Shown here: piece by piece, positions 1 through 64,000 of the stretch
Layout: each line of letters starts with the position of its first letter
Position numbering within the stretch: the stretch's first letter is position 1
Source of the DNA: Macrostomum lignano
Lineage: Eukaryota
Assembly (NCBI GenBank): GCA_002269645.1
Contig: NIVC01000017.1
Location: 186,001-250,000, forward strand
DNA length: 64,000 nt
Direction: 5' to 3'
Notes under the pieces: generated by a model
What the model saw: only the letters and a program-made list of their open reading frames with translations
The model's database searches: none
Told to the model about the DNA's origin: nothing
Translations under genes and position numbers: made by a program

Positions 1-2
1 AT

Positions 3-3000
3 CAGGCCGAGTGGGCCAGCATAGCGGCGGATTTGAATGCTTGGACTGCCGCAGTGAATACTAATACTGGCAGTGCCGATGCCGGCCAGGAGAAATCCAA
101 AACCGATGCGGACGATCTCTTGCCGCCAGTTCGAGCGGCTAATGCCACTATTAACTTGAGTCAGTCTCAGCAGCAGCAGCAGATGGCTTCTTCAACAACG
201 ACTACATCCGGTCGAACTTCCGGTTCTAGCGTATCAGCCAGCTCGGCAAAACGGCCGATGCCGCGTAGCTATGACGAATGGTCGAAATTGGAGAAGCAAT
301 TGGAGGCGCAGGAGGAGCGGGACGCCGCTATTGCCGCTGATGAAGCCTCCATCAAACAGGTGTTGCCCTATAGAATTCTTTATATAGAATCTATAGAACC
401 CTTTCACAAGCTCGAATCTTCAGATCCCCATAAGGGCCTTCAATTCCTTTCACAAGCTCGAAGCTTCAGATCCCCATAAGGGCCTCCAATCCCTTTCACA
501 AGCTCGAAGCTTCAGATCCCCATAAGCCTTCAATCCCTTTCACAAGCTCGAAGCTTCAGATCCCCATAAGGGCCTTCAATTCCTTTCACAAGCTCGAAGC
601 TTCAGATCCCCATAAGGGCCTTCAATTCCTTTCACAAGCTCGAAGCTTCAGATCCCCATAAGGGCCTTCAATTCCTTTCACAAGCTCGAAGCTTCAGATC
701 CCCATAAGGGCCTCCAATCCCTTTCACAAGCTCGAAGCTTCAGATCCCCATAAGCCTCCAATCCCTTTCACAAGCTCGAAGCTTCAGATCCCCATAAGGG
801 CCTTCAATTCCTTTCACAAGCTCGAAGCTTCAGATCCCCATAAGGGCCTTCAATTCCTTTCACAAGCTCGAAGCTTCAGATCCCCATAAGGGCCTTCAAT
901 TCCTTTCACAAGCTCGAAGCTTCAGATCCCCATAAGGGCCTCCAATCCCTTTCACAAGCTCGAAGCTTCAGATCCCCATAAGCCTCCAATCCCTTTCACA
1001 AGCTCGAAGCTTCAGATCCCCATAATGGCCTTCAATCCTTTTCACAAGCTCGAAGCTTCAGATCCCCATAAGCCTCCAATCCCTTTCACAAGCTCGAAGC
1101 TTCAGATCCCCATAAGCCTCCAATCCCTTTCACAAGCTCGAAGCTTCAGATCCCCATAAGCCTCCAATCCCTTTCACAAGCTCGAAGCTTCAGATCCCCA
1201 TAAGGTCCTTCAATCCTTTTCACAAGCTCGAAGCTTCAGATCCCCATAAGCCTCCAATCCCTTTCACAAGCTCGAAGCTTCAGATCCCCATAAGGTCCTT
1301 CAATCCTTTTCACAAGCTCGAAGCTTCAGATCCCCATAAGCCTCCAATCCCTTTCACAAGCTCGAAGCTTCAGATCCCCATAAGCCTCCAATCCCTTTCA
1401 CAAGCTCGAAGCTTCAGATCCCCATAAGCCTCCAATTCCTTTCACAAGCTCGAAGCTTCAGATCCCCATAAGGTCCTTCAATCCTTTTCACAAGCTCGAA
1501 GCTTCAGATCTCCATAAGGTCTTTCAATACCTTTTAGACTTTATGACTACAAGTGCATGGTTAGAGGAGAAATAACTGATAGCAAAACAAAACCCCTCAG
1601 GCCAACGCTAGCAAACCTTCGCCAGCTGCAACAGCTTCTCCGGCTAGTCGAAAGGTGCCCAATCTGCCCAACCGGCTGCGTGTTGACGGTCTATCCAATG
1701 AAGAGCGAGCTCGTTTAGCCGAACAGGAGAAAGCAAAGGGCAACGAAGCGTTCCGATCGGGCGATTACGAAGAGGCGGCCCTGTACTATAGCCGGAGCGT
1801 GTCTGCCAGCCCACTGCCGGCTGCCTACAATAATAGAGCTTTCGCTTGTGAGTTTTTCGATTGTTTTTTTTAATTTTTTGTCGTAATTTTTGCATATTTC
1901 TACTGTCAGTAGTCTGATTTAAGTTTGCGGAAAGTTTCCGAGCTGGCATTTGGAAAATGCTGAGATGTCAATGGTTTACCGATGCATTACTATCATTATT
2001 ACAGATCTAAAACTGCAAAAGTACACCGCCTGCGTAAAAGACTGCGGCCGCGTGCTCAAAGCCGAGCCAGACAACGTCAAAGCGCTGCTGCGCCGGGCCA
2101 CCGCCTATCAAAAAATTCATCGAATTGTTGACGCCCGCGCAGACTTGGAGCGCCTGCTACGCCTGGACCCCGGCAGTGCGGCCGGCTCCGCTCTGCTGTC
2201 CGAACTGGATGCTGAACTGGCTAAGCGGGGCAAGACCTCCGCCTCGGCCAAGCGAATGGTTATCGAGGAGGTTGGCAGCTCGGAAGAGGATGATGAAGAC
2301 GACAATAATGCTGGATTAGAAGCTAATGGTCCAGTCAGCAACGCTCTGAACGGGCGCCATCAAGCTGCTGCTGGCGGGAGCTGCTCGACTGTGCAGTCTT
2401 CGAATAGTCAAGTTGAGACTGAGCAAGCCAGCCCGCCAGTGATGAAGGATCCATTGTCCACCTGTATTCCCCCAGCAACAGTAGCACTGTTGAGCAACCT
2501 CAGCAGCAAGAGAAAGCCGCAGAAGCAGCCAACTCGACTAATAAAGAAAAATCCAAGAAGAAGTCCGGTAAAAAATCCAGCAACAAGAAAGCGGCAGCTG
2601 CCCAGGATGAAGCGGCGCCGGCCCAGCCTCCGGCAGACGAATTTGACGCGGCTAAAGAGGCCGGCAACCAGCTATTCAAAGCGGGCAACTATGCCCGTGC
2701 CGTGAAGCTTTACGACAAATGCAGCGAGCTGCGGCCCAATGACCCGGTGTCCTACACCAACAGAGCCGTCTGTTACATCAAACTCGACCAGCCTAACGAC
2801 GCCGTGTACGAGTGCAACATGGCGTTGGAACTCGAGCCCAACAATATGAAAGCAATTTTCAGGCGCGGCGTTGCCCGCAAAATGCTCGGCTTCTATCGGG
2901 AGAGCCTGCTGGATTTCAATCTGGCCAAATCGTTCGATCCGCTCAATAAGCAGATTGCTAAGGAGATTGCCGAGGTTGAATCGGCTATGCGTAAATCCGC

Positions 3001-4986
3001 GGGCAGGCGAGTTCTTGTTGAAGAAGTTGAAGACGAAGATGACGATGAAGAAGAAGCTGGACAAGACGCTGCGGATGTGGCCGTTGTTCGCGAGGTTGAT
3101 GGAGTTGTGACCGAGTCGAGGCTGACTGCCGCTGGTGCGCGGGAGGCGACACCCGAAATAAGTACAACAGCTACCGATAAAAGTACAGTAGACTCCAATA
3201 ATAGTACTCTTGTTGCCGATGTATCTGCTGCTGAAAAAAGTACACCCGAGTCGAATAAAAGTACACCGGCTGCTGATAATAGTGCAGCCGTACTTGCTAA
3301 AAGTACAAACGAAACTACTACAACATCGGCTGCTATCAAAAGTACAGCAGAGTCAAATAAAAGTGCACCAGTTGCCGACAAAAGTACTACCGAACCTGTA
3401 AAAAGTACATCGGCTACTAAGACAAGCGTATCGTCCACCGACAAAACGACCGTCGCGTCACCGCGTTTGCAATTTCCGGAGCCAGTCGGCGACAAGCCTT
3501 CGGCCTCTGTTCGCCCAGACTGCAGCCCGTTCGAGTTCACTCAGGCCTGGCTGTCCGCAGCTCGGTCTTCTTCTCCTAGCCAGCCGGCCTCGGCAATTCA
3601 CGCCGACATGCTGACCGCCATCGAGTGCAGCCGTCTGCCGCGTTTGCTGTCTAATAAGCTGGACGGCCTCATGCTGGCGCAGATTGTGGCCGCCGTCAGG
3701 GACCGCCTGGCCGAGCGAGACGCTCGCGCCGGCGCCAACGTGCTGCTCAGCCTGCCCGGCGCTGAACGATTCGACTTTGTCGTCATGTTCCTGGATGCCA
3801 AGGAGAAGGCCGGTCAGTGGCTTGGGCTTTGTGCTGATTGTCTGCGCTTCTGGTTTGTCTCTGATCAGCTTGATTGTGTCTGTTGATCAGCTTGATTGTG
3901 TCTGTTGATCAGCTTGATTGTGTCTGTTGATCAGCTTGATTGTGTCTGTTGATCAGCTTGATTGTGTCTGTTGATCAGCTTGATTGTGTCTGTTGATCAG
4001 CTTGATTGTGTCTGTTGATCAGCTTGATTGTGTCTGTTGATCAGCTTGATTGTGTCTGTTGATCAGCTTGATTTTGTCTGTTGATCAGCTTAATTGTGTC
4101 TGTTGATCAGCTTGATTGTGTCTGTTGATCAGCTTGATTTTGTCTGTTGATCAGCTTGATTGTGTCTGTTGATCAGCTTGATTGTGTCTGTTGATCAGCT
4201 TGATTGTATCTGTTGTTGATCAGCTTGATTGTGTCTGTTGATCAGCTTGATTGTGTCTGTTGTTGATCAGCTTGATTGTGTCTGTTGTTCAGCTTGATTG
4301 TGTCTGTTGTTCAGCTTGATTGTGTCTGTTGTTCAGCTTGATTGTGTCTGTTGTTCATCAGCTTGATTGTGTCTGTTGTTCAGCTTGATTGTGTCTGTTG
4401 TTCAGCTTGATTGTGTCTGTTGTTCAGCTTGATTGTGTCTGTTATTGATCAGCTTGATTGTGTCTGTTGTTCATCAGCTTGATTGTGTCTGTTGTTCAGC
4501 TTGATTGTGTCTGTTGTTCAGCTTGATTGTGTCTGTTATTGATCAGCTTGATTGTGTCTGTTGTTGATCAGCTTGATTGTGTCTGTTGTTGATCAGCTTG
4601 ATTGTGTCTGTTGTTGATCAGCTTGATTGTGTCTGTTGATCAGCTTGATTGTGTCTGTTGATCAGCTTGATTTTGTCTGTTGATCAGCTTGATTTTGTCT
4701 GTTGATCAGCTTAATTGTGTCTGTTGATCAGCTTGATTGTGTCTGTTGATCAGCTTAATTGTGTCTGTTGATCAGCTTGATTGTGTCTGTTGATCAGCTT
4801 GATTGTGTCTGTTGATCAGCTTGATTGTGTCTGTTGTTCAGCTTGATTGTGTCTGTTGATCAGCTTGATAATCTTTATTAATCCAATGTATTTTCAGATT
4901 TGTCGGCCACAGCCGCTAAGCTGGAGTCGCTGGGCGCCCTCAGCCCAGACGAGATGCGCGCGTTGAAAACGGCCTACAAACTGTGA
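3..4986 (+). CDS. SPAG1: Sperm-associated antigen 1 (TPR co-chaperone / axonemal dynein assembly factor with RPAP3-type C-terminal domain), 5'-partial
   Basis: Exons <3-359, 1601-1847, 2005-3812 (frame discontinuity near 2400-2500) and 4898-4986 (TGA), joined by phase-compatible GT-AG introns. Motifs match remembered vertebrate SPAG1 in order: AEWASIAADLNAW, DLLPPVRAAN, PRSYDEWSKL, GLSNEERARLAEQEKAKGNEAFRSGDYEEAALYYSRS...AYNNRA, a second TPR block AKEAGNQLFKAGNY, and C-terminal PFEFTQAW...LLSNKLDG...AERFDFVVMFL. Confidence 0.9.
400..1530. repeat. 44-46 bp minisatellite in the first visible SPAG1 intron (360-1600)
   Basis: Tandem TTTCACAAGCTCGAAGCTTCAGATCCCCATAAG(GG)CCTTCAATTCC; 46-bp period measured between 401 and 447. 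Confidence 0.95.
3860..4870. repeat. 22/25 bp minisatellite in the last SPAG1 intron
   Basis: Tandem GATCAGCTTGATTGTGTCTGTT, with variants carrying an extra GTT. Confidence 0.95.
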
Positions 4987-5379
4987 TGCAGCTCGGATGC
5001 TGTTTGGAGCTCAATTTTTCCCTTTTTTCTACACGATGTTGCACTGAACTTTTTCTGCTGGTTTTGTGTCTCATCATTTATTAATAATTTCTCTTCAAGC
5101 TACTTTGAGTAGTGTAGACGCGTTTCTTGCTTCTTAAATTTGTGAATTTCTTATATTCTTTTCCGTCCACAAGGTTATGGTGGTGAAAAAATAGCGGTTT
5201 TATAATGCCTCACTAATTCCTGCATACAAGTTTACTGGATATGTGTAACGCTGTGCTACGTTTTTTGATACAATTCAATTTGTTGGTATTCTGATTTTTT
5301 CGTTTATTTTTTCAATAGTTTTAGTTAGAAGTTTAATAGTTTTTAGTAGAGATAAGTGCGCGCTCGTATAGTTACGATC

Positions 5380-7370
5380 TTGTTCAGTCTGTAGGTGAGA
5401 TTTTGATCAGTCTGTAGGTGAGATTTTGATCAGTCTGTAGGTGAGATTTTGATCAGTCTGTAGGTGAGATTTATGATCAGTCTGTAGGTGAGATTTTGAT
5501 CAGTCTGTAGGTGAGATCTTGATCAGTCTGTAGGTGAGATTTATGATCAGTCTGTAGGTAAGATTTTGATTAGTCTGCAAGTGAGATTTTGATCAATCTG
5601 TAGGTGAGATTTTGATCAGTCTGTAGGTGAGATTTTGATCAGTCTGTAGGTGAGATTTTGATCAGTCTGTAGGTGAGATTTTGATCAGTCTGTAGGTGAG
5701 ATTTATGATCAGTCTGTAGGTGAGATTTTGATCAGTCTGTAGGTGAGATCTTGATCAGTCTGTAGGTGAGATTTATGATCAGTCTGTAGGTAAGATTTTG
5801 ATTAGTCTGCAAGTGAGATTTTGATCAATCTGTAGGTGAGATTTTGATCAGTCTGTAGGTGAGATTTTGATCAGTCTGTAGGTGAGATTTTGATCAGTCT
5901 GTAGGTGAGATTTTGATCAGTCTGTAGGTGAGATTTATGATCAATCTGTAGGTGAGATTATGATCAGTCTGTAGGTGAGATTTTGATCAGTCTGTAGGTG
6001 AGATTTTGATCAGTCTGTAGGTGAGATTTTGATCAGTCTGTAGGTGAGATTTATGATCAGTCTGTAGGTGAGATTTTGATCAGTCTGTAGGTGAGATCTT
6101 GATCAGTCTGTAGGTGAGATTTATGATCAGTCTGTAGGTAAGATTTTGATTAGTCTGCAAGTGAGATTTTGATCAATCTGTAGGTGAGATTTTGATCAGT
6201 CTGTAGGTGAGATTTTGATCAGTCTGTAGGTGAGATTTTGATCAGTCTGTAGGTGAGATTTTGATCAGTCTGCAAGTGAGATTTTGATCAATCTGTAGGT
6301 GAGATTTTGATCAGTCTGTAGGTGAGATTTTGATCAGTCTGTAGGTGAGATTTTGATCAGTCTGTAGGTGAGATTTATGATCAGTCTGTAGGTGAAGATT
6401 TATGATCAGTCTGTAGGTGAGATTTTGATCAGTCTGTAGGTGAGGTTTTGATCAGTCTGTAGCTGTAGGTGGGGTTTTGATCAATCTGTAGGTGAGATTT
6501 TGATCAGTAGGTGAGATTTTAATCAGTAGATGAGATTTTAATCAGTAAGTGAGATCTTGATCAGTCTGCAGGTGAGATTTTGATCAGTCTGTAGGTGAGA
6601 TTTTAATTAGTCTGTAGGTGAGGTTTTGATCAGTCTGTAGCTGTAGGTGGGGTTTTGATCAGTCTGTAGGTGTAGGTGAGATTTTGATCATTCTGTAGGT
6701 GAGATTTTAATTAGTCTGTAGGTGAGGTTTATGATCAGTCTGTAGGTGAGATTTATGATCAGTATGTAGGTGAGGTTTTGATCAGTCTGTAGCTGTAGGT
6801 GGGGTTTTGATCAATCTGTAGGTGAGATTTTGATCAGTAGGTGAGATTTTAATCAGTAGGTGAGATTTTAATCAGTAGGTGAGATCTTGATCAGTCTGTG
6901 GGTGAGATTTTTATCAGCAGGTTAGACTTTGCTCAGTCTGTAGTTGTAGGTGAAATCTTGATCAGTCTGTGGGTGAGATTTTGATCAGTAGGTGAGATTT
7001 TGCTCAGTCTGTAGGTGTAGGTGAAATCTTGATCAGTCTGTGGGTGAGATTTTGATAAGTAGGTGAGATTTTGCTCAGTCTGTAGGTGTAGGTGAAATCT
7101 TGATCAGTCTGTGGGTGAGATTTTGATCAGTAGGTGAGATTTTGCTCAGTCTGTAGGTGTAGGTGAAATCTTGATCAGTCTGTGGGTGAGATTTTGATCA
7201 GTAGGTGAGATTTATCAGTAGGTAAGATTTTGATCAGTAGATGAGATTTAGATCAGTAAGTGAGATTTTGATCAGTAGGTGAGATTTTTATCAGTAGGTG
7301 AGATTTTTATTAGTAATTGAGATCTTGATCAGTCAGTAGGTGAGGTTACGATCAGTCTGCAGGTGAGAAT
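5380..7370. repeat. 23 bp minisatellite between SPAG1 and CCT7
   Basis: Tandem GATCAGTCTGTAGGTGAGATTTT, degenerating into shorter units towards 7370. Confidence 0.95.
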
Positions 7371-7584
7371 TTGAGCAGCATATGGACGAGTGTCGCTGAT
7401 GCCTGCATTTCGAGTTCAGAGTCGATTTTCAGTTAGTGCCATAGACGAAACGGCAGTTCGTATTATATCCCAAGCACCATAGTAACTCCATCTCTGCTCT
7501 ATTTTCTTACTGCATGCAAAAGCAAGCAAGTAAATTTCAACTGCAAAACCGGAACTCAATAGTTAACAGCTTATTATCATCATC

Positions 7585-10500
7585 ATGACTCAGCAAATCC
7601 AGCCCAGAATCATCCTGCTGAAGGAGGGCACCGACTCCTCGCAGGGCCTGCCGCAGATCATCTCCAACATCAACGCCTGCCAGGCCATAGCCGAGGCCGT
7701 GCGCACCACCCTGGGGCCCCGCGGCATGGACAAACTGATCATCGACGACCGCAAGAAGGCCACCATCTCCAACGATGGCGCCACCATCTTGAAGCTGCTC
7801 AACGTTGTACACCCGGCCGCTAGAATCCTGGTTGACATCGCCAAATCGCAGGATGCTCAAGTTGGCGACGGTACAACCAGCGTAGTGATTCTGGCCTGCG
7901 AGTTCCTTCGCCAGATGAAGCCGTTCCTAGAGGAGGGCGTCCACCCCAGGGTGGTGATCCACGCCCTGCGCAGGGGCACCCAGCTGGCTCTGGACCGGCT
8001 GGATGAGATCGCCGTTAAGATCGCTAAGGACGATCCTGCGTGAGTCTGAACTCCCACTACTAAAAATCACGAACCCACAACTGAGAATCCCAATCCCACA
8101 ACTGAGAATCCCAATCCCACAACTGAGAATTCCAATCCCACAACTGAGAATCCCAATCCCACAACTGAGAATCCCAATCCCACAAATAAAAATTCCAATC
8201 CCACAACTGAGAATCCCAATCCCACAACTGAAAATTCCAATCCCACAACTGAGAGTCCCAATCCCACAACTGAGAGTCCCAATCCCACAACTAAAAATTC
8301 CAATCCCACAACTGAGAATCCCAATCCCACAACTGAAAATTCCAATCCCACAACTGAGAGTCCCAATCCCACAACTGAGAATTCCAATCCCACAACTGAG
8401 AATCCCAATCCCACAACTAAAAATTCTAATCCCACAACTGAGAATCCCAATCCCACAACTGAGAGTCCCAATCCCACAACTAAAAATTCTAATCCCACAA
8501 CTGAGAATCCCAATCCCACAACTGAGAGTCCCAATCCCACAACTGAGAGTCCCAATCCCACAACTGAGAATTCCAATCCCACAACTGAGAATCCCAATCC
8601 CACAACTGAGAATCCCAATCCCACAACTGAGAATCCAATCCCACAACTGAGAATTCCAATCCCACAACTGAGAATCCCAATCCCACAACTGAGAATCCCA
8701 ATCCCACAACTGAGAATTCCAATCCCACAACTGAGAATCCCAATCCCACAACTGAGAATTCCAATCCCAGAACTGAGAATCCCAATCCCACAACTGAGAA
8801 TTCCAATCTCACAACTGAGAATCCCAATCCCAGAACTGAGAATCCCAATCCCACAACTGAGAATTCCAATCTCACAACTGAGAATCCCAATCCCAGAACT
8901 GAGAATCCCAATCCCACAACTGAAAATTCCAATCCCACAACTGAGAGTCCCAATCCCACAACTGAGAATCCCAATCCCACAACTGAGAATCCCAATCTCA
9001 CAACTAAAAATTCTAATCCCACAACTGAGAATCCCAATCCCACAACTGAGAGTCCCAATCCCACAACTAAAAATTCTAATCCCACAACTGAGAATCCCAA
9101 TCCCACAACTGAGAATCCCAATCCCACAACTGAGAGTCCCAATCCCACAACTGAGAATCCCAATCCCACAACTGAGAATCCCAATCCCACAACTGAGAAT
9201 CCCAATCCCACAACTGAGAATTCCAATCCCAGAACTGAGAATCCCAATCCCACAACTGAGAATCCCAATCCCACAACTGAGAATTCCAATCCCACAACTG
9301 AGAATTCCAATCCCACAACTGAGAATCCCAATCCCACAACTGAGAATTCCAATCCCAGAACTGAGAATCCCAATCCCACAACTGAGAATTCCAATCTCAC
9401 AACTGAGAATCCCAATCCCAGAACTGAGAATCCCAATCCCACAACTGAGAATTCCAATCTCACAACTGAGAATCCCAATCCCAGAACTGAGAATCCCAAT
9501 CCCACAACTGAAAATTCCAATCCCACAACTGAGAGTCCCAATCCCACAACTGAGAATCCCAATCCCACAACTGAGAATCCCAATCTCACAACTAAAAATT
9601 CTAATCCCACAACTGAGAATCCCAATCCCACAACTGAGAGTCCCAATCCCACAACTAAAAATTCTAATCCCACAACTGAGAATCCCAATCCCACAACTGA
9701 GAGTCCCAATCCCACAACTGAGAATTCCAATCCCACAACTGAGAATCCCAATCCCACAACTGAGAATCCCAATCCCACAACTGAGAATCCCAATCCCACA
9801 ACTGAGAATTCCAATCCCACAACTGAGAATCCCAATCCCACAACTGAGAATCCCAATCCCACAACTGAGAATTCCAATCCCACAACTGAGAATTCCAATC
9901 CCACAACTGAGAATTCCAAATCCACAACTGAGAATTCCAATCCCACAACTGAGAATTCCAATCCCACAACTGAGAATTCCAATCCCACAACTGAGAATTC
10001 CAATCCCAGAACTGAGAATCCCAATCCCACAACTGAGAATTCCAATCTCACAACTGAGAATCCCAATCCCAGAACTGAGAATCCCAATCCCACAACTGAG
10101 AATTCCAATCTCACAACTGAGAATTCCAATCCCACAACTGAGAATTCCAATCCCACAACTGAGAATTCCAATCCCAGAACTGAGAATCCCAATCCCACAA
10201 CTGAGAATCCCAATCCCACAACTGAGAATCCCAATCCCACAACTGAGAATCCCAATCCCACAACTGAGAATTCCAATCCCAGAACTGAGAATCCCAATCC
10301 CACAACTGAGAATCCCAATCCCACAACTGAGAATTCCAATCCCACAACTGAGAATTCCAATCCCACAACTGAGAATCCCAATCCCACAACTGAGAATTCC
10401 AATCCCACAACTGAGAATCCCAATCCCACAACTGAGAATTCCAATCTCACAACTGAGAATCCCAATCCCAGAACTGAGAATCCCAATCCCACAACTGAGA

Positions 10501-12817
10501 ATTCCAATCTCACAACTGAGAATCCCAATCCCAGAACTGAGAATCCCAATCCCACAACTGAAAATTCCAATCCCACAACTGAGAGTCCCAATCCCACAAC
10601 TGAGAATCCCAATCCCACAACTGAGAATCCCAATCTCACAACTAAAAATTCTAATCCCACAACTGAGAATCCCAATCCCACAACTGAGAGTCCCAATCCC
10701 ACAACTAAAAATTCTAATCCCACAACTGAGAATCCCAATCCCACAACTGAGAGTCCCAATCCCACAACTGAGAATTCCAATCCCACAACTGAGAATCCCA
10801 ATCCCACAACTGAGAATCCCAATCCCACAACTGAGAATCCCAATCCCACAACTGAGAATTCCAATCCCACAACTGAGAATCCCAATCCCACAACTGAGAA
10901 TCCCAATCCCACAACTGAGAATTCCAATCCCACAACTGAGAATTCCAATCCCACAACTGAGAATTCCAATCCCAGAACTGAGAATCCCAATCCCACAACT
11001 GAGAATCCCAATCCCACAACTGAGAATCCCAATCCCACAACTGAGAATTCCAATCCCACAACTGAGAATTCCAATCCCACAACTGAGAATCCCAATCCCA
11101 CAACTGAGAATTCCAATCTCACAACTAAAAATTCCGATCCCACAAGTAAGAATCCAAATCCCACAACTAAAAATCCCAATCCCACAACTCAGAATCCTAA
11201 TCCCATAACTCAGAATTCCAAATCCCACTACAGCCAGGTCCGCAGCCTGCTGGAGAAGTGCGCGACCACTGCCCTGAACTCCAAGCTGGTGGCCCACCAG
11301 AAGGAGTTCTTCAGCAAGCTGGTGGTAGACGCTGTGATGCTGCTTGACGAGCTGCTGCCACTTGACATGATCGGCATCAAGAAGGTTGCCGGCGGTGCCC
11401 TGGAGGACACCCGACTGGTGTCGGGCGTCGCCTTCAAGAAGACGTTCAGCTACGCCGGCTTCGAGATGCAGCCAAAGAAATATGCCAACCCGAAGATTGC
11501 CCTGCTCAACATTGAACTCGAGCTGCGAGCCGAGCGCGAAAATGCCGAAGTTCGAGTTAAGAGCGTCGAAGAGTACCAGAAGGTGAGTTTGCTTCACTCG
11601 CATGTACTTTTATCTGTTTCTAAGGTCCTGGGTTCGATTCTCAATGTGACCAAATTTAATTTTTTATATAACTAACTTTCTATGTTCTACATAGTAGTTT
11701 AGTTAACTGATACGAGGAAGTATTCTTATTGTGGAGATCTCTGAATGGAGCATTTTCTATATACTGGGTTGATTACCGATATGTGTCAAAAAGAACTAAA
11801 AACCGACAAAGCGGGGACCACAGATACAATGATAAAGAATAAAGTGGCCAGGTGAATTGGTTTATAATTTCTCAATAAATGACGTGAAGAGGAGTGCCAT
11901 ATCTATATAATTTATTAAAACTAGTCCCTATACCGACATGTTTAGAAGACACTTTATAAATACTTTCGCAGGTGGTGGACACCGAGTGGAACATACTATA
12001 CGACAAGCTGGTCACGCTGCACAAAGCCGGAGTGAAAATTGTGCTATCCAAGCTGCCTATTGGCGACGTGGCCACCCAGTGGTGCGCCGACCGCGACATG
12101 TTCTGCGCCGGCCGCGTGCCCGAGGAGGACCTCCGCCGGACTCAGAAGGCCTGCGGTGGCCGCATCCACACCACCGTTGTTGGCCTGACCGACGCCACGC
12201 TGGGCACCTGCGAACTATTCGAAGAGGTACAGATCGGTGCCGACAGGTACAACCTGTTCACCGGGTGTCCCCGAGCTCGAACCTGCACTATTGTGCTCCG
12301 CGGCGGTGCCGAACAGTTCATGGAGGAGACCGAGCGATCCCTGCACGACGCCATCATGATTGTGCGCCGGGCCAGGAAAAACGACTCGGTGGTGGCCGGC
12401 GGCGGCGCCATCGACATGGAGCTGAGCTACCACCTGCGCCAGCACTCGCGCAATGTCACCAGCAAGCAGCAGCTGCTGATTGGCGCCATGGCCAAGGCAT
12501 TCGAGCTCATTCCCCGCCAGCTGTGCGACAACGCCGGCTTCGACGCCACCTTCGTGCTCAACAAGCTGCGCAACCGGCACGCCAACGGCGACCTGTGGGC
12601 CGGCGTCGACATCCAGCGCGAGGACGTTGCCGACAATTTCACCGCCTGCGTGTGGGAGCCGGCCCTGGTGAAGGCCAATGCCATTGTGGCCGCCTCCGAG
12701 GCCGCCTGCAGCATGCTCAGCGTTGACGAGACTGTGAAGAATCCGGCCAGCTCCAGCACCCTGCCCAATGAGAACAAGCCGGTGAAGCCGGGCCGCGGCA
12801 TGGGCCGACCGTGCTAG
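7585..12817 (+). CDS. CCT7: T-complex protein 1 subunit eta (CCT/TRiC chaperonin)
   Basis: Exons 7585-8039, 11234-11582 and 11972-12817 with phase-compatible GT-AG introns. Chaperonin motifs [64 protein letters not shown] and an eta-type GRG tail. Confidence 0.97.
8075..11230. repeat. 21 bp minisatellite filling CCT7 intron 1
   Basis: About 150 copies of AACTGAGAATCCCAATCCCAC and variants. Source of the 1178-aa and 898-aa artefact ORFs. Confidence 0.97.
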
Positions 12818-13589
12818 ACTGCCGAGTGATTGATTTATGATCCTCGGGTTCCATTTTGACAGCAGCGGGTTGTGTGTGTTTGGTGATCAGATAGACTGGA
12901 TAGCTCACAGCATATATAGGGTGACTATCAAAATGTGTGTTATACTACTTAGCTAGCAAGTAGTACAAGTGAGCTGTCTATTCTCAGTTTGTTAATTAAT
13001 TTACCGACATCTAGTTTGGCAACATCTCTATGACTATAAGTGGCTTTAAAGCAATATTATACTTACTGTGTTTCAATTTTCCAGCTTAGCTACTACTCGC
13101 AAGTAGTGAGTTTTTCACTCGCCCAAGTTTATTATTAAAATTAACTTTCTAACCTGTTATTCAGCTGCAGATATGCTCGTATATTCTACTGTTAGTAAGC
13201 TTGGGAATTTCTGTCTATTGTTGGGATGTAACAGTTGTTTTTTTCCTTTGTAACGCTTGATATCTCCGCCTACACAGACTCTGACTACTGTACTTTTTCT
13301 ACCGCAAAACTATGTTACTCAAACTCATTTCTTGCTTTCGTTGGTCTCAGCTTGCTTGAAGCCAATCAATAATTATCAATTTTTAATTACACAGATATTG
13401 GACAGCAGCAGAAACAGCAAAATGCTATGATTTAGTGCAACTTGTTTCACGTGGGAAATTTTTCACTGAATTTTCCCGGGCCTGTTTGAATTCCCTGAGT
13501 GGATTGAAATTGGCGCTTGGCTGAGCACTTTTGTCTTGTTCCTTAGTTATTTTTATGCCTCTGTTTTTGACGCTGATTTTTGGACGGGT

Positions 13590-14700
13590 GATGAGGCTGA
13601 TTTTGGAGGGGTGATGAGGCTGATTTATGAGGGGTGATGAGGCTGATTTATGAGGGTGATGAGACTGATTTTGGAGGGGTGATTAGGCTGATTTATGAGG
13701 GGTGATGAGGCTGATTTTGGAGGAGTGATGAGGCTGATTTATGAAGGGTGATAAGGCTGATTTTTGGAGGGGTGATGAGGCTGATTTATGAGGGGTGATG
13801 AGGCTGATTTATGAAGGGTGATGAGGCTGATTTTTGGAGGGGTGATGACTGATGAGGCTGATTTATGAGTGGTGATGAGGCTGATTTATGAGGGATGATG
13901 AGGCTGATTTATGAGGGATGATGAGGCTGATTTTTGGAGGGGTGATGACTGATGAGGCTGATTTATGAGTGGTGATGAGGCTGATTTATGAGGGATGATG
14001 AGGCTGATTTATGAGGGGTCTTGAGGCTGATATATCAGGGGTGATGAGGCTGATTTTTGGAGGGGTGATAAGGCTGATTTATGAGGGGTGATGAGGCTGA
14101 TTTATGAGGGATGATGAGGCTGATTTATGAGGGATGATGAGGCTGATTTATGAGGGGTCATGAGGCTGATTTATCAGGGGTGATGAGGCTGATTTTTGGA
14201 GGGGGTAATGAGGCTAATTGTTTGGGGTGATGTAGCCCTGATTTTTAGGGTTGATGAGGCTGATTTTTACGGTTGACCTACAAATGGGTTGATGAAGCTG
14301 ATTTATGAAGGTTAATGAGGGGTGCCGAGTTTCTGAGAGGTGCTGAGGCTGATTTTTAGGGGTGATAAAGCTGATTTTAGGGTTTACGAGGCTGATTTTT
14401 AGGGTTGACCTAAAAGTGGATTGGTGAGGCTGATTTCTGAGAGGTGCTGAGGCTGATTTCTGAGAGGTGCTGAGGCTGATTTTTAAGGGTTATGAGGCTG
14501 ACTGAAAGTTGATAAGGCTGGTTGATTAAGGAGTTTGATGAGGCTTATTGATGAGGGATGATGAGGCCGAATTAGGGGATAGGTGAGGCCGAGTTCGGGG
14601 TGAATGAGGCCGAGTTCGGGGTAGGTGAGGCCGAGTTCGGGGTAGGTGAGGCCGAGTTCGGGGTAGTTGAGGCCGATTTCGGGGTAGGTGGGGCCGAGTT
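13590..14700. repeat. ~23 bp G-rich minisatellite between the convergent CCT7 and anosmin 3' ends
   Basis: Tandem GAGGGGTGATGAGGCTGATTTAT, grading into GGGGTAGGTGAGGCCGAGTTC units near 14600. Confidence 0.9.
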
Positions 14701-15409
14701 TGAGGATACGTCAAAGATGAGGCTGGTGTAGCAGCGCTAACCCTACTACATGCTCGCATGGCAAATCAATAAATCAAATATCAAACCGCGCATTGGCAAT
14801 CATATTGCTTTAGCTCGTAACGCCAAAGTTGCAGAAACGTAGGTGCATTGAAAAAATGTGCATTGTTTGGAGTTAATAGTATATTTAGTATTTTTAATTA
14901 AATAGTGCAGTACACTAACTGCATGTAGAGTTAGAGTTTGTATAGAGTGACGAGAGGATAAGCAACGGATCGCAAGAATTACTATTTTCCATTTTAGCCA
15001 TATTCGCAGTCAAACAACAAAAACATACATGTACTTGTCAAGTCAATGTTACACAGCACTGCTAGATTGTGAGCACGATATTTGAGCCAAGTGGGGTGCC
15101 AAAAAAACATTTTCAGACGCCTCCATCATCGAAACTTGAAAATAAAATCACAGATGTCCAACGGAAGTATAGCGGCTATGGTAGTTTAGGCATGGATACA
15201 GGTGTAGGCTGATCGAGTTCGCTGATTATTGCTGTACATGTGGGTTATGATCCACCTGTTCAAGGGGTGGCGTGACAGTTTTTATTGCCAGTCTAAATGC
15301 CGGGTAGGTTGGTTGCGTGTTTATCAGAAATCAGATATGATTTATGGATTGGCCCAGGCTCGCCAGCTTCCTAGAGAATACCTTACAGTACATGAATCAT
15401 TTTCGAATC

Positions 15410-15830
15410 GTCCCTAAGATGTCATGAGAACTGGCCCTAAGATGTCATGAGAACTGGCCCTAAGATGTCATGAGAACTGGCCCTAAGATGTCATGAGAAT
15501 CGGCCCTAAGATGTCATGAGAATCGGCCCTAAAATGTCATGAGAATCGGCCCTAAGATGTCATGAGAATCGGCCCTAAGATGTCATGAGAATCGGCCCTA
15601 AGATGTCATGAGAATCGGCCCTAAGATGTCATGAGAACTAGCCCTAAGATGTCATGAGAATCGGCCCTAAGATGTCATGAGAATCGGCCCTAAGATGTCA
15701 TGAGAATCGGCCCTAAGATGTCATGAGAATCGGCCCTAAGATGTCATGAGAACTGGCCCTAAGATGTCATGAGAACTGGCCCTAAGATGTCATGAGAACT
15801 GGCCCTAAGATGTCATGAGAATCGGCCCTA
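15410..15830. repeat. 23 bp minisatellite
   Basis: Tandem GGCCCTAAGATGTCATGAGAA(CT/TC). Confidence 0.95.
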
Positions 15831-15997
15831 AAAACGACCTAAAACGACTTCTCTTCGAATTCCCTCTCCAGATTCTGAAGCCTGAGCCAAGTCTCTTTTG
15901 TACAAGCGTATTGACAGTTTCGCATTCAGTGCATGAAGTTTAATTTCTAATGCGGAAGAGTTGATGTCGGGCAGCGGCGGGATGCGCGGTGACGTCT

Positions 15998-41369
<25,372 letters not shown>

Positions 41370-42569
41370 AACTCGCAAGCTGGTGCTGCTTGTTCAATTC
41401 GGCAATAAATTAATAATTAATTTATCGTATTAATAAATGCCTAATTAGATCTTGCCGGCATAGCCTGCAGGAGTCAAGAATGCGCTAACATGAATCGGTA
41501 AACCATTTCAACCAGCAGATGGCAACCCTTGCCGGAATTTCACAGCTCTCTTTTAAAGCGCTGATAAAAATCTAATAACTATTATGCAGGCCAGGGAAGC
41601 TCTCTCATTGGCTGCCCGGGCCAGCCAATCAGATTCGTTCGTCTATTAAATCTGTCCCGGCAAAGTGGGGGTGGGGGAGGGGCTGGGGGACTTCAGGAAA
41701 GGTGCGAACTTTCCAACTTCCAATTTCAGAATCCGCCGTCACCCTGGTGGTGGTTGGGCGGCAACTAGGCACACCGGCACACCCGGAAATGGCGGCTCTC
41801 GCGCTCTCTCTGATTTCTCCGCTAATAGAAGAAGTCAGTCAGTCAGTCAATCGGTCAGAGAAAAGCATCGTAATTTGCTTCAAACGCAATTTTAAAAAAA
41901 TGAGTTTATTAGTTCTAGTTTATGGCAACAATTTTTGGGGAAATATTTTATATGTTCGTAAACGAAATTTACTATTGATTGTAAAAAACTTTTAAATTGT
42001 CCATAATCTTGATTTGGCCTCGCTAATTGTAAACAGAATTTCGAATCGTTTCACGAAACCGAGATCCCGATGAGGGGATTTTTTAACTCGCAGTGGGGAG
42101 CCTGGCAGGCGTTGGAGATTCTGGGAACGAAAGCCCCTCTCATCTAGTAGCCCACTTTATTCCCCTCACCGCCCCCTGTCAATCAGAGAAGAGAGGCCGA
42201 TGAAGGGCGACTCCTTGGGAGGCTGGAGTGGGCGATGGAGGAGCCGGCTGCGTCTCTAAGAGATGGAGAGCGAGATTCTTAGAAATTGAATCCCGACACT
42301 TGGAGAAGCGGCCCTGCTCAGTGGTCGCACCTTGCAGCTCTGCCAAAAAAGTATGGGGCTGGCCGTGCCAGCCACTTCCCGTGCCAGGAGGTCGCAGGGT
42401 GTGAGGCCAGCGAGTGTCCGCTCTGCCCCGGACACAATGGAGAGCAGAGCAGCACCCAGTCTATGGCTGCTCCTGGGCCCCGCGGGGCATAGCCAACTGC
42501 CGTGTGCCTTTAATCCCTTCATAATCCTTTTGTGAGGTGACAGTTAGAGGTCTTTCATCAGTCTCTCTG

Positions 42570-42830
42570 CCTCTCTGTGTCTGTGCCTGTGCCTGTGACT
42601 GTGCCTGTGTCTGCGTCTGTGTCTGTCTGTGTCTGTGTCTGTCTGTGTCTGTGTCTGTCTGTGTCTGTCTGTATCTGTCTGTGTCTGTCTGTGTCTGTGC
42701 CTGTGTCTGTCTGTGTCTGTGTCTGTCTGTGTCTGTCTGTGTCTGTGCCTGTGTCTGTGCCTGTGTCTGTGTCTGTGCCTGTGTCTGTGTCTGTGCCTGT
42801 GCCTGTGTCTGTGTCTGTGCCTGTGTCTTG
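42570..42830. repeat. (CTGTGT)n/(TCTG)n microsatellite
   Basis: Direct reading. Confidence 0.9.
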
Positions 42831-44057
42831 AAAAGCATATAAAGAGCCCATCTCGCTTTCCTTGTCAAATCAAAAGCAAAAAGGCAACAAGAAAAGAAAT
42901 AAGACCGCCTGTCAAAGATGTTTTTGTCAGATATGTAAGCATGTTTAATTATTATTAAAATTAATGTAGCGGAACTTATGCTGCATTGAGTTGAAAGATT
43001 ATAGGCAAAACGGTGAGGTCTTCTTTTTCTTCCGAAAATCTTCTTCCACGCTTCGTCATTCTGCGCAGCGAAACGCCATATCTTCAACACTGTATTTTAT
43101 TGTGTTTTTACCGCATCATTTTACGCACCGAACGTGGGCGGCCGATATTGTTTTGCGCAGTTGAAAAAAAAATTAAAATCAGATATTTCTTCTTTTTTCG
43201 CTAATAGAGGGCAACGATTTTATTTTATTCTATGCGTAACGCGAATTCCTATATTTTTACTTACAGTAGCACAGTTGGAATATGCCGACGAGAATTGTAT
43301 GAAACAGGGCAATGAGTTTATTGAATTGTGTGTGGAAACTGGTGTAATTGAGATGGATGCAACAAATGGAAGGGAAAAAATAGATGAACTGCAGCTTCCA
43401 GTCTCTCCTTCGTCATCATTTTCGTTCTTACAGTCGTTCTGTTCTGTTTGGGCTTCGATTTTGCTCAGCCTATGCTCTCCCTCCATCATCCCCTCGCATT
43501 CCTTTTGACTAGGCTGCTTGCAGAGTCTCGCCTTCCCCATCCAGCCTCTCTTCTCCCTCTTCATCTCTCAGTCTCCCCCTCCTCAGCGGAATCCCAATTC
43601 CACCCCAAGCCTTTTGTTTTACTCTTTGACTTCCCTCCGTCGCCGACACAGCCTGCCCAGCCTCCCGCAGTCTCCATTATCCTTCATCACTCTATCTCTG
43701 TCTCACTCAAAGGCGAAGATAAATACCAGCAGCTCGATGGAATTTGTACAGCCAGGGCTCAGCTCAGCCACTTGGTTGGGATAGTGAGGCATGGAGTGCG
43801 TCTTTGAAGCCCGCAGCTCAGTGACTGAGGGGGAGCTGAGGATTCCTCTGTCACTGAGTGGGGAGGTGGGGCAGGGTTTTGAGGGGGGGGGAGGCTGTTC
43901 CGGTGGAGCGAAAAAAGACCAAAGCCAACCTGAATGCCGGGGAAACAGCGGAGGTGGTAAAATCCCAGAAACAAACGAGGGCGAGGGCGAGGGCGAGGAC
44001 CGGGCTGAAGGCATATAGGCAGATACTGGTAGGAGAGCTCAAACATCTGCTCAGAGG

Positions 44058-45271
<1,214 letters not shown>

Positions 45272-46539
45272 ACAGTTTCTGACAGAGGCTGGCTTCCCAT
45301 AAGGTCATAGAGGCTGGCTTCCGTAAGGTCATTTAAGCTAGTTTCCTTAGGGTCATGATGGCCGGCTTCCGTAAGGGCATACAGCACAGCCGATATTCTA
45401 TGCATGGCTTACAAGCATAAATTAAAATGGTTTCTCTCAAAAAACTTAGCAGCGAATGCTTTGTTATGCGCCAGTATTCTTTCACAATTTCAACTATTAA
45501 TTACCTGTTAGTTTTTGCCACGTATACTATAGTGCCCAAAATTTTCTATCTGAAAATTGAACAAAACAGACGACGAATATCTTGAGGAACACATTTTGGT
45601 GAAATCCGCTTTCCTAAAGAAATTCTTCAATAACTGAACTATTTTATTTAAGAAAACCGAAGCCTCTGTGCACTTGTGTTGCTCCACTTCTTGGGATTTC
45701 CTTGGGGATTCCACGAGGGGTTTCGTGAGGGAGTCCCTGGGCAATTTCCGAGGGAATTCCTTAGGGAATTCCTGGTAGATTTCCTGGGGGAGTTCCTGGG
45801 GATTTCCTTAGGGAATTCCCCAGAGATATCCACAGGGATCTGCTGAAGGATTTTCTAAGGAATTTTCTGAGGGATTCCCTGAAGATTTTCTGGGGGGATT
45901 TCCCTGGGGGATTTTCAGGGGGATTCCCAGAGAGTTTTTTATCTTTGACTTTCTTAACAGACTGTCCCGGGGCATTTCTTTGTTTGTATCAATTAGAGAA
46001 TTTGTTTAAATGCATTGTTCTTCTGTATTCTGGCTAATTTATAACCTTTATAAATATAAATCATAATAATTCAACAGCTCGCATGCTCTACTAATGAGTA
46101 GGATAGCAATACTCTATATTGCGCTAATGATCAAATTATCGTCAGAGAGTTCAAAGTATTTCAGCTTGATTAGTGATACCACAGTGAATAGCTGATAGGC
46201 TGAAGCCATGGTGACAACTGCCGTTGGTGGCGCTCCACAGGTGATTGCTTTATCTATTTGCTCATGTATTTGGCCAGGACTGAGCACTGAGTAACCAACT
46301 TTTTATATTGAAAGAAAGCTGAACTTAAGACTCTCTGCAATTCAGTTTACTCAAGCAAGAGCCAACGCAAAAATGTTTAGAATCATTTAATATTGTTATA
46401 ACAAAAGTCTACAGTATTTTAAATTTACATACTCGCATTCTATCAAACGTAATAGCAAGTATGATGAACACAGGCAAGCTAGAGTACTACTGACCTCGCT
46501 GCTAAATGATAAGGGGTTGGGGAAGCGGCGTCTTTTACA

Positions 46540-47270
46540 GGGATTTAGCACCAGGGGTTTTAGAACTAGGGTTTTAGCACCAGGGTACGCCAGCACCAGG
46601 GGTTTTAGCACCAGGGGTTTTAGAACTAGGGTTTTAGCACCAGGGTACGCCAGCACCAGGAGTTTTAGCACTAGGGTTTTAGCACCAGGGTACGCCAGCA
46701 CCAGGGGTTTTAGCACTAGGGGTTTTAGCACCAGGGGTTTTAGCACCAGGGTACGCCAGCACCAGGGGTTTTAGCACTAGGGGTTTTAGCACCAGGGGTT
46801 TTAGCACTAGGTGTTTTAGCACCAGGGGTTTTAGCACCAGGGTACGCCAGCACCAGGGGTTTTAGCACTAGGGGTTTTAGCACCAGGGGTTTTAGCACCA
46901 GGGTACGCCAGCACCAGGGGTTTTAGCACTAGGGGTTTTAGCACCAGGGGTTTTAGCACCAGGGTACGTCAGCACCAGGGGTTTTAGCACTAGAGGTTTT
47001 AGCACTAGGGGTTTTAGCACCAGGGGTTTTAGCACCAGGGTTTTTAGCACTAGGGGTTTTAGCACTAGGGGTTTTAGCACCCGGGTACGCCAGCACCATG
47101 GGTTTTAGCACCAGGGGTTTTAGCACTAGGGGTTTTAGGGGTTTTAGCACCAGGGGTTTTAGCACTAGGGGTTTTAGCACTAGGGGTTTTAGCACCCGGG
47201 TACGCCAGCACCAGGGGTTTTAGCACTAGGGGTTTTAGCACCAGGGTACGCCAGCACCAGGGGTACCAAC
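46540..47270. repeat. 15/16 bp G-run minisatellite
   Basis: GGGGTTTTAGCAC(C/T)A interspersed with GGGTACGCCAGCACCA. Confidence 0.93.
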
Positions 47271-47417
47271 CAATGCTTTTAGCGGTGAAAATTAACCTCC
47301 AGTCCAGCTTGTATTTTTTCTGTATAAATTACTTTAGCTTTTCGATTTTTAAAGTCCTTGAATTTAGAGTACAATAAGCTACAGTCCTCAATGTTGAGAG
47401 TCACGAGAAGTTCGCCA

Positions 47418-50407
47418 TCACTTAGGCGTGATCTTTGTCAGGCCAGTTTCCGATCCAGTCATGGACTGCAGCATCGCCGGCAGTCGCTCCATGATGTCCA
47501 TGACTTCCCCTGTGATCTTGGCCGCTCCCAGCTCCGCGTTGCGACCGCCGCTGCTCACCATGGTGATCTTCGTGGCGCTGGCCAGCGGCTGCGCCACCTC
47601 GGCCGCGAGCTTCGGCAGCGCCTTGAGCACCAGGTCGAGTCGGGCGGCCTCGCCGTACTCTTTCCATGCATCCGCCTTCTTCGCCATCTGCTCGGCTGTC
47701 GCCTTCGCCCTGGCTTCGATGGCGAAGGCCTCGGCTTCGCCTTTGAGCTGGACGGTCTCGGCGTCGGCCTGAGCCTCCAGGATGATCTTGGAGTTCTCCG
47801 CCTCGGCGATTCGCTCCAGCCGGTAGCGCTCCGCCTCCGCCGGCTTGCGGACGCTGGCGTCCAGCTGACGCTCCCGACGCACAATCTCCAGCTCCTGGAC
47901 GCTGATCTGCTGGGTCCGCTCCACCACTTTGATCTGCATCTCCTCCTCCTTGATCAGCTGGCGAGTTTTGGCCGCCTGCAGCTCGTAGGCCAAGTCCGAC
48001 TCGGCCTTCTTGGCCTGCACTTCCTTGTCGAAGGCGGCCTTCTTGAGCTCGAAGTCGCGCTGCGCCTTGGCGATTTGCACCTCATTCTCGTATCGGGACG
48101 CCATGCGAGTCTGCACGGCGATGGCCTCCTTGATGCCGGACTCCTTCTGAGCCTCAGCCTCGCCGATTCGGGCGTCTCGCTTAACCTGCGCTGTGCGAGC
48201 CAAGCCCAGCGCCTTCAGGTAGCCCTCGTCATCGTTGATGTCCTTCAGGGTGTAGGAGGGGGGGGGCGCAGAATGGCACAGTGATTGGCGTGTCTGACCA
48301 CCGCGCAAATAGGAAGTACAGTGTGTTCTCCCAAACGGATTGGGAAGATTATTGCAAAATTCATTGCGCGAACTGGGTTTCTACCAGCGGCGTCGCCACC
48401 GGGGGACCGGGGGGGGGGCGTCCGCCAGTAAAAGCTAGGGGGGGGGCATACCAATGTTTTATCCCCCCGCCCCACCTTTTGACTCGTTATGTAAATTAAA
48501 TAACTTTGCTTCAGGACGCCAAAATGAGTGTCTGTGGCGCCAAAATGAGTGTCTGCGGCGCCAAAATGAGTGTCTGCGGCGCCTAAATGAGTGTCTGCGG
48601 CGCCAAAATGAGTGTCTGTGGCGCCAAAATGAGTTTTTGCGGCGCCAAAATGAGTGTCTGCAGCGCCAAAATGAGTGTCTGCGGCGCCAAAATGAGTGTC
48701 TGCGGCGCCAAAATGAGTGTCTGCGGCGCCAAAATGATTGTTTTTGGTGCCAAAATGAGTGTCCGCGTCGCCAAAATGAGTGTCTGCGGCGCCAAAATGA
48801 GTGTCTGCGGCGCCAAAATGAGTTTTTGCGGCGCCAAAATGAGTGTCTGCGGCGCCAAAATGAGTTTTTGCGGCGCCAAAATGAGTGTCTGCGGCGCCAA
48901 AATGAGTGTCTGCGGCGCCAAAATGAGTTTTTGCGGCGCCAAAATGAGTGTCTGCGGCGCCAAAATGAGTTTTTGCGGCGCCAAAATGAGTGTCTGCGGC
49001 GCCAAAATGATTGTTTTTGGTGCCAAAATGAGTGTCCGCGTCGCCAAAATGAGTGTCTGCGGCGCCTAAATGAGTGTCTGCGGCGCCTAAATGAGTGTCT
49101 GCGGCGCCTAAATGAGTGTCTGTGGCGCCAAAATGAGTTTTTGCGGCGCCAAAATGGGTGTCTGCAGCGCCAAAATGAGTGTCTGCGGCGCCAAAATGAG
49201 TTTTTGCGGCGCCAAAATGAGTGTCTGCGGCGCCTAAATGAGTGTCTGCGGCGCCAAAATGAGCGTCTGCGGCGCCAAAATGAGTGTCTCCGGCGCCAAA
49301 ATGAGTGTCTGCGGCGCCAAAATGAGTTTTTGCGGCGCCAAAATGAGCGTCTCTGGCGCCAAAATGAGTGTCTGCGGCGCCAAAATGAGTGTCTGCAGCA
49401 CTAAAATGAGTTTTTGCGACGCCAAAATGAGCGTCTCCGGCGCCAAAATGAGTGTCTGCGGCGCCAAAATGAGCGTCTGCGGCGCCAAAATGAGAGCTAA
49501 TATCACCGATTCCCAAAATACTGCAGGAATCGAGTGATGTAGAATTCTTGGCTTTGCCCTCCCACCATAAAATCCATGGCCAACACAAACCCCTGATATC
49601 TACCACAGACAAAATTTTGCTAGAAAAAGTACATTAAAGAGATGGGAAGAATCGGTGCTTTTGCTCCAATTTCCATAGAACGAGAGAACGCTACCTCCTG
49701 ATGCATTCAACGCCACATTCATCTGGCGCTCAGGAGGGTCAACCCTTCAAGACTAAGAATGAACTGTACATGCCGGATGATAAAAAAGCTCCATTGCAAA
49801 CTGATTCAGTCACTCACCTTCAGGGTGTAGGACACCACGCTGATGCCCATGTTCACCAGGTCGGATGAGGCCACTTCAAATACGGCTTTGCTGAACTTCT
49901 TTCTGTCTTTATAGATCTCTTCGACCGTCATGTTGCCCATGATTGCCCGCTGGTGAGCTTCCAGCGTCTCCTTCGCAATCTCCTGGATTTGTTGCTCAGA
50001 TTTTGATAGAAACTGTTCGCAAGCGGCAGCCAGCATGTCTCTGTTTTGACCTTTGATGCGCAGCTGGGCCACCCCGGTGACAGTGATGGGCACTCCCAGC
50101 TGGGTGTAAATCCTGGGCGACTCAATGGTGATGGTCATGGTGTTGAGCATGATCCTCTGCACCTGCTGGATGACCGGGAACACGAATTTGCGCCCGCCAG
50201 GGATGAAAGTTGGCGTAGTATGAAAGCATCCTAGCGACGGTTGTGAAGGGAAGGGATGTAATGTACTCTTCACCAGTGTCTAATTTCATATTGCTCTTAG
50301 TAAACGAACCTCCATACACGTAGAATGATTTCAGTCAGAATTGTTGATGTTTTACCTGAAATGACGAGTGCCTCATTCGGACCGCAGGTATGAAAACCGA
50401 ACACCAT
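47418..50407 (-). CDS. FLOT1: Flotillin-1 (SPFH domain plus flotillin coiled coil), 429 aa
   Basis: Exons 50407-50356, 50230-49818 and 48242-47418 (52+413+825 nt, in frame). [60 protein letters not shown]-rich coil [26 protein letters not shown]. Confidence 0.96.
48505..49500. repeat. 21 bp GGCGCC-core minisatellite in FLOT1 intron 2
   Basis: Tandem GGCGCCAAAATGAGTGTCTGC. Confidence 0.96.
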
Positions 50408-50899
50408 CTTTTTAAATTTTTCTTTATGCTTGTTTGCTTGATGCTACAAAACGACACAATTTTCACACTTGTTTCACAATTTTCACACACTTTTGAATTC
50501 GCGCGTGAACTTATATCAACTTTTAAGCTGGTTTAAAACAAAAACAAAACGAATAGATACTAATATGTTAACGAGTTTAAAAAATGAGAAAACAATATTT
50601 AGGAATTTATAATTATCAATGTCAAATAATAAGTTTTTACACGAGCTAAGAATAATCTTTCAAATTTCTAATTAAATTTTAGCCTTTGAAGTAACGAGTG
50701 TAAAATGTTAAATAAATCCAGTATCTAGAACTTTTCAACGGATATTTTCAAGCTGGAGATATTTTTACTTACTACATTACTTTCAGTAGAAATATTGGAA
50801 GTCTGGCTTTAATTTCCAAATAGCCGTCGTTGCTTCTCCAATGTGTCAGACGTAAGGGTGACATTACTACTGCGATTTCAGCAGTTCGTCCATCACGGC

Positions 50900-51230
50900 A
50901 GCTGTTTGTTTAGCTCAGGGCAATCTTGCAGGGCGGCGTTATTCAAAGCTGTGGTTGAGACCGTCCTGTTGATCAACGCCTAGATCGACTTGGACGATTG
51001 GCCAAACCACTAGAAAAGCAGATTGATGTTCAGTCACCAACGCGGCAACCTAAGTCATTGGCTCCAATCTATTGAAGTGATTCGGCGACTCCAGTTGCAG
51101 GCCACATCATCCACGTCGAGTCGTACGGCATAAAGCTCGTGTAGAAGCGCACTCGGCGATTTTTTTCGACGCCAGGCTTTGGAGTGCTGGCTGGCGCCGT
51201 GTCAACCTGACGTTCGAACGATTCTGTCAG
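50900..51230 (+). mobile_element. Degenerate non-LTR retrotransposon fragment (3' part of RT ORF, RTE-like)
   Basis: Broken frames read LFKAVVETVLLINA*...TWT, then RRLQL-GHIIHVESY and RTRRFF. These resemble the post-RT LY..V.SVLLYG.ETW and RLRW.GHV.R motifs. Stops and frameshifts present. Confidence 0.5.
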
Positions 51231-52111
51231 AGCCGATCGAGGTCTTGAAAAATCTGATGCAGGACTGCTTGAAAAGAATCGGGAACCGGACAACCAGAGG
51301 TAGTAGAGGAACTTTTTCGTCACGGAAATTTGCGGAAATTCCGTCGCTACTCCGTAAGAGTCTCAGGAGAAAATCGCAGCCTTGATTTCGTCTGACACTC
51401 CGCGAGATCAAAAGGTCCTGTTCTGTCCAGCAGGTGTTGCTGGGCACCCTCAACAGTAAATGTCAGCCTAAACATAATTTCCCGCATCCTCATGTGAAAA
51501 ATGACTGGTAAAAATCATACCAAAATGCATGTAGTCCAGAAACTTGATTTTTTCCGAAATTTGAGTTCTAATCTACTTACAGTAGTATTTTGAAAATCTT
51601 AATGCTCGGTAAGCGAGTTCTCGGAGGATTTTCTAGTCTAGTAATAAAATCTAATAAAATCCAGATAAGAGAAGCCAGGAATGCACTGCTTGCTTGCCTC
51701 AGCTGTTTTGAGCTCATGAGCGAGATAAACCGTTTCCAGTATTAAACGGAGATAAATGGCACGCAAAACTGTGTACAAATGTACACTCACACTGTACACG
51801 GTGGGTACGATCGAAGCAAATAAATTCTGCTGGAGTAGCTATATAAGTTCTATTTAAAAAACATTTTCCATTTCTGGAAAATGGAAATAAAAACGTTAAT
51901 CGAACTCGAGTACAAAATCAAGGATGCTTTTATGAGATTAATGAGTTTTTATCAGACCTTACAGAATTATGAAAATCCAAAACCATATTTGGAAACTGCG
52001 GGGATGTGGAAAGACTCCACACTTGATAATCGCACAAAAATTTCACCGAAGTTCGGTGGGACAAAAAACATTCGCAACTGGACAAATTGATTTCAAGAGT
52101 CTGGTGAATGT

Positions 52112-53099
52112 TCAGCTGAGCCGGAGACGCGCCTCTCCCAGTGCTTTCAGGTAGCCATCCTCATCGCTGACTTCTTCTAGCCTGTAGGACAACACGGAAA
52201 TGCCAATTCGTTCGAGATCTGCCGAGGCGGCATTGAAGAAGGCTGTGCAGAATTTTCTTCTATCCATGTAGATTTCGTCAATTGACATTTGCCTAATGAT
52301 AGCGCTTTGCTGGGCCTCCAATTTCTCTTTGACGATTGCTTCAATCTCGTGTTCTTTCTTGCCTAAAAAATTGTCGAAAGCCACTGCCAGCATGTCTTGA
52401 TTCCAGCCATTTATTCGAACTTCTGATAGGCCGGTTACAGAAATAGTTACACCCTGCTTGGCATAAATTCTTGGCGATTCAACTGTGATTTTCATTACGT
52501 TCAGAGGCATCCGTTGGACTTTATGTATGCCAGGAATCGTACATTTCCATCCATTGGTAACGAACACCGGTGATTGATAACAGCAACCTGTAGGAAAGCA
52601 TTGAGTTGATGAAATAAATTCGTCAGCATATATCTGATAGAATAATGCACATGTACATGGTAAAAGTATCAATACAGTACGCTCGTATATATAATTTTTC
52701 AAAGAAATGTCAACTTTGAATGCAATATAAATAGCGCTCGAATAGGCGTGATCTGAGCTACATTTTTCTTTAGATGAAAAAAGTAATACTCTAAAAGCAA
52801 TAGATATTTAATTAATTGCATTTTTTCTGCAGAGTAGTTATCTCTGTAAGACTGTAGTGACTCAAGCCTCGCACGTCACGAATCATTGATTAGATTATCT
52901 TAGATCTCTGTTTCACAGTTTCTTCGCCTGTTTGTTTCTTTTGGTATGTTAAAGTGTTGAGGATAAAAACTATATATCCGAGTATAAGTAACTAATGTAC
53001 GAGTTTTAATTTGTTCTGAGTTTAGGACGTCGGTTTTAATTTCTTGCCTGTGATAATTAGAGCTTCGTTGGGCTTGCACGTTGTGCATCCGAAAACCAT
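52112..53099 (-). CDS. Divergent flotillin paralogue, SPFH domain only (175 aa), GC-AG intron
   Basis: Exon 1 53099-53048 (MVFGCTTCKPNEALIITG; 52 nt, same as FLOT1 exon 1). Donor CAG|GCAAGA; acceptor TTTCCTACAG| before 52587. Exon 2 is open to TGA 52112 and aligns along FLOT1 (KVQRMPLNVMKITVESPRIYAKQGVTISVTG...DEDGYLKALGEAR). Confidence 0.8.
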
Positions 53100-53657
53100 A
53101 TTATCCTGTAATATTTGTGCAATACTAAACGTGTGCTGTTCACGATAGCGCAGCTGAAGCCTGAACCGTACTGAGTGGTTCCTTCAAGATGGGCTATATA
53201 GTGCCGGGCAGTAGGTCCGTACAGGCGTGGGACTTGTACGCAGAGCTCAAAAGAAATTTTAAAATGATTTCGTGCAAATAGTTTTCGTGTGGCTTATAAC
53301 AAAATATATTTCTTGTAGTATATTTAAGAGCGTACGAGAAACTGAGCCTGTAAACTTTATACCTTTACAAGTAAGTTAAAGTAAATTCAAAACTTATTCA
53401 AAACCAAGTGAAACCTTTCCAGGACTGGAAAGTTGTACAAAAACGTCATTGACAATTTCTGAGGTCATAGTTGACCCCACACTGGTGGATTTAATCTAGC
53501 GAATTATCCATTGTTCGTTTAACCTTTTAGTAATTTCAACCTGGCTTTTAGCCATTTAATTAACCTTTTTGGCTTATTTCTTTCAAATATCATGTAAGCT
53601 GTTAACGTGTAACATTGCCAAAACATTTGTAGACCTACATCGATTCCATTCCTGGCT

Positions 53658-53840
53658 CAGGGGCGGATCCAGAGGTGGGGGGGACCAAGGGGGCCATGGC
53701 CCTCCCCTCAGCCGCGGCCAAAAAATTTTGGTCATGCTTTTTTAGCCTGCCACTATGCCAGGTCTATTTTCCAATATGGGTTGTACTTGTAGTGCTTGGT
53801 ATAGCTTGGCCCCCTCAAAAATTTTCTGGGTCCATGCCTG
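53658..53840. mobile_element. Short MITE-like element (possible hAT)
   Basis: Imperfect TIRs CAGGGGCGGATCCAG / CTGGGTCCATGCCTG. Flanks TCCTGGCT and ACCTGGCA match 6/8. Confidence 0.45.
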
Positions 53841-54004
53841 ACCTGGCAGTCCTGGCTATGGACTAGGGCCTATACCTAGCAGTTGTTATCTCTTTTGATT
53901 TATGCTTAGCTATATTAGCTTATGATAGAGCATGAGCTTATGAGCATTTGACAATACAGAATGCATTAATTATAAATTTATACTGTATTCTATTGACTAG
54001 GGCC

Positions 54005-54668
54005 CCATAGTCAGGAAGGTGACAGAGTGTGCGCCGGAACAAATTTTGGCCTCTCCCAAAATTGTGCGCCGTGCGCCGACACAAAAACCCTCGTGTGCGC
54101 CGTTGTGCGCCCGCCACTACCTGCCTTGCGACAATAAAAGACCTTTTTTTACAACATAGCAACAATTTTTGTGCGCCAATATACGGGACGGTTACGGGCT
54201 ATCTATATTATATTATGAGAAATTGAGATCGTTAAACCGAATATAGAAATTTAAAAAAATTTTAATTTAATTTCTAATTTTTAAAACAAAACAAACATAA
54301 AAAGTAAGCAAATGGCAAAAACAAAGGTAAAAAGGAAAAGGAAACTATTTTTTTTTATTTTTTATTTTTTTGTAGAATGCAGTGTTACATTAGATGGAAC
54401 AGTGAATAGTGTACTGTAACAAGTAACGACTTACATCGTTACATGGGATCGCCACAAGGGTAACGCTGCATGTGGCGCGGCGCCCGCCGCGCCGCGCCGC
54501 CATGCGCCGGTGTCCTCTGGTGTGCGCCGTTGTGCGCCGCTGTGCGCCAGTGCGCCGCTGTGCGCTGTTGTGGCGCGCCGCTGTGCGCCGTTGTGCGCCG
54601 TTGTGTGCCCAAAAAGGGCTTGTGTGCGCCGGAATTTTCCGACCAAACTGCCACCTTCCTGACTATGG
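54005..54668. mobile_element. hAT-type MITE, 664 bp
   Basis: 21-bp TIRs CCATAGTCAGGAAGGTG(A/G)CAG (20/21 match). Perfect 8-bp TSD CTAGGGCC at 53997-54004 and 54669-54676. Subterminal GTGCGCCG repeats. Confidence 0.88.
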
Positions 54669-55296
54669 CTAGGGCCTAGGCCTTTTTATTAGAAGTATAA
54701 TTACTAATTTAATTAGTAATTCAAATATTGACATTGTTTAGCAAGTTTAGTCAAATTCGAATTGAATAAACAAAGCATAAAAATTCTAGGTAAAAAGTCA
54801 AAAGTATACTAGTAATCATACTATAATTACACTGTATAGGCCTATGCCACCTATATATCTATAATGACAATAGGCCTATGAATAAAAAATCTAACTTTTG
54901 TCAATATTAGGATTCTTAGGATAAAAATCTAATGAAAAAACCTAAGTTTTGTCAATATTAGGATTCTTAGGAGTAGGATATCCTAGACCTTGCCAATCCT
55001 AGTATCCTAATGAGTTAGGCCAAGATCCTAGGTCTAGGATTGAAAAAAAGTTTTTCATCATCTTTGTTAAATGTTAATACAATTTTACATTGTATCATCT
55101 AATCAAAAAGGCTTTCAATTCAATAACATAAGTAGAACAAAAATTATTTTGCAAGCAAAAAACTAGTAGACCTAGACCCTAGCCTAGCTAATAAGCTTTA
55201 AATTGGAATATAATATGTAAGTTGGTTCATATAATATTATAATATATGCTTTTATTTATAAGCTAGATAATAAAAATTTTTGTAATCAAAATTAGA

Positions 55297-55329
55297 CTAG
55301 ACTAGCATACTGAGCCCCCCTTGGGGGGC
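55297..55329 (-). mobile_element. Helitron-type 3' terminus (GC hairpin followed by CTAG|T)
   Basis: Minus strand reads GCCCCCCAAGGGGGGC-TCAGTATG-CTAG-T-CTAG-T in otherwise AT-rich DNA, co-oriented with the RPA-like gene upstream. Confidence 0.55.
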
Positions 55330-56583
55330 ACTATTTAAAAAAATAGAAGTTTCAACATGTATTAGTAAAAACATGGACTAATGGAAATTAATAAATAAAT
55401 TGAAATACAAATACCTATTTGTCTATCACTTAAAATACTGTAGCAATAAGAAGAAAACTCATTCACCCATGACAAATGACTCCATAGGAAGACAAATTCC
55501 TCCTTCAAGCATCAGTACTTAAATTCAGTTTGCTTATTAATATCCTGATGCATAATTAAGACCATAGATCTTATATTCCCTAGATAAGCCACTCACAACC
55601 ATAAGCACACCCATAGAGCCTTCATCTTTCTTGAAGATTTTGCAACTACAATATCAGGTCAGTAGCTTGTGCGCGTATTAATGTTTTTTAATAATTAGAT
55701 GGCAGGCGCAAGCCATACTTGCTTGTAGTCCATGTAGCCCTTGTTTTGGAAAAAAGCCTATGCCTGAATCCTATGACTAAAAGAAGATCAACTTCAGGGT
55801 TGCTTAATGCTTTAATCCACTTCTGAGCAGCAAAGCCATTCCTAGGGAAGTTGTGCAGCGACATTTTGATTCAATTACTTGTTGGTGGTGGCAATTTGTA
55901 TATGCTGCAGCCCCGAATTCAGCGCTCTTTTGCCCATTTGTTTGATAGCAAAGCGCAAGGTCGCGACAACCTGTGAACTTTGTGTCTGTTGCGAATATTC
56001 TTGTAACCACGAAAGAAATATGTCTATGTCCCTTTAAGCTATTGACCTCAGACTTTCTCAAAAGCTGTCGGCTTAAATAAATTTTTCTTGCAATTCACGT
56101 GGTCAGTCTTTTCCTATTGAATGCACCAAGAGTGGCATATCTAGGGAATATAAGATCTATGGTTAAGACCCATAGATTAGACTTCCAAAATTTCATATTA
56201 AAAAATAATCGAAAGATAAAAAAAACACCAAAGAACCAAACAAAGACTGTCAGTATCTATATTTATATTTTGATTTCAATGATGCAAACATATTATATAT
56301 TTATATTTTATATTTTAATTCCTTCAAACCACTCAGTTGAGCAAAAAAGCCTCTATGTGACTCACAATATCACAAACATTGCAAGAGTTTCACAGGCTTT
56401 CTAGGAATTCACTCACACAATAAGTTGAATCTTGATTCTGCTTACGCCTAGTTGATGGCTCTGGAGTGCTGGTCACTGGCTGCTGTTCATTTCAATTGAA
56501 TGTTAACTATAACAAAAGGAGTTCAGTAAATATATACAAATTGACTTGTTATATGAATTACTTTTTTATTATATAAATAGCAA

Positions 56584-57589
56584 TTAAATAAAGCTTACCA
56601 ATATTTCTCCAAATCGTTGCTGGATCTGCTCAACACTCCCGTAGTGCTGCAGAGCTTCTGGTGGATTCTCATAGACCAAAACCCTTGTACTATCAGGCTG
56701 ATGTGTTTGCGACTGCTGTTCCATCATGGACTGCGACGCCATAATGGGAGAGAACCCTAGTTCCTCTTTTTGGGCTTCATCAAACCACTTGTTCAACAAT
56801 TTGTAATCATCAGAGTCGCATTTTCTAGCTTCCATGCAGGTTAGCGTCACCATCCTGGCATATTCATGCATTGCAGCTCTTCTGATCTCCAGAATGTCAC
56901 TGATGGACCACCATTGAACCTGGTCAGCTTTGTTGCCCCAGAATGCGCATTCCATGGATGACTTTGAACTGTCCACCAGGGTCACCTTACTTAAGGCAAC
57001 CATGCTCTGGTCCTTCTTCTGGACTTCTGAGCAGTTATCACCCCCGACACATTTACAAGCCTGTAAAATTTGAATTTGGATAATAAATATATAAATTTAG
57101 CAAAATTTTTATTGCCTATAGAATAAAAATTAGCATATAATATTTGCTTACTTCTTCAAAGCCAAATTGCCTAATTCAAAAATGTCTGTGAACTCAACTT
57201 GATAAGAGCTCACTAACTCATTGCTTAAAACGATACTGCCTTTGGAATCCATAGACAGGGACACCTCCAACTTGTTGTCAGTTCTGTTGTAGGTTGGATG
57301 CAATGACTTCACAAACCCGCCAGCAATGTGAACAACCTGGGCGCTCTTGCAGATGTCATGCAGTGGCCGTAGCTCTTTGCTAAACACTGACCCAAATGTT
57401 GGCAGTCTTGTCTCCCAGAACAAAGGAGAACACCTGTGCTTTGTCTCCTTTGCTTTTAAAGTCCAAAACATTGCAGGGCTCTCTAATCACTCAGCCAGTA
57501 ACAGAACCTTGCATAGGGCCTAGCCGCAAGCCTTTGATGGACAGCTTTGGACGCTGGGACTCGCTCGCGTAATCAGTACTGGTGGCCAT
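56584..57589 (-). pseudogene. RPA70/RPA1-like tandem OB-fold ssDNA-binding protein pseudogene, probably Helitron-borne
   Basis: ATG 57589. Reads GSVTG*VIREP...KAQVFSFVLGDKTANIWVSV/FSKEL...HIAGGFVK...KLEVSL (like DBD-A), then an intron ~57147-57061, then LVNVSGVI/...SKVTLVDSSKSSMECAFWGNKADQ...YKLLNKWFDE (like DBD-B). In-frame TGA at 57493-57491 and two frameshifts. Confidence 0.7.
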
Positions 57590-58342
57590 TTCTTGAAATT
57601 GATTCGAAAATTGACAGTAAAATCAATTAATATACTTAATAAATTTGATGCTGAAAAAGATTACATGTATGTATCGATTCAAAATTTTGCTCTTTAAGCA
57701 ACAAAAAATAAGTTTAACTTACGAGAAAATGATTGCTGATGAATATTGCAAACTTGAGAATGAGATGAAAAACAGATGAAAGACTGCAATGAAAGATTTA
57801 AGTAAATTATTTGGTACACTTGATTTGAATTTCTGGGAAGTTAGCTCGGCAAACAAATGGTTAACAGAATAAAATAAGATTTAAGCTTCTAGCAAATCAG
57901 AAAACCCCCATACTTACCCATACCCAAATCTTTATGGGCCACATAGCAAGTAATAATATAGCTATACAGCTAATACCAGATGCTGATTCATCTCACTACC
58001 ACCCCCAGCCAATCAACCCCCGCCTGGCCAGCTGCAAGGCTCTCTAAGACTTAGTGCCAATAAAGTGGACTCCCAGAGCACGTACATTTCACTTTTCACT
58101 GCCATATACACCTGTGTATTAAATGTACATATGTATTATATATTATGTATGCACCTTGGATGTTCCTTTCATTCTAGAATATTCTAGAAAGGAACCTGTA
58201 ATATCTTTTCTTTTTATAAACTAATTTTGCACTGTATTTGTGCGTGCGTGCTAACTGAATTTCAATTCTGATAAAGATTGCATCACAACAGGTTGAAAAC
58301 AGTGTCATTGAAAACAGTGTTATTTTGAAAAACAAACTTGAT

Positions 58343-58750
58343 TGGCAATGTTGCAGTTTGTTTTGCGTAATTATTTTTACTTTTGAATATATGCCAACAC
58401 CATGAACAATCAAACAAGTGAACATTAACAGGACTATAACATCATTCCTTAGTCACTGAATCCTCAAAAGTTCCTCAAAACAAGTCTCAGAACTCAAATA
58501 CTCACATTGTTGACAGGTCACTTGATTGGACAGCAGGTGGAACTTAGCTAGCCAACGAATCATTGATACTGTGTCGCAAGTCACATCATAAATGTAGCGC
58601 AAAGGGACTTACTAAAACTTGCCCAAAAGTGTCTATGGCCTTTTAGGATGATGTGGCATGACAAGTCTGCATATATTTAAACCCTCTGTGACACATTGGC
58701 ATGTATTCAAAAGTAAAAATAATTATGTGTAACAAACTGCAACATTGCCA
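58343..58750. mobile_element. Fold-back/MITE-like element with 55-bp inverted repeats
   Basis: 58343-58397 is the reverse complement of 58696-58750 at 50/55 positions. No TSD identified. Confidence 0.65.
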
Positions 58751-60171
58751 CTTGATTATAATATAACCTAGGAAACAATAGCTTATAAAGCTAAGCCTAT
58801 GGTCTAAAGTACTAATAATAGGATAAAAAAGATCAGACCCTCTAAGGGCATTTGGCTTAGATAGAAAATTGTAAACTTGGGATTGTGGTCTATTGGTAAT
58901 AACAAAGCCCCAATATTCTAATTTTAATTATGACCAAAAGGTTTTAAAGATAGGGATTGCTTAAAGTAGTTTTATTATTTTTATCTCTATTCTAGTAGGC
59001 ATCTAAAATGTAAAAGCCATTATTAAATTTTTGTACCAAACCAAATCTTTAGCCCATTCCATATATGCTAACAAGCACTTATAGTTACATATTTCTATAC
59101 ATATTTTTGGCAAACTTATACAACTCTATGAGGTTTATGTGTAGGTTTTTTGCAAATAAAAATAAACTTACATGGTTTCATTTGAAAATGTTGCATATTG
59201 TTATATATTACAATATTATATTATTATATTACTTATTACATTTAAAACAAAGTTATTACATTTGAAAGCAAAGCCATTAAGTACTATATTAACATTACAA
59301 AAAATTTAAAGTTAATAATATTTCAGAATAATTTTTCAGATTTTTCAAATTTCAGATAAGTGCCAAAAATTGTATATTTTAAAGTAAAAACTTGCAAAAA
59401 ATTATGTGTAACTTTCTATTCTAAAATTGCTATGCAAAGATTCTATCCTAGTCTTAGGATTTTTTAAGCATTAAGAATAATGTTTTTGACATAAAGGGAT
59501 AAGAAACAATGAAGGATTATCTTTTATTGCTTTAGGCTTTATATACTATGTATATATGTTTTAGAATTATAATTATAGTAGTCTATAAATATATGCATAT
59601 AGCATATATTATTATACTTTAAATCTCTTTATAGTCTGCCAATAGCTTCTGTTGTGTATCCTTGTAGCCTTAGCCTTTTATTCGTTAGTTTTTATGTTAA
59701 AAGATAATGAATCAAAGCAGGACCTTATGATTCCTTTTGATTTTCATTTGAGAAGTAGTTTAGATATAGATATTATTTGAGAATAAATGATTGAATTTAT
59801 TGCAAAGCAACATTTGGATGCTGATAGTTAATATTAATAATTTTCAAATCCTAGACAATTAAGACCCTAGGATTTAGAATGCTAGAATCCCGAGATTATT
59901 GTGCTCAAATACATTTAAACAAATTACAGTAAAAGAATGTTTATTAACCAAGTATTAAAATATTTTCATGGGTGCCCATAAAAATTTTAATCTTGAGTAC
60001 AGTCCATTGTTTAACTCTGTCTAAACACCAGTTTACATTAATGCTAATAGCTTGGCAAGAAGCTTCTCTTGATGAGTTCAATATGGTTTGACTACAGAAC
60101 AGAGACTATACATCAGTTACACATGATTCATGAATCCTATAACAAGGTAGAACATTTATCCCACTAACTAA

Positions 60172-61305
60172 ATGCTAGTTGGCCGCGATCTGCTGGCCCG
60201 CCAGCCAAAGTCCAGCAGCCTGCCAGAGACTGGCGGACTCAAACGGCATTGGCGCGACGCCAACTCTGACAGTAGCAAATCAGAAGTTGACTTGGCAATG
60301 GCCAGGTGGCGGCTCACCTTAACAGAGGAGCGCAGCGCATCGCCAAATCAATTAGCCAAAGGCGAATGGCTGCCCAATCAGTGCCAAGTGCTTGTGTCCG
60401 GCCGCGCCAAATTCTCTGGCCAGTTTGGCTGGCGGCGCCAAACAGATGGCGCCACTCTGCTGCACCCGGAGGAGGCGCTAGTGCTGATGGAGCTGGGCAA
60501 ATTGCTAGTAGAATTTGGCGGATTGCCGCTGTCCATACAGCAGGCCTATCAGACTTTTCTAACGTCGCCTTTAGAGTTTAAACGTTGGTTAGCGTATGCC
60601 AGACTGGTTCGAGCTGGTTACAGGCTGGTCAGGCATTCGCCGTCACCCAGGGGGCCTACAGCGGCAGCTCAGGCTCCACCCTCAGCTGTGGCTGAGTCGC
60701 GCCAGTTCTTTATTGATCTGTCAAATCGGCCCAAACGGCGTATTGACGCCGGTCTGCCTTCCTCAACCGGTGCCGCTGCTGAAATTGATCCTAGCAGAGC
60801 CGCCTCTTGGTCCGAATATCGGGCAGCAAGCTCGGCCATTGTAGTTCCAGCGATCGCTCGCGAGCTTCAGTCGGCTAGTTTTCCTATGGGCGAGTCGCTG
60901 CCCGGGCCGCTGCTGCCCTGTCAGGACCTGGCTTGTTTAACAACTCGCGAAGCTCTTCAACGAATGTCATTGCCAGAGATTCCAGTTGGCTCAGAGTCGG
61001 GTGAAGATTGCCGATGCTCGGTTTGCAGCGGCCAGCTCGCTCGCGTTGATTTCGACGTCTTCCGGCCGGGGCACCGGCGGCGACGCACGGCAGCCGGGGC
61101 GGCTCTGCCCGACTATCGGCTGGCTGTTGTAGACGTTGACTCGACTCCGCCCTGCCCCGTCGGGGTGCGCGCTCTGCAGCTGCTGGCTGCTGGCGGTTCC
61201 GCCGGCATCGGCGTGGACCTCCTGTTTGCCATAGTTGACGATGCCAGCGTGCACTATCAGGTGTGCTCAACTGGCGGCGTGGAGACTATTGAGTATCGAT
61301 TCTAA
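60172..61305 (+). CDS. TSEN54: tRNA-splicing endonuclease subunit Sen54, intronless, 377 aa
   Basis: LHPEEALVLMELGKL...LPLSIQQAYQ...LVRAGYRLVRH (Sen54 N-terminal motif) and C-terminal VDFDVF...LLFAIVDDASVHY. AATAAA near 61356. Confidence 0.9.
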   Translation: MLVGRDLLARQPKSSSLPETGGLKRHWRDANSDSSKSEVDLAMARWRLTLTEERSASPNQLAKGEWLPNQCQVLVSGRAKFSGQFGWRRQTDGATLLHPEEALVLMELGKLLVEFGGLPLSIQQAYQTFLTSPLEFKRWLAYARLVRAGYRLVRHSPSPRGPTAAAQAPPSAVAESRQFFIDLSNRPKRRIDAGLPSSTGAAAEIDPSRAASWSEYRAASSAIVVPAIARELQSASFPMGESLPGPLLPCQDLACLTTREALQRMSLPEIPVGSESGEDCRCSVCSGQLARVDFDVFRPGHRRRRTAAGAALPDYRLAVVDVDSTPPCPVGVRALQLLAAGGSAGIGVDLLFAIVDDASVHYQVCSTGGVETIEYRF

Positions 61306-61371
61306 CTAGCTAGTGAATGCATTTAATGCTATTGTGTAGTCTATGATATTGTTTAAATAAATGCTCTACTT

Positions 61372-61554
61372 CAGGGGCCGGCAAAACTCAGGGGCCAGCT
61401 GAGAAAGAAAAAGATAGGGAATAGAAGATGAGAGAAGAGGACAGAGCTGAGAAGAGACACAAACATTATCTTAAGCGGGTCGGGTGGCTATTGTGGAGTT
61501 TCAAAACATAATTAGGATAGAGAGTCTTCGCGGGCCGGCGTTTGCCGACCCCTG
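61372..61554. mobile_element. hAT (Charlie-like) MITE, 183 bp
   Basis: TIRs CAGGGG(C/T)CGGCAAAC (14/15 match). Perfect 8-bp TSD CTCTACTT at 61364-61371 and 61555-61562. Confidence 0.9.
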
Positions 61555-62068
61555 CTCTACTTACTTGAACAAGTAGTATTTTCGTTTCTTTTTTATTTTC
61601 GTTTCCTAAGTTTATTTAATAATTTTTCATAGTCAAACTACATTTTTGGATAGGGGAAAAACATATTATGCCAACATGGCAAACTAAAACACTCTCATAA
61701 CTTTGCAATTAATCAAGTTGAGAAAGAATCGAAATATTCAATTCAATTCAACTTAGCAAGTAGCGACAAGAGCTAGTGTTAATATTTTTTGCGGAAACAT
61801 AATAAAGCAATTCTAGACGAGTACTTATACGAAACGGTACTGCATTTTCAGGCTCTAAATTTTGAATCATAAATCAACTTGATTTCAAGTTGTTGCGCGG
61901 CCGCCGTGTGTCTGTGCTGTCAACACAATATCAGTTACTGCTTTTTCTGCAGCATCTAAGAGCAAGAAAGAAGAGAGAGGAGAGTGCAGCAAGAGATTGT
62001 CTTTGTAGTCGAGATTCGGCCAATCAGCATATTTTTCAGTGCGAACTGTCAACGGACTCAAATTTGCT

Positions 62069-63829
<1,761 letters not shown>

Positions 63830-64000
63830 TGATAAAGTGGCGCTTTTGAGTTCTACGAGCACTGAATTCCTTGGATGCCGTGGTCTTTGTGATGCCGTGG
63901 TCTGTGTAAAGGGATTTTATTATGCTCTTGTCCGGATTTGTCCCCATTTTGGTCCGGATTTTAGTCCGGTTTTGTCCCCATTTTGGTCCGGATTTTAGTC

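Follow-up and report, generated by a model that had tools for sequence, protein, structure and literature searches.

FLOT1-A, a minus-strand FLOT1 gene with three coding exons on Macrostomum lignano contig NIVC01000017.1, carries a second intron that is very probably a young, lineage-specific spliceosomal intron, created when DNA was inserted into a once-continuous exon. Because the paralogues and three outgroups lack intron 2 and the direct repeat at its ends is perfect, we regard it as a recent gain by insertion with target-site duplication. The locus is a clean animal example of a known intron-making route, and the mechanism is not new. Animal intron gains this well resolved are scarce, and introner work has concerned mostly protists, algae and fungi. 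Here each step is readable (an empty site in a paralogue, an intact duplication, a donor that opens the insert and an acceptor borrowed from the duplicated exon end), and the gain hit a conserved gene otherwise stripped of almost all its ancestral introns. Hence, the locus lends itself to teaching and offers a practical entry point. The insert's two unique flanks could serve at once as probes for an active intron-making element in M. lignano, a transgenic model flatworm.

Gene structure, direct repeat and splice sites

All positions refer to the window, the whole stretch of contig that was analysed (64 kb; Table 1). Excision of 49817-48243 gives an uninterrupted flotillin-1 of 429 aa, identical to GenBank PAA59581.1/PAA94048.1. 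This product shares 68-73% identity with flotillin-1 of many animals across 97-100% of its length, and its closest matches have both PF01145 and PF15975 (SPFH/Band 7 and Flot domains); judged on this similarity, the gene is flotillin-1. The position and phase of intron 1 are common to Nematostella, Ridgeia, a second paralogue (group B) and a tandem FLOT1 fragment. Intron 2 falls between K155 and D156 (K155|D156, hereafter K|D). Many introns have clearly been lost from the Macrostomum FLOT1 genes.

Table 1. Features of the FLOT1-A locus and the sequences compared with its insert (window positions)
Feature	Position	Strand	Details
Coding exon 1, FLOT1 (group A)	50356..50407	-	ATG to first base of codon 18; from sequence and translation; product matches GenBank model
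Intron 1	50231..50355	-	125 nt, phase 1; ancestral position
Coding exon 2	49818..50230	-	ends ...GTGGTG TCCTACACCCTGAAG
Intron 2 (gained)	48243..49817	-	1575 nt, phase 0; insert plus downstream duplication copy
Coding exon 3	47418..48242	-	D156 to stop codon, TGA at 47420-47418
Target-site duplication, exonic copy	49817..49832	-	15 nt at 49818-49832 are the exon 2 end; 16th shared base G (49817) is the first base of the intron
Target-site duplication, downstream copy	48242..48257	-	15 nt at 48243-48257 are the intron end and supply acceptor AG; exon 3 opens with the 16th base (48242)
5' splice site GTGAGT	49812..49817	-	first six bases of insert
Match to conserved core of dispersed repeat family X (positions 257-315)	49727..49788	-	about 60 nt; nhmmer E=2.6e-5, 18.3 bits
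21-bp minisatellite (CTCATTTTGGCGCCGCAGACA)	48517..49494	-	46.6 copies; unit most similar to array at 19461-19877
3' unique part of insert	48267..48516	-	two further G/C homopolymer runs; G-run/C-run hairpin motif
C9 run, 3' end of insert	48258..48266	-	C8-C9 in the other locus copies
Fuller family X copy, outside the FLOT1 gene	20101..20517	+	comparison for insert
27-bp minisatellite	19461..19877	+	CTCA(G)TTTTGGCGCC core as in intron 2 array; comparison
Tandem truncated FLOT1 paralogue	52112..53099	-	about 175 aa; SPFH/Band 7 part only; 53% identical

The window has just two occurrences of the minus-strand 15-mer TCCTACACCCTGAAG, one at 49832-49818 and one at 48257-48243. Exon 2 closes with copy 1, directly before GTGAGT, and intron 2 closes with copy 2, which stands between the C9 run and GACATC. 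The perfect 15-bp duplication reported in an earlier, sequence-only reading of this DNA was therefore borne out, and as the match runs one base further (a coding-strand G, at 49817 and 48242) it measures 15 or 16 nt. With the AG|G consensus bases left out, the chance of 13 free matching bases at one fixed offset is ~1.5e-8. Two annotation-free scans for direct repeats permitting GT..AG excision were run on the window and on a further M. lignano sequence, L001. Outside tandem arrays, only the FLOT1-A pair reached 11 nt while also having a consensus donor and being flanked on either side by real coding sequence. Carried out in this form on the window and L001, the search for identity between exon and intron ends that had been suggested earlier yielded no other splice-compatible duplication.

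The acceptor AG of intron 2 consists of the last bases of the duplicated exon sequence, and no AG lies between -53 and the acceptor. The C9 run and the pyrimidine-rich duplication copy together serve as the polypyrimidine tract. Retention of intron 2 would lead to an in-frame TGA after three codons. The RNA-seq-derived GenBank model splices exactly at the repeat boundaries. Such models rest on RNA-seq-guided transcript assembly (PMC5730564), and their agreement with our spliced product supports the junction that the sequence-only reading had wanted checked.

Insert content and possible origins

In the mechanism read from the sequence, both strands of the exon were cut, with a stagger of 15-16 nt, at ...GTGGTG^TCCTACACCCTGAAG^GACATC..., which is a proto-splice site of the form MAG|R; the empty pre-insertion site would have read TCCTACACCCTGAAGGACATC. 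Partly repeat-derived DNA of at least about 0.6 kb was joined in at the cut, and fill-in of the overhangs duplicated the 15-16 nt. Starting with GTGAGT, the insert places a consensus 5' splice site directly at the old exon end, and its C run is followed by the pyrimidine-rich duplicate, with the final AG of the latter as the 3' splice site. Since the duplicate stops precisely at the acceptor, the insert and one duplication copy are removed and the frame is restored without a scar. Formation of intron 2 by an insertion flanked by a target-site duplication, as had been proposed, is supported by the perfect repeat at exon end and intron end. So are a donor GT brought by the insert (or formed by the last duplicated G and the insert's T) and scarless use of an AG borrowed from the duplicated exon end.

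The insert is now 1560 nt long, its variable 21-bp minisatellite included, and on the strand opposite the gene its end reads ...AGTCACTCAC. Its match to the X core scored 18.3 bits, against a best score of 4.6 bits in 3000 dinucleotide shuffles. Other X copies extend about 250 nt further upstream, a part that the insert is without, and the remainder of the insert does not align to X copies. By a rough estimate, X makes up ~1.4% of the M. lignano sequence examined. The 21-bp unit scored 21 against the array at 19461-19877, compared with a maximum of 17 among 2000 nulls, and the G-run/C-run hairpin motif also occurs at 19045-19090. The insert is partly repeat-derived, comprising an X core and a minisatellite akin to further arrays within the window. 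It resembles a mosaic assembled from repeat pieces with no relation to one another, as might equally be expected of genomic filler DNA captured at a break. The GGCGCC minisatellite noted before in intron 2 is present at 48517-49494; its relation to other GGCGCC-core arrays in the window does not favour the suggestion that it was acquired since the insertion, and the insertion itself may have brought in the minisatellite or its seed.

Other copies of the unique flanks and termini were sought with blastn at word sizes of 9 and of 7, by fuzzy matching with a set of four 22-24-mers, and with nhmmer profiles. In the window plus L001-L005 (~190 kb, roughly 0.02% of the genome) only homeologous copies were matched, and the BLAST of the non-satellite intron parts advised earlier revealed no further insertions there. 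At the protein level, a chimeric query built from the flank ORFs matched nothing, and a 462-aa ORF running through the minisatellite matched other sequences only spuriously, repeat against repeat and never over the flanks. The insert has no terminal inverted repeats, and no reverse transcriptase, tRNA, tRNA- or 5S-like head, or Rfam family was found in it. Exact-word scans of viral and prokaryotic genome collections returned nothing, a result of little weight. A composite element with X, a spacer, a GGCGCC array, the 3' flank and a homopolymer in colinear order, common to the insert and the window at 19-23.5 kb, was considered and rejected: matches were short and weak (z ~4, 26-30 nt), orientations were inconsistent, and a G run stood at the position of the insert's C run. 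A Pfam scan of ORFs at 15-41 kb, run for the gene context of the X copy, recognised only a CCT chaperonin (11960-12814).

A retroposition-like origin is somewhat favoured by three features: cuts staggered by 15-16 nt, what appears to be a 5' truncation when the insert is set beside fuller X copies, and the lack of terminal inverted repeats. A retroelement-type endonuclease with target-primed reverse transcription of a repeat-containing RNA would fit somewhat better than capture of filler DNA by end joining. Non-LTR retroelements make duplications of variable length, in the range 7-20 bp. FLOT1-A intron 2 resembles such insertions in a duplication length within that range, the lack of inverted repeats, the apparent 5' truncation relative to X copies and 1 nt of junction microhomology. 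Unlike them, it ends in a C9 run with no poly-A/A-rich or microsatellite/simple-repeat tail; neither a reverse transcriptase nor a head of tRNA or 5S type was found in it, and no other copies sharing its 3' end turned up in ~190 kb. In a rough apportionment, retroposition-like insertion is the leading candidate but a tentative one, break repair with captured DNA is possible to a lesser degree, some other route is unlikely, and a DNA transposon is more unlikely still.

Break repair would follow the Daphnia neointron model, a staggered double-strand break being end-joined with stray repeat-rich genomic DNA without transposition machinery. We hold this explanation to be doubtful but worth serious weight, as the insert is a mosaic (X core, unassigned sequence, minisatellite, G/C-run hairpin) without transposon hallmarks and no other copy of it was found in ~190 kb. 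However, Daphnia repeats measure 4-12 bp (PMC4202315) against 15-16 bp here, which would need two nicks 15 nt apart. With X at only an estimated ~1.4% of the sequence examined, a random 0.6-kb fragment would rarely carry X, and it would improbably open exactly with GTGAGT, though selection for precise splicing would act as a filter. Like FLOT1-A intron 2, the neointrons of Daphnia pulex are recent animal introns with inserts of unclear origin and exon-end bases repeated at the far intron end, but their repeats are of 4-12 bp and their alleles are polymorphic in populations (PMC4202315). FLOT1-A intron 2 differs in its 15-16 bp repeat, in its recognisable dispersed-repeat sequence and in the lack of an observed empty allele. 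As with a Daphnia-type gain, the K|D site is continuous exon in the group-B paralogue, the tandem fragment and three outgroups; Daphnia-type presence/absence polymorphism was not seen among the three locus copies of the DV1 assembly.

Introner elements are reportedly treated in Huff 2016. That the insert is a copy of a specialised, non-autonomous introner family, with its own 5' splice site and pyrimidine tract, an AG taken from the duplication and many counterparts among Macrostomum introns, is improbable. It does open exactly with GTGAGT and close with a C run at the duplication, which is the described introner design (PMC11282704), and it holds the core of dispersed repeat X. Group-B intron 3, moreover, consists of an antisense X copy and (AGAC)n, with a GTGAGG donor within the X homology and a position 6 nt off a Nematostella intron. 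Around that intron a duplication was looked for and rejected, the shared sequence being only GCAG|G, which is not significant. Against an introner family, just ~60 nt of the insert is X-like, no second copy with the same termini occurs in ~190 kb of M. lignano DNA, and neither the window nor L001 holds another splice-compatible duplication. X is sense in A intron 2 and antisense in the group-B intron, so that there is no common design, and group-B intron 1, at an ancestral position, contains a further X copy. In the supplementary table of Gozashti et al. 2022 (PMC9860276), the row reads Macrostomum_lignano 1 0 0 0; with columns deduced from the rows of other species (aquatic, no introners), it apparently records no introners detected.

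Introners share with FLOT1-A intron 2 a target-site duplication, a 5' GT from the insert, a 3' AG from the duplication and scarless splicing (PMC11282704), and the insert both co-opts a splice site from its duplication and carries its own splice signal at a terminus. In contrast, introners come in families, each made up of many introns alike in sequence; their duplications mostly measure 3-9 bp, their ends are often inverted repeats, and their hosts include Micromonas, Aureococcus, dinoflagellates and Oikopleura (PMC9860276, PMC11282704). FLOT1-A intron 2 is a single locus with a 15-16 bp duplication and no inverted repeats. Transposon hallmarks of introners were not found in the insert, which has no inverted-repeat ends and no tRNA/Rfam match, only an internal 60-nt match to unclassified X. 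The earlier naming of an introner is not supported, given no same-termini copy in ~190 kb, a survey row that reads as none detected, and no terminal inverted repeats. The MITE-derived introns of the tunicates Oikopleura and Fritillaria (PMC11282704) are likewise lineage-specific animal introns made from mobile DNA against a background of heavy intron loss; they have inverted repeats and often non-canonical splice sites, whereas FLOT1-A intron 2 is GT-AG without inverted repeats.

More speculatively, and with little probability, X and/or GGCGCC-minisatellite sequences might be still-mobile intron makers, to which A intron 2 (sense, truncated X, intact 15-16 bp duplication) and B intron 3 (antisense X supplying the GTGAGG donor, 6 nt off the cnidarian position) would both owe their birth. 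If true, flatworms would have their first known family of intron-generating elements, one that the published survey overlooked and that would probably use a retroelement-type mechanism with long duplications.

Empty sites, age and copies of the locus

The tandem paralogue has intron 1, with a GC donor, and is without an intron at the K|D-equivalent site, being continuous through SYRLEEVSDEDGY; on the two other locus contigs it is annotated as a separate Band_7 gene. An adjacent paralogue that is continuous at the site and shares intron 1 had been described correctly in these respects, but it is a truncated N-terminal paralogue and not a full gene. In the group-B paralogue, 84% identical to A, the empty site TCCTACACGCTGAAGGACATC is uninterrupted and the exon spanning residues 136-271 is continuous. 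An intron at K|D shared across flatworms and other bilaterians, which had been named as a refuting result, was not seen: Schistosoma, Ridgeia and Nematostella have no intron there. The view of intron 2 as lineage-specific and recent stands on its absence from the group-B paralogue, the tandem fragment and these three outgroups.

The pre-insertion state would be that of the paralogues and distant outgroups. dS between groups A and B is 0.96, and among the three A copies it is 0.010-0.017. We infer that the insertion is younger than the split from the 84%-identical paralogue but older than the divergence of the three near-identical locus copies; the perfect, largely unconstrained intronic repeat copy would fit the recent end of that dS interval. 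An intron at E161|G162, 18 nt downstream of K|D, is present in all three outgroups and absent from both Macrostomum paralogues (A and B); it is ancestral and has been lost in Macrostomum. An old intron, either predating the A/B duplication or derived from this ancestral intron by an 18-nt slide, and then precisely lost from the paralogues, is hardly tenable. The nearness of the outgroup intron and the many clear intron losses in Macrostomum FLOT1 genes would suit it, but sliding cannot yield a perfect 15/16-nt exon duplicate at the intron end. Moreover, over an A-B dS of 0.96 a 13-mer in an intron, free of constraint, would have lost its identity, and introns are missing at both sites in group B and the tandem fragment.

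Intron 2, its ends and the repeat were found on three contigs (NIVC01000017 and those ending in 2249 and 3285). These locus copies differ by 2-3% substitutions and hold 46.6, 39.6 and 13.6 copies of the minisatellite. All three copies in the DV1 assembly carry intron 2 and no intron-less allele was seen among them, so that a gain "caught in the act", as it had been called, overstates the case. The possibility of a mis-assembly, also raised earlier, is answered by the same intron and repeat on two other contigs. The chance that duplication and insert are an artefact of repeat-rich PacBio assembly is negligible even in an assembly this repetitive and redundant (PMC5730564), as three separate contigs have the same intron ends yet differing substitutions and array lengths, and RNA-seq-based gene models span intron 2.

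Group-B intron 2, which is almost wholly a 23-bp minisatellite, occupies an ancestral position also found in Nematostella. Since a minisatellite also fills an intron at an ancestral position, minisatellites do not mark intron birth, and the link once drawn between the origin of intron 2 and satellite-filled introns falls away. Minisatellite content is hence unusable as a marker of young introns in the M. lignano genome.

Duplication and copies of FLOT1 intron 2

An insertion did create intron 2 of the window's flotillin-1 gene (FLOT1-A, group A), and did so recently; its target-site duplication of 15/16 bp is still intact. The window is identical in sequence to locus L003 (GCA_002269645.1, contig NIVC01000017.1), and its spliced flotillin-1 showed 98-100% identity to M. 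lignano models and 68-73% to animal flotillin-1 generally. Conceptual translation gives 429 aa, with no difference from GenBank PAA59581.1/PAA94048.1. Because the GenBank gene models of this assembly were built by RNA-seq-guided transcript assembly (PMC5730564), transcripts support the K|D junction indirectly. Retention of intron 2 would end translation after three codons (GTG AGT GAC TGA). An older M. lignano model, UniProt A0A1I8GKQ6, joins exon 2 of the truncated upstream paralogue (...LGEAR) to FLOT1 exon 2 (window 52127-47418); this fusion would depend on a weak donor near 52126 (C|GTCTCC) and may reflect either transcriptional read-through or a gene-prediction artefact.

The sequence TCCTACACCCTGAAG was found exactly twice in the window, at the ends of exon 2 and intron 2, bearing out the perfect 15-bp duplication of the sequence-only reading and extending it to a sixteenth base, a G common to both copies. 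With three consensus bases discounted, such identity at a fixed offset would arise by chance with a probability of about 1.5e-8. The insert, i.e., the DNA between the copies, starts with GTGAGT and finishes with ...CTGCG then C9. The nearest AG before the acceptor sits at -53, hence the AG in the duplicate is the first downstream of any plausible branch point. Similar identity between exon and intron ends was sought by two annotation-free scans, for direct repeats of at least 11 nt permitting GT..AG excision (window) and for repeats of at least 8 nt whose junction is spanned by an open reading frame (window and L001, a group-B FLOT1 locus), yet neither recovered another convincing case; leftover matches lay within tandem arrays or were 8-10 nt long with poor donors and meaningless ORFs.

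The 90% protein cluster comprised two 429-aa proteins encoded on three contigs, all of which carry intron 2 with the same 15-mer at both ends. Intron lengths of 1575, 1428, and 883 nt reflect varying copy number of the 21-bp array (46.6, 39.6, and 13.6), and the unique flanks of the insert differ by 2-3%. Mis-assembly, which the sequence-only reading had named as a possible refutation, was therefore rejected. The redundancy of the DV1 assembly is attributed to extra large chromosomes (PMC5730564). Given an intron common to all three FLOT1-A coding sequences, whose synonymous divergence is 0.010-0.017, the insertion would predate their divergence. No empty allele was visible on the three DV1 contigs, so the gain is recent but not "caught in the act" as first described.

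Coordinates of FLOT1, its tandem paralogue, repeat X, and GGCGCC-core arrays (window numbering unless a locus is named)
Feature	Position	Strand	Details
FLOT1 exon 1	50407-50356	-	
FLOT1 intron 1	50355-50231	-	125 nt, phase 1
FLOT1 exon 2	50230-49818	-	
FLOT1 intron 2	49817-48243	-	1575 nt, phase 0, K155|D156
FLOT1 exon 3	48242-47418	-	TGA stop included
Truncated tandem FLOT1 paralogue	53099-52112	-	Upstream copy; about 175 aa, N-terminal, Band 7 part only; 53% identical
X copy	20101-20517	+	
X copy, group-B intron 1	L001 15565-16008	+	
X copy, group-B intron 3	L001 19383-19784	-	Antisense
Array, T-rich/GGCGCC core	19461-19877		Period 27 bp
Array, T-rich/GGCGCC core	21485-21575		Period 21 bp
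Array, T-rich/GGCGCC core	21561-23267		Period 23 bp
Array, T-rich/GGCGCC core	48517-49494		Period 21 bp

Empty sites and timing of the gain

The second M. lignano flotillin-1, group B (protein P0002; loci L001 and L002), is 84% identical to group A. Its coding sequence is split by introns following codon 17 (phase 1) and at E136|V137 and Q271|E272. The exon for residues 136-271 is unbroken, and the homologous site, GTGGTG TCCTACACGCTGAAG GACATC, is the empty target with one synonymous difference. The tandem paralogue is likewise uninterrupted through SYRLEEVSDEDGY; the claim that the neighbour lacks an intron here thus held, although this neighbour is only a truncated N-terminal copy. In homeologous loci it has its own annotation, as a Band_7 gene. 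Its intron 1 seems to be GC-AG (CAG|GCAAGA), a sequence identical in L004, another copy of the FLOT1-A locus, where the gene is annotated separately.

Consistent with the proposed gain, no intron at K|D was present in Schistosoma, the annelid Ridgeia, or Nematostella. All three possess a phase-0 intron at E161|G162, 18 nt downstream of K|D, that is missing from both Macrostomum paralogues. Sliding of this E|G intron was rejected because it cannot yield a duplicate of exon sequence. Nematostella shares the positions of intron 1 and group-B intron 2 (E136|V137). FLOT1 introns number 13 in Nematostella, of which group A retains one and group B two to three, and 11 in Ridgeia; those lost in Macrostomum include the E161|G162 intron common to cnidarian, annelid, and schistosome. 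From these comparisons, the Macrostomum genes have shed the majority of roughly a dozen ancestral introns, with FLOT1-A keeping one and gaining one.

Groups A and B are separated by a synonymous divergence of about 0.96, over which a largely unconstrained intronic 13-mer would not remain perfect. The gain is thereby placed later than the A/B split and nearer the recent than the old end of that interval.

Composition and origin of the insert

The insert contained no terminal inverted repeats, tRNA, or Rfam match. Searches of the window and five other M. lignano loci with its unique flanks (323 and 259 nt), as the sequence-only reading had suggested for the nonsatellite parts, disclosed no further copy, and the ORFs of the flanks had no matches in a protein-level search. 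With the 5' flank as query, nhmmer returned a weak match in group-B intron 3, from which we defined X, an unclassified dispersed repeat family of about 300-440 nt whose copies are about 70% alike. The X profile matched the insert at positions about 30-91 (window 49788-49727; 18.3 bits, E=2.6e-5), compared with at most 4.6 bits among 3000 dinucleotide shuffles of the flank. The X sequence of the insert is confined to positions 257-315; the 250 nt upstream that other copies have are missing. Three independent copies and one fragment of X occurred in about 95 kb of nonredundant sequence, suggesting a high-copy family; X itself had no Rfam or tRNA match.

The minisatellite unit of the insert is 21 bp, CTCATTTTGGCGCCGCAGACA. 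Among 33 arrays, the closest was the 27-bp unit CTCAGTTTTGGCGCCACACAACAGGCA at 19461-19877 (score 21; maximum 17 in 2000 shuffled units), and the GGCGCC core recurs in two more arrays at 21485-23267. In the 3' flank, a G-run/C-run hairpin motif of 45 nt has another occurrence at 19045-19090. One colinear composite element of X, minisatellite, and hairpin was rejected, as the other matches were short, weak, and discordant in orientation. The 64 kb contain eleven homopolymer runs of G or C, 8-12 nt long (including 19183, 20179, 32717, 38929, 43883, 48258, 48409, and 48438); three lie within the insert, and the one at 38929-38937 matches the insert exactly over 15 nt (CCCCCCCCCTAGC..).

Foreign DNA entered the exon at a MAG|R proto-splice site whose two strands had been cut at points 15-16 nt from one another, and fill-in of the overhang produced the duplication. 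The insert brought the donor and the duplicate's end supplied the acceptor AG, therefore the mRNA was restored exactly, in agreement with the scarless splicing of the sequence-only reading. Introner-derived introns (PMC11282704) and Daphnia neointrons (PMC4202315) follow the same logic, the latter repeating the adjacent exon's end at the intron's far end, although Daphnia repeats are shorter (4-12 bp; PMC4202315). The 15-16 nt of FLOT1 intron 2 also exceeds the 3-9 bp stagger of introner DNA transposons. Staggers of 15-16 nt are within the usual range for endonuclease-initiated retroposition. A retroposition-like insertion is a tentative reading; it agrees with the truncation of X, with 1 nt of microhomology at the junction, and with the missing inverted repeats, whereas the C-run end and mosaic content have no clear place in it. 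Break repair with captured DNA is somewhat less likely, and insertion of a DNA transposon improbable.

The design of FLOT1 intron 2 is introner-like; as to the introner mechanism once proposed, however, the window and five M. lignano loci offered no second flank copy to form a family. In the supplementary table of the 2022 introner survey (PMC9860276), the M. lignano row reads 1 0 0 0, which indicates, with columns read from other species' rows, an aquatic species with no introners detected. Group-B intron 3 (L001 19415-20033; L002 15929-16423) is made up almost completely of an antisense copy of X and an (AGAC)n microsatellite, and its donor, GTGAGG, falls inside the X homology. No intron at this position (VQ|ELEI) was present in Schistosoma or Ridgeia, the Nematostella intron (VQEQ|EI) lies 6 nt away, and no duplication flanks it. 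It could be a second transposon-associated gain, which keeps the introner idea alive, or may be an old intron colonised by X, a repeat also found within group-B intron 1, an ancestral position. The mechanism class of the FLOT1 gain, seen here in a bilaterian model species, is already known; the locus itself is new.

Minisatellites in old and new introns

Group-B intron 2, at an ancestral position, is almost entirely a 23-bp minisatellite (47.7 copies in L001, 8.7 in L002), and simple and tandem repeats account for 15% of the M. lignano genome (PMC5730564). Hence, minisatellites are no mark of intron birth, contrary to the link drawn initially, and occupy old and new introns alike. The sequence-only reading had the FLOT1-A array acquired since insertion. 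The array is present, and may have come with the insert or expanded later; its resemblance to other arrays argues for at least a seed in the inserted DNA. The four GGCGCC-core arrays, three of them within 4 kb of one another, share TTTTGGCGCC, TTGTGGCGCC, or GAGGCGCC, which suggests a related, spreading minisatellite family.

About 30 minisatellite arrays, mostly with 20-24 bp periods, occur in the window (e.g., 3862-4869, 5376-7378, 8052-11228, 28498-30716, and 40547-41147), including a 151-copy 21-mer array between CCT/TCP-1 chaperonin exons (around 7567-8040 and 11960-12814, +). An ORF at about 25022-25140 (-) resembles a fibronectin type III exon, such that an FN3/ANOS1-like gene starting near 41369 (-) may span more than 16 kb of satellite-filled introns; this gene could contain the 19-23 kb repeat cluster.
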